Origin: Syntrophorhabdaceae bacterium
GTDB taxonomy: Bacteria; Desulfobacterota; Syntrophorhabdia; Syntrophorhabdales; Syntrophorhabdaceae
Assembly (NCBI GenBank): GCA_963666485.2
Contig: CAXXUO010000001.1
Location: forward strand, 32,001-96,000
Length of the DNA stretch: 64,000 bases
Direction of reading: 5' to 3'
A model generated the notes under the pieces. That model saw nothing but the letters and a program-made list of their open reading frames with translations. It searched no databases and was not told the origin of the DNA. A program made the translations under genes and the position numbers. Of the stretch, positions 1 through 64,000 are shown in pieces. Numbering within the stretch: position 1 is the stretch's first letter; each line of letters opens with the position of its first letter.

Positions 1-371
1 TCTTTTTTTAACCGCCGCGTGCCGAGGACCCTTTTCAGGATGACCTTCAGTTCGTCGAGAAGGATGGGCTTCACAAAGAAATCCGTTGCGCCCCTTTTGA
101 TGGCATCGAGAGCGTTCTTTTTCGTGCCGTAGGCCGTAATGATAAGTATGGGGACATCAAACCTTGCCTTTATGGCGCTTGTTGCCGAGAGGCCGTCGAG
201 CCCCGGCAGGCTGATGTCCATTATGACAAGGTCGATATTGTTTCCAATCGAACGGTAGGCGTCCTCGTAACTTTCAAAGGCGTTTACCCTGTAGCCTTCC
301 CCTTTCAGGGCCTCTTCCAGGAAGAACCGGACGCCTGCGTCATCCTCTATTATCACGATCCGTTCGCTCAT
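1..371 (-). CDS. Response regulator receiver domain, probably PilR/NtrC-like (runs off the window)
   Basis: Manual translation from ATG at 371: MSERIVIIEDDAGVRFFLEEAL...DLVIMDISLPGLDG...ITAYG...FFVKP, canonical Rec motifs; directly downstream of a histidine kinase. Confidence 0.85.
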   Translation of the reverse strand, partial: MSERIVIIEDDAGVRFFLEEALKGEGYRVNAFESYEDAYRSIGNNIDLVIMDISLPGLDGLSATSAIKARFDVPILIITAYGTKKNALDAIKRGATDFFVKPILLDELKVILKRVLGTRRLKK

Positions 372-387
372 GCTTTCCTTGAATATG

Positions 388-1491
388 TCAGTTAACGGCC
401 GGTTGCGCCGTCATTTTCTCCAATGCCTGCCCGGCGGCGTTGTGCACGGGCAGCTCGATCGTGAACGACGTGCCGGACTCCGAGCTCCCGACCTTGATAT
501 CCCCGCCATGGAGCTTCATATTGCGCATCCCGATGAAAAGGCCCAATCCTTTGCCTTCCTTTTTCCTCGTGAAGAAAGGCTTGAAAATAGAATCATAATC
601 CTCCGGCAGTATCCGGGAATTTTTATTCGATATTACGATGGAGATGTTCTTTTCGTCCTGGCGCACATCGATCTTTACTGTGCCGCCGTCTTTTTCGTAC
701 CCCGCCGCATTCTTGAGAATGTTATAGATCACCTGGTAAAGCTTCACCTTGTCAGCGAAGCAGATAAGTTTTCCCTTTTTGAGATCGATACGAACATCCT
801 CATAGGCCTCGGCTATCGCTTCGACGGAGTCCTCTATGACCTCGTACAGATCGAACTGTTCCCCTGAAAATTCGTTGTCGGTAAAATCAAGGAGCTCCCG
901 GGTGAAGATATCTATCTTCTTTGACGCATCGAGCATCGCCGCTATATATCGTTTCTGGGACTCGTCGGTTATCCTCTGTTTCAAGAGCTCACTCATGCCC
1001 GTGATCGTATTGAGGGGGTTGCGCACCTCGTGTGCAACCATGAGCGACATGTACCCGAGAGGGATGATATAGTCCAATTTTTCCATGCTTTCGATGAGCC
1101 CCCTGCGCTCGCTTTCGTCGGCACGGGTCTGAACATGTTCCATCAGGCGCTCGATGAGATTATAGACCTCCAGCATCTGCCCGCGCTCGTGCCTGAATTC
1201 CTCGAGCCGGACAAAGCTCTCCGCTTTCTTTACCAGGTCATTGATCGGCTGCATGACGGCGCGAACGATCACGAGTGTACACAGGGCGGAAAAAAGGCAT
1301 ACGCCGAAGATCCATGCCCACCCGACATTCCCCTTCGTAGAAGCGATGACGTTGAGAGCGATGGTCACGGCAAAGAGGCTTGTCAGGAATGACACGAGCG
1401 GTATCAAGGTATTGAGGCTGTAGCGCAAATTGCCCGGGTCCTTGAAGAAGCCTTTCAACCGGCACCCCTCATGGCGCTCATGATGTTCCAC
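388..1491 (-). CDS. Membrane sensor histidine kinase, PilS-like; true start may be TTG near 1458
   Basis: Two TM segments, H-box AHEVRNPL, N-box NILKNA, FKPFFT and GKGLGL. Confidence 0.88.
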   Translation of the reverse strand: MEHHERHEGCRLKGFFKDPGNLRYSLNTLIPLVSFLTSLFAVTIALNVIASTKGNVGWAWIFGVCLFSALCTLVIVRAVMQPINDLVKKAESFVRLEEFRHERGQMLEVYNLIERLMEHVQTRADESERRGLIESMEKLDYIIPLGYMSLMVAHEVRNPLNTITGMSELLKQRITDESQKRYIAAMLDASKKIDIFTRELLDFTDNEFSGEQFDLYEVIEDSVEAIAEAYEDVRIDLKKGKLICFADKVKLYQVIYNILKNAAGYEKDGGTVKIDVRQDEKNISIVISNKNSRILPEDYDSIFKPFFTRKKEGKGLGLFIGMRNMKLHGGDIKVGSSESGTSFTIELPVHNAAGQALEKMTAQPAVN

Positions 1492-2681
1492 CAGGGCATG
1501 AATATGGCAAGTGCGAGAAACAGGACCATTCCGGCAAGCCCCACGGTCAGGATGGGCTCGATGTAGGCCGACAGCCTGCCGACCGTGTACGTCACCTCCC
1601 GGTCGTAGTGCATGGAGATCTCTCTCAACATGTCTTCGAGCGACCCCGTTTCTTCCCCCGTCGCGATAAGATGGATAACAAGGGGCGGGAATATCTTCGC
1701 ATCCTTCAACGGCCGCGCTATGCCATGTCCTTTCTCGATGTTCTCCGCTATCTCGAGGACCTTTCGCGCGATAAATTCATTGCCGACCGTCCGCGAGACA
1801 ATATCGAGGGTCCGTATGATGGGCACACCTGAACTGACAAGATTCTCGAGGGTGAACGCGAACCGGCTCATGCATGTCTTCAGGACGATCTCGCCGATAA
1901 GAGGTATCTTAAGCTTCAATACATCGATGGCATATTTCCCGCCGGCACTTCTCTTGTATAAGAAAAATGCGACGATCAATGCGGCGAGGATGACGAAAGA
2001 GACCCCGAGATATTTCTGGAAGATATCGTTGATCACGAGGAGAATCTGCGTGGGAAGCGGCAGAGCTATCTTGGCGCTGCGGAACAACGGCGCGAATTTA
2101 GGCACAACGACGTTGACGAGTATGATGAACGCCGAGACCAGCGTTATCACAACGAAGGTCGGGTACCGCATGGCGGATTTGATCGTTTCCTTCGTCTTCA
2201 TCTGGAATTCCAAAAGGGCCGACAATCTTTCCAGGACTTCTTCCAGGCTGCCGCTCGTCTCCCCGGAACGCACCATTGCCACGTAGATCTCGGAAAACAC
2301 TCCTTTGTGTTTCGCGAGTGCGTCGGAAAAACTTGACCCCTTGTCAATGTCCTGTGCCACGGCCGTTATCGCTTTTTGTAAGCGGGGATTCGACGTCTGC
2401 TCCGAGAGCGCCCTCAAACCCGATACGATGGGTATGGCCGATTTTACCACCGTCCGGAGCTGCCGCGTAAAGAATATGAGGTCGTCGAACTTGACGCGCT
2501 GGAAACGCGCCAGGATATCTTCGGACGATCCCGAAGCGGCTTTGCCTGTTTCCTTCGCTGAGACGGGGATATAGCCCATCGAGTCGAGCTGCATCATAGC
2601 TTCCCGCTGTGTTGCAGCCTCGATGTTCCCCTGGACCATGAGGCCTCTTTCATCGCGGGCCTTATATGCGAATGTGGCCAT
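1455..2681 (-). CDS. pilC: Type IV pilus/T2SS inner-membrane platform protein (PilC/GspF/MshG)
   Basis: MATFAYKARD start, two T2SSF repeats (GETSGSLE, GEETGSLE), AMRYP, IEPIL. Confidence 0.93.
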   Translation of the reverse strand: MATFAYKARDERGLMVQGNIEAATQREAMMQLDSMGYIPVSAKETGKAASGSSEDILARFQRVKFDDLIFFTRQLRTVVKSAIPIVSGLRALSEQTSNPRLQKAITAVAQDIDKGSSFSDALAKHKGVFSEIYVAMVRSGETSGSLEEVLERLSALLEFQMKTKETIKSAMRYPTFVVITLVSAFIILVNVVVPKFAPLFRSAKIALPLPTQILLVINDIFQKYLGVSFVILAALIVAFFLYKRSAGGKYAIDVLKLKIPLIGEIVLKTCMSRFAFTLENLVSSGVPIIRTLDIVSRTVGNEFIARKVLEIAENIEKGHGIARPLKDAKIFPPLVIHLIATGEETGSLEDMLREISMHYDREVTYTVGRLSAYIEPILTVGLAGMVLFLALAIFMPWWNIMSAMRGAG

Positions 2682-2696
2682 AATTATCGTGTGCCT

Positions 2697-4390
<1,694 letters not shown>

Positions 4391-4391
<1 letters not shown>

Positions 4392-5467
4392 TATCTCTTT
4401 CCCCTTTCCTCAAGATAGCGCAGCCTCTCGAGAGCCCCGTCCCTTTCCCGGGAGGATTTCGCCAGGCTTAAGTATTGACGGTAGTACTTTATCGCATCAG
4501 CGGACTGCCCCATATTGTCCTTTGCTACGGCATATGCCAGGTAAAGGTTAACGTCCCTGACATTCTTGTTTATCGGGACCTCGAGGACCCTGGCTGCTTC
4601 CGCATATTTCTTTCCCGTTCTGAAGAGCGCCGCGAGATTCAGGTACGGTTCGAGGCTTTCCGGTTCCAGGGAAATGGCCTTTCGGAAATATTCTTCCGCC
4701 AGACCGGGATCATCGGTTATCAGGAGGAGCCCGATGTTATTATATGCCTTCGGGTAATTAGGGCGATATTCGAGCACTTTTTTGAAATAGGTCACGGCAT
4801 CTTTTCTGTTTCCCAGGGACGCGCAAACGATGCCCATATTATTGAGGGCCTCTACGTGGTCCGGCTTGCGACCGAGGACAACCAGAAACGCCTTCTGCGC
4901 CTCTTTGTACTGACCCGCGGCCATTAGCTGGAGGGCCTCGTTGTATTGCCTGTTTATTGAATCGTCTTCCATCTTCCGGGCAGGTGTATACCGTATCAGC
5001 TCGTCTTCCGCGGCCGGCTGTGCAGCCTTCGACCTTTTGGAAGGGCGCTCGGGTTTGAAGGCAACGTCACTGACATCGGGTGCCGGAACTGAAGCCGCAT
5101 TGACGGTCTTGGGTGCGTCCTTTACGGCAGTCAGGGCCTGTGTATTTGCGGCCACCTGTACGGCCGGTGCAGCCGGTTTCGCGGCTGCCGGCTGGGTTTC
5201 AGGGGTCTTCTGCGGGGCAGGCTTTACCGGCACAGCAGCCTGGGCAGCAGTCTTGACACCCGCCATCTGCTGCTGCGGTGTTTTCTTCTGGTGAAAAGCG
5301 GGGATATAGAGGTACGCAATAATAACTACCGCCACCAGGGCAACAATTCCGATCACGATGTATGGCGGCTTTTTCTTCGGCTCAGGCGCATTGCCGAAAG
5401 GGACACCATCCGGCTTATCCTTTCTGTCTTCCTGCGCCTTTTTCAGGGCATCATGGATTATGCTCAT
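4391..5467 (-). CDS. Membrane-anchored TPR protein (MshN-like)
   Basis: MSIIHDALKKAQ start, TM segment, Pro/Ala linker, several TPR repeats (ALNNMG, AYNNIG). Confidence 0.8.
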
Positions 5468-5482
5468 TACGTACCCTTACCC

Positions 5483-6952
5483 TTACCTGTCATGAATTAT
5501 TTTTGGCGTCAGGAACAGCACCAGCTCGGTGTTACGTTTTTCTTCCGTGTCGGCCCTGAAGAGAGGACCGAGGAGCGGAATGTTGGCGAGACCGAATACG
5601 CCCGTCCTGTCCTTGTATTTTCTTTCCTGTATGAGACCGGCGATAACCACGGTCTCCCCATCTTTTACCCGCACGATCGTGTCCGCTTCCCTGGTTGTGA
5701 TAATCGGTACACCGACCGTCGTTTCTATAATATCGCCCGACTGTTTGGGATAGGGCACCGTACCGGAAAGGGTTGAATAAACCGGGTGTATGCTGAGGAT
5801 TATGTTATTGTTCTCATCTATCTGGGGTATAACATCAAGCGCAACGCCGGTATTCAAGAATTTCGGGGTGTACGTCGCCAGCGTGCCGCTCGTGGTGTTC
5901 GATTGGGTCTGGTCGAAATACACCTCCTGCGTGGTCGCTTTTATGACGGCCCGTTGATTGTTGAGGGTAGCGACCTTGGGGCTCGAAAGCACCTCCACTT
6001 TATAATCCTTCTGAAGTGCCTCGATATAAGTATTCGTTATATTCAGGTCACCGGACGCGATGGAACCGGCATTGAACTGGACGATATTCTCCGTGATGGA
6101 GAAATCGCTCGGCCGGGGGAAATACTGCCGGGCGGAGATATTCGCAAATTGCCCTATCCGTACATTGACCATCTGCCAGTTAATACCGACGCGTGACCCT
6201 GCGGCCAGTATGACCTCGACGATCTTAGCCTCGATCATGATCTGCCGGTGCATCGGCCCTTCGAGGCTGTCGAGAAAGAGGGAAACCTGCTTGAGGTTCT
6301 TCGGGTAGTCGAGGACCATGATCGTGAAGGCCTGCCGGTTTACCGCAAATTTTCCGTCCGGCGAAAGAATGGACTTCATGTTGTCTTCAAGGTTCTTCCA
6401 GAGGTCGGTTTCACTCTCACTTCTTATGTCTATGGTCCTGTCCTGCGCGCTCGTTGTGCTTCCGCCCGTCGTCGTGCTCGATGAACTTCCTTCCCTCCAC
6501 TGGACCCGGCTCACGGACGACTTTTTCAAGGAAAGATAATTTACCGTGAAGAGCTTTGTCTCAAGTTTCGGTTTCGAGACATACACGGTCCTGCCTTCGA
6601 TCTTATAGGTGTAATTGAGAGGCTCGAGAATATACTCAAGTGCCTTGGGGAGGGTGACCTGCTTGAGGTCGACCGTGGTCGTACCCCGCACATCCGGTTC
6701 GATCACCACGTTGTAGTCCGTCTGTTTGGCGATCGCCCGCAGGATGTCCTTGACGTCGGCCTCCCTCAACGAAAAAGAATAAAGGTCATCTGTCTGCTTC
6801 GTTACCACCTTCTGTTCCCTGTCCGCCTGGAATGAAACCGGGCTCGGTATATCCGGCGGTTTCGGTACGTCTTTCGTATCAAGCGCGTTCTGCGTACTCG
6901 CGCACGACACCAGGAAACAGAGAAGTATTAAAGGGATCCATCGTATTTTCAT
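5483..6952 (-). CDS. mshL: Outer-membrane secretin lipoprotein (MshL/PilQ/GspD family)
   Basis: Lipobox LVSC, QIMIEAKIVEV, LSSPKVATLNNQRA, IPLLGPLF, ELVLFLTP. Confidence 0.9.
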   Translation of the reverse strand: MKIRWIPLILLCFLVSCASTQNALDTKDVPKPPDIPSPVSFQADREQKVVTKQTDDLYSFSLREADVKDILRAIAKQTDYNVVIEPDVRGTTTVDLKQVTLPKALEYILEPLNYTYKIEGRTVYVSKPKLETKLFTVNYLSLKKSSVSRVQWREGSSSSTTTGGSTTSAQDRTIDIRSESETDLWKNLEDNMKSILSPDGKFAVNRQAFTIMVLDYPKNLKQVSLFLDSLEGPMHRQIMIEAKIVEVILAAGSRVGINWQMVNVRIGQFANISARQYFPRPSDFSITENIVQFNAGSIASGDLNITNTYIEALQKDYKVEVLSSPKVATLNNQRAVIKATTQEVYFDQTQSNTTSGTLATYTPKFLNTGVALDVIPQIDENNNIILSIHPVYSTLSGTVPYPKQSGDIIETTVGVPIITTREADTIVRVKDGETVVIAGLIQERKYKDRTGVFGLANIPLLGPLFRADTEEKRNTELVLFLTPKIIHDR

Positions 6953-7581
6953 TTGGCCTTCTCCGTCGGTTTGTCTTTTGCAGGCAATTCCTCTTTTACC
7001 GGCTTTGATTCCTGGGTCACGGTATCGGGGTCAGCGAGGACCAGGGTCCTTTTAATGCCGCCCCGGGCCAGTACGACCCTGTCTTTACCTATATCGACAA
7101 CCTTTTCATTGCCGATAAGATCGCCCTTCTTTACGACTTCTTTATCGATGACCGCTACGCGGCTGCCCCCTCTTTCGAGGATGGCCACAAGCCTTACCGC
7201 CGAACCGGCTTCTTTTTTTCTTTTTTCCGTAAATACCGGCAGCGCAAAAGGATCGGACGCCCAACTGACATTGATCTTGTTGAATTGCGGTTTTGGCTGG
7301 ACCTGCGCAGGGGGTGCATCCCCGGGTTTCGCCGGGGCTTGCGGGCCTGCCGCCTGAGGCGCCTGGGCCTGCTGCTGCTGAGTTTGCTGCTGCGGTTGGC
7401 CCGCCGGGACGGGCTGACCGGGTTTTGCCGGGGCTCCTTGCTGGCCCGCGGGCTGCACCTGTGCCTGGGCAGGAGGCTGAACAGGGCCTTTCGGTTTTTT
7501 CTTTCCGGTGAAGAATTGAACGTATCCGGCGATAAGCAGGATCACGATACCGAAGATGAGGACCGGTTTACTTACCTTCAC
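6949..7581 (-). CDS. Pilus assembly accessory protein (MshK/PilP/GspB-like)
   Basis: N-terminal TM, P/Q-rich linker, DPF motif, AVID..VKKGD..G.KV..I. Confidence 0.65.
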   Translation of the reverse strand: MKVSKPVLIFGIVILLIAGYVQFFTGKKKPKGPVQPPAQAQVQPAGQQGAPAKPGQPVPAGQPQQQTQQQQAQAPQAAGPQAPAKPGDAPPAQVQPKPQFNKINVSWASDPFALPVFTEKRKKEAGSAVRLVAILERGGSRVAVIDKEVVKKGDLIGNEKVVDIGKDRVVLARGGIKRTLVLADPDTVTQESKPVKEELPAKDKPTEKAK

Positions 7582-8122
7582 CTGGCCTCCCTTTCAGTGC
7601 TTTGAACTCAACAACAAACCTGCCCGCCAAAACTGTACTGTCCTTATCATCAAAAGCGATGCGGGCCTTCTGAACCCCTTTGAAGGCAGTCTTGTTCGAT
7701 ATCTCTTCGAGGAATTTCCCTATGTCAAGAAACTCCCCCTTTATATTCATTTCAAAAACGGGGTTGACAATACCCCTGTGGGCCGAATCCAGGGAATTGT
7801 AGTTCCCGTTGAGGTTCCCGACCGCCATGCCTTTTGACCTGGCGTCGCGCAACAGGCCGCTCATAAACCCCGGCATCCTGTCTATACTCGGCGTCTGGGC
7901 CAGAAATTCGTTGTACGCTTTCCTGGCATTCTCCTGCGTCTGGACCCGCTGGGACATCGTCATGATGCTGGTTTCCATGTCCTTGCGTTCCTTCAGGATC
8001 GCGTTGATCATACCCTGTTTCTTTTTAGCCCCCGCCTCTATGGGAAGGTAGATGGCGAGTGCCCACACCACGATCATGGCGAGAGGTATACCGAACCATA
8101 TAGCGAGTTTTTTATAGTTCAT
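7568..8122 (-). CDS. pilO: PilO/MshJ-like alignment-complex protein
   Basis: TM plus coiled coil plus GEFLDIGKFLEEI motif; position in operon. Confidence 0.7.
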   Translation of the reverse strand: MNYKKLAIWFGIPLAMIVVWALAIYLPIEAGAKKKQGMINAILKERKDMETSIMTMSQRVQTQENARKAYNEFLAQTPSIDRMPGFMSGLLRDARSKGMAVGNLNGNYNSLDSAHRGIVNPVFEMNIKGEFLDIGKFLEEISNKTAFKGVQKARIAFDDKDSTVLAGRFVVEFKALKGRPGEGK

Positions 8123-9722
8123 GCTTCGCGCACCTCGCCGTCAATGCAAATTCCAGGACCGGCCTTCCGCGTAATGTCTTATTTTCTTTGCTGACGACCT
8201 CGATCTGCCTGATAAAGGTCGAGTCTTTCAGCGCGAGGATGAAATTGAAAAGAGCCAGTTCGAGCGCATCTGATTCGCCAAAAACGTAACCCTTGAGGGC
8301 AACCGAATATTCACCGTCCGGGAGCTTCTGGGCCTGCGTCGCCGCGGGCTTCGCAGGCTCGGGCGGCGGCTGCCCCGGTGTCTTTTTTGCATCCGGTGCC
8401 GCCGGATCGGCGGGAAATTCTCCGCCGAACTCAATCGATTTCAGGTAGACATCCTTCGGCGTCCGGGAAGAAAGATACTTTAACAGGGTTACAAAGGTCA
8501 GGTCTTTCTTCTGGATCTCGCTGCGTATGAAGGCAATGTCACCGGGATCGACCGTTTCGACATTTCTCACACCCAACGCCGCCATGCCTTTCTTTACATT
8601 TTCCAGGGTCCTCTGTTCGACGGAAAGCCTCAGGTCGACGTTCTGAACCGACCGCCACATGCCGAGGGAAACGAGGATGAGGATCGCGGCGACAGCGACA
8701 GTCCCGAACATGCTGAATTTCTTTATAAGCCTCGTCTGCTCCCTGCGCTTCGCGCCTTCGGGCAGAAGGTTCGGCAGGACATCCACGTTCATGCAGAGCG
8801 TCTGCGACGGGATATATTTGTCCTCAATGTTGTGAATGGCATCCAGGTGATCGATCTCCTCGACCAGCGTCTCCTGCAGTTTTTCGAAGAACTTCGGTAT
8901 CTTCGCGCCCCTGCCCGTCACATATACCTGGGTCACGGCCTTGTCAGGATAATGCTGGTTGTAGACGCTGAACGTCCTCTGTATCTCGCCGGCAAGGCGC
9001 TCGAAAGGAATTTTCAGGATCTCCGTCAACTCCTCGTCGAAGCCCCTTTCCTTCTTGAACTGCTCGGCCTCATCGAATGAGAGCCCGGGCCCGCTCATGA
9101 GTGCATCCGAGAAGCTCTCCGATGCCGTAAGTATCTCGCGGGCGAACATGAGCCTGCGGCCGCTCGCAATATAAAGACCTGTCCTCTTGCCCCCGATATC
9201 GATCACGGCGACAGACCTTTCGCCTATTTCGCCGAGCGCATAGATATAGGCAAACGCGATATCGGTGATAAGAACGAGTTCCTGGAAACCAACCCGCTCA
9301 AAAGCGGAACGCACGCGATCTATATACCCTTTCTGCGCGCCGACAAAAAGGACCTCGTCCTTCATGACGCCCTTTTCGTCGACCCGTCCGAGCATCAGGT
9401 GCTCATACGCCATGTCGTCGAGGTTGATAGACAATACCTTGGACGCTGTCCAGTTCAGGGCTTCCTTCTGTTCTTTTTTCGGCAGAATGGGAATGGTGAA
9501 TGTTTTCTTGAGTATGTCCGGAGACGATATGCCGACCGCCACTTCGCAGTCCGCGCCTTCCTTCATCCGGATATCTTCTACAATAAGCCTGAGATCTTCG
9601 AAATCTCCCTTGTAGGGATAATCGCCCTGGGATGTGATGATACTATTGCCGGTAGTGCCTTTGCACCGCACATATTTGATGCTGACGGTTCCGATATCAA
9701 TACCAAGGATATCCAAGCTCAC
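8112..9722 (-). CDS. pilM: PilM-PilN fusion (actin-like domain, TM, PilN-like periplasmic domain)
   Basis: GIDIGTVSIK, VIDIGG, VTGRGA, then NLLP motif, TM and C-terminal PilN-like region. Confidence 0.82.
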   Translation of the reverse strand: MSLDILGIDIGTVSIKYVRCKGTTGNSIITSQGDYPYKGDFEDLRLIVEDIRMKEGADCEVAVGISSPDILKKTFTIPILPKKEQKEALNWTASKVLSINLDDMAYEHLMLGRVDEKGVMKDEVLFVGAQKGYIDRVRSAFERVGFQELVLITDIAFAYIYALGEIGERSVAVIDIGGKRTGLYIASGRRLMFAREILTASESFSDALMSGPGLSFDEAEQFKKERGFDEELTEILKIPFERLAGEIQRTFSVYNQHYPDKAVTQVYVTGRGAKIPKFFEKLQETLVEEIDHLDAIHNIEDKYIPSQTLCMNVDVLPNLLPEGAKRREQTRLIKKFSMFGTVAVAAILILVSLGMWRSVQNVDLRLSVEQRTLENVKKGMAALGVRNVETVDPGDIAFIRSEIQKKDLTFVTLLKYLSSRTPKDVYLKSIEFGGEFPADPAAPDAKKTPGQPPPEPAKPAATQAQKLPDGEYSVALKGYVFGESDALELALFNFILALKDSTFIRQIEVVSKENKTLRGRPVLEFALTARCAKHEL

Positions 9723-9875
9723 CCCGTACCGCGCGATACAAATGATAACTGTTCAATGGGCCGGTAAGGACAAAACACAAAAATATTTGTCATATCACTC
9801 ACTTACAAATGTATCCCGATGTTACAAATTAATAGTTTGTCATATCTTGCTATAATTCCCATAATTATAAGTACT

Positions 9876-9904
9876 TTTATATTGTTTTGGAAAAAATAAG
9901 TCAA
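9876..9904 (-). promoter_or_regulatory. Putative sigma70 promoter of the pilM operon
   Basis: TTGACT-N17-TATAAA on the minus strand in an AT-rich intergenic region. Confidence 0.5.
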
Positions 9905-9991
9905 CAGGAAAATAAAGTCTGACAATACGGACATTGCCAGTAATAGAACATCATTTCGCAGAAGATTACGGCACAGCGGCGGGACAGGTTT

Positions 9992-12148
9992 TTACGGTTT
10001 GAAAGTCAGTCTGAATTTCCACACATCCGCTTTCTGGGTGGCCCCGCCCGATGCCGTGGTCCAGCCGAAGAGGAATTTATTGAATGCGGCGTTGTATGCT
10101 GAGTCAAGGGTGATGGTTCTGTCCAATGTTGGGCTGGCAACGGTATAATCGGTTGATACATTCCCGAGAGTTCCATTTGTATATTTGTCACATACAGGCA
10201 TTGCGATTGGCACCCACACAACCGTGCCATCGGTAATTGCCTGACTTACGGACCATGTGGGCTCGGTACTACCGCTTGTTCCGGCCGTCTGAGCCATAAA
10301 GTAATATCCCTTATTCGTTGTAGGTCTCACTTGATCCCCTATTGCATACGTGGTGGATGCGCTCCATAGGGGAGGTATTTGAATTGGGACCCATGTGACC
10401 GTTCCGTCGGTTACCGTTCCGCTTGGGGGCCAGGCCGGTTCGGCAGGGCCGCTTGTTCCGGCCGTAGCGGCGACATAATAATATCCATTGTTCACCGTCG
10501 GCCTTATTTGGTCATTGATCGTGTACGCGGTGGATGCGCTCCATACGGGATCGCAGGGTACGATCCATGATTTTATTCTATACGTTCCTGCTGTGCTATT
10601 GCGCACCACTTCCATCCTGTAGGCATAGGTGGTATTCACCGTAGTAGAGCTCGTTCTGTCCGCCAGCCATTTGGTCGGGTTGGTCGGGCTTGTGTAGTAA
10701 CTGCTGCTTGACGTTGCATTTGTCGGTCCGGTCGGACCGGTACTACTTGTACTGTCTCCCGAATCGGCTCCCGTGCCGGCGGTATGTTTGTTATCATCAT
10801 AGGTACGAGAATTTGTGGCATAATTAACAGACAAAGTCGGTGTACCGTAGAAAGACGCATTCTGCCACCACGCCGTCCCAGGCCAGTTTTCATAGCACAC
10901 AGCCCCGGAGCTAATACAGTTTGTCCAAGTCGGTTCTCCAGCAGCTGTCGTCCAGTTCCCAGAGCGTGATTCCCGGAAGAAGTAGCCGTTAGACGCGGTT
11001 GGAGCAATAACCTCACCTTGAGCATAGCTTGCATTTTTCCACCACGAACACTCCTGCCATTGTACGCCTGATTCCATGACGGTACTGCCTTTTGTCCCAG
11101 GCCAGGATGGTTCAGGTTCAGTTGCGCCCGTGGTCAAGTTATTCATTAATCTATACAGATAAGTAGTTCCCCCTGTTGTTCCATAGACAACCGTGTTGGC
11201 CAGGAACGAAAATGAACTCATCCATCTGGTATAATCATCCTTGCAGTTGATCCTGCTATCATCCCCCCAAAAAACATACGCCATATGCTCGTTGGAGGGG
11301 CCGTCGCATCTGTTATTCGAACCGCAGGCTACGCAGCTTGTGTTGGGATAAATGTCAAATTCAACAGCAAATTTTGGCGGCCTTAAACCATTTCCCAAGC
11401 CATCCAAGAATGACTTGATGTAATTGTCGGTCCCATATAATCGTGAATCCCCTCCATACGCCATGAGTTCTCCCATGCTGGAATCTCCACCAATGGAATT
11501 CGCTGTATTGCTGGTGCCATTCATTATTGCAAAGGTGAAGCCATCCCCCGTGGAGCCCGAGGCGTATTGAAAAACAAAATATGTTCTGAAACCACTCCCA
11601 AAATCACAGCTTCCACTGACACAGTTCCCGGCCGTGCTGCTCCCGCCATACCACACGGCGCCGGAGGCGCCTGATACTCCAAGGCCAAGGTGTACGACCC
11701 CGGTTTCTTCCACGGCGATCGATCTACCGGCCTGCGATTCTATCGGCTTGAAACTGCCCATGGACAAGGGAAAACTTACGTCACCGATCTTTAAATACCG
11801 GCGGAAATTCGAAAGAGTTACTCTTTGCACGGCTCCTTGATAAGTACCGTCAACCGTCAGAACATCCGTGTTATCATTGTAACTCGAGCTGAATGAGCCC
11901 TCTTTAGGTGTTCCGGGAACAAAATCCCTGCTGCCGCTGACGGGATTTCCTTCCGATGCAAAACGTATCGCCCATTCGACGCCTGCCCTGGCTATCATAT
12001 TTGCACGATGACCATTCAGCAGAAGCGTGAAACCCTGCTGCTTTGAAATGACCATCGATACGAAACTGGCGCCAAGAACCGCTATGAGTGTCATGGCTAT
12101 GATCAAGACCATGAACATGCTGCCTTTATTATTATTGAATTGCTTCAT
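9992..12148 (-). CDS. PilX/MshQ-like pilus-tip adhesin with legume-lectin-like domain and Trp-rich carbohydrate-binding-like repeats
   Basis: Prepilin-like KG|SMFMVL; lectin motifs GAVWY, GDGFTFAI, FAVEFD, FGWTTASGG; four W..ST.Y...VRPT..NGY..GTSG..EP.W-type repeats. Confidence 0.75.
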   Translation of the reverse strand: MKQFNNNKGSMFMVLIIAMTLIAVLGASFVSMVISKQQGFTLLLNGHRANMIARAGVEWAIRFASEGNPVSGSRDFVPGTPKEGSFSSSYNDNTDVLTVDGTYQGAVQRVTLSNFRRYLKIGDVSFPLSMGSFKPIESQAGRSIAVEETGVVHLGLGVSGASGAVWYGGSSTAGNCVSGSCDFGSGFRTYFVFQYASGSTGDGFTFAIMNGTSNTANSIGGDSSMGELMAYGGDSRLYGTDNYIKSFLDGLGNGLRPPKFAVEFDIYPNTSCVACGSNNRCDGPSNEHMAYVFWGDDSRINCKDDYTRWMSSFSFLANTVVYGTTGGTTYLYRLMNNLTTGATEPEPSWPGTKGSTVMESGVQWQECSWWKNASYAQGEVIAPTASNGYFFRESRSGNWTTAAGEPTWTNCISSGAVCYENWPGTAWWQNASFYGTPTLSVNYATNSRTYDDNKHTAGTGADSGDSTSSTGPTGPTNATSSSSYYTSPTNPTKWLADRTSSTTVNTTYAYRMEVVRNSTAGTYRIKSWIVPCDPVWSASTAYTINDQIRPTVNNGYYYVAATAGTSGPAEPAWPPSGTVTDGTVTWVPIQIPPLWSASTTYAIGDQVRPTTNKGYYFMAQTAGTSGSTEPTWSVSQAITDGTVVWVPIAMPVCDKYTNGTLGNVSTDYTVASPTLDRTITLDSAYNAAFNKFLFGWTTASGGATQKADVWKFRLTFKP

Positions 12149-12662
12149 AATAGTCGCCGTTAAAAAATCTATTGCTTACGCCAAAATCGCCCGGGTAGTT
12201 ATTCGGGATAACTTTTGTCCTCAACACATAAACAGGAATCGAAGGATCGGACATGCTGTTCATAGTGAGTTCAATTGTAATGGTTCCATCAACCGTCGCG
12301 CTTCTTGATGTATTAAATGCCTGTATATTTGTTCCAATAACCGTACCGTTCCTTTTCAAAATCCTGCCGTCCTGTTCAAAGACCACTGTGCTGGACGGAT
12401 GTGCCCTGGTCAGCGTTAACGTACTTGACGAAGCTCCCGCTCCCGGGCTTGTGACCCCCGTTGCATCGCTCAATTCACGGGTGATCCGCTCCATGATATA
12501 GGTCCCGTCAGCGTAAAGAGGGCTTTGCTGCTTAACAAGTCCAAAAGTTTTAATGGCATTGTCTATAAAAGAAAAAGTAAACAGGCCGAGAATGGACAGC
12601 ACGAGTATTACGGTAACAAGTTCTATAATAGTGAAAGCCCTGTCATCGTCCCGGATCATCAT
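12132..12662 (-). CDS. Minor pilin (MshO/PilW-like)
   Basis: RA|FTIIELV N-methylation motif; MERITREL. Confidence 0.85.
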   Translation of the reverse strand: MMIRDDDRAFTIIELVTVILVLSILGLFTFSFIDNAIKTFGLVKQQSPLYADGTYIMERITRELSDATGVTSPGAGASSSTLTLTRAHPSSTVVFEQDGRILKRNGTVIGTNIQAFNTSRSATVDGTITIELTMNSMSDPSIPVYVLRTKVIPNNYPGDFGVSNRFFNGDYYEAIQ

Positions 12663-13084
12663 GGCTGGGCCGGCCTTCTTGTTACGATGGTTGAAATCGT
12701 ATAATCACTCAAGAGACGAGAATACCTGACAGTCACCGTGATCTTTTTATAATAGTTGCTCGTCGGGGATTTCGTGCTCAGATCGAAGGGGTTGATCGAT
12801 TCAATAATGCACCCGGTCGTATACCCGTCGTCGGGGGATGATTCAGCCGTAAAGACAGCGGGAGTGGAACATGACAAGCCTGCCGCGGTAATATTATCGT
12901 ATGAATTGCCCGTAATCTCCGCCATTCTCTTATCGGCATAGAACTTGGCTTTGACGTAATAATCCGGTCTTGAATAATTGCTCATGACGCTTGTAAAAGC
13001 GATCATGGAGGCGGGCAGAAAAATTGCACCGATTATGATGAACATAATAAGTTCGATCAGAGTAAACCCTTTCTTATTCATCAC
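12659..13084 (-). CDS. Minor pilin (MshD/PilV-like)
   Basis: KKG|FTLIEL; C-terminal KKITVTV. Confidence 0.87.
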   Translation of the reverse strand: MMNKKGFTLIELIMFIIIGAIFLPASMIAFTSVMSNYSRPDYYVKAKFYADKRMAEITGNSYDNITAAGLSCSTPAVFTAESSPDDGYTTGCIIESINPFDLSTKSPTSNYYKKITVTVRYSRLLSDYTISTIVTRRPAQP

Positions 13085-13479
13085 TGGATTTCCGCTCTCC
13101 CTGTCGAAGCATAAATTCTAACCGTTTGACCTCCTGACAGGTTTATTGTCCCGGCCACATCCGGTTCCCCCATCGAATTGTATGTCACCGGGCCGCTAAA
13201 ACTTGTTCCTGTTATTGTTACTGTGCCCGGCAATCTCTTTTGCACCCCTGCCACCCTGTATAACCCATAATCACCTGCATTGATCCTGAATGCTATGTTC
13301 TGGGACTGTCGTAGCCCCATGGCTCTCATTTGGACATACTGGATATCCGCTACAAGTTGACCGGCAGCTATAGAACTATAATCGCTTATCGAGAAAGGGT
13401 TTTTCAGCATGATGGCCCCAACAAGCAAGCCCAATACGACAATAACAACTACAAGTTCTATTGATGTAAAGCCTTTCAT
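13081..13479 (-). CDS. Minor pilin (MshC/FimT/GspH-like); start set at ATG 13479
   Basis: MKG|FTSIELVVVIVVLG, ADIQYVQMRAM, TYNSMGEP; the longer 13578 start reads through a palindromic repeat. Confidence 0.82.
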   Translation of the reverse strand: MKGFTSIELVVVIVVLGLLVGAIMLKNPFSISDYSSIAAGQLVADIQYVQMRAMGLRQSQNIAFRINAGDYGLYRVAGVQKRLPGTVTITGTSFSGPVTYNSMGEPDVAGTINLSGGQTVRIYASTGRAEIQ

Positions 13480-13529
13480 CGTACGATAGTTTTTCACAGA
13501 CTGTCGCATAAATGCATGAAACCAAAACC

Positions 13530-13557
13530 CTGGATTCCGGCCTTCGCCGGAATGACG
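13530..13557. repeat. Solo CGTC-type palindromic (REP-like) repeat
   Basis: ctggattccggccttcgccggaatgacg, identical to copies at 45418, 45518 and 45618. Confidence 0.9.
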
Positions 13558-13601
13558 AGAATGAACACTAGTTCTCATTTATTATATTTTTGCCTCACCT
13601 G

Positions 13602-14282
13602 TCACTTGAACACATTAAACCTGATTATCGTAAACAACGCCTTTATCCCGTCCCGCCACGTTATTTTTTTGCCTTCTTCGTACGTCCTGCCGTAATACGA
13701 GATGGGGACCTCGAATATCCGCCACCCGCCTTTCGCCACCTTTGCCGTTATCTCCGGCTCGACGCCGAAGCGCTTCGACTCGATCGTTATCCCCTTCAAC
13801 GCCTCGCGCCTGAAAACTTTATAGCAGGTCTCCATGTCGGTAAGGTTGAGATTCGTGAACATGTTCGACAGGAGCGTTATCGCGCTGTTGCCGAGGTAGT
13901 GCCAGAAGTAGAGAACCCGGTGGGGCCCGCCAAGAAAGCGCGACCCATAGACAACATCCGCCTTGCCTTCAAGGATCGGCTGAAGGAGGACCGGGTATTC
14001 CCGCGGGTCGTACTCCAGGTCAGCGTCCTGGATGAGGACGATATCGCCGGTTGCCGCAGCCATGCCTGCCTTAAGCGCCGCCCCCTTCCCCTGGTTCTTC
14101 TCCTGGAAAAGCGTCTTTATTCCCGCGCCGTCGAGCTTCTTCAAGTATTCCCGTGTCCCGTCGGTCGAGCAGTCATCGACAATGATGATCTCCTTTTCAT
14201 AGGGCGTCTCCCTGACCTTCCGGAGGATCTCATCGATGAACTCGATCTCGTTATATGCGGGTATAATAACGGATAAAAGCAT
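13602..14282 (-). CDS. Glycosyltransferase family 2 (DPM1/GtrB-like)
   Basis: [48 protein letters not shown]. Confidence 0.93.
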
Positions 14283-14351
14283 AGTCTCCCCTGCCGCCTA
14301 ACTAACCGTAATGTTATATGGATGGGGGTAAAAAGGCAAGAATGAAAAAAC

Positions 14352-14460
14352 GGGCGGTGGGCGATGGGCGATGGGCGATGGGGAAAATACCGCATTTACC
14401 TATTGCCTATGTCCGTTCATTTCCGTTACCTATCGCCTATTGCCCATTGCCTATTGCCTA
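14352..14460. repeat. Inverted heptamer tandem repeats (gggcgat)n...(attgcc[c/t])n
   Basis: Seen directly between divergent GT2 and ExeA genes. Confidence 0.8.
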
Positions 14461-14489
14461 TTATTTCCATTTATGCCATAGTCTAAAAA

Positions 14490-15842
14490 ATGGAAATCCC
14501 GTATCTTGAATTTTTCGGCTTGACGGAGAAACCATTCGGGATGTCGCCGGACCCGGCGTTCTATTTCGATTCCGCAGAGCATCGCCAGGCCATCGAATAC
14601 CTGAACTTCTTCATTGCGCAGCAGGAAGGGTTCGCACTTATCTACGGTGACGTCGGGTCGGGCAAGACGATGATGTCGAGGATATTCCTCAATACCCTCG
14701 ATCGCGCGAAATACAACACCGCACTTATCCTGAACCCGGTGTCCGATGATACCGAGTTCATGAAAGAGGTTCTCCATGAATACGGCGTGGCGGATATCCC
14801 GGAGACAAAGAAAGAACTGTACGACCGCGTGAGGTTTTACCTCCTGCAGGAGTTCCAAAAGGGGAAAGTCAATATCCTCATTATCGACGAGGCCCAGCTT
14901 CTGTCGTATGAACTTCTGGAATTCGTCAGACTTCTTTCGAACATCGAGACGGACAAACAGAAGATACTTCACACGGTGTTTTTTGCCCAGCCGGAGTTCC
15001 TTGATAAATTGAAAGACCCTGCGATGCGCCACCTGGCGCAGAGGATCACGGTCACATACTGTATCACGCCCCTGACATACCCGGAGGTCAAGGCGTATAT
15101 AAACTACCGCCTGTTCAAGGCCGGGGCGAAGGGACCGCTCGAATTCCAGGACAGGGCGATGAAGCTGATACACACGGCATCACGCGGGTACCCCCGCCTC
15201 ATCAATTACATCTGTGACCGTTGTCTCCTCGTCCTGTATGCCAATTCTCAGTATACCGTCGACGGCCATGTCGTATCGAAGGTCATTATCGAGGAAAGCA
15301 TACCGCTCGGAACAGCAAAGCATACGGAAGACTCGAAAAGGATAGCGGTGAGGCGCCCCATCCTGATCGGGGCGGTCGCATGCGTGGTCGTTATCCTCGC
15401 GCTCGGCGCATATTATTTTCTATCGAATGGATTCTTTACACCCTCCACGCCAAAACCCGTGACAGCGGTGACAGCACCGGCGGCAAAACCGGAAGCGGCA
15501 CCCGCTGCGGTTCAGCAAGCGGCACCTGCCGCAGGATCAACGACATCTGCGCAACCAGCCGCGCAGCCGACGGCCGCACCTAAAGTCGCCGCACCAAAAC
15601 CCGCCGCACCTGAACCGAAGAAAGAAACACCCCTCAAAAAAGTCGTCGTGAACACGGACATTGCCAACGTCCGGGCCCGCCCGGACATCGAGTCCGACCG
15701 TGTCGGTATCATTCCAAGGAACGAAACGCTGTCAGTCCTCGACGAAAAAAACGGCGCCGATGGGAAGAAATGGTACAAGGTCAAACTCTATGAAAGCAGG
15801 GAGGGGTGGATAGCGGCGGTGGTAGTGAAACCAAAACAGTAA
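14490..15842 (+). CDS. ExeA/MshM-family AAA ATPase with TM and C-terminal SH3b domain
   Basis: YLEFFGLTEKPF, GDVGSGKT, IIDEAQ, GYPRLIN; NVRARP...WYKV...GWI. Confidence 0.88.
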   Translation: MEIPYLEFFGLTEKPFGMSPDPAFYFDSAEHRQAIEYLNFFIAQQEGFALIYGDVGSGKTMMSRIFLNTLDRAKYNTALILNPVSDDTEFMKEVLHEYGVADIPETKKELYDRVRFYLLQEFQKGKVNILIIDEAQLLSYELLEFVRLLSNIETDKQKILHTVFFAQPEFLDKLKDPAMRHLAQRITVTYCITPLTYPEVKAYINYRLFKAGAKGPLEFQDRAMKLIHTASRGYPRLINYICDRCLLVLYANSQYTVDGHVVSKVIIEESIPLGTAKHTEDSKRIAVRRPILIGAVACVVVILALGAYYFLSNGFFTPSTPKPVTAVTAPAAKPEAAPAAVQQAAPAAGSTTSAQPAAQPTAAPKVAAPKPAAPEPKKETPLKKVVVNTDIANVRARPDIESDRVGIIPRNETLSVLDEKNGADGKKWYKVKLYESREGWIAAVVVKPKQ

Positions 15843-15861
15843 GTGACAAGTTTTTTTCCGT

Positions 15862-16194
15862 TTATGTATCTGAAGATGGATCCGTCAGTTTAAGTCGAAT
15901 TAATTTCCGGGCGAGCTTGTAAATATCATTTTTATCTCCGTCCTTTCTCAAACCGATAGCAACGATCACAACAACAACCTTTTTATCCTCAATTTTGAAA
16001 ATAACCCGAAAACGCTGATTCGCTGCGCGCACGCTGTGGTATCCGCCCAAACCGCCGAGCAGTGGCTTGCCCTGTTTTTCGGGGTTATCCTGGAGTCGGT
16101 CAATTCTCTCTACAATTTGTCGGGTTATGCGCCGATCCTTTATTCCTTTCAGCATCTTAAGGGCCGTAGGAGTGATCTCGATCTTGTACTTCAA
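15862..16194 (-). CDS. relE: RelE/ParE-family toxin
   Basis: YKIEITPTALK, NPEKQGKPL, RFRVIFKI, VVIVAIGLR; overlaps antitoxin stop. Confidence 0.88.
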   Translation of the reverse strand: MKYKIEITPTALKMLKGIKDRRITRQIVERIDRLQDNPEKQGKPLLGGLGGYHSVRAANQRFRVIFKIEDKKVVVVIVAIGLRKDGDKNDIYKLARKLIRLKLTDPSSDT

Positions 16195-16469
16195 TCTTCA
16201 AGCCCTTTTTTAGCGATCTCCCAGGGGATAGTTTTTCCTTCCTTGATATCCTTTATGCTTTGCTGTAAAGATCTCATCAGAACTTCGTCGCCCATGACTT
16301 CCAATGTCTCTGAGATAGCCTCGAAAAAATCCCATGACATTATGGCGAGCACAGGCTTTCCCCGACGGGTAACCGCTATCGCATTATCCCCCACGCGGCC
16401 TTCCAGTTCTTCAGGAAGTGTTGTCAATTTTCTCCTCGCCTCCATTATAGGTAACGTCTGCATGCTCAC
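16191..16469 (-). CDS. Phd/YefM-family antitoxin
   Basis: IMEARRKL, VTRRGKPVLAIMS, ETLEVM. Confidence 0.88.
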   Translation of the reverse strand: MSMQTLPIMEARRKLTTLPEELEGRVGDNAIAVTRRGKPVLAIMSWDFFEAISETLEVMGDEVLMRSLQQSIKDIKEGKTIPWEIAKKGLED

Positions 16470-16472
16470 CTC

Positions 16473-16522
16473 TAAAAGTACTTTATAACGTACATATTAG
16501 AGTACTTTTAAACCTTTGTCAA
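16473..16522 (-). promoter_or_regulatory. TA operon promoter with overlapping operator
   Basis: TTGACA-N17-TAATAT (minus); GTAC cores at 16478, 16490 and 16502; inverted repeat taaaagtact/agtactttta. Confidence 0.72.
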
Positions 16523-16580
16523 CACTAACGTTGCGATGACGACCCTTCGCCTGAAACTTGAAACCGCAGTTTTATGCCGT

Positions 16581-17777
16581 TCACGTTATCGAGAGAAAGA
16601 AAGACCTCAGATTTTCCTTTTTGTTGTTAATCCCTAGTTTTTTCCGTATGTTGTACCTATGATTATCTATGGCAACCTTCGATGTATGGAGCAGACTGGC
16701 AATGTCCTTCGTTGTGCGGCCGTCTTTGATCAGGTTCGCCACCTGAATTTCCATGGGGGTCAGGTTGAATTGTCTCATGTCATGGATTAACGGCGACGCG
16801 AGCTTATTAAGATTTGATTCTATCAGGTCCACGTATGCTATCTGCACATCATTGAGCCGCATCTTTTTTAAATTCTCTACGTGAGGCAGGACGAAAGTCC
16901 TTATGTTGGAGAACATGGTCTCCTCGAGGTTCTTACTCGATTCCTTCATCTTGTCTATGAGGATATTCAGGGTCGTATTGATCTCTTCAAGCCTTACGGT
17001 CTTCGCTTCCAGCTTGCCCTGCGTCGTTTTCAATTCTGTAATGTCCCGCGCCACGCATAATGCGAGGTCCTGCGTTATGGGTGATATCGCCGCCGTAAAC
17101 CAGTTCTCTCCGTCGTCATTCACAACGCTGTATTCAAAATTGATGGTCTTGTGCGACTTCAGGGACTTCTGGACATTCTTGACAAAAAGTGCGGCGATGG
17201 CCGGGTCGTAGGCTTCATTCAGGGTTTCGCCCTCGAAGTTGTCACCTTCGATATAAACCCGGCCTGGCTTTTGCGCATCTATTCTCGAGAACTTCCCGGT
17301 CTTGTGAATGACCAATATTATATCGTTCATTGCCTGGACGAGCGCCCTGAGTTGCGTTTCCGCGCTTTCCCTCAGGAGCCTTTCCTGTTCCCTGATCGTG
17401 AGCTGCGCTTTGATCCTCGCCTCAACCTCGAGCGATTCGAAGGGCTTCGTGATATAGTCAACGCCTCCGACACCGAAGGCCTTGATCTTTTCCGAGGTCT
17501 CTGTAAAAGCCGTAAGGAATATGACGGGGATGTCCCTTAAAGCCGGGTCGGCCTTGATCTGCCTGCATACCTCGTAGCCGTCCATTTCCGGCATGTTGAT
17601 GTCGAGCAGAACGAGATCGGGGGGATCAGCCCTCGCCACCCCCAAGGCGATCTCCCCTGAGGGAACAGGACGGACAACATACCCTTTGGCGTTGAGCATG
17701 CCAGTAAGGAGCTCAAGGTTTTCCTGTGTATCATCCACGACAAGAATGCTCTGTTCATGGTTCTTATTTTCGGTCAT
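16581..17777 (-). CDS. Response regulator Rec-PAS-LuxR HTH
   Basis: LVVDD, LLDINMPEMDG, YITKP; PAS ending ARDITE; LTPMEIQVA..GRTTKDIA..HRYNIRKKLG. Confidence 0.9.
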   Translation of the reverse strand: MTENKNHEQSILVVDDTQENLELLTGMLNAKGYVVRPVPSGEIALGVARADPPDLVLLDINMPEMDGYEVCRQIKADPALRDIPVIFLTAFTETSEKIKAFGVGGVDYITKPFESLEVEARIKAQLTIREQERLLRESAETQLRALVQAMNDIILVIHKTGKFSRIDAQKPGRVYIEGDNFEGETLNEAYDPAIAALFVKNVQKSLKSHKTINFEYSVVNDDGENWFTAAISPITQDLALCVARDITELKTTQGKLEAKTVRLEEINTTLNILIDKMKESSKNLEETMFSNIRTFVLPHVENLKKMRLNDVQIAYVDLIESNLNKLASPLIHDMRQFNLTPMEIQVANLIKDGRTTKDIASLLHTSKVAIDNHRYNIRKKLGINNKKENLRSFFLSIT

Positions 17778-19633
17778 AGCTTGACCCCCAGTATTTCAAA
17801 GATAGATTTGTAATCGTATCTCTTTATAAGCTCCCGGAGCCGCTGAGCAAGGCCCGCGTTATATGCCCCGGCTTCATCCGTGATCTGAAGAAGTATATCA
17901 AGCCTCGCACTTCTTGCCGCTTCCTGCATTCTCTCAACAATTTCGTGAGGCATTTCGGATACGATCATGGCTTCGGAAAGTACCTGCTCAGGCGTGTGGT
18001 CTGCATCGTTTCGCCAGGAGACCGTATTTATACTGACAAATTCCTCTATTTTCTTGCGTATTGTATCTTCGTCATACGGTTTTAAAATAAATCCGTCCAT
18101 TCCGGATTCTCGTATTTTTTCCCTGTCGCTGTCCGTTATATCACCGGTCGCGGCAAATATTACGGTGTCTTTGCCTGACTGTCCTGAGCGGATCATCCTG
18201 GCCGCTTCATACCCGTCCATCCCGGGCATGCGCAAGTCCATCATAATGATATGCGGCTTCCACTGATCGTACTGGCGCACAGCCTCCTCGCCGTTTTCAA
18301 CACAGCGGACATCAAAACCCAGGTGTTCCAGTATCTCTGTGAATACGACACAGTTCTCGTCTGCATCATCCGCCACAAGCACGCGAATCGCTTCTTCGCT
18401 GCCGCTGACGATGAGAGGCCGGTGTGATATCCTCGTTTCTACGGGCTGCGTCGGACCTTCCCTGACAGGGAGTTCAAAATGGATGCGGTCCCTGCCCTCA
18501 GTGTCACTCGTCATCTTGAACGTCCCGCCCATGCAGTGCAAGAATTCCCGGCCTAAAGCAAGGCCATATTGCATTCTTGACGTCCCTGTCCTCTCGACAA
18601 CCTTCCCCGGGGCCTGGCGTGAACTTGCCGTTTTTTTGGGCCGATCTTCCCGATCATGGCTGATCTCCCCGGTAAGCTTCAAACCTTCTTTGTCACGAAC
18701 AGTATGCATCCGCAGGTATATCGCCTCGCCCTTTCCTGTTTTAACGAAATGCTCTACCAGATTTACAATCGCGCGCATCATCCTTTCGCGGTCGGCAATA
18801 ATGACCTCGATCGCATTGCACGTTGCATCCGTTTTTATATCGGCTTGCCGTCCGCCCGTACTTTGTCCTGTCGCTCTTTCAATGTCCCGCATAAAGGTTT
18901 CGAGGGCAAAAGACGTCATATTCAGTGCGCTGCGGCCCGTTTCGATCCTGCATATGTCAACCAGGTCATCTATCAGCAGCGAGAGGTGCTTTCCGTTTCG
19001 ATGAATGGTATCCACCTTCTCGCGGTGAACTGCAGCCAATGACCCGTCTTCCCGCAAAAGTTCGCTGAAACCAATAATCGCATTGAGCGGCGTTCGGATA
19101 TCGTGCGACATATCGGACAGGAGCGCTCCTGCCCGATGAACCTGGTCGCCGGTACGGATCTCGTCAAGAAGCTTCTTGAGATAACGGTTCTCGAGATATA
19201 CCCCAACGCGTGCTGCAAGTTCTTCGCTCTGTATGGGACTTATTATACAATCTTCGGCCCCTGCCTTGAGGATCGCACCGGCTTCCCGCGGCCCTGTCAC
19301 CACAAGAAGCGGAATGTCTTTTGTCTCTTTCCCTTCTTTCAGTTTGCGGCATATTGCGAACCGGTCCTCCGGCGAAAGATTCTTATCGACAATATTGAGA
19401 AGTATGAGATCCGGCTTTATATACGGCACCGATGCAAGGCATTGCTGCCAGTTTTCCGAGATGAGAACGCTGACATTGTTATTTTCCAGGGTGTTTTTTA
19501 TGACGGCCTTGCCGCTCATGTCATCGCTGATAAGGAGAACGGTCATTTGCCCGCCTGCTGCGCCTGCCATGCTTTCGCCACCTCCGGCATAAGGCCGATA
19601 CATAAAAAAATAAAAAAGCGTTTCAGATTTCAC
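17774..19633 (-). CDS. Hybrid kinase-like protein Rec(degenerate)-HisKA-HATPase(degenerate)-Rec
   Basis: SHDIRTPLNAIIGF H-box; intact C-terminal Rec (VADD, MDLRMPGMDG, LKP); first Rec has DLILLN. Confidence 0.8.
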   Translation of the reverse strand: MKSETLFYFFMYRPYAGGGESMAGAAGGQMTVLLISDDMSGKAVIKNTLENNNVSVLISENWQQCLASVPYIKPDLILLNIVDKNLSPEDRFAICRKLKEGKETKDIPLLVVTGPREAGAILKAGAEDCIISPIQSEELAARVGVYLENRYLKKLLDEIRTGDQVHRAGALLSDMSHDIRTPLNAIIGFSELLREDGSLAAVHREKVDTIHRNGKHLSLLIDDLVDICRIETGRSALNMTSFALETFMRDIERATGQSTGGRQADIKTDATCNAIEVIIADRERMMRAIVNLVEHFVKTGKGEAIYLRMHTVRDKEGLKLTGEISHDREDRPKKTASSRQAPGKVVERTGTSRMQYGLALGREFLHCMGGTFKMTSDTEGRDRIHFELPVREGPTQPVETRISHRPLIVSGSEEAIRVLVADDADENCVVFTEILEHLGFDVRCVENGEEAVRQYDQWKPHIIMMDLRMPGMDGYEAARMIRSGQSGKDTVIFAATGDITDSDREKIRESGMDGFILKPYDEDTIRKKIEEFVSINTVSWRNDADHTPEQVLSEAMIVSEMPHEIVERMQEAARSARLDILLQITDEAGAYNAGLAQRLRELIKRYDYKSIFEILGVKL

Positions 19634-19840
19634 CCAAAAACAGGGTCAATAATCAGATATAGCCTGCCTGAAATACGTGCATTGCATATACTTTTTTAGC
19701 AATCCTCAAGGCGGCGGTAAATATACTGTAAATACATGTATAGTACTTGTGGAAAACATGTACAAGAAAAAAGTGAGACGTGACAGATCCCCCTTCCGAA
19801 ACAAACGGAGGATCAATACGTTACAAGTGATCTGCGCTTT

Positions 19841-22777
19841 TTACCACTTATACTGAATACCCACCATTCCCGAGTGTTGTGTCGTATCGTTCGAGAAATA
19901 ACTGTCATAGTAAATGCTCAGGTATATGTTGCTCCTCGTCCTGAGGGTCAGGCCAAGCCCCGCTCCGAGCCTGTCCCGGTCCGGCCTGTCCGCCCTGACG
20001 GTGAATGCCGACACGGGATAGCCGCTGAACGATGCATTGAGGACATGGTTGTCGTTTGAGAACTCATGGTCCCAACGAAGCCTGAATTCAGGGCTCAATA
20101 TACCGGCGGTCGTCACATAATCCTTGCGCACGGTGACGCCCAGAGAGCCCAGGTACGAGGATACGGCTTCCTTGTCGGCATCGAGAGAAAGGGTTCCCGC
20201 GCCATCCTCGCTGAAGCTGTCCCTCCACAAACGCATCGCCTGGAAGGATGCGCGGGGGATGATGTCCGCATACCTCGTCGTGATCCTGTACCCCCCCTCA
20301 ACGTATCCCGAGAGCAGGTGACCATAATAGGTCGCATCCGCCGACCGGGATATTGTCCCAAAGCTCATTTCCCGGTTCGTGTCGTATTTGTTATAGACGT
20401 ATCCCGCAATGCCGTTCACGTACCAGGGGCCATTCGTCCAGATACCGTAGAGCGACCCCATGTAGCTCGCTATCTTCGCATCCTCAGCGAGGTCTTTCAT
20501 AGTGACCTTTGTGTAGGAATAACCGAGGGTCCCGCCGAGGAGCAGCGATGGCCCGATCTTCCTGTCGAAGCCGAGCATGATGCCCGTCGTATTGTAATCA
20601 TACCGCGACGAAATGTCGTTCGCCCTCCTTTCGCCAAGCCCGCCATACGTTTCCATCCAGGCACCCCACGGGAGCGGCCGGGTGCCGGTTGCCGGCGTGG
20701 CGGAACCTGCCGGGAGGTTCGCCTGTGCGTCCGTGCCGGAATCCGTCCTGCTCGCGAGCATGGGGAACCTGGCTCCGAGCATTGACGACGCTCCCCCCGG
20801 CAGGAAACCGGACATTCGTGCGGTCATCATATCCCTGTACTGGTTGAAGGACGAGAAGGTCACCGCGGGGACGCTCGTGTGGATAAGACCGCCCATTTGA
20901 TCATAAGCGCTCCGGGCCTGGTAGGCACTGAGGTTGAGCAGAGCATTGAGCACATCCCGCATATCGCCTGTCGCTACGGGATAGGCCCGCTCGAGACCAT
21001 TCGCGACCGCGCACTGGTTTTCCGTTTCACAGATACTGTCGAAACCCCTTCGGGTCAGGGTCAGATCGACGAAGGTGGGGAAATAAGACAGGTACAGGTC
21101 AAAAAAAGTGGAGTTATTGACCAGGCCTGTGAATGTCCCGGCAACCCCCCCGGCAGCGGTAAGGAACGTGTATGTATAGGGTACGTTCCTGGCAAACATG
21201 CCGGAATATACGGGTGTAATCTTGCCGCCGTTCAGGGTTGCGGTGCCCGTTATGATAAGTTTGTCGGCGCTCTTGTCATCCAGTTCTATCTCGAGGTATG
21301 ATCCGGGGTTATGGGTATAATTCCCTATTATTGTCATGGTGCCGATGGAATCGCCCGGTGCGACGGTACCATTTAACTCGTTGATCACGATGCCTTCCAG
21401 GGAACCCTTGCCCGTAATAAGGCCCTGGTTCGTCATCATGCCCGGGCCCGCTTCTTTCGTATGGTATCTGTCCTGCCACCCATCCGGGTAGACGATGAAC
21501 TCGCTGCCGTGTTTCGAACTTTTCAAAACGATCTCGCCGTCGTTGCGAAGAAGGCCGAAATTCCTGAAATAGCCCGGTTTGTTGCCGTTTATCTGGAGCT
21601 TGCCGTCATACCCGTCGTAGCCGCTATACTGGCCGCTCGTGAATTCGATCCTTCCCTGATTCATGAAAGTCCCGTTGTTCACCATGTTCGCCGTGAATTG
21701 TGTCCTGACAATAGACCCGGGATGATTGTACCAGGTCCCGTTGTTCTCAAAATATGAGCTTCGGACATAGGCGGGAACAGGGACCCCGTGATACCAGTCG
21801 AAAGACTGGAACCCTGAGCTCGTGACAGTTCCAAAGTTGTGCACGACGCTGTTATTAATGAAAAGACCGCCATGGCGGTTGAACGATTCGGTGCCGGGAC
21901 GAAACGTCATTGTGCCGTTATTGGTAAAAGTGCCGCCGGAAAGGGTCAGGCCGGTTGACCGATCTCCCTTATAAATATTTATGACCGCACCCGGGTGGTT
22001 GATAAAATATGTGGGGTCCGGCTGTTTATTTGCCCTCCGGTCGTCGTAATCAATGTTCGTGGAGTCAATATGAAAGGACCCGGAGCTTTCGATCGTGCCA
22101 AAATTATTGAAGGTCCCCCTGTAAATAGCGAGCGCGCCGTATTTGTACATGTTATTGAACATGCCATAATTGTCGAAACGAGGCGTCAGGTTGTCGCGGC
22201 CGGGTTCTTTACCCTCGCCCATCACCGTTGCGAACCAGTTATGCCAGGTGCCGTAATTAGCGGTATATCCGTAGTTGCATATTGCCCCCCGGTTGAAGAC
22301 CTGCCCGCCTTTTTCTATAATGAGGGTGCCGCTATTCATGACGATCAGGGGATTGGCCTCGACAAGATACAGGGTCTTCGGGTTTGGCTTATCGTTGTCG
22401 TAATATGTGTAATCGGTCCTAAGCTGTCCGCCCTGCCGGACATTGATGGTACCGTAATTGTATGTGGTTGAACCATTGTATTCCGATGCGGGGTCCCCGT
22501 TGCCGTGGGACCTCGTTGCTCCTGCCCCGATATCGACAACCTCGTCGGCATTAATCCGGAATAGCTTCCTGCCCAGTTGATCGGTGCTTACGTAATATCC
22601 AAGCTGCTGCGCCCCGGCGTCCGGGCACCATGCATTGATCACGGCTGCACATACTACCCACAGAGCTATAGCTGCGGCATTTCGCCGCACAATTCCCTTT
22701 CCTCTCGAATTCATTAAAAATATCCTCCTGAGCGTTGACATCATGCCTGGCCTATTTGTAACAGGAGGATGTATCAT
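19841..22777 (-). CDS. Autotransporter (type Va) 1
   Basis: Signal peptide, NxG beta-helix repeats, APGDSIGT linker, beta-barrel ending GIQYKW. Confidence 0.9.
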   Translation of the reverse strand: MIHPPVTNRPGMMSTLRRIFLMNSRGKGIVRRNAAAIALWVVCAAVINAWCPDAGAQQLGYYVSTDQLGRKLFRINADEVVDIGAGATRSHGNGDPASEYNGSTTYNYGTINVRQGGQLRTDYTYYDNDKPNPKTLYLVEANPLIVMNSGTLIIEKGGQVFNRGAICNYGYTANYGTWHNWFATVMGEGKEPGRDNLTPRFDNYGMFNNMYKYGALAIYRGTFNNFGTIESSGSFHIDSTNIDYDDRRANKQPDPTYFINHPGAVINIYKGDRSTGLTLSGGTFTNNGTMTFRPGTESFNRHGGLFINNSVVHNFGTVTSSGFQSFDWYHGVPVPAYVRSSYFENNGTWYNHPGSIVRTQFTANMVNNGTFMNQGRIEFTSGQYSGYDGYDGKLQINGNKPGYFRNFGLLRNDGEIVLKSSKHGSEFIVYPDGWQDRYHTKEAGPGMMTNQGLITGKGSLEGIVINELNGTVAPGDSIGTMTIIGNYTHNPGSYLEIELDDKSADKLIITGTATLNGGKITPVYSGMFARNVPYTYTFLTAAGGVAGTFTGLVNNSTFFDLYLSYFPTFVDLTLTRRGFDSICETENQCAVANGLERAYPVATGDMRDVLNALLNLSAYQARSAYDQMGGLIHTSVPAVTFSSFNQYRDMMTARMSGFLPGGASSMLGARFPMLASRTDSGTDAQANLPAGSATPATGTRPLPWGAWMETYGGLGERRANDISSRYDYNTTGIMLGFDRKIGPSLLLGGTLGYSYTKVTMKDLAEDAKIASYMGSLYGIWTNGPWYVNGIAGYVYNKYDTNREMSFGTISRSADATYYGHLLSGYVEGGYRITTRYADIIPRASFQAMRLWRDSFSEDGAGTLSLDADKEAVSSYLGSLGVTVRKDYVTTAGILSPEFRLRWDHEFSNDNHVLNASFSGYPVSAFTVRADRPDRDRLGAGLGLTLRTRSNIYLSIYYDSYFSNDTTQHSGMVGIQYKW

Positions 22778-22923
22778 AGGTAAATACAGATAAACTCATA
22801 TTTAAATACAGACTAAATACCTATATTTTGTGGGGCAATACAAGGAATGAGAAATGCGTGTTATGTATCTTAACGGACCGAGGAAAAATAAATATGAATT
22901 ATATACAATCGAATGAGCACCAT

Positions 22924-25900
22924 TTAATGCAAACCCCGGGTTACCTTCAACCCCTCCTCAAGCGCCGTCTCAAGCTCATGAAGGGGCGGTTCGCAGTCAG
23001 CGCCTTCCCGTATCGCCATCTCCAGGTTCAAGGCCGTGCGGTGCACGTCATAGGCCGACAGGGTCGATGCGGTGCCTTTCAGGGTGTGGGCGAGCGTCCG
23101 TGCAAGCTCGCGGTCATCCTTCTCGAGGTGCGACCTGATGTCTGCCGGGACGGAGACGTTCTTCCTGAAGAAGCCGACAAGGAGCTTCCTGTAGAGGTCC
23201 TCCTTCCCCATGAGGCGGCGTATCCCCGCGTCCATGTCGATGCCGGGCAGGCGTGCCGACGCGGCAGGCGGCGGGGTGCAGGCGGGGGCGGGTCCTTCCG
23301 CCGGGCGGTTTTTCGTCCACCTTGCGAGCATGGTCACAAGGAGGTGGGGCTCGATGGGCTTCGGGATGTAGTCGTTCATCCCTGCTTCGAGGCAGGCCTC
23401 GCGGGCCCCTCCCATGGCGTGGGCGGTCATGGCGATGACGGGCGCGGTGATGTTCCTCTCCCTCAAGAGGCGGGCCGCCTCGTGGCCCCCCATGACGGGC
23501 ATCTCGATGTCCATGAGGATGACGTCGCAGGCACCCTTCAAGGCCATGTCAAGGGCTTCTTTCCCGTTGAGCGCATGGGTGACGGACGCGCCGGCCTCCT
23601 TCAGGATCTCTATCGCCACCTCGGCGTTCACCTGGTTGTCCTCGGCAAGGAGGACGCGGGTGCCGGTTAAGGCCCCCTTGATATCGGGGGCGAGGGAGCC
23701 GGCGAGGTCGATGATCGTCTCGTCCTTCCCCGGGTAGGGGAAGGCGACAGGGAAGGTGAACTCGGTGCCCTTCCCGGGTGCGCTTTTCACCGTGAGCTTT
23801 GAGCCCATGAGCTCGAGGATCTGCCGGGATATGGCAAGCCCTAAGCCCGTCCCCCCGTATTTGCGGGTGATCGAGTCGTCCGCCTGGGCGAAGGCGTCGA
23901 AGATGACGGAGAGCTGCTCGGCCGTCATGCCGATGCCCGTGTCCCTGACGGTGAACTTAAGGACGCAGGAGGCGTCGTCCCGGGATAGGACCTCCGCCTT
24001 TAAGAGGACGTAGCCCTCGGGGGTGAACTTGACCGCGTTGTTGATGATGTTCGTTAAGACCTGGGTCAAGCGGTAGGGGTCGCCCTTCACATGGGGAGGG
24101 ATACCGGGGGAGATGTCGGAGATGACCCCGATGCCCTTCTCGGATGCGAGGACGGACATGATGCCGGTCAAGCCTGTGACCATGTCGGCAAAGGCGAAGG
24201 GGACGGACTCCACCTTTAACTTGCCCGCCTCTATCTTCGCGAAGTCGAGGATGTCGTTGATGAGCTGGAGGAGGATCTTCGCGGAGAGGTGGATCCTCCC
24301 GGCGTAGCCTGACTGCTTCGTGTCGAGGGCCGTGCGGGAGATGAGCCCGGAGAAGCCTAAGATGGCGTTCATGGGGGTGCGGATCTCGTGGCTCATCTTC
24401 GCGAGGAACTCGCCCCGGGCTTTCGTGGCCGCCTCGGCCGCCTCCTTGGCGATGCGCATCTGCCCGGACCGCCTCTTCTCGGTTATGTCCTGCACCATGC
24501 CCTCGATGTAGAGGGGGGAGCCCTTTGCGTCCCTCACTGTGTGGGCGTTCATCGTGAGCTCGATCGGGGCGCCGTCTAAGCGCACGGCGGTGAACTCGAA
24601 GCCGCTGACGGTGCCCGAGGAGGAGAGCTCGTCGAGGAACAGGGTGTATTTCAAGGGGTCGGCAAAGATCTCGGCGTAGAGGTCGGGGACGGCCCGTATG
24701 AGCTCGGCGGGGGAGGCGTGCCCGAGCATCCGCGCAAGGGACGGGTTCACGAGAAGGGGCCTTCCCTGTAAGTCGGACTGGAAGATGCCCTCCGCGGCGT
24801 TCTCGACTATCGAGCTGTAGCGCTCCTCCGCCTCCTTGAGGCCCGCATAGAGCAAGGCGTTCTGGAGGGATATGGCGATCTGGGAGGAGAGGATCGTGAG
24901 CACCTCGACCCTCTCGGGGGTGAAGGCGCCTGCGACGGAGGTGTTCTCGAGGTAGAGGAGGCCCAGGGTCCTTGCCTGGCGTATGATGGGCATGCACAGG
25001 ATGGACAAGGGGTGTGTCTTTACGACGTAGGGGTCCCGCATGAAGGTGCCCTCTTGAGAGGCGTTACTTAAGATGACGGGCATCGATGTCCTGTCGGCGT
25101 AGCGGATGACGGCGGTGCAGATGTCGTGGCAGTCGTTAAGGGGGAGGTGCTCGTGAAGGGATGTGCCGTCACGTGAGCTCTTCGCCCTGACGGTGAGGCG
25201 GTTCGCTGCCTTAAGGATGAGGGCGCCCCTGTTCGCCCCTGCGTTCTCCATGACGGTCGTCATGAGGGAGCCGATGAGCTCGTCGAGGACGATCTCCTGG
25301 GAGATGGCCTGGGAGGCCTTCATGACGGAGGCGAGGTCGAACAGCATCCCCGTCGTGCCTGAAGACGACGGGGATGCGGCTTCAGCCGCATCCGCCCGAA
25401 GGGGCCTTGCGAAGGATGGCGCGGCAGGGAGAATACGGCGGTACGTCTCCTCGAGCTGCCTCACTTTGGCGGCCGCACCCCAGCGGTCATACAGGTAGCG
25501 GGCCTCGGCGAGGTAGACCGCGGCGATCTTCGGCTTGTCGAGCGACAGGTAGAACCTTCCCGCCAGCTCATTGGCCAGGGCCTCCTCGTTGATGTACCGG
25601 TTCTCGCCGGCGAGTTTGATGGCGTGGTCGAAGAGAGCCGCCGCAGCCGCGCTATGTCCGGCGAGCATTGCCAGTCCGGCCTCAATAAGGTGCACTTTGT
25701 GGGCATAATTCATCGGTCCGTGCCTGGCCCAGTTCAACAGGAATTTTTTGTTCCGCCCGATCCGCCGGAGAATCTCCCTGCGATCGCGTTCGCCCCGGGT
25801 CTCATAAATGGCGAGATTGATCAGGGAATCATAGAAATAGTAAAAACCGCAAGAGGAGCCGCCGGCCCGGCTCTCTATAAATCGAAAAGCCGTCTGCGAA

Positions 25901-26130
25901 TTCTCCCATGCCCGGTCAGCCAACCCGAACAGGTAACACAGGATCATCTTGAGGAAATAAATATCGAACAATGACCCGAAGTCATTTTTGAGTTCGTACG
26001 CCTGTATCATTTCATCCTCCCGGGATTCGCCATCGAGAAAAGTACAGGGGTCTTCCGCGGGGTTACGAAGGCTGGCGACAAATTGCCGGGAGAGCAGGAG
26101 GGCCGATACCGCCCTTTCCTGCTTGAGCAC
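22924..26130 (-). CDS. C-terminal part of a Ser/Thr kinase-AAA-GAF-PAS-HisKA-HATPase-Rec-Hpt hybrid sensor
   Basis: EALANELAG, KASQAISQEI (GAF), YLEN..AFT, SHEIRTPMN, GGTGLGL, MDIEMP, AHTLKG. Confidence 0.85.
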   Translation of the reverse strand: MLKQERAVSALLLSRQFVASLRNPAEDPCTFLDGESREDEMIQAYELKNDFGSLFDIYFLKMILCYLFGLADRAWENSQTAFRFIESRAGGSSCGFYYFYDSLINLAIYETRGERDRREILRRIGRNKKFLLNWARHGPMNYAHKVHLIEAGLAMLAGHSAAAAALFDHAIKLAGENRYINEEALANELAGRFYLSLDKPKIAAVYLAEARYLYDRWGAAAKVRQLEETYRRILPAAPSFARPLRADAAEAASPSSSGTTGMLFDLASVMKASQAISQEIVLDELIGSLMTTVMENAGANRGALILKAANRLTVRAKSSRDGTSLHEHLPLNDCHDICTAVIRYADRTSMPVILSNASQEGTFMRDPYVVKTHPLSILCMPIIRQARTLGLLYLENTSVAGAFTPERVEVLTILSSQIAISLQNALLYAGLKEAEERYSSIVENAAEGIFQSDLQGRPLLVNPSLARMLGHASPAELIRAVPDLYAEIFADPLKYTLFLDELSSSGTVSGFEFTAVRLDGAPIELTMNAHTVRDAKGSPLYIEGMVQDITEKRRSGQMRIAKEAAEAATKARGEFLAKMSHEIRTPMNAILGFSGLISRTALDTKQSGYAGRIHLSAKILLQLINDILDFAKIEAGKLKVESVPFAFADMVTGLTGIMSVLASEKGIGVISDISPGIPPHVKGDPYRLTQVLTNIINNAVKFTPEGYVLLKAEVLSRDDASCVLKFTVRDTGIGMTAEQLSVIFDAFAQADDSITRKYGGTGLGLAISRQILELMGSKLTVKSAPGKGTEFTFPVAFPYPGKDETIIDLAGSLAPDIKGALTGTRVLLAEDNQVNAEVAIEILKEAGASVTHALNGKEALDMALKGACDVILMDIEMPVMGGHEAARLLRERNITAPVIAMTAHAMGGAREACLEAGMNDYIPKPIEPHLLVTMLARWTKNRPAEGPAPACTPPPAASARLPGIDMDAGIRRLMGKEDLYRKLLVGFFRKNVSVPADIRSHLEKDDRELARTLAHTLKGTASTLSAYDVHRTALNLEMAIREGADCEPPLHELETALEEGLKVTRGLH

Positions 26131-27558
26131 GCTTAAGCGGAGGTATGTGGTCGCTTATGAGTTTTTCGCACCGTGACAGTTCTTCGCCGCACAGAAGCAT
26201 ATTCCTTGCAAGAACAAGGACCGAGTTTCCCGCATACACAAAATTGCCATACTCGAGCCCGATGCGGTACGCCTCGCGGCAGACGGGGAATGTCACCCTG
26301 AGATTGTCGACCCTGTGAAAATAGAAAAATGCCGTTGCAAACCGCATCGTCGCTTCATCCGCCTTTGCGTCGGGGCCGGCGGCCAAGCAGATCGTACAGT
26401 CTCTCGACCTCACGGCCGAGCTCGACCTTGCCCCTGATGCCGACAAGGAACACCATGCCGAACATGCACAACAGCATCCTGCTGTATCTGCAGGACACCT
26501 TATGCCGTAAGAGCAGGCAGACGCTTTTGAAATTGAGCAGGGCGAGTATCTCCGGTGAACTGTTGAACGCGGCGTTTATCAGGCAATCGACAAGGCCCAA
26601 TGATTGCCAGAAGCCTCTCGTCTTTCAATTCGGGAAACGCGGCGATCTCTTCGGGCGTTTTCCCGTGCATTCTTGCCCGTGCTTTCGTAAAGGCCATAAC
26701 AATCTGCAGCTTTTGCGGACGGCGGGGGACATGAAAACCCAGCCCGCCCAGGACGCCAAGGCCTATGTCCAGTGCGTGCCTGAACTTAGCCTGCGAAGAG
26801 AGCGCGATTATGTTCACAATATGGAAGGGGACCTTATCGATAAGTGTCCGGGCCCTCTCGAGGATAACCCTTCCAATCCCCAGCATTTCGGCGTAATTAC
26901 CTGGACAGGTAGGCCGTCTCGGCTGCATCGGAATAGATGGCCAGGGTGAGGGTCGTACTCATTTTCCCAGGAAGCCCCCTCGAGAAGGTCGATTCCGGCC
27001 CGGAGAACTTGATACGCGAGGTCAAATGCGGTCATTTGTCTCGCCTTCTGCCCCGCCCGGTAATTGAGCCGTGCCACCCGCGCCCTTTCTTCGGCGGACG
27101 CGATGAGCGCCCTGCCTTTATTATACTGATCCAGAACCGCAAAGAGGTTTTCATCCAGTTCATCTTCGGGTATCCCGGCGAGGAGAAGACGGCCGGCCCT
27201 TAAATGCTCGGCTGAGAGCATATCCTCTCTCATCATCCCGTACGTACCCTGCTGAATGCGGTCATGCGCGAAGGAAAATGTGTCCCCTCCCCAGGCCAAA
27301 GATAAAACCTTCGCGGACCGCTTCGGCACACTCCCGTGCAATATCCCCCGGCAGGCCTTTCGGCCAGGATAGCCACCCGCGCGAGGGTCGAATGTATTGC
27401 CCGAGCATTGACGCATAACGCAGGAACGCCTGGGTCTCGCCACGAAGCTTCCTGATCTTTCCCCACCACAAGTTCCCACGACATTGCTCGTGAAGCTCCT
27501 GGCATGTATCTTGCTCAATTGTCCCAACACCATGACGATCTTCCCGCATCATAACCAA
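26063..27558 (-). pseudogene. Middle of the giant kinase gene, fragmented by multiple +1 frameshifts (biological decay or sequencing error)
   Basis: Expected motifs (NVV, KIRKL, GNTFD, FAHDRIQQ, WENEYD-LTL) alternate between the three minus frames. Confidence 0.75.
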
Positions 27559-29269
27559 GGAGCCCTTCTTCGTTGAGCGCCTTTAAGAATTCACCCAGGA
27601 AGAAGGGGTTGCCCCCGGTCTTCTCGTGGACCAGGCCGGCAAGGGGCTCTACTTTGTCGGGTGCCTGGCGGACGATGTCTGCAATGATGTCTGCCGTATA
27701 GCTGACCTTTAAGGGCCCCACCATGATATCTTCCCGGAACTGCGCGGGTATGCTCCTCAGCATCCCCATGAACGGGTGCGTATCGTCCACCTCGTTGTCC
27801 CGGTACGCCAGGATGAGCATGAAGGCACCGTCCTCGATACCCATCATCGTTTCGATAAGGTTGAGAGATGGAAGGTCCGCCCACTGCAGGTCGTCCAGGA
27901 ACAGGACCAGGGGACGCTCGCGGGTACAGAAAAGTGCCGCGAAATTATAAAAAAGCACCCTGAAACGGTTCCGGGATTCCTCCGGTTTTAACGTAATGGC
28001 GGGGGGTTGGGGGCCGATGATAAGCTCAAGTTCAGGGATGAGATCGATGAGGACCCGGCCGTTTGGCCCCGCAATGTCCAGGATCTTGTGACGCCACTCT
28101 TTAATGTTTTCGTCGCGTTCGGGCAAAAGCTGATGGACCAGTTCCCGGAGGGCCCCGATGATCCCGCTGTAAGGCACGCTGCGGGCAAACTGGTCGAATT
28201 TTGAGGATATGAAATACGCGTGCCGCTCGATGACAAAGCCTTGAAGCTCGTTTACAAGGGCCGTCTTGCCAATCCCCGGGGGGCCGGAAACAAGCACCAT
28301 TTTTCTTGAACCCGATGCTGCCCGGTCATAACATGAGGCTAACCTCCGGACCTCTGCGTCGCGGCCGTAAAGTTTTGACGGCAGCAGAAATCTATCGGGA
28401 ACATCTTTCAGGGCGACCGGAAAGGGCTCTATCATTCCGGTGCCTTCCAATTCCGCAAGGCACCGCTCGAGATCGGCCCTGACACCGGCGGCACTCTGGT
28501 AACGTTCGCCCGCCTCCTTCGACAGGAGCTTCATGATGATCGAAGAGATAGCCTGCGGGATCCCGGGCCTTATTTCGCCGGGAGGAACGGGCTCCCGGGC
28601 TATATGCGCGTGCACAATTTCAAGGGGCGTGGCGCTTTCAAAGGGCAGCCTGCCTGCAAGCATTTCATACAGGGTTACGCCCAAAGAGTAAAGGTCTGTC
28701 CGCCAGTCTGCTCCGCGGTTCATACGGCCTGTCTGCTCGGGAGATATATAGGCGAGCAGGCCTCGTTCATGGTCATTACCGCCTGGAATGACACCATTCT
28801 TCGCCAATGGTACTGCAATACCGAGATCGATCAGGTAAGCCCGATCGCATTTGGGGTCATAAAGATAACGGGAAGGATTAATATCCCTGTGAGCGATACC
28901 GGCATTGTGGACGTGATGCAAGGTGCCGGCCATGCCGGCGGCTACCGACAGGAACGATCTGAGCGACAGGTGATGTTTCCGGATATGATGTTCTAACGAT
29001 CCGCCTCCCGCATCTTCGAACATGATGAACAGGAGGTTGCCATGCTCTTTGAGCGCCAGTGCCCTGGCTATCCCGTCAATTCCCGTGAGGCGGCAAAATG
29101 TTTGATATTCTCGTCTGAACCGATCTATCTCCCCGGTTTTCGGATACTGCCGGTTCAAGAATTTGATGAGGACCGGGTCGCCGCCCGAGTCTTCTGCGGC
29201 GCGCACGACCAGCGAGCGATCGCTTTCATGGAGTAGTTCCTTTATCTCGAAACCAGGCACAAAATACAT
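27515..29269 (-). CDS. N-terminal Ser/Thr kinase plus AAA ATPase part of the giant hybrid sensor
   Basis: HRDINP, IDLGIA, YISPEQTGRMN, DLYSLG, SGPPGIGKT, LDDLQWAD, KTGGNPFF. Confidence 0.88.
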   Translation of the reverse strand: MYFVPGFEIKELLHESDRSLVVRAAEDSGGDPVLIKFLNRQYPKTGEIDRFRREYQTFCRLTGIDGIARALALKEHGNLLFIMFEDAGGGSLEHHIRKHHLSLRSFLSVAAGMAGTLHHVHNAGIAHRDINPSRYLYDPKCDRAYLIDLGIAVPLAKNGVIPGGNDHERGLLAYISPEQTGRMNRGADWRTDLYSLGVTLYEMLAGRLPFESATPLEIVHAHIAREPVPPGEIRPGIPQAISSIIMKLLSKEAGERYQSAAGVRADLERCLAELEGTGMIEPFPVALKDVPDRFLLPSKLYGRDAEVRRLASCYDRAASGSRKMVLVSGPPGIGKTALVNELQGFVIERHAYFISSKFDQFARSVPYSGIIGALRELVHQLLPERDENIKEWRHKILDIAGPNGRVLIDLIPELELIIGPQPPAITLKPEESRNRFRVLFYNFAALFCTRERPLVLFLDDLQWADLPSLNLIETMMGIEDGAFMLILAYRDNEVDDTHPFMGMLRSIPAQFREDIMVGPLKVSYTADIIADIVRQAPDKVEPLAGLVHEKTGGNPFFLGEFLKALNEEGLLGYDAGRSSWCWDN

Positions 29270-29381
29270 AATTCATTCGGATGTCGGACTAGCTTTATTC
29301 TCTCGCCAAACGTGGCCCGCCGGGGACTTTAGGGCAATGGCGCGCCCGCCAGGGTCCCCGGCATATGTCCCTTGAAACATG

Positions 29382-30308
29382 TCACTGATTACACGCATAT
29401 TGTTCCAGGGGTTCGACCGCGTTTTCGGTTTCAGTCCTTCTTCGCCGGGTAATTTCGTGGACTTTGGGGTGTTCTGACCTTGCCATCTCCGGGGCATGCC
29501 GTGCGGCAACATCCCCGGTCTTCGTAACATGCGAAAAATCCTCGATCATCGAATTGTCGGGAATAACAGCATACTCATCGATTATAACCCCGTGGCCTAT
29601 CCTGCAGTCATTGCCTATTTTCGCCCCGTAATGAATGATGGTGTTCACGCCTGTCCTGGTGTTGTCGCCAATGTCGACATCGACGGACAACAGGTTCTCA
29701 AACCCGATAATGACATTGTTCCCTATCTTGCAGCCGGGAGCTATGCACGATCTCGCCTGGATCTGCGTATTATCACCTATGACAAGTTTCTTCAGGATGT
29801 GGATATTCGTATCGAGCGCGAGGTGCGTTGACAGGAGCACTTCGGAGCCGATCGCGGCATTCTTCCCGAAGTACAGAAGATTGTTGGCATCCTGCATGTC
29901 CACCGTTTCCGCAAAGTACGTGGAGTAGTGGATGTTCACACGAAGCATCCGCAAGAATATGTACCGCACGGTCTTATTGTAAAAGAGATACTGCCTGAGA
30001 AAAAGAAAGACATACGAATAGAAATTCCAGTTCAGTCTCCACATCATATGCCTTTTGGAATTCACTCTGTACTTGCCTTCCTTAAGGGGCCTCACACACA
30101 ACCGGAAGGCAAGCCCGGTGATAATGATGTATGAATTAATAAATACGAATGCACAGAAAACCAGGCTGGCTATCACGGGAATGTATTTCGTCAACGAATA
30201 ATAGATCGAAGCGGTCAAATAGATCGCTGCGCCCAGTATCAGGCAAATGCCTGAAAGCCAGGTGATCTCACTGAAAAGGAGGTTAAATAAACTCTTCGCT
30301 GTTTTCAT
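29382..30308 (-). CDS. Membrane acyltransferase with hexapeptide (left-handed beta-helix) repeats
   Basis: N-terminal TMs, then IGDN/IGNN/IGND hexapeptides. Confidence 0.75.
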   Translation of the reverse strand: MKTAKSLFNLLFSEITWLSGICLILGAAIYLTASIYYSLTKYIPVIASLVFCAFVFINSYIIITGLAFRLCVRPLKEGKYRVNSKRHMMWRLNWNFYSYVFLFLRQYLFYNKTVRYIFLRMLRVNIHYSTYFAETVDMQDANNLLYFGKNAAIGSEVLLSTHLALDTNIHILKKLVIGDNTQIQARSCIAPGCKIGNNVIIGFENLLSVDVDIGDNTRTGVNTIIHYGAKIGNDCRIGHGVIIDEYAVIPDNSMIEDFSHVTKTGDVAARHAPEMARSEHPKVHEITRRRRTETENAVEPLEQYACNQ

Positions 30309-30506
30309 TATGCTGTCTCCCTTAAAAATATTGACAATCCTTTTCTGGAAAACTCTCCGGTCATTCCCGTATATTCAGCACCATCTGCTAAGACATTGCC
30401 CACCTCCCCTATATGATCCGCCGTCATTTTCGCTTGATCCTTCCCGTCAGTTCCTGTGTGATCTTTCATCGTCACAGACTGTTATAACAGGTCATATAGG
30501 CGCATA

Positions 30507-30545
30507 CAATACAGGAGGAATACATTAATAATATAGGTATAAAAC
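30507..30545. promoter_or_regulatory. Conserved 39-bp upstream motif, copy 1
   Basis: 33/39 identical to 35772-35810 by manual alignment. Confidence 0.6.
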
Positions 30546-30783
30546 CAGTACATTATGAAAGCCATCAGGCACCTGGAGCACACACCTTTATCGTTGATAA
30601 ACATCAATAATATTGAAGAACTAAAACGACACACACGGATATGGCGCACGGGTGCATCGGGTCATGCAGTAACACCTGCTCACATTAGGGTGGTATGTCA
30701 GGGACCTTACGCGTAATTGTTTATCTTTTACGTATTCTCCGTAGATTTATCTCGCATCGGGGATACGGGAACATTCACTTCGA

Positions 30784-31263
30784 TCAACAGATCCGGATAA
30801 GCTTCTGATAGTCGGAAAGGTGGGCATTAACAAAATCCGCACCCAGCTCGCAGGCATTTCCACCGCACTCTATCACCCTTCGCGCAATACACCGTATCGT
30901 AACCGGGGTTTTTTCGTTCGGTATGGTGAATATCGTATCGAATTCATCATCTTCGGCTACAGTGCAATTGTGGGGTATATATATTTTTAAACCGACAAGG
31001 GAAATATCAACAACAGTCCCGGCCATTCCGGGAGACCCGTTGGACCCGTGTTTATGTACGAGGGCAGGTAAAAGGACCGTTTTTCTTACGTACCTCCTCT
31101 TGTCCTGCCCGGGCTCCTTCACGTGAACCCTCTCCCTGATATGATCACACAGAACGTTTTCTATGAATGATGACAATGTCCTGCGTTCTATGACTGCTAT
31201 TTCCTCCAGGGCCTGTTTTATCGCATCTGTGGTCCGGAAGCATATACCGACATCTCGTGCCAA
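30784..31263 (-). CDS. Ribbon-helix-helix-like plus PilZ domain protein
   Basis: ICFRT..IKQALEEIA..ERRTLSSFIE; PilZ motifs RRYVR and DISLVG. Confidence 0.8.
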   Translation of the reverse strand: MARDVGICFRTTDAIKQALEEIAVIERRTLSSFIENVLCDHIRERVHVKEPGQDKRRYVRKTVLLPALVHKHGSNGSPGMAGTVVDISLVGLKIYIPHNCTVAEDDEFDTIFTIPNEKTPVTIRCIARRVIECGGNACELGADFVNAHLSDYQKLIRIC

Positions 31264-31627
31264 TTGCTGTTTTCTCCTCCGTGTGTCAGATTATGAAACT
31301 CATTTCTGCATTATGTTGTACAACAGGTGTTTATCGAGTTAAATATGGTATTAATTCTTGGTAAATAACAGCAAAAATCTCATATATTCCGGGAGCGGGT
31401 GGCAGACAAGGAGCGCAGTTGCCGGCGCCCCTTGTCTTCTCGATGGTTTTGATGCTTCCGTCCCTGACCAAGGGGCGGAAAATTGGGAGCAGCCTGATGA
31501 TACATACCAGCCCAAAGCTGGGCTGTTCTTGGATTTTACCAGCGACCGCGCACCTGAGCTATATCATCAAAGTACATGCTTTATCCGGTAGAAATCGCGC
31601 GGACTCATGCCAACCTTTAGATCTTCT

Positions 31628-32686
31628 CTAAAGCCCGAGGCCGCCGATCCATAAATGAGAATTGTTGAGTCTCATGCCTCCATTGAGAGATTTGGCATAC
31701 AGCATCGAGTCGAAGCCGAGCCGGATAAACCCGGTGAGGTCTTTGACCGCTGCATGCCCGTCATTGCATACAAAACAAACCTGATCGATCTTTGAATCAA
31801 CAGCCAGGTTATTTATATGCGTGAGCAGGATCTTAAAATCTTCAATCGAGGAAAAGGCGAAATTTATCAAGCACCATTGTTTCAAGGCCTTTCCCGGCCT
31901 TGTCAAAACCGGGACCTCGCGGAATACCCGGGCGACACCAAGCGCTGCCGATGTCAGTTTTATCCGGGCATTCCACGATCTCACCGTGATCTTCGTTATC
32001 TTGCTCCAGTCCCAGTAGGACGCGCATGCCACGATCCTTCCGTCGGCCTCAACAATAAGGATGTTATTGAGGCCGAACTCTGGAATGCTCCTGATATCGG
32101 AAAGTAATTTTTCTACCGTTACGGGCTCATACAGGTCATAGCCCGTCCACATCCTGTTCAGGAGATCGCATACAGCGGCCGCGTCATCTGTGGTCATCGT
32201 ACGTACTCTCTTTGAAGAGTTCAGGACAGGCATTTTCCGGTAGGTCAAAACGTACTCGACACACGGGCCCTTTAAGGCATCATAACCGGCCCTGCCGGCA
32301 GCGCGCCTGTTCGCCTCATTATCCTGCATGATCAACCCGAAACCGATCCGCACCCCCCGGCTTTTGAGGAACTGTTCGCAATGCTCATACAGTTTGCGTA
32401 CGATCCCCCGTCCCCGCAGCTGCGGCTCCACAAAGGCCTGAAAGATATACCCTGCTTTCTCCGGCCGGCCGCCGACAGTGGTATCAAGGATGGCACATGC
32501 CACCGAACCGAGAATTCTCTCGCTGTCACAGGCCACGAACACCCTGCATTCCTGATATGCCCCGGTCCGGGAGAAGAAATCAGGTTCGTTCACCGTTACT
32601 ATCTTGAGAGTGGTCCCCGCTACACACCGCGATTGTATATCCTGCAGCTCATGGCCATCGTCACGGCTCGCTTCCCGGATCATCAT
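31628..32686 (-). CDS. Tandem GNAT N-acyltransferase
   Basis: VEPQLRGRGI acetyl-CoA motif; second GNAT-like half (VRTMTTDD). Confidence 0.78.
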   Translation of the reverse strand: MMIREASRDDGHELQDIQSRCVAGTTLKIVTVNEPDFFSRTGAYQECRVFVACDSERILGSVACAILDTTVGGRPEKAGYIFQAFVEPQLRGRGIVRKLYEHCEQFLKSRGVRIGFGLIMQDNEANRRAAGRAGYDALKGPCVEYVLTYRKMPVLNSSKRVRTMTTDDAAAVCDLLNRMWTGYDLYEPVTVEKLLSDIRSIPEFGLNNILIVEADGRIVACASYWDWSKITKITVRSWNARIKLTSAALGVARVFREVPVLTRPGKALKQWCLINFAFSSIEDFKILLTHINNLAVDSKIDQVCFVCNDGHAAVKDLTGFIRLGFDSMLYAKSLNGGMRLNNSHLWIGGLGL

Positions 32687-32737
32687 TGCTTTATACCCCC
32701 TTAAATTACTCGTCAGACGCCGGGCGCGACGTCTATC

Positions 32738-35524
32738 CTAGAATTTGAACTGTAATCCCACCATGCCCGAATGCTGCGTCGTGTCACCGGAGAAATAACC
32801 GTCATACGAGAGATTGATGTACAGGTGGTCCTTTGTCTTCAAGGTGATGCCAACCCCTGCTGCGAGCCTGTCACGATCGGGCCTGTCAGCATTCACGCTG
32901 AACGCGGTCTGGGGATACCCCGTGAAGGACGCCCTCAGGGAATGATTGTCATTCGAGAACTCGTGGTCCCAGCGAACCCTGAGTTCGGGACTCAAGGTGC
33001 CGGCAGGGATCGTGTAATCCTTTCTGAGACGAACTCCGAGAGACGCCAGGTACGATGTCGTGGTCTCCTTGTCGGCGTCAAGGCTCAATGCCCCGGCACC
33101 GTCCTCACTGAAGCTGCCGCGGGTAAGGTAGGTTGCCTGAAAAGCCGCGAACGGAATAATGTCGGCATACCGCGTCACGAGCTTGTACCCGCCTTCCAGG
33201 TAGCCGGCGAAGAGGTGGCTGTTGTAGGACGCGTTCGCCGTACGCGCGATCGTCCCGAACGCCATGTCGCGCGACGTATCGTAGGTATTGTAGGAATATG
33301 AACCGATGCCGCCGGCATACCAGGGGCCTTTTGTATAGATGCCGTAGAGCGATCCCTGGTAGCTCGACATCCGTGCATCCTCGGAGAGGCCCTTGAGGTC
33401 CACCTTGCTGTATGCGTAGCCGACAGATGCACCGAGAAGCAACGAAGAGGTGATCTTCTTGTCGAAACCGAAGACGGCGCCTGCCGTGCTTGAATCATAC
33501 CGGGATGATATGTCGGTGGCGCGCCTCTCGCCCAGGCTTCCATAGGTATCTATCCAGAATCCCCAGGCGGGTGTGCCGGTGCCCGGCGTGGTGTTGTTCG
33601 CCGCCGCGAGGAGCCTCGTCTGTGCATCACTGCCTGTATCGCTCAGCGACGCGGTGAGAACGGGCTTTACGGCCAGCATGGCCGAAGGGCCGCCCGATAC
33701 GAAGCCTGCCATCCTCCTCGCCATCATGTCCCTGTACTGGTTGTACGACGAGAACGTGACGGCGGGCATGGCTGTATGAATGTAGCCGCCCATCTGGTCG
33801 TAGGCGTTGAGGGCCTGAGGTGCATTCATGGCGAGGACCATGTCGATGATGTTCCGCATGTCGCCCGTGGCGATGGCATACCCGCCTTCAAGCCCGCCGG
33901 CGACCGCGCACTGGTTCTCCGTCTCGCACACGGATTGGAGGGATTTACGGGTGAACGTGAGATCGACCGCCGTGGGCAGGTAGGTGAGATATGTGTCCGC
34001 CAGGAATGCAGACGTGTTCGTGAGGTTCGCGAATGCCCCGGTGACTCCCCCTGCGGCGGTGAGGATGGTGTACGTATATGGTTTGTTTGCCACGAAAAGG
34101 CCCGTCGGAAGGAGCTGGACCGTACCTCCTTTCAATGTGGCCATACCGGTGACCACCAGCCTGTCCGCCTGTGTCGGGCTCAACTCGACCTGCAGCGTGC
34201 TCCCGGGGTTCTGTGTGTAATTGCCGGCGATCGTGAGTGTCCCGATGGAATTGCCCGCGGCGACGGTGCCGTTGTTCTGCACGTTGTTGCCGGTATCCCC
34301 GGAGCCCGTGAAGAGCCCGTTATTGACAATGGTGCCTCCGCCGGCGATCGTCCCGTTATTGACAAGTGTGCCGGCATTGATCAGGGTCCCGCTGTTCGTC
34401 TGCGTATGGCCCGTGGGGTTCGTGAGCCTCGCATTGTTCTGCAGCGTGCCTCCGGCGTTCAGGTTCATGGTCCCGCCCGTTGCGCCGTCAAAGGTGAAGT
34501 CCCGACTCAGCACGAGTGTGCCGCCGTTGTTGTTATTGAATGTTCCGCCGGCGAAGTTGTAAGTGCTCCCCGCGGCGAGTTCCACTGTGCCCGCATTGTT
34601 GAACGTGCCGGCGTTGTTCAGGGTGCCGGTATTGATCAGGGTGCCGGAGTTATTGACGGTGGCGTTGTTCGTGAGCGTCCCCGAGTTATTGAAAGCGGCC
34701 CCGCCCTGGTTGGTAATTATGCCGAGGTTGTTTATCGTTCCCGCATTGTAGAAGGCGCCTCCGGCCTGGTTCCGGAGATTCATGCCGCTGCCGTTGTCGA
34801 TCACCCCCGGGGCGTTGTTGTAAAATGCCCCTTCATTCTGGATGCCATGGGTTGAACCAAACCATTGCTCTGTCGTCATGTAGCCGCTGTTACGGAAGAC
34901 GCCCCCCGCGTAATTCAGGATAATGCCGCTGTGATGTATCCAGCGGGCATTGTTCACGGTTTCGCCGTAATTGTAAAATACCCATCCGTCGTACGTGCCG
35001 TTGTTTATAAAAGAGGCGCCGCCTCTTACATAGGTGGTCGTTCCGTTCAAATAATACCCTCCGGCTTGATTGACGATGAGGCCGTAGTTGTCAACTATAC
35101 CCGCATTGTTGAAGGTCCCCGCATTGTTGAAGGTGGCGCCGGCCGCGTTATTGAAGCGGCCGTTGCCGTCGTCCATCGTTGCGCCGGCATTGTTATTCAC
35201 GACGGCTCCCGGGTTGTTGTTAAAGCGGATAAACTGGATAATATCGGTTACCGTCCCATTGTTGTTAAAGACGGCGTTGTTGTTAAAACTTCCCCACAAT
35301 TGCACGGTCCCGTTATTCGTGAAATCGATAGCATTATGACTTGTGACGGCCGGGGGATTATTGATATCTATGGGAGTGTCGATCACATTGCCGGCGGGGT
35401 TCGGGTTGGGCCCTATCTGGACAGATTGGGCGTGTAAGGCGAATATCGACGCAAAGAGCATCATACCTGCGAAAATACTGACCAGGGCAATTCTTGCCAG
35501 GCCGGCCATGTGCAACGTTTTCAT
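32738..35524 (-). CDS. Autotransporter (type Va) 2
   Basis: Signal peptide ending ALHA|Q, NNAG/NxG repeats, beta-barrel ending GLQFKF. Confidence 0.9.
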   Translation of the reverse strand: MKTLHMAGLARIALVSIFAGMMLFASIFALHAQSVQIGPNPNPAGNVIDTPIDINNPPAVTSHNAIDFTNNGTVQLWGSFNNNAVFNNNGTVTDIIQFIRFNNNPGAVVNNNAGATMDDGNGRFNNAAGATFNNAGTFNNAGIVDNYGLIVNQAGGYYLNGTTTYVRGGASFINNGTYDGWVFYNYGETVNNARWIHHSGIILNYAGGVFRNSGYMTTEQWFGSTHGIQNEGAFYNNAPGVIDNGSGMNLRNQAGGAFYNAGTINNLGIITNQGGAAFNNSGTLTNNATVNNSGTLINTGTLNNAGTFNNAGTVELAAGSTYNFAGGTFNNNNGGTLVLSRDFTFDGATGGTMNLNAGGTLQNNARLTNPTGHTQTNSGTLINAGTLVNNGTIAGGGTIVNNGLFTGSGDTGNNVQNNGTVAAGNSIGTLTIAGNYTQNPGSTLQVELSPTQADRLVVTGMATLKGGTVQLLPTGLFVANKPYTYTILTAAGGVTGAFANLTNTSAFLADTYLTYLPTAVDLTFTRKSLQSVCETENQCAVAGGLEGGYAIATGDMRNIIDMVLAMNAPQALNAYDQMGGYIHTAMPAVTFSSYNQYRDMMARRMAGFVSGGPSAMLAVKPVLTASLSDTGSDAQTRLLAAANNTTPGTGTPAWGFWIDTYGSLGERRATDISSRYDSSTAGAVFGFDKKITSSLLLGASVGYAYSKVDLKGLSEDARMSSYQGSLYGIYTKGPWYAGGIGSYSYNTYDTSRDMAFGTIARTANASYNSHLFAGYLEGGYKLVTRYADIIPFAAFQATYLTRGSFSEDGAGALSLDADKETTTSYLASLGVRLRKDYTIPAGTLSPELRVRWDHEFSNDNHSLRASFTGYPQTAFSVNADRPDRDRLAAGVGITLKTKDHLYINLSYDGYFSGDTTQHSGMVGLQFKF

Positions 35525-35536
35525 AATGTCCCCCCG

Positions 35537-35683
35537 TTATCTGTTTTTTTGTGAATTTCGCCTGTGGCGGCTGTCGTCCTCATCTCTTATGATGAAGAGG
35601 ATCTTGTTTCTCAATTGCAGTTGACGGGCACGATGACTGTCCACACAGATTCTTTGTTTGGTTGTAAGCATTACCAGGTACAT
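35537..35683 (-). CDS. Putative 48-aa small protein upstream of autotransporter 2
   Basis: AGGAGG RBS 5 nt before ATG; MYLVMLTTKQRICVDSHRARQLQLRNKILFIIRDEDDSRHRRNSQKNR; stop 12 nt before the next gene. Confidence 0.55.
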   Translation of the reverse strand: MYLVMLTTKQRICVDSHRARQLQLRNKILFIIRDEDDSRHRRNSQKNR

Positions 35684-35771
35684 ACGAACCTCCTGTCGCG
35701 TGGTCTCCCCGTCAGCTGGTAACCGGCGGTGCTATGTGTGACAATGTTGTATCAGGCTGTATTACCGCAGA

Positions 35772-35810
35772 CAATATAGGAGAGATACAGTGAAAATATA
35801 GGTATAAAAC
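35772..35810. promoter_or_regulatory. Conserved 39-bp upstream motif, copy 2
   Basis: caatataggagagatacagtgaaaatataggtataaaac, similar to 30507-30545. Confidence 0.6.
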
Positions 35811-35959
35811 ACGTATTCATAGAACCGGAGGAACGAGTCTATGTAACTTTTAAACTACTGATAATATAGGAGTTTTAATAATGTACCTTTTTTTCTTGGA
35901 ATATATGACCCGAAAATATATAGTATGGGAGATCATGGGAACGGATAAGGGACACTTCT

Positions 35960-36379
35960 ATGAAGGTACGTAATTTTCATCGGAGTTATTCGACGAAAGG
36001 TGCGGGCGACCTTATCAATATCACGTCCGACCTTATAAAAAACCTGGAAGGCTCGGGGTTTGCCGTTGGAAATATGACTGTATTCGTGCAGGGCTCTACC
36101 GCCGGCATCACGACATTTGAATATGAACCGGGGCTTATCGCGGATATGAGGGAATTTTACGAGGGCCTTATCCCGTCAAGCCGGGGCTATCACCACGATG
36201 AAACATGGGGAGATGCGAACGGTTTCAGTCATTTGCGGGCCACCCTCACGGGACAGTCACTCGTGGTCCCTTTTGAGGCGGGGACATTGCTTCTCGGGAC
36301 ATGGCAGCAAGTCGTACTGGCAGAATTCGACAACCGCCCCCGGAAAAGACTGGTCGTGTGCCAGCTGATCGGGGAATAG
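35960..36379 (+). CDS. yjbQ: YjbQ/UPF0047 protein
   Basis: GSTAGIT, YHHD..GDANGFSHLRA, LGTWQQV..EFD. Confidence 0.9.
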   Translation: MKVRNFHRSYSTKGAGDLINITSDLIKNLEGSGFAVGNMTVFVQGSTAGITTFEYEPGLIADMREFYEGLIPSSRGYHHDETWGDANGFSHLRATLTGQSLVVPFEAGTLLLGTWQQVVLAEFDNRPRKRLVVCQLIGE

Positions 36380-36498
36380 GGTGTTTTTTTGCAGCTTTCG
36401 TTTCTCTTTTTTGTTTTACCAACCTTTGCAATCTATATATACTAAACCAAGGCTGACGCCCCGGATATCGACGGAGGGCAGGCCTATCCAGGTTTGAC

Positions 36499-36969
36499 AT
36501 GTCTCGCACACGTACAAAGATCATTCTTATTCTACTTAGCCTGATCGTCGCCGCTGCAATCGCGGGGTGCAAGAAGCCCGAACCCGCCCGGCTCATGGTC
36601 CAGGTCGAGGGCCAGCTATTCTCCGACGCTCTCTTGTGGATCGACGGCAAACAGGTCGGTAAACTGACGAAAACAGAGATAAATACTGACGGTCAATTGT
36701 TTATCGATAACAAGTACACCGTGACATTACCGCCGGGCCACAAGGATATCCCTTCCCAGGACCAGTGCACCGGCGCCCTTGATTCTCTCGAGCTGAAACC
36801 CGGGAAATATGTTATCCTCCTCCAGACCGAGGAAGGGAAATCATTACAGATCAATGCCCGCCTCGTCTCCGGCCTTAACACGATGGTGTATTATTCTGAT
36901 CAACAGGTCTTGAAATTGAACGACGCAAAAACGAAGGCCGCTCCGGGATCGACGGTAACATTACCGTAA
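36499..36969 (+). CDS. Hypothetical lipoprotein (PEGA-like)
   Basis: Lipobox IAGC; WIDGKQVG. Confidence 0.7.
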   Translation: MSRTRTKIILILLSLIVAAAIAGCKKPEPARLMVQVEGQLFSDALLWIDGKQVGKLTKTEINTDGQLFIDNKYTVTLPPGHKDIPSQDQCTGALDSLELKPGKYVILLQTEEGKSLQINARLVSGLNTMVYYSDQQVLKLNDAKTKAAPGSTVTLP

Positions 36970-37040
36970 AACGTAAAACGCAAGACGCAAAAACAAGAGA
37001 CTCTTCTTCCGTTTTACGTTTTGCGTCTTGCGTTTTACGG
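36964..37040. repeat. Heptamer-based inverted repeat, likely bidirectional terminator
   Basis: cgtaaaacgcaagacgcaaaa (36972-36992) / ttttgcgtcttgcgttttacg (37019-37039) between convergent genes. Confidence 0.75.
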
Positions 37041-37045
37041 TTTGT

Positions 37046-37498
37046 TTACCTTCTCATTCCCCCCGGATCGTGGGATACCGTGAAGATGAGGATGTTCTTG
37101 TCAGCGTTCCTCTTGTATTCAATATTCCTGGCGGCTCTTTTCATGATCTTTGTCGATGGTCTTTCCCCGCCGGCGAAGAAATCATCCGTTTCCGGGAATG
37201 TTCCCGCGAGGAGCATGTTGAAGGGTTCGCCGGTGTCCGTGATCGTGATATAGAGGGCGCCGTTATCGTGGATAAGGCATGCGATGCTTATCTCGGCCTG
37301 CCTGTCGCGGCATGCGAAGCGGATTATGTTGAGTGCCGCCTCTTCGGTTGCCCGCCCGAGGTCTTCGATGGTCTCGTCCCGGTACCCGCATTCGGTTGCC
37401 ATGTTCCGGACAAAAGCCGCAAGGTCGGGGATCGACGCCTCTTCGGCAGGACGGGTTATGATGTCGAGCGCCTGTTCGTGTTCAGTTTTCTTCGTCAT
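37046..37498 (-). CDS. RsbW-like anti-sigma factor / HATPase_c protein
   Basis: ATEEAALNIIRFA, ITDTGEPFN. Confidence 0.75.
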   Translation of the reverse strand: MTKKTEHEQALDIITRPAEEASIPDLAAFVRNMATECGYRDETIEDLGRATEEAALNIIRFACRDRQAEISIACLIHDNGALYITITDTGEPFNMLLAGTFPETDDFFAGGERPSTKIMKRAARNIEYKRNADKNILIFTVSHDPGGMRR

Positions 37499-37523
37499 GA
37501 CATACCTCGCAATTCATGGTTTG

Positions 37524-38720
37524 TTACCGGGAGAAGAAGCCGCCGGCGAAACTGACCGACGAGTGCCCGTCACTCCATTGATCATAATCGACAATTTCGG
37601 CCCGGGACCCCTCGAGCAGTTTTAGCTGGAAGAAAATGGGCGTAAGGCCGCAAATTCTCCGACGGTCGCCCTCTTCCCTGACCTCTTCGAAAAAACCCCC
37701 GGCGTCGACGTTCTTTATGTGACCGAGGAGCATCTCATCCTTTTTCCGTGACCTCTCCATCGTTACCGCATCGAGGGAATACCGGTCCCCGAATTGCGCC
37801 CCGATATGGGCGAGGTCGGCCCCCGCGACAATGCAGTGCGGTTTGCCGTACATATCGAGGACGGATCTCATGTTCTCCGTCAATTGCACGACCTCGTCAT
37901 TGTCGATCTTCTTTTCTCCTTCGATATATTCATGCATCGAACCGGTCAATACCGGCAATATCTCAAAGTCGTCCTGCATCATGAACTGTATGAGAGGGAG
38001 CTGCAGTTCTATGGAATGTTCATTCCTGTGAGGCCACTCCTCGATATACCCGTTCAAGAAAGCATTGCCCCTGATCAATTCCTTGAGCTTAGGGCCGATC
38101 GGGACCCGTTCGAGCGGCGTCTCGAAGTCTTTGAGGGATATGCTCCAGAGCCCCTCCGTGGGATGATGGCAGGTCCCGAAAATGACAAGCAGGGGCTTCG
38201 GCGAGCCCTTGAGGTACGGGTATATCCGGCGATACACCGACGCGCCCCGCGGGTAATCGATGTGAGGCGCCAGGATGCCCGAGATGTCGCCCGCCGTGCC
38301 GGTACTTTGAACACAACCGTCGAACATCCCGTCGAGGAAGTTCAGGAGCTCCATCCTGTTTGCCGCATAGCTCCTGCCTGCGCAATAAGCCGGCCTGACC
38401 GGCAGCCGTTCATAATCGTCATGAAGGGCCTTCACGTGGGCCACGTAGCGGTCATTGTAAAGGAACAGGTTCTGGTCAAGCGTTTTGACAAGGTTCTCGA
38501 TCTGCTCCATGTAGACCATCTCGCCCGAGAGGCGCATGAAAGCGGCCTGTATGTCGCGAAGTGTGTTCGTGCCGTCCATGAGCGATATCATAAAAGCGAC
38601 ATCGCGGGAAACGGCCAGGGCCTCCCGGGATATCCCTTCCGTATCCCTCAATATGACCAGCTGCTTCCCGTCTTTTTCGTAGGGAACTGCCTCGATGAAC
38701 CGTATCCTGGGTCTTTCCAT
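37524..38720 (-). CDS. amrB: AmmeMemoRadiSam system protein B (MEMO1 family)
   Basis: AGRSY, APHID, GTCH, EHSIELQLP, ADLAHIG, ICG, VSFA. Confidence 0.87.
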   Translation of the reverse strand: MERPRIRFIEAVPYEKDGKQLVILRDTEGISREALAVSRDVAFMISLMDGTNTLRDIQAAFMRLSGEMVYMEQIENLVKTLDQNLFLYNDRYVAHVKALHDDYERLPVRPAYCAGRSYAANRMELLNFLDGMFDGCVQSTGTAGDISGILAPHIDYPRGASVYRRIYPYLKGSPKPLLVIFGTCHHPTEGLWSISLKDFETPLERVPIGPKLKELIRGNAFLNGYIEEWPHRNEHSIELQLPLIQFMMQDDFEILPVLTGSMHEYIEGEKKIDNDEVVQLTENMRSVLDMYGKPHCIVAGADLAHIGAQFGDRYSLDAVTMERSRKKDEMLLGHIKNVDAGGFFEEVREEGDRRRICGLTPIFFQLKLLEGSRAEIVDYDQWSDGHSSVSFAGGFFSR

Positions 38721-38826
38721 CGCAAAGATATACCATAAACGGCCTCAAAAGGGGAAGTGGGGCAGCAAAGGGCCGTCCCGCCGTGCGGCCGTCCCGTTGA
38801 AAGGGTTGACATCATCATGATAAAAT

Positions 38827-39378
38827 TTGAGAATACTAAATCGCATGCCTGAGCGTTCTTTTCTCACCGAGATGGAAACAGTGACAGGGGTGGCCGTTTC
38901 CGGGTGCTATCAGTGTTTCCGCTGCACGAACGGATGTCCCGCTGCCCGGGATATGGACATCCTTCCCCACAGGCTGATCGGGTACATCATAGCGGGGGAA
39001 CGCGACCGTGTCCTTGGATCACAGTCGATCTGGGCCTGCCTGCAATGCGCCGCGTGCAGCATCCGGTGCCCGAACGGCATCGATGTTGCCCGCATCTTCT
39101 CGGCTTTGCAACGGATGTCCGTCGAATCGGGCAGGGCCGCATCAGCGGATATCCACGATTTCGATACCCTGTTTATCGAAAGTATCGCCCGGCATGGCCG
39201 GATGTATGAGCTTGGAACGGTGGCGCGATACCGCCTTCAGCGAAAAGAGCTTTTCAAGGACCTTCGTATGGGGTTCTCCATGATAAGGAAAAGGAGGATC
39301 GGCCTTTTTCCCCATAACGCGGCCGGCAGAAAACAGATACGTTCCCTTATGAAAAAAACGGGTATGAACGGCGAATGA
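38827..39378 (+). CDS. hdrC: Heterodisulfide reductase subunit C-like (start may be ATG 38845)
   Basis: CYQCFRCTNGCP and WACLQCAACSIRCP. Confidence 0.88.
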   Translation: MRILNRMPERSFLTEMETVTGVAVSGCYQCFRCTNGCPAARDMDILPHRLIGYIIAGERDRVLGSQSIWACLQCAACSIRCPNGIDVARIFSALQRMSVESGRAASADIHDFDTLFIESIARHGRMYELGTVARYRLQRKELFKDLRMGFSMIRKRRIGLFPHNAAGRKQIRSLMKKTGMNGE

Positions 39379-40241
39379 TCACGCTTTCCTACTATCCGGG
39401 CTGCTCCCTTGGATCGTCGAGCGACTTTTACGATGCCTCGTTGAAAAAGGTCCTGGACATCTATGGCGTGAGGCTCAAAGAATTGAGCGACTGGTCATGC
39501 TGCGGGGCTTCTGCGGCCCCGGCAGTCAGCGAAGAACTGGCAATCACGTTGAGCGCGCGGAACATTGCCGTCGCTGAAGAATCCGGCCTTCATCTCGTTG
39601 CCCCCTGTTCTGCGTGCTATGCGCGGACAAAAGCGGCCGCACTGAGAATTGCCGGGGACACCGAAACCCGGCACAGGGTGAATCGCGCACTCTTTCCCCT
39701 TTCCTGCAAAGGAAAGATCGAGGTCAGGAATATCATCGAGGTGTTCCTCGAATACATCGGCATCGAACGGATCGCAGGCTCCGTGGAGCATGACCTTGCT
39801 TCGATCCGCGCAGTCGCTTATTACGGATGCCTGCTCACGCGCATCGCAGGCATTCTCCCGTCCGATGATGTCGAAGACCCGACAGGGATGGACACCATCC
39901 TCAAGGCACTGGGGGTGACCGTCATTCCCTGGCAGTACAAGACGGAATGCTGCGGTGCGAGCGCAACGATAACGAAGGGCGAACGAACGGCGGAACTTTC
40001 GGGACGGCTCATCAGGGCGGCAGTGCACGCGGGAGCCAAGGCGATCATCACCACGTGCCCGTTATGCCAGCTCAACCTCGACCTTATGGTATTTCTTGGC
40101 AAGGATGTTGAACCTGTCCCCGTCCTCTTTCTTCCGGAAGTCTTCGAACTGGCCCTTCTCGGCGAAACGCCCGGCGCTGCGCGGCACATTGTGAACATTA
40201 AAGACCTTACGCGGGGTATAACCCGCTTAAAGAGGGCATAA
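39375..40241 (+). CDS. hdrB: Heterodisulfide reductase subunit B-like
   Basis: YYPGC, CCG x2, PCSAC, YYGC, TCPLC. Confidence 0.9.
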   Translation: MITLSYYPGCSLGSSSDFYDASLKKVLDIYGVRLKELSDWSCCGASAAPAVSEELAITLSARNIAVAEESGLHLVAPCSACYARTKAAALRIAGDTETRHRVNRALFPLSCKGKIEVRNIIEVFLEYIGIERIAGSVEHDLASIRAVAYYGCLLTRIAGILPSDDVEDPTGMDTILKALGVTVIPWQYKTECCGASATITKGERTAELSGRLIRAAVHAGAKAIITTCPLCQLNLDLMVFLGKDVEPVPVLFLPEVFELALLGETPGAARHIVNIKDLTRGITRLKRA

Positions 40242-40250
40242 GCGGCAGAC

Positions 40251-40640
40251 ATGCAGACACATGACGATAACGGGACCGATACCCGGCTCTCCATGATCGA
40301 GTTCGTCAGAACCTTCGACCCGGAGGGAGCCGAGAAACTCGAGAGGCTCCTTAAGAAACAGGACATCCTCATGAAAGGAAATGTCTACGGAGAGAGATTT
40401 ACCGCGCTGCAGTTCTCTCTGGTTTTTGACCCGCTTCTCAGACGCGCCGTCGAGAGGTCGCATATCCTCGAAAACCTTGGCCGCGGGCCGGCTACGGTAC
40501 CCGAGCTTGCCCGGGCCCTCGACCTGAAGCCAAATACCGTCTTCGACCACATAAAAGAGCTCGTGCGGCGCGACCGCGTGGAAATTGCCGGGTACGACGA
40601 CCGCGACGCCCGGTACAGGAGGAAAGAGACTGATCGATAG
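40251..40640 (+). CDS. Small winged-helix protein within the hdr cluster
   Basis: KGNVYGE; ILENL..ATVPELARALDL..VFDHIKEL. Confidence 0.7.
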   Translation: MQTHDDNGTDTRLSMIEFVRTFDPEGAEKLERLLKKQDILMKGNVYGERFTALQFSLVFDPLLRRAVERSHILENLGRGPATVPELARALDLKPNTVFDHIKELVRRDRVEIAGYDDRDARYRRKETDR

Positions 40641-43600
40641 CGGCAGCAACAATGCGCCCGGCCAATCAGGGGCCATCCTCATCATAGGCGCGGGCATTGC
40701 GGGCATGGAGGCAGCGCTCAATTGCGTGGGGGCCGGGTTCAAGGTCTATCTCGCAGACCGCAAACCGAACATAGGCGGGAATATGGCGCAGCTCGACAAG
40801 ATATTCCCGACGAACGACTGCTCCATGTGTGTTATGGCGCCCAAGCTCGTGGAGGTGGGCAAGAACCCGAATATCGAGCTTCTCATGAACTCTGAGGTCT
40901 TTCGCCTCGAAGGGGAACCGGGACATTTCAGGGCCACCTTGAGGACCCGGCCGAGGCGCGTCGTCCCCGAGCGCTGTACATCGTGTACATCGTGCTCGGC
41001 CGCATGCCCGCTCGAGGTCGGCAACGTGTACAATGAGGAGATGTCGCTCCGCAGCGCCGCATTCATCAATTTCCCCCAGGCCATACCGTCGACGTACATG
41101 ATAGACAGGCAGCTGTCGCCCTGCATATATACCTGCCCGATCAACCTCAACGCCCGCGACTATATCGGTCTCATCGCTGAAGGGAAGTTCTTCGAGGCGC
41201 TGGACCTCGTGCGGGACAAGCTCCCCTTCCCCGGCATTATCGGCAGGATATGCGCTCACCCCTGTGAAAATGCCTGCCTGAGAGGGAAAGAGGTCGATCA
41301 GCCCATCGCTATATGCGCACTTAAGCGTTTTCTCGCGGACTACGAGATCGGGAGGCGCGAACCCCTCCTTCCGGCAATTGCACCGGAAAAGAACAAAACG
41401 GCCGCGGTGATCGGCGCAGGCCCTGCGGGCCTCACATGCGCGGTCGAACTGCGCAAGGCAGGTTACCGGGTGACCATATTCGACGCAAATGAACAGCCCG
41501 GCGGGATGCTGTATGCCGGGGTGCCCGCCTACCGGCTGCCCCGCGATGTCCTTGCCCGCGAGTTTTCCCTGGCCGGGCGAATGGGCGTCGAGCTCAGGAT
41601 GAACACCCGCATCGGGCGCGACGTTCCGCTTGCCGACGTTCTCGATTCCTTCGACTCCGCCTTTATCGCCTCCGGGGCGCACGGGCGCAGGAAGCTCGGA
41701 CTTTTGAACGAGGACGCACACGGAGTGTTGAGCGCCCTCGATTTTCTCAAGGACATCAACACCGGCAAGGACGTGACTCTCGGGAAACGGGCCTTCGTCG
41801 TCGGCGGGGGAAACGTCGCGATGGACACGGCGATAACCCTGCGGAGGCTCGGCGTGCCGGACGTCCACATCGTGGCCCTCGAAAAATGGGAGGACATGCC
41901 GGCCCATCGCTGGGAGATAGACCAGGCCATAGAGGAGAGCATCGTATTCCATAATGCCTGGGGCCCTTTGACGATCCTCGCCCGCGACGGGCGCGTGACC
42001 GGGATGGAGCTCGCGCGGTGCACGCGGGTCTTCAACAGCAAAGGCGCCTTCGATCCCGTGTACGATACATCGAACACGGTGACCTTCGACATGGACATGC
42101 TGATCCTGGTCATATACGAGACGATCGACACCGCGTACCTCTCGGCATCCCCGACGATCGAGCGGCACGAGGACGGCCGGGTCAAGGTCGATCCCGTATC
42201 GCTCGAAACAACACACACAGGGGTCTTCGCAGGAGGAAACGCGGTGACGGGGCCGAGAAGCGCGATCGATGCGATGGCGCAGGGCAAGCGGGCCGCCGAA
42301 TCAATGGTCCGCTTCCTCGAAGGGCGCGACCTTCTCGAAGGGCGCCTTGCAGAAGACGACAAGATCCTCGACGAGGTGCCTTTTCCCGTTGAGCATGCCG
42401 TCAGGGCCAATATCCCCCGCACGGCGATAGCGGACCGCACGGGCTTCCTGGAAACGGTCGGGACGCTCGATGAAAAAAGCGCCGTGGAAGAGGCGAAAAG
42501 GTGCCTTTCCTGCCGCAGGTGCCTTGGCTGCGGGATATGCGAGGAATTCTGCAAGCCGGAAGCGATCGATTATAATGAGGGGCCGGCGGAAAGGGTCCTC
42601 GATATCGGCAGCATAATCATTGCGTGCGGTTTCGATGAGTTCGATTCGGCTGCAATGAAGGAATTCGGGTACCACGCCTTCGATAACGTGCTGAGCAGCG
42701 TCGACTACGAACGCGTCCTCTCTGCAACGGGGCCCACGGGGGCTCTGGTCATGAGGCCGTCCGACGGCAGGATACCGCGGAAGATCGCCTTCATCCAGTG
42801 CGTGGGAAGCAGGAACAAAGAGAACCCGTACTGCTCGTCAATCTGCTGCATGTTTGCCATGGAAGAGGCGATCATATCGAAAGAGCACCACCGCGACATC
42901 GAGCCCACCATCTTCTACATGGACACGCGGACATTCGGAAAGGGATACGACGAGCACTATGAACGGGCGCGGTCGGAGTACGGCGTCCGTTACATACGGT
43001 CTGCGATCTCCAAGATCTACGAAGATCCCGGCACGAAGGACCTCGACATAACCTACACGAGTCCTGACGGGGCCCTTGTCACCGAGACTTTCGATCTCGT
43101 CGTCCTTGCGGTCGGCCTTCGTCCCTCGAAGCAGCTCGGCGGGCTCACACGCATCATGAGCGTGGAATCGAACGATTACGGTTTTGTCGGCACGGAGCCC
43201 TTAACGCCGCTTGCCGCCTCGCGCCCGGGGATCTACGTCTGCGGAGGTTCCGCCGCACCGCGCGACATATCGGAGACGGTCGTCGAGGGATCGGCCGCGG
43301 CATGCCAGGCCGCATCGCCTCTTTCCGGCGAGCGCTGGAAAAATATCACGGTGCCGTCGCTGCCCGACGAACGGGACATCACGGGACAGGACCCGAGGAT
43401 CGGGGTCTTCATCTGCAATTGCGGCGTCAATATCGGCGGGATCGTCGATGTCCCGGCAGTCAGGGATTATGCAAGTGAACTGCCCGATGTCGCGTTTGCC
43501 GAGCAATTCCTCTTCACGTGCTCACAGGACACGCAGGAGAAGATAAAGAACATCATCCATGAGCAGAAGCTCAACCGCGTCATCGTGGCTTCCTGCTCGA

Positions 43601-45102
43601 CACGGACACATGAACCGATATTCCGCTCTCTCATCCGGGACGCGGGGCTCAACAAGTATCTTTTCGAGATGGCGAACATCAGGGACCAGTGCTCATGGGT
43701 CCACATGCATGACAGGAACGAGGCAACCCTGAAGGCGAAGGACCTCGTCCGGATGGCCGTCGCGAATGCGCATCACATAGAGCCGCTCGTCGAGAAGACA
43801 CTGCCGGTCGAAAAGTCTGCGCTCGTGGTCGGCGGCGGGATCGCGGGAATGACGGCGGCCCTGAGCATTGCAGACCAGGGATTTCCCGTGCATCTTGTCG
43901 AGAAGGAGGGACGGCTCGGCGGCAACCTCAATAATATCTTCACGATCGTGGACGCCGTCGATGTGCAGGAGTTTCTCGGGGACACCATCCGGAAGGTAAC
44001 CTCGCACATGAACATTAAAGTCCACATGGATACGGAGGTCATAGGTTCCGGGGGATTCCGGGGAAACTTCCAGACCGAGGTCATGACCAGAGGCCGGTCG
44101 GCGCCGGAAGAGATCAGGCACGCGGTCACGATACTTGCAACCGGTGCATCGGAGATGAAACCCGACGGCCTCTATCTCTACGGCAAGGATGACCGGGTGA
44201 TGACGCAGCTTCAGCTTGAAGCGGGCTTAACCGCCGGTACACTTCCCGAACCGGGTGTCTGCGTGATGATCCAGTGCGTCGGTTCGCGCAGCGAACAGAG
44301 GCAGTACTGCAGCCGGGTCTGCTGCATCACCGCGATCAAGAACGCAATGACGATGAAACTCAGATGGCCGGACACGCAGATCATTATCATGTTCCGCGAC
44401 ATGATGAGCTACGGCTTTTCCGAGAAATATTACAAGGCGGCGCGCCATATGGGCATACGCTTCCTCCGCTTTTCCGATGACAACCCGCCTGCCGTAGAGA
44501 AAAGGGACGACAGGGTCCAGGTGCGCTGTTTCGATACGGCATTGCGTGAAACGGCTGAATTCCGTGCGGACAGGGTTGTGCTCTCGAGTGCCGTGGTGCC
44601 GAACGACACGGCCGGCCTTGCAGGCATATTCAAGCTTCCCCGGACCCGCGACGGGTTCTTTCACGAAGCGCATATGAAGCTGAAGCCGATCGATTTCGCA
44701 ACCGACGGGTTTTACATGGCAGGAACGTGCCACGCGCCGAAAAATATCAGCGAGACGATAGTGCAGGCTTTAGGCGCGGCAGGCAGGGCGCTGACAACCC
44801 TCGCCAGGGACTCGATAACCGTTGATGCCATGATTGCAAGGGTAGATGCCGACGCATGTGCAGCATGCCTGACCTGCGTGAGGACATGCCCGTTCGGCGT
44901 GCCTTTCATAAATGACGAAGGAAGCGCGGAGATAGACGCGAGCAAATGCAAGGGCTGCGGCACGTGCGCAGCCGAATGTCCCGCGAAAGCGATAGATTTA
45001 ATGCATTCAAGGGATGTGCAGATATTGGCGAAGGTAAAAGTGGCGGTGCGGAAGCAAAATATTGACGTCATCCCGGCGAAGGCCGGGATCCAGGAAAAAT
45101 GA
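40585..45102 (+). CDS. hdrA: Large HdrA/HdrL: duplicated HdrA modules with an inserted GltD-like pyridine-nucleotide module (start uncertain)
   Basis: GAGIAG, FPTNDCSMC, GRICAHPCE, GAGPAG, GGGNVA, IQCVGSR x2, ANIRDQCSWVH, GGGIAG, C-terminal 2x[4Fe-4S]. Confidence 0.92.
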   Translation: MPGTTTATPGTGGKRLIDSGSNNAPGQSGAILIIGAGIAGMEAALNCVGAGFKVYLADRKPNIGGNMAQLDKIFPTNDCSMCVMAPKLVEVGKNPNIELLMNSEVFRLEGEPGHFRATLRTRPRRVVPERCTSCTSCSAACPLEVGNVYNEEMSLRSAAFINFPQAIPSTYMIDRQLSPCIYTCPINLNARDYIGLIAEGKFFEALDLVRDKLPFPGIIGRICAHPCENACLRGKEVDQPIAICALKRFLADYEIGRREPLLPAIAPEKNKTAAVIGAGPAGLTCAVELRKAGYRVTIFDANEQPGGMLYAGVPAYRLPRDVLAREFSLAGRMGVELRMNTRIGRDVPLADVLDSFDSAFIASGAHGRRKLGLLNEDAHGVLSALDFLKDINTGKDVTLGKRAFVVGGGNVAMDTAITLRRLGVPDVHIVALEKWEDMPAHRWEIDQAIEESIVFHNAWGPLTILARDGRVTGMELARCTRVFNSKGAFDPVYDTSNTVTFDMDMLILVIYETIDTAYLSASPTIERHEDGRVKVDPVSLETTHTGVFAGGNAVTGPRSAIDAMAQGKRAAESMVRFLEGRDLLEGRLAEDDKILDEVPFPVEHAVRANIPRTAIADRTGFLETVGTLDEKSAVEEAKRCLSCRRCLGCGICEEFCKPEAIDYNEGPAERVLDIGSIIIACGFDEFDSAAMKEFGYHAFDNVLSSVDYERVLSATGPTGALVMRPSDGRIPRKIAFIQCVGSRNKENPYCSSICCMFAMEEAIISKEHHRDIEPTIFYMDTRTFGKGYDEHYERARSEYGVRYIRSAISKIYEDPGTKDLDITYTSPDGALVTETFDLVVLAVGLRPSKQLGGLTRIMSVESNDYGFVGTEPLTPLAASRPGIYVCGGSAAPRDISETVVEGSAAACQAASPLSGERWKNITVPSLPDERDITGQDPRIGVFICNCGVNIGGIVDVPAVRDYASELPDVAFAEQFLFTCSQDTQEKIKNIIHEQKLNRVIVASCSTRTHEPIFRSLIRDAGLNKYLFEMANIRDQCSWVHMHDRNEATLKAKDLVRMAVANAHHIEPLVEKTLPVEKSALVVGGGIAGMTAALSIADQGFPVHLVEKEGRLGGNLNNIFTIVDAVDVQEFLGDTIRKVTSHMNIKVHMDTEVIGSGGFRGNFQTEVMTRGRSAPEEIRHAVTILATGASEMKPDGLYLYGKDDRVMTQLQLEAGLTAGTLPEPGVCVMIQCVGSRSEQRQYCSRVCCITAIKNAMTMKLRWPDTQIIIMFRDMMSYGFSEKYYKAARHMGIRFLRFSDDNPPAVEKRDDRVQVRCFDTALRETAEFRADRVVLSSAVVPNDTAGLAGIFKLPRTRDGFFHEAHMKLKPIDFATDGFYMAGTCHAPKNISETIVQALGAAGRALTTLARDSITVDAMIARVDADACAACLTCVRTCPFGVPFINDEGSAEIDASKCKGCGTCAAECPAKAIDLMHSRDVQILAKVKVAVRKQNIDVIPAKAGIQEK
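45066..45093. repeat. Left CGTC-type palindrome flanking the GIY-YIG gene
   Basis: cgtcatcccggcgaaggccgggatccag; 26/28 to the reverse complement of 45418-45445. Confidence 0.88.
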
Positions 45103-45398
45103 TGAGTAGCAAACAACCATCTGTATACATACTGGCAAGTGGAAAAAATGGGACTCTTTATATTGGCGTAACATCCGATTTAATTAAACGGGTCTGGGAA
45201 CATAAAAATGATGTAGTCGAAGGCTTCACAAAAAAATATCAGGTACATTATCTTGTCCGGTATGAAGTGCACGACAATATGGAATCTGCAATTTCGCGTG
45301 AAAAAGCGATAAAAGAATGGAAAAGACTTTGGAAACTGAGAATCATCGAAAAAGACAATCCGAAATGGAGAGATTTGTACGAGAAATTGTTAGGTTAA
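45099..45398 (+). CDS. Small GIY-YIG endonuclease (YhbQ/UPF0213-like)
   Basis: VYILAS..GTLYIGVTSDLIKRVWEHK, AISREKAIKEWKR.WK, NPKWRDL; visibly AT-rich. Confidence 0.92.
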   Translation: MMSSKQPSVYILASGKNGTLYIGVTSDLIKRVWEHKNDVVEGFTKKYQVHYLVRYEVHDNMESAISREKAIKEWKRLWKLRIIEKDNPKWRDLYEKLLG

Positions 45399-45655
45399 GA
45401 GGTAAATTACGGTTTTACTGGATTCCGGCCTTCGCCGGAATGACGTTGGTGGAGGCAATCCGGGATGGAGAGATTTGTACGAGAAATTGTTAGGTTAAGA
45501 GGTAAATTACGGTTTTACTGGATTCCGGCCTTCGCCGGAATGACGTTGGTGGAGGCAATCCGGAATGGAGAGATTTGTACGAGAAATTGTTAGGCTTATA
45601 GGTAAATTACGGTTTTACTGGATTCCGGCCTTCGCCGGAATGACGTCGGTGGAGA
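45356..45655 (+). repeat. Three tandem 100-bp units (GIY-YIG 3' end plus palindrome)
   Basis: Units start at 45356, 45456 and 45556; each holds ctggattccggccttcgccggaatgacg. Confidence 0.92.
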
Positions 45656-45688
45656 CTGCCGGAATGACATTGGTGGAGGGTTGTTGAG

Positions 45689-46111
45689 TTGGATAATTTT
45701 ACACCCCAGATAATCGCTTTTTGTTGCGAATACTGAGGGTACTCTGCGGCGGACCTGGCAGGTTCGATGAGGCTTTCCTATCCGGCATCGGTGAAGATCA
45801 TTAAGGTGCCGTGCACGGGCAGGGTAGATACGATCCATATACTCGAGGCCTTCGAAAACGGGGCGGACGGGGTGTGCCTCGTGGGGTGCCTCGAAGGCGA
45901 CTGCCATTTCATCGCGGGGAACATCCGGGCGGGAAAACGCGTTGAGTATGCGAGGGCCCTTCTCGATGAAACGGGCGTGGGAGCCGGGCGCCTCGCAATG
46001 TACAACCTTTCCGCATCCGACGGCCGCAAATTCGCCCGGGTGATGCGGGAAATGACGGAGAAGATACGGGAGATGGGGGAAAGTCCCATAAAAGCGGGCG
46101 ATAGGCGATAG
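45689..46111 (+). CDS. mvhD: MvhD/FlxD [2Fe-2S] protein, probable selenoprotein (UGA at 45734)
   Basis: TTG start after GGAGG; MDNFTPQIIAFCCEY-U-GYSAADLAGSMRLSYP..VPCTGR..GADG..GCLEGDCHF; hairpin 45750-45766. Confidence 0.88.
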
Positions 46112-46188
46112 GCGATGGGCGATAGGAAAGATACTGACCGGATCTTTCACTGCGAAGCCCATTGCCCATTGCCCATTTCCCATTGCCT
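46096..46188. repeat. Inverted heptamer repeats ([a/g]ggcgat)n...(cccattg)n
   Basis: Overlaps the mvhD stop codon and abuts the metV RBS. Confidence 0.8.
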
Positions 46189-46199
46189 GGAGGTATTTT

Positions 46200-46868
46200 A
46201 TGATCGTTGCCGATAGAAAACCCTTTGACGAGATCATGCAAATGATCGCGCCCTATGAAAAAATACTGCTCCTGGGGTGCAATGAGTGCGTGACTGTCTG
46301 CGCGGTGGGCGGGACGAAAGAGACGGCCCTGCTTGCATCGCAGATACGGATGAAACGGCAGGTCGAAGGACGCGGGGTGATTGTCGGGGAGAAAACCCTG
46401 GAGCGGCAGTGCGACCCGGAATATGCGGACACGCTCGCCGGTTCCGTGGAAGAGTATGACGCGGTCCTGTCGCTCGCCTGCGGGTGCGGCGTTCAGTTCA
46501 TTTCCGAGAGATATCCCGGCAGACCGGTCCTCCCGGCGGTCAATACCCGGTTCATGGGGGTGACGGAACAGGCAGGGGTCTGGGCGGAGCGGTGCCAGGG
46601 GTGCGGCAATTGCGTTCTCGACAAGACGTACGGGATATGCCCTGTTGCCCGGTGTGCGAAGAGCATCATGAATGGCCCGTGCGGCGGTTCTCACGGCGGT
46701 GCCTGTGAAGTGAACGACGACCTTCCGTGCGCGTGGCAGCTCATTATCGACCGGCTGAAGGCGCTAGGATCGCTCGATGCATACAGTGAAATTGAAAAAC
46801 CCCGCGACTGGTCGACGTCCCGCGACGGCGGGCCTCGCAGGAGAGTAAGGGAGGACATGACATTATGA
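46200..46868 (+). CDS. metV: Methylene-THF reductase small Cys-rich subunit MetV
   Basis: GCNECVTVC, RQCD, LACGCG, CQGCGNC, CPVARCAKS..NGPCGG, CAW. Confidence 0.9.
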   Translation: MIVADRKPFDEIMQMIAPYEKILLLGCNECVTVCAVGGTKETALLASQIRMKRQVEGRGVIVGEKTLERQCDPEYADTLAGSVEEYDAVLSLACGCGVQFISERYPGRPVLPAVNTRFMGVTEQAGVWAERCQGCGNCVLDKTYGICPVARCAKSIMNGPCGGSHGGACEVNDDLPCAWQLIIDRLKALGSLDAYSEIEKPRDWSTSRDGGPRRRVREDMTL

Positions 46869-47791
46869 CGCCGGCAGGCAATCTCAAAAGGGTCCTCGCG
46901 CAGGGAAATTTTGCGGTAACGGCAGAGTGCGGTCCCCCGCGCGGCGCCGACCCGGATGTCATAGCGAGAAAAGGCGACCTCCTTAAAGGGTATGTCGATG
47001 CCGTGAATGTCACAGACAACCAGACTGCGGTGGTACGCATGTCGAGCCTGGCGTCGTGCGTGATCTTGAAGAATATGGGCCTTGACCCGGTCCTCCAGAT
47101 GACGGTCAGGGACCGCAACCGCATAGCACTGCAGAGTGACGTGCTGGGAGCGGCGGCCCTCGGCATCAAGAATATTCTCTGCCTGACAGGCGACCACCAG
47201 TCGTTCGGGGACCATCCCGGCGCGAAGAACGTGCACGATATCGATTCGGTCCAGCTGATCGACACGGTGCGCATGATGCGCGACGAAGGAAAATTCTTAA
47301 GCGGCCAGGAGGTAAAAGGAAAACCGGACGTTTTCATCGGCTGCGTCGAAAACCCTTTCGCGGACCCCTTCGAGATCCGGGCCATGCGGGTCGCAAAAAA
47401 GGTAAAGGCAGGGGCCCAGTTCGTTCAAACGCAATGTGTCTTCAATGTCGAAAAATTTGCACGCTGGATGGAAATGGTCCGGGAACTCGGGGCACATGAA
47501 AGGGCGCACATCCTGGCCGGGATCACACCAATGAAATCACCGGGCATGGCCCGCTACATGAAGAATTCCGTACCCGGCATGGACGTGCCCGACGGCCTCA
47601 TAGAGCGAATCGCATCGGTCCCCAAAGAAAAATACCGCGACGAAGGTCTCGCGATATGTCTCGAGACGATCGACGCGGTAAGGAATATCGAGGGCATAGC
47701 GGGCGTTCACATCATGGCCATAGAATGGGAGGACATAGTCCCCGCGATCGTGAAAGAGGCCGGCCTCTTCCCGCGCCCGGTACCCGCTTAA
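46865..47791 (+). CDS. metF: Methylenetetrahydrofolate reductase MetF
   Basis: VTAECGPP, NVTDNQ, RDRNRIALQS, CLTGDH, GAQFVQTQ, GVHIM. Confidence 0.92.
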   Translation: MTPAGNLKRVLAQGNFAVTAECGPPRGADPDVIARKGDLLKGYVDAVNVTDNQTAVVRMSSLASCVILKNMGLDPVLQMTVRDRNRIALQSDVLGAAALGIKNILCLTGDHQSFGDHPGAKNVHDIDSVQLIDTVRMMRDEGKFLSGQEVKGKPDVFIGCVENPFADPFEIRAMRVAKKVKAGAQFVQTQCVFNVEKFARWMEMVRELGAHERAHILAGITPMKSPGMARYMKNSVPGMDVPDGLIERIASVPKEKYRDEGLAICLETIDAVRNIEGIAGVHIMAIEWEDIVPAIVKEAGLFPRPVPA

Positions 47792-47794
47792 GGT

Positions 47795-48274
47795 CTACTT
47801 CTCGTCCGCCATGAGGTCCTTGAAGAAATTCACCTTCCATGTCCCATCCTGCTTGAACATGCCGAAATCCTTCGGATCGTTCTGGACCTCTATGGTGACG
47901 ATCGCAGTTGTGTCGGTTTTCTTTTTGACCGTGAATTTTCCCTTGCCGTATATCTCGTCAAGAAGTTCCTTGATGCTTTCCTGAAATGCGGTGAAGTATT
48001 TATCCCTGAGCCCGTTCTCGTTCGTGTTCAGCATCCCGAGCACCTTGTCGGTCGGGGCGTTCGCTTCCTTCGCAATGAGCTCGGCAATGGTGAGCCTGCT
48101 TTCGTTCGCGAGGTTATCCCATGCCTTTGTAAAATCCTTGTCAATGAGCAGCTTGAAATAGCTCTTGTATATGGCGGCGAGATCATCCGTTTTGTTCTGT
48201 GCATATGCCGGGACTGACACCATGCATATGAGCATGATGCATACGATAAAATAAGCAAGACGGGACCTTTTCAT
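47795..48274 (-). CDS. Secreted hypothetical protein (NTF2/DUF4878-like)
   Basis: Signal peptide MKRSR..AYA|Q; KQDGTWKV. Confidence 0.65.
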   Translation of the reverse strand: MKRSRLAYFIVCIMLICMVSVPAYAQNKTDDLAAIYKSYFKLLIDKDFTKAWDNLANESRLTIAELIAKEANAPTDKVLGMLNTNENGLRDKYFTAFQESIKELLDEIYGKGKFTVKKKTDTTAIVTIEVQNDPKDFGMFKQDGTWKVNFFKDLMADEK

Positions 48275-48352
48275 TGTGTCTCCCTTTTTGTTTGGATTGG
48301 TTGCCATGGGCTATTCTAACCTATTCCTTCGCGGGGGACAAGACGCTGTGAC

Positions 48353-49156
48353 CTAAAGATCCCCCGGCGAAAGATTTTTTTCGATAGCGCGGTACATGGC
48401 GACAAAGGAGGCGGGTTCCAGTTCTTCAGCCCGTACCGAGCGGGGAAATCTCATCCGTTCGTAAAGCTCGTCTATCTGCGCATCCGTGTAATTGTCTTTC
48501 AGGGCATTGCGCATGAATTTTCGCTTATGGCCGAATGCCGCACGCACAAAAGAGATGAGGTCCTTGTCGACATACCCGGCATCATCCCTGAAATGCATCG
48601 AAAAATAGACGCTGTCCACCTTGGGGGGCGGGATAAAGATGTGGGCCTTGATGCGCATGAGCAATTTTACCCCGGCAACAAGCTGGCAGACCACGGACAG
48701 CGACCCGTACGCCCGCGACCCCGGCTGTGCGGTTATACGGTCCCCGATCTCCTTCTGCACGGTAAGGAAGGCGCTTTCGACGCATGCCCGCTCCTCTATC
48801 AGCTTGAAGATGATGGGGCCGGTGATGCCATAGGGTATGTTCCCCATCACCTTGATCTTCCGGCCCGCCGCAAAAGAGGCAAGGTCGACAGCCATTATAT
48901 CGCGGGCGACAACCTCGATATTCTTCTTCTCCCGCCCCTCCCCGGAGGCGAGAAGCTCAAGGTACGGCACCATGTCGCGATCGAGCTCTACGGCGATGAC
49001 CTTGCATGCGCATTGTGCTATCGCGCGCGTCAGGTCGCCCCTCCCTGCACCTACCTCGACGACCGTGTCGTCGCCCGAGATCTCCGCAAGAGACACCATC
49101 TTGCGGAGAATGTTGCCGTCTTTGATGAGATTCTGGGAAAAGCTCTTCTTCAGCAT
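48353..49156 (-). CDS. rsmA: 16S rRNA dimethyltransferase RsmA/KsgA
   Basis: SQNL, EVGAGRG, GNIPYGIT, VQKE, PPPKVDS, RAEEL. Confidence 0.93.
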   Translation of the reverse strand: MLKKSFSQNLIKDGNILRKMVSLAEISGDDTVVEVGAGRGDLTRAIAQCACKVIAVELDRDMVPYLELLASGEGREKKNIEVVARDIMAVDLASFAAGRKIKVMGNIPYGITGPIIFKLIEERACVESAFLTVQKEIGDRITAQPGSRAYGSLSVVCQLVAGVKLLMRIKAHIFIPPPKVDSVYFSMHFRDDAGYVDKDLISFVRAAFGHKRKFMRNALKDNYTDAQIDELYERMRFPRSVRAEELEPASFVAMYRAIEKNLSPGDL

Positions 49157-49166
49157 GGGGCCCGGG

Positions 49167-50162
49167 TCATTTCATGACCATTCGTGAATATGCCTTTATG
49201 TCGAGCGTCGAATAGATACCGGCGGATGCGTAAAAAGATGCGAGCGAAGCGATCATTGCCCCGTTGTCCGTGCAGTAAAGGGGGGACGATATCATGACCT
49301 CGAAGCCCTCCTCGCGTGCCCTTTCGAGGAAAACCTCGCGGAGGCGCCCGTTCGCCGCGACCCCGCCCCCGACGACGATGCGTTCTATATTGGATTGCCT
49401 GGCCGCCCTGAATGTCTTCGACACGAGCACGTCGCACACCGCCTCCTGGAACGAGGCCAGGACATCGCTGATATTCGAGTCGTTGACCGGGTTCTTTTTT
49501 GCGTACGTGATGAATGCCGTCTTGAGGCCGCTGAAACTGAAATTGCACTTCCCGTCATCCATCATGGGACGGGGAAACGCGACATGGGCGGGTGATCCCG
49601 TGCGGGCCGTCTCCTCGATGATGCGGCCCCCCGGGTACCCGAGCCCTAAGAACTTGGCGATCTTGTCAAAGGCCTCCCCCGCGGCATCGTCGAGCGTCGA
49701 GCCGACAACCCTGAACGAGCACGGTGCGTCGAACGAGAGAATTATTGTGTGTCCCCCTGAAACGACCAGGGCGACAAAGGGAAATTCGACCTCGCGCTCG
49801 AGGAATATGCTCATCGCATGCGCCTCGACGTGGTTGACCCCTATAAGCGGTATATTTCCCGCGAGGCTTAAACCTTTGGCAAAGCTCAACCCCACGAGGA
49901 CACTCCCGATAAGCCCGGGACCGGACGTGACGCCGACAAGATCGATGTCGCCGGATTGTATCCCTGCTTTTTCGAGGAGGTCATCATAGATGCCGTCGAT
50001 CAGTTCGACATGCTTGCGGGATGCTATCTCGGGGACGACGCCGCCGAACAGCCTGTGAAGGTCCGCCTGGGACGATATGATGTGGGCAAGGATGCGCCGG
50101 TCGTGGTCGATCAGTGCCAGCGATGTGTCATCGCAGGATGTATCGATGCCGAGTATTATCAT
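49167..50162 (-). CDS. tsaD: t6A synthesis protein TsaD
   Basis: GIDTSCDDT, GGVVPEIASRKH, HVEAH, VSGGHT, DDAAGEAFDK, TDNGAMI. Confidence 0.96.
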   Translation of the reverse strand: MIILGIDTSCDDTSLALIDHDRRILAHIISSQADLHRLFGGVVPEIASRKHVELIDGIYDDLLEKAGIQSGDIDLVGVTSGPGLIGSVLVGLSFAKGLSLAGNIPLIGVNHVEAHAMSIFLEREVEFPFVALVVSGGHTIILSFDAPCSFRVVGSTLDDAAGEAFDKIAKFLGLGYPGGRIIEETARTGSPAHVAFPRPMMDDGKCNFSFSGLKTAFITYAKKNPVNDSNISDVLASFQEAVCDVLVSKTFRAARQSNIERIVVGGGVAANGRLREVFLERAREEGFEVMISSPLYCTDNGAMIASLASFYASAGIYSTLDIKAYSRMVMK

Positions 50163-50172
50163 GGCGGGAATT

Positions 50173-51576
50173 CTAGATCTCTTTCGGGTTCTTTACTATC
50201 TTGATCTTCCCCTGCTTGATCATTGCCTGTTTCGACTCCTCGATAAAGGACACCAGGAACTGCTCTTTATGCCGGGCGGTATAATACTGGGAAAAGCGTT
50301 CTTTATCCTTCTGCCACTCCTGGCGGTCGGGCTCCTGTTCACCCGCGTACCCGAAGACATAATAATCCCCGTCTATTTCGACGGGCTTGTCATAGACAGG
50401 CTTGTCCTTCGCGAGGCCGAGCACGCCTGCACTGTCCCGCGGGATGGTCCCTATTTTCGGAAGCGACGACGCGGTCCTCAGGACGAAACCGGTATGGGCT
50501 TTTTTGTCCACCGACTTGCTTTTGACCGCATCCTCGGCCGCAAGGCGGGCTTTTTCCTTCGCCTTTTCAGTGGTGAGACGTGTCTTCAGGCTTTGAAGGG
50601 CAGCACTCTTTTCCATCGGCTTGCCTTCCTCGCGATCAACAAGCTGAAAGATGAGCGAGCGCCCGTCGTCCCGTATCGGCAGGGAAACGTCGCCTTTGCG
50701 CAGGTCTTTTGCCCATGTCTCGATCTTGAGGCTCTTGTATGCCCGGAACAGGTCGCTCTGGCGCACAACCCCGGTATCGTTGACCTTCAGGCCTTTTTCG
50801 CGGGCGTACGCATCCATGTCCTTCGTCTTGAGAAGGTCCATGTAAACCCGGTCATCCTTGATGGCGCTCTTTGCATCGATGACGATGTACTTGAGCCGGT
50901 ACGTGTTCTCCCCGCGGAAACGGTCTTTTTCCTTATCATAAAGATCGTTCAGCTCTTTCTCCGTGACCGTGACCTTGTCCTTGTATGCAGAGGGCGAAAA
51001 ACGGGAATAGTAAAGGTCGACCTTGCCTTTCTCGCGGACATACCCCGACCAGATGTCGGCATCCGTAACGGGTGCCCCGGTATCACGGACGATGCTGATG
51101 ACCTTTCGTATGAGAAGCATCGTCTTTTGCGACTTTTCGAACTGGTCCGGCTCTATCTTGTTCTGGCGGAGCACCGAAACATAGCGGTCCTTGTTGAATT
51201 TCCCGTCCTTTTTGAATGCCTCGATCGATCCCAGGAGATCGGCGAATTCCTGGTCGCTCACACTCAGCCCCAGTTTTTTTGCCTCGACAAGAAGAATATA
51301 CCTGTTGATGAGGTCCTGCAGGACCTTGTCCTTGAGCTCGGCCGCCATTTTTTCGTCGAACTTGTCGCGGTACAGCTGCCGGAACATCTCCAGTTCCTTG
51401 TTGTATGCCTCGTAAAATTCCGGGTACAGAAGATCGAAGCTGCCGATCTCGGCGATCTTGGTCTCTTTTTCGCGGAGCGTTCCCGCCCCGAAATAAAAGA
51501 CAAAGACGATGATGATCACGGCAAAGATCACCTTGATCAGATAGCTTCGTGCGTATTTTCTCATAAACTTGAGCAT
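50173..51576 (-). CDS. ppiD: PpiD/SurA N-terminal-domain periplasmic chaperone
   Basis: MLKFMRK plus TM, LLVEAKKLGLSVSD, FKKDGKFN. Confidence 0.78.
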   Translation of the reverse strand: MLKFMRKYARSYLIKVIFAVIIIVFVFYFGAGTLREKETKIAEIGSFDLLYPEFYEAYNKELEMFRQLYRDKFDEKMAAELKDKVLQDLINRYILLVEAKKLGLSVSDQEFADLLGSIEAFKKDGKFNKDRYVSVLRQNKIEPDQFEKSQKTMLLIRKVISIVRDTGAPVTDADIWSGYVREKGKVDLYYSRFSPSAYKDKVTVTEKELNDLYDKEKDRFRGENTYRLKYIVIDAKSAIKDDRVYMDLLKTKDMDAYAREKGLKVNDTGVVRQSDLFRAYKSLKIETWAKDLRKGDVSLPIRDDGRSLIFQLVDREEGKPMEKSAALQSLKTRLTTEKAKEKARLAAEDAVKSKSVDKKAHTGFVLRTASSLPKIGTIPRDSAGVLGLAKDKPVYDKPVEIDGDYYVFGYAGEQEPDRQEWQKDKERFSQYYTARHKEQFLVSFIEESKQAMIKQGKIKIVKNPKEI

Positions 51577-51601
51577 TGGGTTTAATACCTCTGAAAGATT
51601 A

Positions 51602-51630
51602 TTGATTTTGAAACTTTAAAATAGTATATT
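51602..51630 (+). promoter_or_regulatory. Putative sigma70 promoter of the mre operon
   Basis: TTGATT-N17-TATATT. Confidence 0.55.
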
Positions 51631-51656
51631 AAGGCTGTTTTTTCAATAACTTTTAA

Positions 51657-52721
<1,065 letters not shown>

Positions 52722-52733
52722 AATAGTGGTAAC

Positions 52734-53534
52734 TTGAGAAATTCAATAGCTATAATCATAGCCATTCTCGTTCTCGTCATATCATTTCTTTCCTTCACGA
52801 ATGCCCCTTTTGTCGCGAGATCGTATACGACCGTGAAAACCGGCCTCAGCAGCGTCTTCGGGCCAGTCCTGAGCGTCATCTCAAAGCCCGTCTCCTCGGT
52901 CGGGGGATTCTTCGACTCCTACTTTAATGTCGTCGGGGCAAAGAAAGAGAACCGGGAACTCAGGGAAAAATATGAAAAGCTCTATGTCGAGAACCAGAAG
53001 CTCGTCGAGACGGAACGGGAAAATGCCCGCTTGAGGAAACTCCTCGAGTTTACTCAGAAAAGGCCCAACACGATGATCGCCGCGAGCGTGATCGGGGAAG
53101 ACCTGAAGAACTGGTTCCGGTGCGTCATCATCGATAAGGGCAGCAAGCATAATGTCCGCCAGAAGATGCCCGTGGTAACGCCGAAGGGGATCGTCGGCCA
53201 GGTCGTCGAGGTGGATCCCTGGCATTCCAAGGTCATGGTCCTCAACGATACGAACTCGTCCGTCGATGTCGCCGTCGAAGGCAAGAACACGCGCGGTCTG
53301 ATCGAAGGCACCGGTCAAAACACGGTCAAGATGAAATACGTCACGAAGAACGACGACATCGAGATCGGGGATAAACTGGTGACCTCAGGGAAGGATGGCA
53401 TCTATCCCAAAGGCATTCCCGTGGGGATCGTTATAACGGCAAACAAGGGCAAGGCCGGCATATTCACGGACATCGAGGTCATGCCGTACAACAATTTCAG
53501 GCAGCTCGACGAGGTGCTGCTCGTCAGAAAATAA
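52734..53534 (+). CDS. mreC: MreC
   Basis: ENARLRKLL, IDKG, VTSG.DGIYPKG. Confidence 0.93.
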   Translation: MRNSIAIIIAILVLVISFLSFTNAPFVARSYTTVKTGLSSVFGPVLSVISKPVSSVGGFFDSYFNVVGAKKENRELREKYEKLYVENQKLVETERENARLRKLLEFTQKRPNTMIAASVIGEDLKNWFRCVIIDKGSKHNVRQKMPVVTPKGIVGQVVEVDPWHSKVMVLNDTNSSVDVAVEGKNTRGLIEGTGQNTVKMKYVTKNDDIEIGDKLVTSGKDGIYPKGIPVGIVITANKGKAGIFTDIEVMPYNNFRQLDEVLLVRK

Positions 53535-54025
53535 TGAAAACCTCGCTCTACATCTTTATCGGGATAATACTCCTTCTCATAGAAACTGTCATTTCGCCCC
53601 ATGTTTCCCTTGATGTCTTAAAGCCCGAGCTCGGTATACCTGTCGTCCTGTACGTGACCTTTTTCCTCGGCCCGGGACCCGGGCTTGTTGCCGCCGTGTG
53701 CATAGGACTTGCAGAAGAAGGGCTCTCAGGCGCCCCCAATGGCTCCCTTCTCTTCGTGACCATGGTGATATACCTGATAGCGGCGCTTATGCGCAAAAAA
53801 TATTTCGTCGATTCCAAGTACACCTTCGCCTATTTTTCGAGCGGTGCGGTGCTCGTGCAGTCATTCCTGTTCGCCGCGCTTACGTTCTTCGCACATGGCG
53901 AAACACGCGGGATCCTCAATATCGCCTTCTACATGGTCCCGAACGCCATCATTACCGGTTTCGTCTCCATCCTTCTTTTTACCTTCATCGACCGGCTGAA
54001 CAACATCCTTATGGAGCGGTCTTAA
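53534..54025 (+). CDS. mreD: MreD
   Basis: Polytopic membrane protein between mreC and mrdA. Confidence 0.8.
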   Translation: MKTSLYIFIGIILLLIETVISPHVSLDVLKPELGIPVVLYVTFFLGPGPGLVAAVCIGLAEEGLSGAPNGSLLFVTMVIYLIAALMRKKYFVDSKYTFAYFSSGAVLVQSFLFAALTFFAHGETRGILNIAFYMVPNAIITGFVSILLFTFIDRLNNILMERS

Positions 54026-54026
54026 G

Positions 54027-55832
54027 ATGAAGGAGGAAAAATTCACCGCCAAATACAAATGGTGCACCCTTGTCCTCGTGCTCACCATGACGGTCCTTCT
54101 CATCAGGCTGTGGGACCTGCAGATCATGCGCGGGTCGGAAATGCGCAAACTCTCGGAGCAGAACCGGATCCGGGTGAAAAAGATCGTGGCGGCGCGCGGC
54201 ATCATCTTTGACCGGACAGGAAAAGTACTGGCAGACACCCGGCCATCATTCAATATTTACCTGACCCCGGAAGATATCAAGGATTTCAGCCAGACGGTGG
54301 ACGGCCTTGCCCAGCTCCTTTCATGCGACCGGGAGGAGATCATTGAAAAAATGAAGGCCGCAAGCGGCATGCCGCCGTCTTTCCCTATCAAGATCAAATC
54401 GGATATTCCCATGGACGAGGTTGCCCGGGTCGAGGCGAACAGGATCTATATACCGGGCATCTCGATCCAGATCGAACCGAAACGAAACTATCCCTACGCC
54501 GCATCATTTGCGCACGTCATCGGCTATGTCTCGGAGATCAGCGACGAGGAGCTGAAGGACAAGAAGAAATACAAGGATTATTCACCCGGGGATTATATCG
54601 GGAAATACGGCCTGGAACGTTCCTATGAAAAAGAATTGCGCGGCACCGACGGTGAAAAACGGGTCGAGGTTGACGCGATGGGCCGCGAGATCCGGACGCT
54701 GGACGTCGTCGAGCCCATCCCGGGGCACAGCCTTCATCTCAACATGGACCTCGATCTCCAGTTGACAGCAGACAAGGCCCTCGAGACGCGCAAAGGGGCG
54801 GCGATAGCACTCAATCCCAAGACGGGCGGGGTGCTTGTCCTTGCGAGCAGGCCGGGCTTCGACCCGAACCTCTTTGCCTCGGGCATAAAGAAAAAGGACT
54901 GGCAAAAGATAGCCCTCGATAAGGCGCATCCCCTGCAAAACAGGGCGATCCAGGGCGGATACCCTCCGGGATCGACCTTCAAGATATTGCTTGCGCTCAA
55001 GGCGCTCGAGGTCGGAGTGATCAACGAGCGGACCACGTTTCACTGCGGAGGCGGCTTCGCATACGGGAACCGGGTGTTCAAGTGCTGGAAAAAAGGCGGG
55101 CACGGCTCCGTATCGGTCCACCGCGCAATCGTGGAATCCTGCGATGTCTTCTTCTACAATGTCGGGCTCAAGCTCGGCGTCGACAGGATCCACGAGATGG
55201 GCGACATCCTCGGCATGGGAAGATTAACAGGCATCGACCTGCCGGCCGAGCAAAAGGGCCTCATCCCGTCGACTGAATGGAAGAGAAGGCGCTACAACCA
55301 GCCCTGGTACGAGGGTGAGACCGTATCTGTCGCTATCGGGCAGGGTGCCGTGTGGCTTACCCCTATCCACCTTGCAATGCTGTCATCATTTGTCGCCAAC
55401 GACGGCAAGAACTTCAAGCCGCAGTTAGTCAACAGGATCGTATCCAATCAAGGTAAGGTCCTTAAGACGTTCGAGCCGGTCGTCAACGCCGAGCTGAAAT
55501 TGAAGCCGGGTGTGCTGAAGCTCGTCAAAGACGGGATGCGGGGGGTCGTCAATGAGCCGGGAGGCACGGCAGGTGCGTCCAAGGTGCAAAACGTGCTCAT
55601 GAGCGGGAAGACGGGTACCGCCCAGGCAGGCTCCGACAAGGTGAAACTGGGCGACCATGCATGGTTCATTGCGTATGCCCCGTCGGAGGATGCGTCCATC
55701 GCAATGGCAATACTGGTCGAGCACGGTCTCCACGGCTCGTCGGCGGCCGCGCCTATCGCAAAAGGGATCACGGAGACCCTTTTCAAGGTTAAACCGGACA
55801 TAAAGGAAGCAAAGGTCCATGAGAATAGATAA
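54027..55832 (+). CDS. mrdA: Penicillin-binding protein 2
   Basis: RGIIFDR, PGSTFK (SxxK), SCD, KTGT. Confidence 0.95.
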   Translation: MKEEKFTAKYKWCTLVLVLTMTVLLIRLWDLQIMRGSEMRKLSEQNRIRVKKIVAARGIIFDRTGKVLADTRPSFNIYLTPEDIKDFSQTVDGLAQLLSCDREEIIEKMKAASGMPPSFPIKIKSDIPMDEVARVEANRIYIPGISIQIEPKRNYPYAASFAHVIGYVSEISDEELKDKKKYKDYSPGDYIGKYGLERSYEKELRGTDGEKRVEVDAMGREIRTLDVVEPIPGHSLHLNMDLDLQLTADKALETRKGAAIALNPKTGGVLVLASRPGFDPNLFASGIKKKDWQKIALDKAHPLQNRAIQGGYPPGSTFKILLALKALEVGVINERTTFHCGGGFAYGNRVFKCWKKGGHGSVSVHRAIVESCDVFFYNVGLKLGVDRIHEMGDILGMGRLTGIDLPAEQKGLIPSTEWKRRRYNQPWYEGETVSVAIGQGAVWLTPIHLAMLSSFVANDGKNFKPQLVNRIVSNQGKVLKTFEPVVNAELKLKPGVLKLVKDGMRGVVNEPGGTAGASKVQNVLMSGKTGTAQAGSDKVKLGDHAWFIAYAPSEDASIAMAILVEHGLHGSSAAAPIAKGITETLFKVKPDIKEAKVHENR

Positions 55833-56925
55833 ACGCAGATACTATCATCTCGACTGGTACCTGATAATCAACGGCCTTTTTATATTCGGCATCGGGATGA
55901 TGAACCTCATCAGTGCCACGAGCTCATTTTCAAGCGGGTCGTGGAACTTCATCATCAAGCAGCTCATCGCGTTTGCCTTGGGGCTTGCGCTCATGCTCGT
56001 CATCATGTATTACGATTACCGTATAATCGCCAATCATTCCAAGTGGATTTATGCAGGGGGCATTTGCCTCGTCATCCTCGTCCTGCTTATCGGGCTCGCC
56101 GCAGGGGGTGCGAAAAGATGGATCAGTCTTTTCGGGTTCAGCATCCAGCCTTCGGAACTCATGAAACCGATCCTCGTCATATTCCTGGCCAACATGCTCT
56201 ATGACCGGAAGCGGCAGAACATGCCGCTCAGCCTGAAAGACATCGCCAAGCCCCTTTTCTGGACCTTTCTGCCCTTTGTCCTCATTGTTAAACAGCCTGA
56301 CCTGGGGACGGGTATCGTCATTCTTCTCGTTTCTTTCTCTATGCTCTGGTATGTCGGCCTCAAGAAATCGACATATGCCGTGATCTTCGGTGTCGGCGCC
56401 ATATCACCTTTCATAGCCTGGCTCTACCTCATGAAACCGTACCAGAAGATGCGGGTCCTGAGCTTTATCAATATCGATGCCGATCCGGCGGGATTCGGTT
56501 ATCACGCGAAACAGGCTATAATAGCTGTGGGGTCGGGGAAATTCCTCGGAAAGGGTTTCATGAACGGGACGCAGCACAAGCTCCAGTTCATACCGGAACA
56601 CCACACCGACTTCATTTTTACCGTCTTCAGCGAGGAATGGGGATTTATCGGCTCCGTGGTCCTGTTCGCATTGTTTATCTCTTTCATAAACCGTTGCCTC
56701 AAGGTCGCGATGAACGCCCACGATGAGCTCGGATCCATCATAGCGTTCGGCATCGCAGCCATTTTCTATGTGCAGTTCACGATAAACGTCATGATGGCAA
56801 TACACCTCGCCCCCGTTGTCGGCATTCCCCTGCCCCTCATAAGCTACGGGGGATCGTCCCTCATATCCATGATGATGTCCATAGCACTGTTGCTGAACAT
56901 TAGCACGCGGCGCTATATGTTCTGA
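55819..56925 (+). CDS. rodA: SEDS peptidoglycan polymerase RodA
   Basis: GAKRW, QPSE, QPDLGT, PEHHTDFIF, SYGGSS. Confidence 0.95.
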   Translation: MRIDKRRYYHLDWYLIINGLFIFGIGMMNLISATSSFSSGSWNFIIKQLIAFALGLALMLVIMYYDYRIIANHSKWIYAGGICLVILVLLIGLAAGGAKRWISLFGFSIQPSELMKPILVIFLANMLYDRKRQNMPLSLKDIAKPLFWTFLPFVLIVKQPDLGTGIVILLVSFSMLWYVGLKKSTYAVIFGVGAISPFIAWLYLMKPYQKMRVLSFINIDADPAGFGYHAKQAIIAVGSGKFLGKGFMNGTQHKLQFIPEHHTDFIFTVFSEEWGFIGSVVLFALFISFINRCLKVAMNAHDELGSIIAFGIAAIFYVQFTINVMMAIHLAPVVGIPLPLISYGGSSLISMMMSIALLLNISTRRYMF

Positions 56926-56929
56926 AAAC

Positions 56930-57359
56930 CGGCGTACGGCTAACGGCGTACGGCTAACGGGAAAAGCGGGCGACCTGAAACGGCTAACGGCGTACGGCTG
57001 ACGGGAAAACCGGGCAACCTGAGACCTTCAACTATAGGCGTAAGAACGGCGTACGGCGTACGGCTGACGGGAAAACCGGGCAACCTGAGACCTTCAACTA
57101 TATATGTGTCAGGTTGTAAACGCTTTTAGTGACTTGTGCAATCTATTTTATTGTCTGCATGCGTCCCGCAAGATCGAAACCTTATACATTTACACCTCGG
57201 CTTTTCACCTTTCGCCGTGCACCTTTCTCCTTTCTCCTTTAGCCTTTAGCCTTTCGCCTTTCGCCTTTCGCCTTTCGCCTTTCGCCGTACGCCGTTAGCC
57301 GTTAGCCGTTAGCCGTTAGCCGTACGCCGTTAGCCGTACGCCGTTAGCCGTACGCCGTT
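56930..57359. repeat. Large heptamer inverted-repeat element (cggcgta/cggctaa) with a 49-bp direct repeat
   Basis: Left heptamers from 56930, right reverse-complement tract about 57284-57359, cctttcg run; direct repeats 56988-57036 and 57054-57102. Confidence 0.85.
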
Positions 57360-57361
57360 CC

Positions 57362-57389
57362 TTGACATCCCCCCGTTGTCTGCTATACT
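57362..57389 (+). promoter_or_regulatory. Putative sigma70 promoter (extended -10)
   Basis: TTGACA-N16-TATACT with TG immediately upstream (TGcTATACT). Confidence 0.65.
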
Positions 57390-57428
57390 CGACAGTAAGT
57401 AAGCTTCAAATGCGGGGAGGCAGACAGC

Positions 57429-57872
57429 GTGGATCTCGTGGAGCCCGTAAAGCTCAGATTGCTTACCTTAAAAGACCTCGATTCTATCACCGATATCGAC
57501 GAATCACTCCTGGGGACACGACGAAGGGATTATTGGGCGGTGAGGCTCGAACGGGCCGAAACATCGGGTGTCCCGTCGCTTGCAGCGGAGGTCAGCGGGC
57601 GCGTTATCGGGTTTATCCTGGGCAGTGCGAGCGGATGGGAGTACGGTATACCGGAGAATATCGCATGGATCGACACCCTCGGCGTCAGGAAGGAATACCA
57701 GAAGAAGGGCATCGCGCGGCTTCTCTTCCGGGAAATGTTCTTCATGTTCAAAGAGGTCGGGGTCGATACCATCTACGTCTTCGTGAACTGGAGGGACTGG
57801 GACCTCCTCAAATTCTTCGATAAGATGGGGTTCAGGCGGGGAGATATGATAAACCTCCAGATGAAGATCTAA
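57429..57872 (+). CDS. GNAT acetyltransferase
   Basis: WIDTLGV..EYQKKGIA, FFDKMGF. Confidence 0.87.
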   Translation: MDLVEPVKLRLLTLKDLDSITDIDESLLGTRRRDYWAVRLERAETSGVPSLAAEVSGRVIGFILGSASGWEYGIPENIAWIDTLGVRKEYQKKGIARLLFREMFFMFKEVGVDTIYVFVNWRDWDLLKFFDKMGFRRGDMINLQMKI

Positions 57873-58017
57873 AAGTCTGAAAAGGGCCGACTTTTGCCGG
57901 CCCCGTGGTACATACCACAGAAAGACCGGGGCAACAAAGGCACCGCCAGCCCCGGCCTTTCTATTGAAAGCCCCATTGAATTCTGTTTTCTTCCGGCCCT
58001 CATTTTTCCTTCTTCTC

Positions 58018-58046
58018 CTTACGCCTTACGCCTTACGCCTTACGCC
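58018..58046. repeat. Heptamer tandem (ccttacg)x4
   Basis: Seen directly. Confidence 0.75.
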
Positions 58047-58064
58047 TCTATGTTTCTTTTGTTC

Positions 58065-58092
58065 TTGAAACTAAAGCAAAAACTGCTATAAT
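58065..58092 (+). promoter_or_regulatory. Putative sigma70 promoter of ruvX
   Basis: TTGAAA-N16-TATAAT with TG extension. Confidence 0.6.
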
Positions 58093-58097
58093 AGGTG

Positions 58098-58514
58098 ATG
58101 CGAATACTTGGATTGGATGTGGGGGACAAGAAGATCGGTGTGTCTTTGTCCGATCCTACCCTTTCTATTGCCCAGGGCCTTAAACTCTACCGGCGGGCTT
58201 CTCTCGAAGAGGATATCGAAGAGTTCAAGCGGATAGTAAAAGAACATGAGGTCGGGGAGATAGTTATCGGCCTGCCCAAGGACTTGAGCGGCAAGATCGG
58301 CACCCGGGCGCAAGGTGTTATCGGGCTCGCCGATAAGATCCGGGAATCGATAGATGTCCCGGTCAACCTGTGGGACGAAAGATTCAGCACAAACGAAGCG
58401 CATCGGGTTTTTGACATGGCCGAGGTCCGGCACAAAAAAAGGAAACCGTATCTGGACATTATGGCGTCACAGATAATTCTTCAGGGATACCTTGATGCTC
58501 GCAGCACGCGATAA
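58098..58514 (+). CDS. ruvX: RuvX/YqgF nuclease
   Basis: MRILGLDVGDKKIGVS.SD, VIGLP, WDERFST, ILQGYLD. Confidence 0.93.
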   Translation: MRILGLDVGDKKIGVSLSDPTLSIAQGLKLYRRASLEEDIEEFKRIVKEHEVGEIVIGLPKDLSGKIGTRAQGVIGLADKIRESIDVPVNLWDERFSTNEAHRVFDMAEVRHKKRKPYLDIMASQIILQGYLDARSTR

Positions 58515-59496
58515 AAAAATAATCGTCATCGCCTTCATTATTTTTCTGTTCTCGCAGACGCTTATATTTGCAAGCATTCCCCGGGACACGGACCCCGCAT
58601 TGCGCCCGGTCGTCATAAAAAGCGGGACACGGCTTCCTGAAATAGCCGACATTCTCAAGAAAGAAGACCTCATTTACTCGAAAACACTTTTCGTTATAGG
58701 TTCGATGATCTACGGCGGGCGGCTGATAGCCGGTGAATACGACCTGCGACGCGACATGTCGACCCTCGAGATCATCATGAAAATGGGCCAGGGCAAGAGG
58801 AACATATACACCCTGAAGATCATTGAAGGACAGAATATCTACACGATAGCGGACACCTTTGAGCAAAGCCGCATCATGACGAAGGAAGAATTCCTGAAGC
58901 TTGCCTCGTCGAAGGAATTTCTTGAAAGGATCGGTGTCGCAACCGGCTCGCTCGAAGGGTACCTCTACCCGGACACGTATTTCTACAGCAAGGAGATAGA
59001 TAGGGAAAAATTGATCGAACGTATCGTCCGGCGGACCCTGAAGATATTCGAAGACCCCGGGATCAAAGAGAAGATGGCCCGCCGCAACATGGACATCAAC
59101 AAGACCTTGACGCTGGCGTCAATGATAGAGAAAGAATCGGGAGTGAACGGGGAGCGGCCCCTTGTCTCCGCTGTCTTTCACAACAGGCTGAAGAAGGGTA
59201 TGTCTCTTGACTGTGACCCCACGGTCATCTACGGAACAAAGGGTTTCGGGGCCCCCATCACGAGAACGGACCTCAGGACATTTACCCCGTACAATACATA
59301 CAGTTTCAAAGGTTTGCCGGCCGGCCCCATATGCAGCCCGTCAAAGCCGTCCATCCTGGCGGCCTTAAGCCCCGCCGACGTCGATTATCTCTTTTTCGTC
59401 TCGAAAAATGATGGTACCCATGTCTTTTCCCGGGACATGGCCGAACATAACAAATACGTAACTATGTATCAGAGAACCAGGACAACACACCAATAA
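58492..59496 (+). CDS. mltG: Endolytic transglycosylase MltG
   Basis: EGYLYPDTY, LASMIEKE, NRLKKGM.L.CDPTV, PYNTY, GLPAGPI, LFFVS. Confidence 0.93.
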   Translation: MMLAARDKKIIVIAFIIFLFSQTLIFASIPRDTDPALRPVVIKSGTRLPEIADILKKEDLIYSKTLFVIGSMIYGGRLIAGEYDLRRDMSTLEIIMKMGQGKRNIYTLKIIEGQNIYTIADTFEQSRIMTKEEFLKLASSKEFLERIGVATGSLEGYLYPDTYFYSKEIDREKLIERIVRRTLKIFEDPGIKEKMARRNMDINKTLTLASMIEKESGVNGERPLVSAVFHNRLKKGMSLDCDPTVIYGTKGFGAPITRTDLRTFTPYNTYSFKGLPAGPICSPSKPSILAALSPADVDYLFFVSKNDGTHVFSRDMAEHNKYVTMYQRTRTTHQ

Positions 59497-59506
59497 GGAG
59501 GAATGT

Positions 59507-60688
59507 ATGGCAAAAGATGTTGCAGTTATCGGCGTTGGCCAGACTTACTTTGTCAGGGGCTATGAAGGCTCCATCAGGGAACTGGCCTTCGAAGCCTTCA
59601 GGGAAGCAATGAAGGATGCTAACCTCACCACGAAGGACGTGGATGCTTCCGTGTTCTGCTCCGCCCCGGAATATGACAAGCAGCGGTCACCGGCCGGCGT
59701 GTTGGCTGAGTACCTCGGCCTTGTGCCGCAGCCGACATTCTATGTTGAGACGGTCTGCTCGTCAAGCACCGTCGGCGTCAAGATCGGCTACAGCATGATC
59801 AAAGCCGGACTTCATGACATCGTCGTAATACTCGGCTTCCAGAAAATGTCAGAGATCACCTCTGCCGAGTCCCAGGAAAGAATGGGCCGCGGCGGCGACA
59901 TTCAGTGGGAAGCCCCGTTCGGCACGATGATGCCCGCGTACTACGCGCTGTATGCCCAGGCATACCTTGCAAAGAATGGCCTCACCCTCGATGACTTGAG
60001 GGACGTCAGGGTCAAGGCAGCCACCTACGGCCAGATCAATGAAAGGGCCGTGTACCGCAAAGGCGTAAAACCTGAAGATTTCGATCCCAACAACCCGGAT
60101 GCCAAGATGGCAGGCCCGGTCGCATCACCCCTTCGCGTTGGCGATTGCTGCGCAAACGCAGACGGCGCATCATGCATCATCCTGGCGAATGCCGAGAAGG
60201 CAAAGATCTTCCAGAAGAAACCTGTCTGGATCCTCGGTATCGGCGCGGCATCGGAAGTCGTCAACATGGCATCACGCCCCGATTTCTCAAAAGGCATCCA
60301 GGTCGCCAAGGCAGCCGCAGGCCAGGCCTATAAAATGGCAGGCATCGGTCCCCAGCAGGTCAACGTGGCTGAAGTTCATGACTGCTTCACCATCGCAGAG
60401 ATCATGGCGTATGAAGGCCTCGGATTCGCACCGGAAGGCGACGGCAAACAGCTGATCCGTGAGAAGGCAACCTATAAAGAAGGCAAGATCCCCGTCAACG
60501 TTGACGGCGGTCTCCTCTCAAAAGGTCACCCCATCGGAGCGACAGGCGGTTCACAGATCCGGACGATCGTCCTCCAGTTAAGGGACGAAGCCGGCCCGAT
60601 GCAGGTAAAAGATCCTCAGATCGGCCTCAACCACAATATTGGCGGTGTAGGCCTCTACGGAAACGTCACAATTTTTGGGAGGGACTAA
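59507..60688 (+). CDS. SCP2/archaeal-type thiolase (acetyl-CoA acyltransferase)
   Basis: VETVCSSS, AEVHDCF, NVDGGLLSKGHPIGATG, HNIGG. Confidence 0.88.
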   Translation: MAKDVAVIGVGQTYFVRGYEGSIRELAFEAFREAMKDANLTTKDVDASVFCSAPEYDKQRSPAGVLAEYLGLVPQPTFYVETVCSSSTVGVKIGYSMIKAGLHDIVVILGFQKMSEITSAESQERMGRGGDIQWEAPFGTMMPAYYALYAQAYLAKNGLTLDDLRDVRVKAATYGQINERAVYRKGVKPEDFDPNNPDAKMAGPVASPLRVGDCCANADGASCIILANAEKAKIFQKKPVWILGIGAASEVVNMASRPDFSKGIQVAKAAAGQAYKMAGIGPQQVNVAEVHDCFTIAEIMAYEGLGFAPEGDGKQLIREKATYKEGKIPVNVDGGLLSKGHPIGATGGSQIRTIVLQLRDEAGPMQVKDPQIGLNHNIGGVGLYGNVTIFGRD

Positions 60689-60689
60689 G

Positions 60690-61097
60690 ATGGGATTCGA
60701 TAAATTTGGAAGAAAAAGCTTCACGAGCTTCACAAAGACCGGAAAATTCGTCGACCTTCTTGCCGAAGGCAAGGTCGAGGGAACAGTCTGTAAACAGTGC
60801 GGCGCCAAGTGGTTTCCGCCAAGGGCCGATTGCGCAAAATGTTTCTCGGCCGATATGGATTGGTTCGAGCTGCCGAAGAAAGGCACCCTCGAAACATTCA
60901 CCACCGCCATGTACGCACCTTTCGGCTTTGAAGCTGATGCACCGTACACGATGGCAGTCGTTGATTTCGGCGATGGCGTGAAGGCATTTGCCCGCCTCGC
61001 AAAAGATTTCGCCGACCCCAAGATCGGGATGGATGTAACAGTAAAGCCTCTGAAATACGATGACGGACAGGTGACATTCGAGATCGCAAAAGCATAA
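60690..61097 (+). CDS. DUF35 Zn-ribbon/OB-fold protein
   Basis: CKQCG..FPPRADCAKC, GTLETFT, APYTMAVVD. Confidence 0.88.
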   Translation: MGFDKFGRKSFTSFTKTGKFVDLLAEGKVEGTVCKQCGAKWFPPRADCAKCFSADMDWFELPKKGTLETFTTAMYAPFGFEADAPYTMAVVDFGDGVKAFARLAKDFADPKIGMDVTVKPLKYDDGQVTFEIAKA

Positions 61098-61108
61098 CAA
61101 ACATAGTC

Positions 61109-61139
61109 AAAAAAGGGCCGCCTTCGGGCGGCCTTTTTT
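61109..61139. terminator. Intrinsic terminator
   Basis: A-tract, ggccgcc-ttcg-ggcggcc, T6. Confidence 0.88.
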
Positions 61140-61210
61140 ATTCAACCTTGCACCGTAACCTAGGCGAAGAGGCTGTGTCACAATCATCAATTCTTCGTCT
61201 CGTATACATC

Positions 61211-61286
61211 CCTTAAACCTCGTCATCATCCTTAAACCTCGTCGTCATCCTTAAACCTCGTCGTCATCCTTAAACCTCGTCGTCAT
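61211..61286 (+). repeat. 19-bp tandem repeat x4 (ccttaaacctcgtc[a/g]tcat)
   Basis: Starts at 61211, 61230, 61249 and 61268; runs into the palindrome arm. Confidence 0.85.
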
Positions 61287-61400
61287 CCCGGGCTTGACCC
61301 GGGACCCAAGGTTCTTCTTTTTTCAAAATAGATGCGTGAAAAACAACAACAAAAAAACAAAACCTTGGGTCCCGGCTCGGAGGCCGGGATGACGACGAGG
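61275..61400. mobile_element. Non-autonomous paired CGTC-type palindrome element (MITE/REP doublet-like)
   Basis: cctcgtcgtcatcccgggcttgacccgggacccaagg ... ccttgggtcccggctcggaggccgggatgacgacgagg around an AT-rich spacer. Confidence 0.7.
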
Positions 61401-61485
61401 GACGCTGTAGATCACGACGAGGAGAAATATCGTCCTTTCTTTATTCCTGTAATTCTTTTACAATTACCGGAAAGAAAGGGGAAAC

Positions 61486-62667
61486 ATGACCAAAGACTTC
61501 ATCCTTGAATTGTTCAGCGCCGCTGCCATGCAGCGGTGGAACGACAAGATACGGCCTGTCGAGCTGAAAGAACTGGACAAGCAGGCGCACAAGATGACGA
61601 TCGCCTATTTCCTCGGGAAGTTCGAGGAATCGACCGAGGGGTTCAGCTGGCTCGAGATCATCGAGGGCGGGCTTTTCGAGTTTCTCGAACGCCTCGTCAT
61701 AACCGATCTCAAACCCCAGATATTCAACCGGATAAAAGAAGACAGGAAAAGATACGAGGAATTGACCAGATGGGTCTTTGCGAAGCTGGAGCCGGTCCTG
61801 TCGCCCCTTGGCGGGGAGTTCCTCGAAAGATTTCAACACTATTTCGCGAGCGCGGACAATACAGTCAATAAAAGGATCCTCACTGCCGCGCATTTTTACG
61901 CGACGCGCTGGGAATTCGACATCATCGAGCGGGCAAACCCTACCGGGTATGAGATCCCTGAGATCAGGGGCTTTCTGCAGGGCCGGCAGGAACGCTACTA
62001 TGACCTTGCCGGCATCCAGCAGCTCGCCCTGTTCCAGAAATACAGGAACTTCCTCGACCTGTGCGGGCAGCTGCGTTTCCAGTACCGCTGGAGCCACATA
62101 AACATGATACCCCGCATATCGGTGCTCGGGCATATGCTCATTGTCGCCATCCTCGCGTATTTGTTCTCACTGCAGATCGGGGCATGTCCCCGGCGGTGCT
62201 TCAACAATTATTTCACCGGGCTTTTTCACGACCTGCCGGAGGTGCTCACACGCGACATTATCTCGCCCGTCAAAAGGTCTATCGAAGGGTTGGAGTCTCT
62301 CATCAAGGCCTATGAGAAGGAACAGATGGACAAGGAGATCTTCAACCTCCTCCCCGCCGGATGGCATGATGAGATGAAAACCTTCACGGAGGATGAATTC
62401 TCGAGCATTGCCGTTATCGACGGCACCATTGTCAGGACCGACACAGACACGATAAACCGGCAGTACAACGAGGACAGGTTCAATCCCCGCGACGGTGTGA
62501 TGATCAAGGCCGTCGACGACCTGGCCGCATATGTCGAAACATACTGTTCCCTGGAAAACGGTGTCCGCTCACCCGAGCTCGCCGAGGCGCGCAGGTCGAT
62601 CCGCGACAAGTATCGCGACACCGTTATCGGCGACATCCTTTTTCATGCCCTGTTTGCACAGTTTTGA
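61486..62667 (+). CDS. HD-domain phosphohydrolase (YfbR-like, duplicated fold)
   Basis: MQRWND; RW..SVLGH..LFHDLPE.LTRDI..KAVDD. Confidence 0.85.
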   Translation: MTKDFILELFSAAAMQRWNDKIRPVELKELDKQAHKMTIAYFLGKFEESTEGFSWLEIIEGGLFEFLERLVITDLKPQIFNRIKEDRKRYEELTRWVFAKLEPVLSPLGGEFLERFQHYFASADNTVNKRILTAAHFYATRWEFDIIERANPTGYEIPEIRGFLQGRQERYYDLAGIQQLALFQKYRNFLDLCGQLRFQYRWSHINMIPRISVLGHMLIVAILAYLFSLQIGACPRRCFNNYFTGLFHDLPEVLTRDIISPVKRSIEGLESLIKAYEKEQMDKEIFNLLPAGWHDEMKTFTEDEFSSIAVIDGTIVRTDTDTINRQYNEDRFNPRDGVMIKAVDDLAAYVETYCSLENGVRSPELAEARRSIRDKYRDTVIGDILFHALFAQF

Positions 62668-62689
62668 CGGTCGCCTTCGCCCGTATCAC

Positions 62690-62718
62690 TTGACAAAAAC
62701 CGGCCGTCCCGTTACCAT
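62690..62718 (+). promoter_or_regulatory. Putative sigma70 promoter of the cytochrome gene
   Basis: TTGACA-N17-TACCAT, followed by AGGTG and ATG 62733. Confidence 0.55.
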
Positions 62719-62732
62719 TTTGTCAGGTGCCC

Positions 62733-63974
62733 ATGCGGAAATATCCCCTCTGTATATGCCTGTTCCTGGCATTTGTCATCGCCATTTTCACTTGCACCGC
62801 ATACGGAGCGGACAGCGGCTGCGTTAATTGCCACACAAACGAAAAAATGATGCGCGCCCTCCACACGCCGGTGAAGGCCGATCTGTCCGAAGGCGTCGGG
62901 TGAGCGGGCGCACCTCCGTCGGTGCCGGCGGAGATCCAATATAAGGCATATCTCGTCAATCCCAAGATCCTCGCCACAAATCCCCATTTCGCGGAAGGTT
63001 GTGCCTTCTGCCATAAGGGCAACGAAAAGGCGGCAACCCGGGAGAAGGCGCACGCAGGGCTCGTAAAAAAACCTTCATCCAACATTGACGTATGTGCGCC
63101 GTGCCACGACAAGGCGGCAAAGGTATACAAGGATTCACTGCATTATACGACTGAGGGGTTCAGGCACGGCGTTTCGGCACGGTTCTCCGCAAAAGAGAAG
63201 AAAATATTCGATGATAAGGTATTCCAGGGATCGTGCAGGAGTTGTCACGCAACGTGCGGCGATTGCCATGTTTCGTCCCCGAAAATAGGCGGCATATCGA
63301 CCGGCCTTATCAAGGGGCATGAATTCGTGGCAAAAGAGGACAAGACATGTGCAACCTGCCACGGCGGGAGGGTCTATCCCGAATTTACCGGGGATTTCGG
63401 CGGGCAGGCGGATGTGCACTACCAGAAAGGGATGAACTGCCTGAGTTGCCACAACAAGGCGGAGCTTCACGGGACGGGGACCCGGTATGTGACAAAGACG
63501 GATGTCAAAGAGAAGCCTTCCTGTACGAACTGCCATAAGCCCGGCACCGAAACAACAGAAAAGGCCCGGTCATCACATACGCAGCACACAGGAAAAGTAA
63601 GCTGCTACGCCTGCCACGCAGGCGGTTCTTATACGAACTGCTACGATTGCCATCTCGGAAAAGGCGCTACCCCGAAACCCGGGTTTTACCTGGGGTTGAA
63701 CCCCAAAGACAGGAAGACCGTAACGACATTGCGCCTTGTGCCCACCGTACGCAATACATTTAAATCGGCCGGCATAAAGCAGGAAAATTTCGACAAGGTC
63801 CCGAACTACTGGGGTACCGCAACGCACAACATAAAGAAGCGGACCGACAGGACACGCTCCTGCGATGTCTGTCACACGGACAAGCAGAATTTCCTTACGC
63901 AGCAGACATTGATCAAGGGTGGTTCGAAAGCGAACAACCTCCTCATCTATACCCCGAAACCCATAAAACCTTAA
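62733..63974 (+). CDS. Exported 11-heme cytochrome c with in-frame UGA (probable selenocysteine, codon 57)
   Basis: Signal peptide MRKYPLC..AYG|AD, CVNCH, EGVG-UGA(62901)-AGAPPSV in frame with 62922..63974, which carries 10 more CxxCH. Confidence 0.8.
62914..62933 (+). promoter_or_regulatory. Candidate bacterial SECIS element
   Basis: ctccgtcg-[gtgc]-cggcggag stem after a 10-nt spacer from the UGA, loop starting GU. Confidence 0.65.
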
Positions 63975-63987
63975 AAGGAGACCGGCA

Positions 63988-64000
63988 ATGAAAAAAGCGA
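63988..64000 (+). CDS. Start of next gene (MKKA..., truncated)
   Basis: AAGGAG RBS then ATG AAA AAA GCG. Confidence 0.5.

Follow-up and report, generated by a model that had tools for sequence, protein, structure and literature searches.

A small nuclease gene lies between hdrA and mvhD in the genome of a Syntrophorhabdaceae bacterium, where it is bracketed by inverted, CGTC-tagged palindromes. The locus falls within a window of 64,000 nucleotides (GenBank assembly GCA_963666485.2, contig CAXXUO010000001.1, positions 32,001 to 96,000), whose own numbering is used throughout (Table 1). Do the nuclease and the palindromes form one system, and does the enzyme maintain or spread the repeats? The initial annotation of this DNA proposed that they do and that it may, and it took REP/RAYT systems as the only known precedent. 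That baseline is out of date since a second arrangement has been published. Chenal and coworkers described, in the portions of the article drawn on here, a GIY-YIG nuclease (Ssn) that is paired with SRM/NTS hairpins (Chenal et al. 2025, Nat Commun, PMC11893778). The enzyme-hairpin pairing at the present locus is this known one, Ssn nuclease with SRM/NTS repeats, and the repeats are CGTC-tagged REPs. The locus is very probably an Ssn-SRM cassette, that is, an Ssn nuclease gene within inverted cognate hairpins, with the model of cleavage and spread that is set out below.

Table 1. Features of the nuclease locus and of related hairpins in the window
Feature	Coordinates	Strand	Basis
Solo SRM, T-type	13525..13562	-	Repeat search; in leader region of minus-strand gene
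Replaced hdrA C-terminal tail and stop	45061..45102	+	ORF comparison with relatives
Upstream SRM, C-type CGTC-tagged hairpin	45064..45098	+	Repeat search; published SRM motif match 45066-45093
ssn-like gene	45099..45398	+	ORF call, 99 aa; single-domain GIY-YIG nuclease by PF01541
100-bp unit, tandem triplication	45353..45652	+	Tandem-repeat search: period 100, 3.0 copies, 96% matches
Downstream SRM copy 1, T-type, inward-facing	45413..45447	-	Repeat search; SRM motif match 45418-45445
Downstream SRM copy 2, T-type	45513..45547	-	Repeat search; SRM motif match 45518-45545
Downstream SRM copy 3, T-type	45613..45647	-	Repeat search; SRM motif match 45618-45645
24-nt stutter, duplicated once	45634..45679	+	Repeat search; further partial copy 45658-45679
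19-nt stutter array, ~4 units	61211..61286	+	Repeat search; doublet's left hairpin, tag side
Gene-less tags-out SRM doublet, other subtypes	61278..61400	.	Repeat and inverted-repeat search

The nuclease gene and its product

The ssn-like gene has a GC content of 0.36 (against 0.54 in the window as a whole and 0.60 in hdrA), in agreement with its first description as an AT-rich GIY-YIG gene, and its ATG shares bases with the TGA stop of hdrA (ATGA). The sole Pfam match of the product is the GIY-YIG domain PF01541 at residues 8-79 (E 2.1e-12). A structure model of the protein is one compact domain (pLDDT 93.5) whose best fold matches are GIY-YIG domains (UPF0213 protein BH0048, Slx1, and UvrC), with 1zg2 as the top match (E 8e-4) and I-TevI as a weak match at rank 31. 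A sequence search of the PDB returned no Ssn structure and a marginal match to 1zg2 (E 0.18); the top-ranked matches, to many-repeat WD40 proteins, were rejected as spurious. The NCBIfam search gave only sub-threshold matches; these were to group I intron endonuclease and scored 18-26 bits, where the cut-off is 56.

The catalytic-type residues Y10, Y21, R31, H35, and E68 are invariant in an alignment of 14 sequences. Y10, Y21, and E68 were equated with Y6, Y17, and E64 of Neisseria meningitidis SsnA through a constant offset of +4 and not through an alignment with SsnA. The protein is a putative member of the Ssn family, an assignment drawn from architecture and indirect links. It is 61-71% identical to genes of Micavibrio aeruginosavorus, Endozoicomonas ascidiicola, and Dyella. 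Supplementary Data 4 of Chenal et al. (PMC11893778) carries the entry 'ssnA homolog present: YES' for M. aeruginosavorus and E. ascidiicola, and likewise for two Dyella species other than the matched one.

By homology, the protein most likely binds the SRM hairpin formed in single-stranded DNA (ssDNA). The CGTCAT tag, the stem, and the C that follows it would serve for recognition, and the cut is predicted to fall in the hairpin strand close to the tag, on its 5' side and at a constant spacing, with the duplex and the opposite strand spared. Ssn homologues are reported by Chenal et al. (PMC11893778) to bind the hairpin as ssDNA only and to cleave just 5' of the tag.

The hairpins around the gene

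The upstream SRM is made up of a CGTCAT tag, an 8-bp stem, a GAAG loop, and a CCAGGA tail, and this purine-rich tail lies a few nucleotides 5' of the ssn ATG. Its DNA fold has an energy of -9.7 kcal/mol and it agrees with the Neisseria NTS consensus at 24/28 positions; the values for the first downstream copy are -8.9 kcal/mol and 26/28. The flanking repeats had been recorded as inward-facing and 28 bp long. They do face inward, but the arms are longer (34-35 nt) and are 91% complementary; 45064-45098 is the arm on the upstream side, and it pairs with 45413-45446, 45513-45546, and 45613-45647 on the downstream side. A 14-nt core with no more than one mismatch occurs five times in the window, where shuffles predict 0.07 occurrences, and the published degenerate SRM motif fits 5/5 of the window copies, which match the NTS consensus at 24-26 of 28 positions. 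The solo SRM (13530-13557) is identical to the downstream copies over 28/28 nt, as was first seen. The upstream and downstream copies differ at two positions, and these form a compensatory stem pair (C:G in the one and T:A in the other). Across the genome, 213 of 222 copies have a Watson-Crick pair here, 3 have G:T, and 6 have a mismatch.

The downstream side, first annotated with a single repeat, carries three, one in each copy of a 100-bp unit that is triplicated in tandem. Each unit runs from ~45 nt before the end of ssn through the 3' spacer and an SRM to 10 nt beyond, in the outer flank; the three copies are 100, 97, and 94% alike. Over 44800-45393 and 45617-45900 the short-read contigs show 0 differences, but they break inside the triplication; none of the contigs of runs X1-X3 spans the whole of it, and the raw reads of run X7 yielded 0 reads for it. 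A unitig that is common to the repeat copies (45364-45444) has a depth of 12.2-13.9 compared with 3.7-8.9 for the flanks. The unitig breaks and the raised depth are consistent with several copies, this support being non-independent in that the runs come from one sample that is probably the source of the assembly. The many unitig 'joints' at the triplication were rejected as copy evidence; they belong to other hairpin loci or organisms.

Probable insertion between hdrA and mvhD

The upstream SRM lies inside the hdrA open reading frame, which reads through the hairpin and takes its last residues from it, while hdrA of the closest relatives examined stops a few codons past a conserved ...KVxAA motif. 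The hdrA-mvhD spacer is 706 nt here versus 162-359 nt in 11 congeners. A comparison of this junction among relatives, suggested at the outset as a search for an empty site, found the ssn gene and hairpin absent in 11/11 congeners examined. No target-site duplication or exact junction is definable because the ancestral spacer has been replaced. Set against the features of MITEs and IS-type transposons, the cassette has inverted ends and its sole gene encodes a hydrolytic nuclease. The cassette would have entered the spacer in this lineage, taking the place of the spacer and of the hdrA stop codon; expression of ssn is probably by read-through from hdrA and translational coupling.

The hairpin family across the genome

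The published SRM motif has 141 sites in the genome versus 21-40 in 10 dinucleotide shuffles, and a scan for a tag plus a perfect stem finds 298 family-like sites versus 0-6 in five shuffles. The ~300 copies, about one per 12.6 kb of the 3.77-Mb genome, include at least seven subtypes. C is found at -1 in 98% of the hairpins and a (T/C)CCA tail in 81-94%; some subtypes have 6-7-nt loops or a CCCAAGG tail. Pairs of hairpins are mostly oriented with the tags outside (87 tags-out versus 10 tags-in). The tag, stem, loop, tail, and tags-out pairs are those of CGTC-tagged REPs. Four abundant subtypes (54, 34, 20, and 11-15 copies) are without a cognate ssn gene in the genome.

A profile search of the 99%-complete genome for the HUH transposase family PF01797 gave no match, with a control that was positive in 6/14 reference genomes, and a RAYT/HUH transposase was thus ruled out as the mobiliser. 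The absence of a transposase, first remarked for the window, extends to the whole genome for HUH/Y1 enzymes and is limited to that class.

Paralogues and homologues

Four of four close ssn paralogues in the genome are bracketed by hairpins, each by a stem/loop subtype of its own, and one paralogue is broken. Paralogue B is at C3:76001 and paralogue C at C3:93275. The fifth GIY-YIG gene (C1:543975-544214) is distant (37% identity) and has no flanking hairpins. An ssn gene is present in 13/40 relatives at differing insertion sites, and, of 13 loci that were read by eye in relatives, 11 have hairpins on both sides. Homologous loci in other genomes were counted for the best 80 of 590 relatives found (61-74% identity, with record titles that span several phyla): hairpins bracket 57 of them on both sides, 19 have hairpins on one side, and 4 have none. 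The hairpin subtype co-varies with the paralogue that it flanks, both within the genome and across genomes. The bracketing counts from the genome, its relatives, and the other genomes uphold the original proposal that the GIY-YIG protein and the hairpins are one cognate system, and the co-occurrence that was to be expected of such a system is seen at the 57 loci.

The same counts bear on the simplest alternative, in which terminator-like or mRNA-stabilising REPs happen to lie beside an unrelated small gene. A genome with ~300 copies offers many occasions for such a neighbourhood, and REP-type hairpins are described as frequent between genes. Inward hairpins of the same subtype, however, flank 4/4 paralogues on either side at a distance of ~150 nt or less (an argument estimated from hairpin density), both sides are bracketed at 57/80 loci of other genomes, the tag side of the hairpins has no T-run, and the tag and tail sequences are conserved and oriented. 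The bracketing at the paralogues and at the loci of other genomes effectively refutes chance flanking, which was raised at the start as a possible result of a very common repeat, and the probability left to this alternative is negligible.

It is possible, but doubtful, that nuclease and hairpins are a domesticated host system, of the kind put forward for Neisseria, in which the repeats are static. It would benefit the cell, perhaps through restriction or trimming of incoming or recombining ssDNA near marked genes. The operon-like position and the ATGA overlap would tie ssn expression to hdrA, a host gene, and the only in vivo role shown for the family in the source drawn on here is an effect on transformation, which Chenal et al. 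(PMC11893778) found to increase 5-fold with NTS-bearing DNA upon deletion of ssnA. A static system fits poorly with a pattern that looks selfish, seen in the patchy presence of the gene, its varied insertion sites, the broken paralogue, and the site that is empty in every congener examined. The high identity across records titled from several phyla and the occurrence of whole doublets at unrelated sites also argue against it.

Gene-less doublets

The gene-less pair of hairpins first marked at 61275-61400 is real and free of a nuclease gene, but its hairpins, which had been taken for a non-autonomous member of the family of this gene, are of different subtypes. The left arm has a CCGGG stem and a CTTGA loop, the right arm has a CCGGC stem and a CTCCGA loop, and the interior is AT-rich. 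The left arm is of the subtype that surrounds ssn paralogues B and D. Some doublets have interiors that are 90-100% identical though their flanks are unrelated, i.e., they are whole-doublet copies at new sites. The interiors of most doublets are mutually unrelated AT-rich sequence; therefore, neither simple copying from a single master nor deletion within the gene cassette accounts for many of the doublets. Internal deletion of ssn cassettes was rejected as a general explanation of the doublets, and a protein search detects no more than five genes in the genome (six matches, of which the broken copy gives two). The broader statement that gene-bearing and gene-less members occur together stands, with four ssn genes and 87 tags-out pairs.

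These doublets are also where a passenger role for the nuclease gene has to be considered. A homing-type gene would cut doublets and be copied inside them, and the hairpins would owe their spread to other machinery or to an ancient origin. Classic homing endonucleases include GIY-YIG enzymes. Gene-bearing units and gene-less tags-out doublets have like ends, with the gene in the doublet interior, and both the excess of 87 pairs over four genes and the several subtypes without a cognate gene agree with a passenger. This explanation is nevertheless unlikely, given that no other mobiliser candidate was seen in the search for HUH transposases and that subtype and paralogue co-vary, though co-evolution of enzyme and site fits either model.

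For an Ssn-SRM cassette that is itself mobile, spread by nick-provoked repair or copying (homing-like gene conversion or template switching) would be likelier than transposase-type strand transfer because GIY-YIG enzymes only hydrolyse DNA. Their chemistry has no covalent intermediate for strand transfer. The spreading units would then be ~60-nt hairpin modules, ~120-bp doublets, and the gene cassette.

Stutter arrays beside the hairpins

Tandem stutter arrays occur on the tag side of 20/149 C-type hairpins versus 1/148 T-type hairpins. The stutter unit, 19-20 nt long, takes 11-12 nt from the locus-specific flank and the rest from the tag and the 2-3 stem bases next to it, and as many as 15 extra units are present. 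The unit of the array beside the gene-less doublet consists of 11 nt of flank and CGTCATCC. At the ssn locus, the 24-nt stutter joins 12 nt of the outer SRM half (tag and 5' arm) to 12 nt of flank, and its duplicate copy carries GGTGGAGG ahead of the mvhD start.

The arrays may, as a tentative reading that we hold to be rather improbable, be in vivo footprints of Ssn nicking on the chromosome followed by repair duplication, with a larger-scale version giving rise to the 100-bp triplication. The nick would be made by a C-type-specific paralogue, always at one distance 5' of the tag; the paralogue with the longest array at its own downstream hairpin is the likely candidate. Repair would duplicate the segment from the nick to the base of the hairpin, and the triplication by ssn would be the same process on a larger scale. 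If true, the arrays would give evidence at the level of sequence, for the first time, that Ssn nucleases cut their own genome and amplify the DNA beside their sites, and the process would provide a transposase-free mechanism for repeat expansion. In the CC-licensed PMC and bioRxiv literature (subscription journals lay outside the search), no description of the stutter arrays, no follow-up on Ssn mobility, and no relevant work on GIY-YIG with repetitive extragenic palindromic repeats, MITEs, or YhbQ was found.

Comparison with known systems

The REP/REPIN-RAYT system (REPtron) has the same layout, a small nuclease-type gene amid hairpins that are also abundant as gene-less doublets, and its hairpin is likewise recognised in ssDNA. 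It differs in having an HUH Y1 transposase and a GTAG tag, in place of the GIY-YIG hydrolase and CGTC tag found here. GIY-YIG homing endonucleases (I-TevI and the Seg proteins) share the domain, the selfish-looking small gene, and a plausible spread by cutting and repair, but they possess a DNA-binding domain of their own and cut duplex DNA, whereas the protein here is a bare domain. Proteins of the UPF0213/YhbQ type (1zg2 BH0048 and 1ywl EF2693) have the same size and fold; the gene of that general type in this genome is the one at C1:543975-544214, which lacks flanking hairpins.

Di Nocera, De Gregorio, and Rocco described CGTC-tagged REPs that are mostly dimers with the tags outside (2013, BMC Genomics, PMC3733652). 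The hairpins of the present genome share the CGTC tag, the 8-9-bp stems that start with AT, the 4-5-nt loops, and the CCA tail, and depart from that description in the subtypes with longer loops or the CCCAAGG tail. For this genome, the puzzle left in 2013 (CGTC-tagged REPs without a known enzyme) would be resolved by the Ssn nucleases, and the Ssn system of 2025 would thereby extend to a free-living, hdr/mvh-bearing anaerobe. The genome is a natural experiment in which four enzyme-hairpin pairs, orphan subtypes, relocated doublets, and position-specific stutters are found together. It is a good place to ask whether chromosomal DNA is cut by Ssn nucleases and whether these enzymes spread their repeats. 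Enzyme-site specificity is approachable here as well and is relevant to the proposed programmable ssDNA cutters.

The closest system is Ssn/SRM itself, as described for N. meningitidis SsnA in the portions of PMC11893778 drawn on here. The two have in common a single-domain GIY-YIG protein of ~95-100 amino acids, hundreds of genomic hairpin copies, and a gene bracketed by inverted hairpins in which a CGTCAT tag precedes an AT(T/C)CC... stem, with CCAG as the tail. An IS-like architecture is put forward there as a hypothesis only, and the words 'tandem', 'paralog', and 'multiple copies' are absent from the main text of that article. The present system differs in its host, which is of a free-living anaerobe type (hdrA/mvhD/metF) and is neither a symbiont nor a pathogen, and in having four paralogues, each with its own cognate subtype, a tandem triplication of the 3' end, and stutter arrays on the tag side.

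Structure and insertion of the nuclease cassette

The ssn-like nuclease gene between hdrA and mvhD is AT-rich: its GC content is 0.36, whereas the window as a whole stands at 0.54 and hdrA, just upstream, at 0.60. Structure modeling and fold matches confidently predict a GIY-YIG fold for its product, and residues Y10, Y21, R31, H35, and E68 are invariant in the aligned nuclease sequences. The initial annotation described the gene as enclosed by two inward-facing repeats whose differences preserve a hairpin. The bracketing holds, with arms of 34 to 35 nt that are 91% complementary, but the downstream hairpin is not a single copy since it belongs to a 100-bp unit present three times. In each arm, the CGTCAT tag is unpaired, the GC-rich stem spans 8 bp and is closed by a GAAG loop, and the tail reads CCAG (-8.9 to -9.7 kcal/mol as a predicted DNA fold). 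The two differences between the arms do form a compensatory stem pair, C:G in C-type and T:A in T-type hairpins, and genome-wide 213 of 222 copies carry a Watson-Crick pair there. The window contains five occurrences of the 14-nt hairpin core, where 0.07 would be expected.

The 100-bp unit runs from the final ~45 nt of the gene through a spacer and the hairpin into 10 nt of outer flank; a 24-nt partial copy comes after the triplication. At one locus in a relative (L016, G023:C13), a same-orientation hairpin and an apparent truncated second gene start come after the ssn gene, seemingly another ssn cassette that was partly duplicated in tandem. At L008, L010, L012, L014, L016, and L017, all in relatives, the hairpin upstream or downstream of ssn is split by a second hairpin of ~23 nt, inserted between the stem and a CCAGGAG tail, giving a two-hairpin end.

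Coordinates of nuclease and repeat features (window positions) and hairpin subtypes of the paralogues
Feature	Position	Strand	Remarks
GIY-YIG nuclease ORF, 99 aa	45099-45398	+	Sole Pfam match GIY-YIG catalytic domain, E 2.1e-12; hairpin subtype GAAG loop
100-bp unit, three tandem copies	45353-45652		Contains downstream hairpin
Stutter array	45634-45679
Stutter array	61211-61286
Paralogues B and D			Hairpin subtype CCGGG/CTTGA
Paralogue C			Hairpin subtype CCGG/CTTG

A search of 24 relatives with the HdrA C-terminus yielded 24 loci, and the 11 best same-genus loci were compared with the window, leaving out a contig-end locus and those of other genera. The empty site sought in relatives was found in 11 of 11 congeners, where hdrA is followed directly by mvhD without a nuclease gene or CGTC hairpin. 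The spacer is 162 to 359 nt in these congeners and 706 nt in the source genome; insertion of the cassette is thus specific to this lineage. The hdrA ORF reads into the upstream hairpin, and element DNA encodes the C-terminal ~14 residues of the 1505-aa HdrA-like ORF. The hdrA stop TGA shares bases with the nuclease ATG (ATGA, 45099-45102), and thus the insertion created a translationally coupled arrangement. Because the ancestral spacer and hdrA stop were replaced, a target duplication is not readable at this site.

The mvhD gene (45689-46111) has an in-frame TGA at 45734-45736 within a CCEY-TGA-GY motif that is kept in 11 of 11 congeners, which points to a selenocysteine codon. The true start would then lie ~78 nt upstream of the called ATG ORF, putatively, when set beside the relatives' genes, at TTG 45689. 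This TTG is preceded by GGTGGAGG, a motif that is also part of every 100-bp unit.

The hairpin family across the genome

The source assembly (3.77 Mb, 99% complete), in which the window occupies C1:32001-96000, was scanned for perfect hairpins preceded by GTCAT. Of 313 sites, 298 were family-like, compared with 0 to 6 in five dinucleotide shuffles. At least seven stem/loop subtypes can be told apart among these hairpins, and the most abundant ones number 54, 40, 40, 30, 34 (two loop variants pooled), and 20 copies. The conserved module exceeds the hairpin: the ~12 nt on the 5' side of the tag contain little G (5 to 13%), and the tail extends as CCAGNGTCTTT and then a T-rich stretch. One solo hairpin, at the minus-strand ORF called at 13081-13578, lies just upstream of an ATG with a prepilin-like N-terminus (MKGFTSIELV..., by eye); the ORF as called starts inside the repeat and is probably over-long.

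Adjacent hairpins are mostly arranged with their tags on the outer sides (87 tags-out pairs versus 10 tags-in pairs, with another 28 pairs sharing one orientation), and the tags-out units mostly span 92 to 196 bp. The interiors of doublets, gene-less pairs of inverted hairpins, are mostly unrelated AT-rich sequence. Comparison of 83 pairs gave 18 interior matches, including sequence 100% identical over 48 nt at loci with unrelated flanks. Thus, whole doublets of ~118 bp have been copied to new places.

Other repeats were also observed. Tandem arrays of a ~7-nt unit form long inverted repeats in spacers (14346-14462, 46090-46184, and 56930-57360) and occur in the hdrA-mvhD spacers of relatives (L021-L031), the heptamer differing by genome. 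They constitute a second repeat system in this genus that has no relation to the CGTC hairpins. An 18-nt-periodic repeat (families D3, D4, and D12) within a coding-looking region at 34310-35141 is probably a repeat-protein gene.

Pairing of nuclease and hairpin

The genome encodes four close nuclease paralogues (49 to 64% identical, one broken). All four have inward-facing hairpins on both sides, of one subtype each, and the subtype varies by paralogue. With approximately one hairpin per 12.6 kb, this bracketing is estimated to be beyond chance. A distant GIY-YIG gene outside the window (C1:543975-544214, minus strand; ~81 aa, 37% identity) has an ordinary gene context without flanking hairpins and serves as an internal negative control.

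The nuclease gene is present in 13 of 40 relatives' genomes. By eye, 11 of these loci are bracketed on both sides, one has a hairpin upstream only, and one is at a contig edge; three share one insertion site and the rest are in differing contexts. In a wider scan with one genome per species, the best 80 of 590 relatives were examined (61 to 74% identical), with record titles naming Beta-, Gamma-, Alpha-, and Deltaproteobacteria, Planctomycetes, Chloroflexi, Patescibacteria, and others. The anticipated cross-genome co-occurrence was borne out: inward tagged hairpins lie within 300 nt on both sides at 57 of these 80 loci, on one side at 19, and on neither at 4. Left and right stems are usually alike within a locus and unlike between loci. 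Enzyme and hairpin subtype thus go together.

The HUH/Y1 transposase domain PF01797 is absent from the genome; the control search detected it in 6 of 14 reference genomes. To our knowledge, a GIY-YIG hydrolase cannot perform strand transfer, so nick-provoked repair or copying is preferred over transposition. The protein would recognize its own hairpin in single-stranded DNA and nick 5' of the tag, as shown for systems elsewhere. Spread of the hairpins by such repair or copying is the favored explanation, with the nuclease as its hypothesized cause. A domesticated role for the nuclease, as in Neisseria, is a tentative alternative, and a passenger homing gene is a less probable one still.

Tag-side stutter arrays

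A nearby direct copy of the 11-mer formed by flank and tag occurs on the tag side of 34 of 298 hairpins; the tail side yields 7 of 298, and random positions yield 19 of 3000. The period is at most 24 nt in 21 of the 34 cases. Most of these short arrays (stutters) have a near-constant unit of 19 to 20 nt, made up of 11 to 12 nt of locus-specific flank and CGTCATCC(C), with 1 to 15 extra units. Stutters adjoin 20 of 149 C-type and 1 of 148 T-type hairpins (Fisher p 1e-5, the loci being not fully independent), and the longest adjoins paralogue B's own downstream hairpin. Among the best 80 of 590 loci, 19 of 218 hairpins have tag-side repeats with periods of 8 to 62 nt; about half (8 to 27 nt) are similar short stutters, and those of 53 to 62 nt are whole hairpins recurring. 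These arrays could be footprints left by repeated nicking and fill-in, or could result from polymerase that stalls at the base of the hairpin. Such arrays are not mentioned in the main text of Di Nocera et al. 2013 (PMC3733652) or Chenal et al. 2025 (PMC11893778).

Relation to known systems

The hairpins here have exactly the features by which Di Nocera et al. (2013) defined CGTC-tagged REPs, repeats that in their conclusion "apparently lack a dedicated transposase". Chenal et al. (2025) reported that SsnA of N. meningitidis, a 94-aa GIY-YIG protein, binds its NTS repeat only as single-stranded DNA, with cleavage falling a few nucleotides upstream of the repeat, and that three more homologues act likewise on their own repeats. 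In their survey, at least one motif lies near 71% of homologues and on both sides of 42%, and among 169 genomes carrying >200 motifs, 137 have a homologue. Each of the five window copies fits the degenerate SRM motif of that study and matches 24 to 26 of 28 NTS consensus positions, and the motif matches 141 sites in the genome compared with 21 to 40 in shuffles. Close homologues come from some species (for Dyella, the genus only) with entries marked as having an ssnA homologue in Supplementary Data 4 of Chenal et al. Motif fit and enrichment, the invariant residues, the predicted fold, and the homologue species together argue for filing the window system as another Ssn/SRM member, with an indirect link to SsnA itself via the homologue-bearing species.

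Follow-up and report, generated by a model that had tools for sequence, protein, structure and literature searches.

A probable selenocysteine-containing 11-heme cytochrome c with a rhodanese partner in a Syntrophorhabdaceae bacterium

Two open reading frames separated by a TGA in the genome of a Syntrophorhabdaceae bacterium very probably form one gene for an exported 11-heme cytochrome c, in which comparison of homologous sequences points strongly to UGA being decoded as selenocysteine (Sec). The gene is located close to the end of the analyzed window, which is a 64,000-nucleotide stretch of contig CAXXUO010000001.1, and it is followed by a gene for a periplasmic rhodanese. The best explanation of the observations as a whole, to which we assign a probability of about 0.6, is that the Sec-decoded cytochrome and the rhodanese constitute a molybdenum-free reductase of sulfur compounds.

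The reading frame extends from ATG 62733 to TAA 63972–63974 of the forward strand and is open except for the single TGA at 62901–62903 (Table 1). The list of open reading frames, made with translation table 11, begins the 11-heme cytochrome gene at GTG 62922 and gives it a length of 350 residues. The product of reading through the UGA has 413 residues, of which Sec is residue 57 in the context EGVG-U-AGAPPSVP; the Sec57-spanning peptide is EGVG-U-AGAPPSVPAEIQYK. The 413-residue product contains eleven CxxCH motifs, the first cysteines of which are residues 30, 90, 121, 168, 175, 206, 236, 264, 291, 303, and 377, and all eleven motifs are invariant across 40 aligned sequences of the family. All 22 cysteines of the mature cytochrome belong to the heme motifs, and the only other cysteines of the product, at positions 7, 9, and 21, are part of the hydrophobic N-terminal leader. 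Sec57, located in a glycine-rich loop between hemes 1 and 2, is the only chalcogen side chain of the mature protein outside the heme motifs. Nine histidines that do not belong to the motifs are invariant in the 40 sequences (H85, H107, H137, H196, H229, H246, H282, H285, and H365). Therefore, two of the eleven hemes lack a conserved histidine as the sixth ligand. The sequence-only reading of this DNA had followed the frame through one TGA to ATG 62733 and had placed a promoter, an AGGTG resembling a ribosome-binding site, a signal peptide, and an additional CVNCH motif upstream of the TGA. Translation of the frame bore out its course, and the promoter-like and AGGTG elements, the hydrophobic leader, and the CVNCH motif of the read-through product are all present.

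Table 1 Features of the Sec cytochrome gene and its surroundings in the window.
Feature	Position	Strand	Basis
Sigma-70-like promoter, TTGACA-17-TACCAT	62690–62718	+	10/12 matches; consensus match only
Shine-Dalgarno-like AGGTG, 3 nt 5' of ATG	62725–62729	+	Sequence reading
Full coding sequence of putative 11-heme cytochrome c selenoprotein, 413 residues and TAA	62733–63974	+	Homology across UGA in orthologs
Predicted signal peptide, residues 1–25	62733–62807	+	Hydrophobic leader; helix 4–23 in structure model; probable cleavage after AYG
First heme motif CVNCH, 5' of UGA	62820–62834	+	C30, C33, and H34 invariant in 40 sequences
UGA, probable selenocysteine codon, residue 57	62901–62903	+	TGA column kept among homologs
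SECIS-like hairpin, 8-bp stem, GUGC apical loop 62922–62925	62914–62933	+	Comparative data
Ten further CxxCH motifs (residues 90–381), part with possible OTR-like fold	63000–63875	+	Alignment, structure model, structural alignment
Periplasmic tandem-rhodanese gene, start only	63988–64000	+	297 residues; extends 882 nt beyond window end

Searching 60 related genomes in all six frames identified 28 orthologs with 54–79% identity, and each of them contains exactly one in-frame TGA, which is at the same alignment column in all 28. The phylum was sampled evenly with 401 genomes, 44 of which contained matches with E ≤ 1e-30. One TGA was found in 45 of the 47 match rows, and the two rows without it are a proline-type paralog encoded by this genome and a fragment at the edge of a contig. 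At least 570 loci of the family were counted in species-representative genomes, and the best 80 all have TGA at the Sec column, as do 79 of 80 loci from metagenomes, the remaining one of which lacks the N-terminus. Because the genomes are related, and the sets of orthologs, phylum, species, and metagenome loci partly share members, these counts are not to be taken as independent observations. Sequencing error as the source of the TGA is ruled out by its retention in the 28 orthologs, the 80 best loci, and the 79 metagenome loci. The sequence-only reading had proposed an alignment of homologs across the TGA, with attention to TAA or TAG at this place and to separate genes in different frames. 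In the alignment, the UGA occupies one column and the homology spans it on both sides. In clades with identities as low as 33%, the codon is always an in-frame TGA; TAA or TAG does not occur there, and the TGA never falls out of frame.

Members of clade A have the motif G-U-AG-PPxV, about 412–424 residues, and 11 CxxCH motifs. Those of clade B, with 33–37% identity, have the motif GEG-U-GG-xxAPLEP, 431–474 residues, and also 11 CxxCH motifs. Variants with 17 hemes, in which an N-terminal extension contributes six additional hemes, occur in 18 metagenome loci (L186, L191–L192, L194–L196, L198, L202, L206, L208, L211, L219, L222, L226–L228, and L230–L231). Seven hemes precede the UGA in these variants, so a true stop codon would split a large protein. 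The additional N-terminal part of the 17-heme variants is an in-frame c7-like module that places the Sec codon approximately 230 residues into the protein. L196 is open at the start of the locus, and only 14 of its CxxCH motifs are visible.

The nucleotides following the UGA can form a hairpin with arms at positions 62914–62921 and 62926–62933. An 8-bp hairpin with a GUGC loop, beginning 10 nt after the UGA, had been described from the sequence alone, and it was found exactly so. The apical loop of this hairpin includes the GTG at which gene callers started the gene. Folding of the single sequence of the hairpin region provided no gain in stability relative to shuffled sequences (z 0.30); therefore, the argument for the hairpin is carried by the comparative data and not by the single sequence. 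The 8-bp stem 10 nt after the UGA is paired in 84.5% of the cells of an alignment of 38 clade-A sequences, and control partners slid from their positions pair in at most 57.6% of cells. In three pairs of the clade-A stem both partners have changed, as in CUG/CAG and CCACCG/CGGUGG. The 13 sequences of clade B have a different stem, GUGGCUCC-GUU-GGAGCCAU, 9 nt after the UGA, in which 97.9% of the cells are paired, as against at most 51% with the partners slid. Two positions of the clade-B stem have changed on both sides, with five compensatory cells in all, and both positions change together in L085 and L086, from GCUCC/GGAGC to GAGCC/GGCUC. The covariation score of clade B was reached by none of 500 shuffles. 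The position of the stem inside conserved coding sequence limits what covariation can show. The stronger point, as judged from the aligned sequences, is that two clades have predicted stems that differ in sequence at the same place. The apical loop starts with G-U in every sequence of clades A and B, and a G-U apical loop is a criterion for the bacterial hairpins that direct Sec insertion. Such a hairpin was not found in four proline-type paralogs without the UGA, and an Rfam scan of positions 62850–63000 returned matches at chance level only.

The genome, which is 99% complete, contains two selA genes, two selB genes, selD, and a tRNA-Sec scoring 73.7 bits, all above the curated cut-offs. Thus, the Sec genes and the tRNA-Sec that the sequence-only reading had suggested looking for are present. 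The selD gene (L011, C2:512556–513467) contains one in-frame TGA, which suggests that the selenophosphate synthetase of the organism is also a selenoprotein. The second selA and selB genes lie side by side (L001 and L004, C3:19436–24445), and the selA frame of this pair encodes 795 residues, compared with the 455 positions of the model, which may mean a fusion. The selA gene was found in 371 of the 401 genomes of the phylum and in 42 of the 44 genomes that carry the cytochrome gene; it was not found in G172 (98% complete) and G328 (93% complete). Since selA is near-universal in the phylum, its co-occurrence with the Sec cytochrome gene says nothing about their connection. The sequence-only reading of the protein as a 413-residue periplasmic multiheme selenoprotein with Sec in a glycine-rich linker is supported by the UGA, the hairpin, the Sec machinery, and distant relatives that carry cysteine in the linker.

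The genes past position 63988 had been suggested for inspection, and the first of them encodes a tandem rhodanese. It starts 14 nt after the TAA of the cytochrome gene, and its 297-residue product has two rhodanese domains (PF00581, E 1.3e-39, two stretches) behind a leader peptide. The catalytic cysteine, located in a YCDTG(K/R) loop of the second domain, is near-invariant in 27 sequences. A terminator with a 16-bp stem is positioned 22 nt 3' of the rhodanese gene. With a promoter in front of the cytochrome and a terminator after the rhodanese, the unit comprises promoter, cytochrome, rhodanese, and terminator. The rhodanese adjoins the Sec cytochrome in 22 of the 28 related loci, in all nine further clade-A loci, and in all eight clade-B loci given to Pfam, where seven of the rhodaneses have a single domain. 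Natural fusions of the two proteins exist in L058, P0133, and P0145; each has two rhodanese domains, and the one in L058 (912–3038, minus strand) retains the in-frame TGA. Loci from the same genus show that the partner is not obligatory: in L026, L027, and L038 a gene for Fe/Mn superoxide dismutase is found downstream in place of the rhodanese, L028, to which Pfam was not applied, gave no rhodanese match, and L029 has only a rhodanese remnant of 39 residues. The rhodanese match in L025 (2745–3636) is in two pieces in different frames, possibly because of a frameshift or an assembly error. The sequence-only reading had suggested that Sec is possibly a heme ligand or a redox site for sulfur or selenium, and the conserved rhodanese partner favors a role of the cytochrome in sulfur or selenium metabolism.

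No gene for a quinol dehydrogenase or another electron donor was found in the cytochrome-rhodanese operon. In L044, a gene for a cytochrome b561-family membrane protein (778–1389), which is a possible donor on the quinol side, is located directly upstream. The gene upstream of the cytochrome in the window (61486–62667, forward strand) encodes an HD-domain protein resembling the YfbR 5'-deoxynucleotidase, and its adjacency is kept only within the genus. Beyond the rhodanese terminator (L053:3969–8481) are genes for an ImuB-like protein (impB/mucB/samB family) and a DnaE2-like polymerase, a pair that usually forms an SOS mutagenesis cassette.

A structure model of the cytochrome calculated from 106 sequences has a pLDDT of 90.9 and pTM of 0.84 and contains no hemes; an earlier model from 40 sequences, with a pLDDT of 56, was not used. 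The nearest solved fold is that of the octaheme tetrathionate reductase OTR from Shewanella oneidensis (1sp3_A), which was aligned by VIA-align with a Z-score of 9.8 and an rmsd of 4.1 Å over 255 residues within residues 82–413 of the model. The next structural match has a Z-score of 4.5. Foldseek found nothing in the PDB at E ≤ 0.001 and scored OTR at E 0.02 with a TM-score of 0.32. The family profile detected OTR among PDB chains at E 9e-10; with one protein sequence as the query, the PDB yielded only weak matches to heme motifs. OTR is a periplasmic multiheme enzyme that acts on a sulfur compound. It has eight hemes compared with eleven in the Sec cytochrome, and residues 26–81, which comprise heme 1 and the Sec loop, are outside the structural alignment. 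The OTR family model TIGR04315 matched neither the Sec cytochrome nor any protein of the whole genome; control genomes did not give matches either, which makes the genome-wide result weak. By sequence, the Sec cytochrome is not placed in the OTR family, even though no other solved structure comes closer to its model. Some proteins annotated in GenBank as members of TIGR04315 are listed as selenoproteins in the available part of a selenoprotein review from May 2026.

The sequence-only reading had left open whether the protein belongs to the multiheme selenoprotein family known from Geobacter. Identity with MccSep/ExtKL (GSU2937-2936) of Geobacter sulfurreducens was rejected based on profile and architecture. 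The model NF040886 did not match the Sec cytochrome at E ≤ 0.01 or any protein of the genome at E ≤ 0.001, and the family profile aligned with the MccSep chains 9wt8 and 9wt9 over 24 residues only, at E 0.05. According to the available text on the MccSep structures (PDB 9wt8–9wtc), the protein binds five hemes, Cys239 serves as a heme ligand, and Sec325 is part of an Ig-like domain at the C-terminus; the protein reduces polysulfide, its preferred substrate, and, less well, selenite (PMC13510729). Its gene cluster includes the rhodanese-like lipoprotein ExtH (PMC5877670, available text). MccSep and the Sec cytochrome are alike in being periplasmic multiheme selenoproteins, actual or predicted, with two apparent open reading frames joined by an in-frame UGA and a downstream hairpin. 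Sec follows glycine in both, in DG-U-P of MccSep and G-U-AG of the Sec cytochrome, and both clusters contain a rhodanese gene. They differ in that MccSep combines its five hemes with a C-terminal Sec325 and the Cys239 ligand, whereas the Sec cytochrome has eleven hemes, Sec57 in an N-terminal loop, and no free cysteine. Since the two proteins are unrelated by sequence, their likeness is convergent. The model NF041027 of the GSU2204 family of CXXCH selenoproteins was not among the NCBIfam matches at E ≤ 0.01, and no NCBIfam model (June 2026) reaches its cut-off on the Sec cytochrome.

Based on the gene arrangement, the conservation of the UGA, and the comparison with known systems, a mechanism can be proposed. 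The UGA would be decoded by SelB and tRNA-Sec under the direction of the hairpin 10 nt downstream, with the incorporation of selenium into the product. The product would be exported by the Sec pathway and would mature into a periplasmic 11-heme cytochrome c. The co-transcribed rhodanese may take sulfane sulfur from polysulfide, elemental sulfur, or thiosulfate in the form of a cysteine persulfide. In contact with the cytochrome, it would pass this sulfur on to Sec57, whose selenolate would form a Se-S adduct. Electrons supplied through the heme chain would then cleave the adduct and release sulfide, provided that the reaction runs in the direction of reduction. The pair would act in the manner of MccSep and ExtH from Geobacter, although the OTR-like scaffold of the cytochrome is unrelated to MccSep. 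In Wolinella succinogenes, the polysulfide reductase Psr, a respiratory enzyme, receives sulfane sulfur from Sud, a periplasmic carrier of the rhodanese type. Psr contains molybdopterin and is neither a cytochrome nor a selenoprotein. The specific role of the Sec cytochrome as a rhodanese-fed reductase of sulfane sulfur or polysulfide has, in our estimate, an even chance of being correct.

In an alternative reading of the same selenoprotein, Sec57 would be the distal axial ligand of one heme, in a His/Sec center, and the enzyme would be oxidative or reversible, acting on thiosulfate and tetrathionate or on sulfide, and not a reductase of sulfane sulfur. In a further version, Sec57 would ligate one of the two hemes without a conserved histidine, or be positioned directly over it, and this natural His/Sec center would accept sulfane sulfur from the rhodanese. 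The shortfall of conserved histidines, nine for eleven hemes, leaves two hemes for such a ligand, and the nearest solved fold is that of a tetrathionate reductase, well separated from the next match. Hemes with His/Cys ligation occur in TsdA, SoxAX, and MccSep. Their presence in sulfur enzymes is discussed in the available text on MccSep (PMC13510729). However, the structural alignment with OTR starts at residue 82 and does not cover the Sec loop. Furthermore, most of the named carriers among the matches listed belong to anaerobic, syntroph-like lineages, to which an electron sink would seem more useful than an oxidative enzyme. We consider the His/Sec center unlikely.

A less probable alternative still is that the cytochrome and rhodanese handle selenium: the rhodanese would carry a perselenide and the cytochrome would reduce selenite or elemental selenium, or the pair would deliver selenium. 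MccSep also reduces selenite, as mentioned above, and a paper on selenium-substituted rhodanese is cited in the reference list of PMC5877670, as far as that list is available. The Sec cytochrome has matches to ExtN, ExtO, and ExtM, which are named by NCBIfam as parts of a selenite and tellurite reduction operon. Nevertheless, these are generic matches to heme motifs, at most 44 bits and far under the cut-offs, and polysulfide is the substrate that MccSep prefers. Carriers of the family occur widely in ordinary anoxic environments, in which selenium species are presumably far scarcer than those of sulfur. A sulfur-compound reductase remains our preferred reading.

It is very improbable that a near-cognate tryptophan, cysteine, or arginine tRNA reads the UGA with no selenium involved, or that the codon serves as a regulated leaky stop. 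This explanation could draw on database relatives with tryptophan (P0036, P0063, and P0170) or arginine (P0017, P0123, and P0233) at the position of Sec. However, TGG or CGA was found at the column in none of the 159 loci read as DNA, 80 from species and 79 from metagenomes. The forms with tryptophan are encoded on short contigs, and the tryptophan may be a TGA translated with a different genetic code. A search of metagenomes for the DNA encoding P0063 did not recover its own contig, and the best match had 75% identity. The hairpin, which is conserved and covaries, has a G-U loop, and keeps its distance from the UGA, corresponds to what Sec decoding requires, and the genome encodes the full Sec machinery.

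In close full-length relatives from clade A that lack Sec, the Sec column is occupied by arginine, serine, tyrosine, alanine, or proline, and never by cysteine, which indicates that the residue may be dispensable in some lineages. Cysteine is present in the same linker in 12 of 42 full-length distant representatives, in the motifs GEG-C-GG, GE-CC-GG, S-C-GG, and DG-C-AS; the linker is poorly aligned, and the match is by likeness of the motif without a firm column. We take these 12 relatives to be probable cysteine forms of the Sec family despite the gaps in the linker. The genome encodes a 413-residue paralog with 49% identity and proline in place of Sec (L054:1197–2435, C1:1366196–1367434), which has no hairpin. 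Downstream of it are genes for a 629-residue multiheme cytochrome and an ArsA-type ATPase. A rhodanese of a different kind is encoded beside two of five proline-type paralogs.

The least probable explanation is that the UGA is a true stop, leaving an exported monoheme peptide of 56 residues and a leaderless 350-residue cytochrome or a pseudogene. It agrees with the fragments of 346–351 residues listed by gene callers and public databases, where most of the 120 matches listed cover 81–85% of the query. Yet c-type hemes are attached after export, which a fragment without a leader could not undergo. The supposed restart codon is not conserved, since just 11 of the 38 sequences of clade A have GTG there and the others have GTC or GTT, and the TGA is retained in frame in clades that have diverged to 33% identity, on which grounds a pseudogene or two separate genes were rejected. 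Contigs from three sequencing runs of one sample, possibly the source of this DNA itself, have no differing letters over the stretch, and raw reads of a fourth run gave no match to it.

Public databases contain almost exclusively the leaderless fragment of about 350 residues, and most of the 120 matches listed are of that kind. Among 1.84 billion representatives, a search with the family profile identified 171 proteins at E ≤ 1e-30. Many of them begin at profile positions 68–75, directly past the Sec column, a signature of the same mis-called start. Judging from these database sequences, the Sec cytochrome is a widespread and mis-annotated family. It is found in several phyla according to record titles, and it is common in relatives of Syntrophorhabdus, Smithella, and Syntrophus and in Nitrospirota. 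The carriers include Geobacter sp. OR-1 (L128), and a record from Syntrophus gentianae is among the matches listed. Term searches did not find the family in the available tables of selenoprotein reviews from 2022 and May 2026, in which the only cytochrome-related families found were ExtKL, GSU2204, and the OTR family. Literature searches, with thin coverage of subscription journals, returned no account of a Sec cytochrome with 11 hemes and a rhodanese partner. Because close relatives never have cysteine at the column, surveys that rely on close pairs of Sec and cysteine forms can miss such families.

If the Sec cytochrome is a reductase of sulfur compounds, it would double the known kinds of selenium-heme sulfur enzymes and indicate cryptic sulfur cycling by syntrophic bacteria. 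If Sec57 forms a His/Sec heme center that accepts sulfane sulfur from the rhodanese, the enzyme would be a second, independently evolved selenium-heme sulfur reductase. Since the gene is common in relatives of syntrophs, classical syntrophs of methanogenic habitats would, in that case, have a hidden sulfur-based electron sink.
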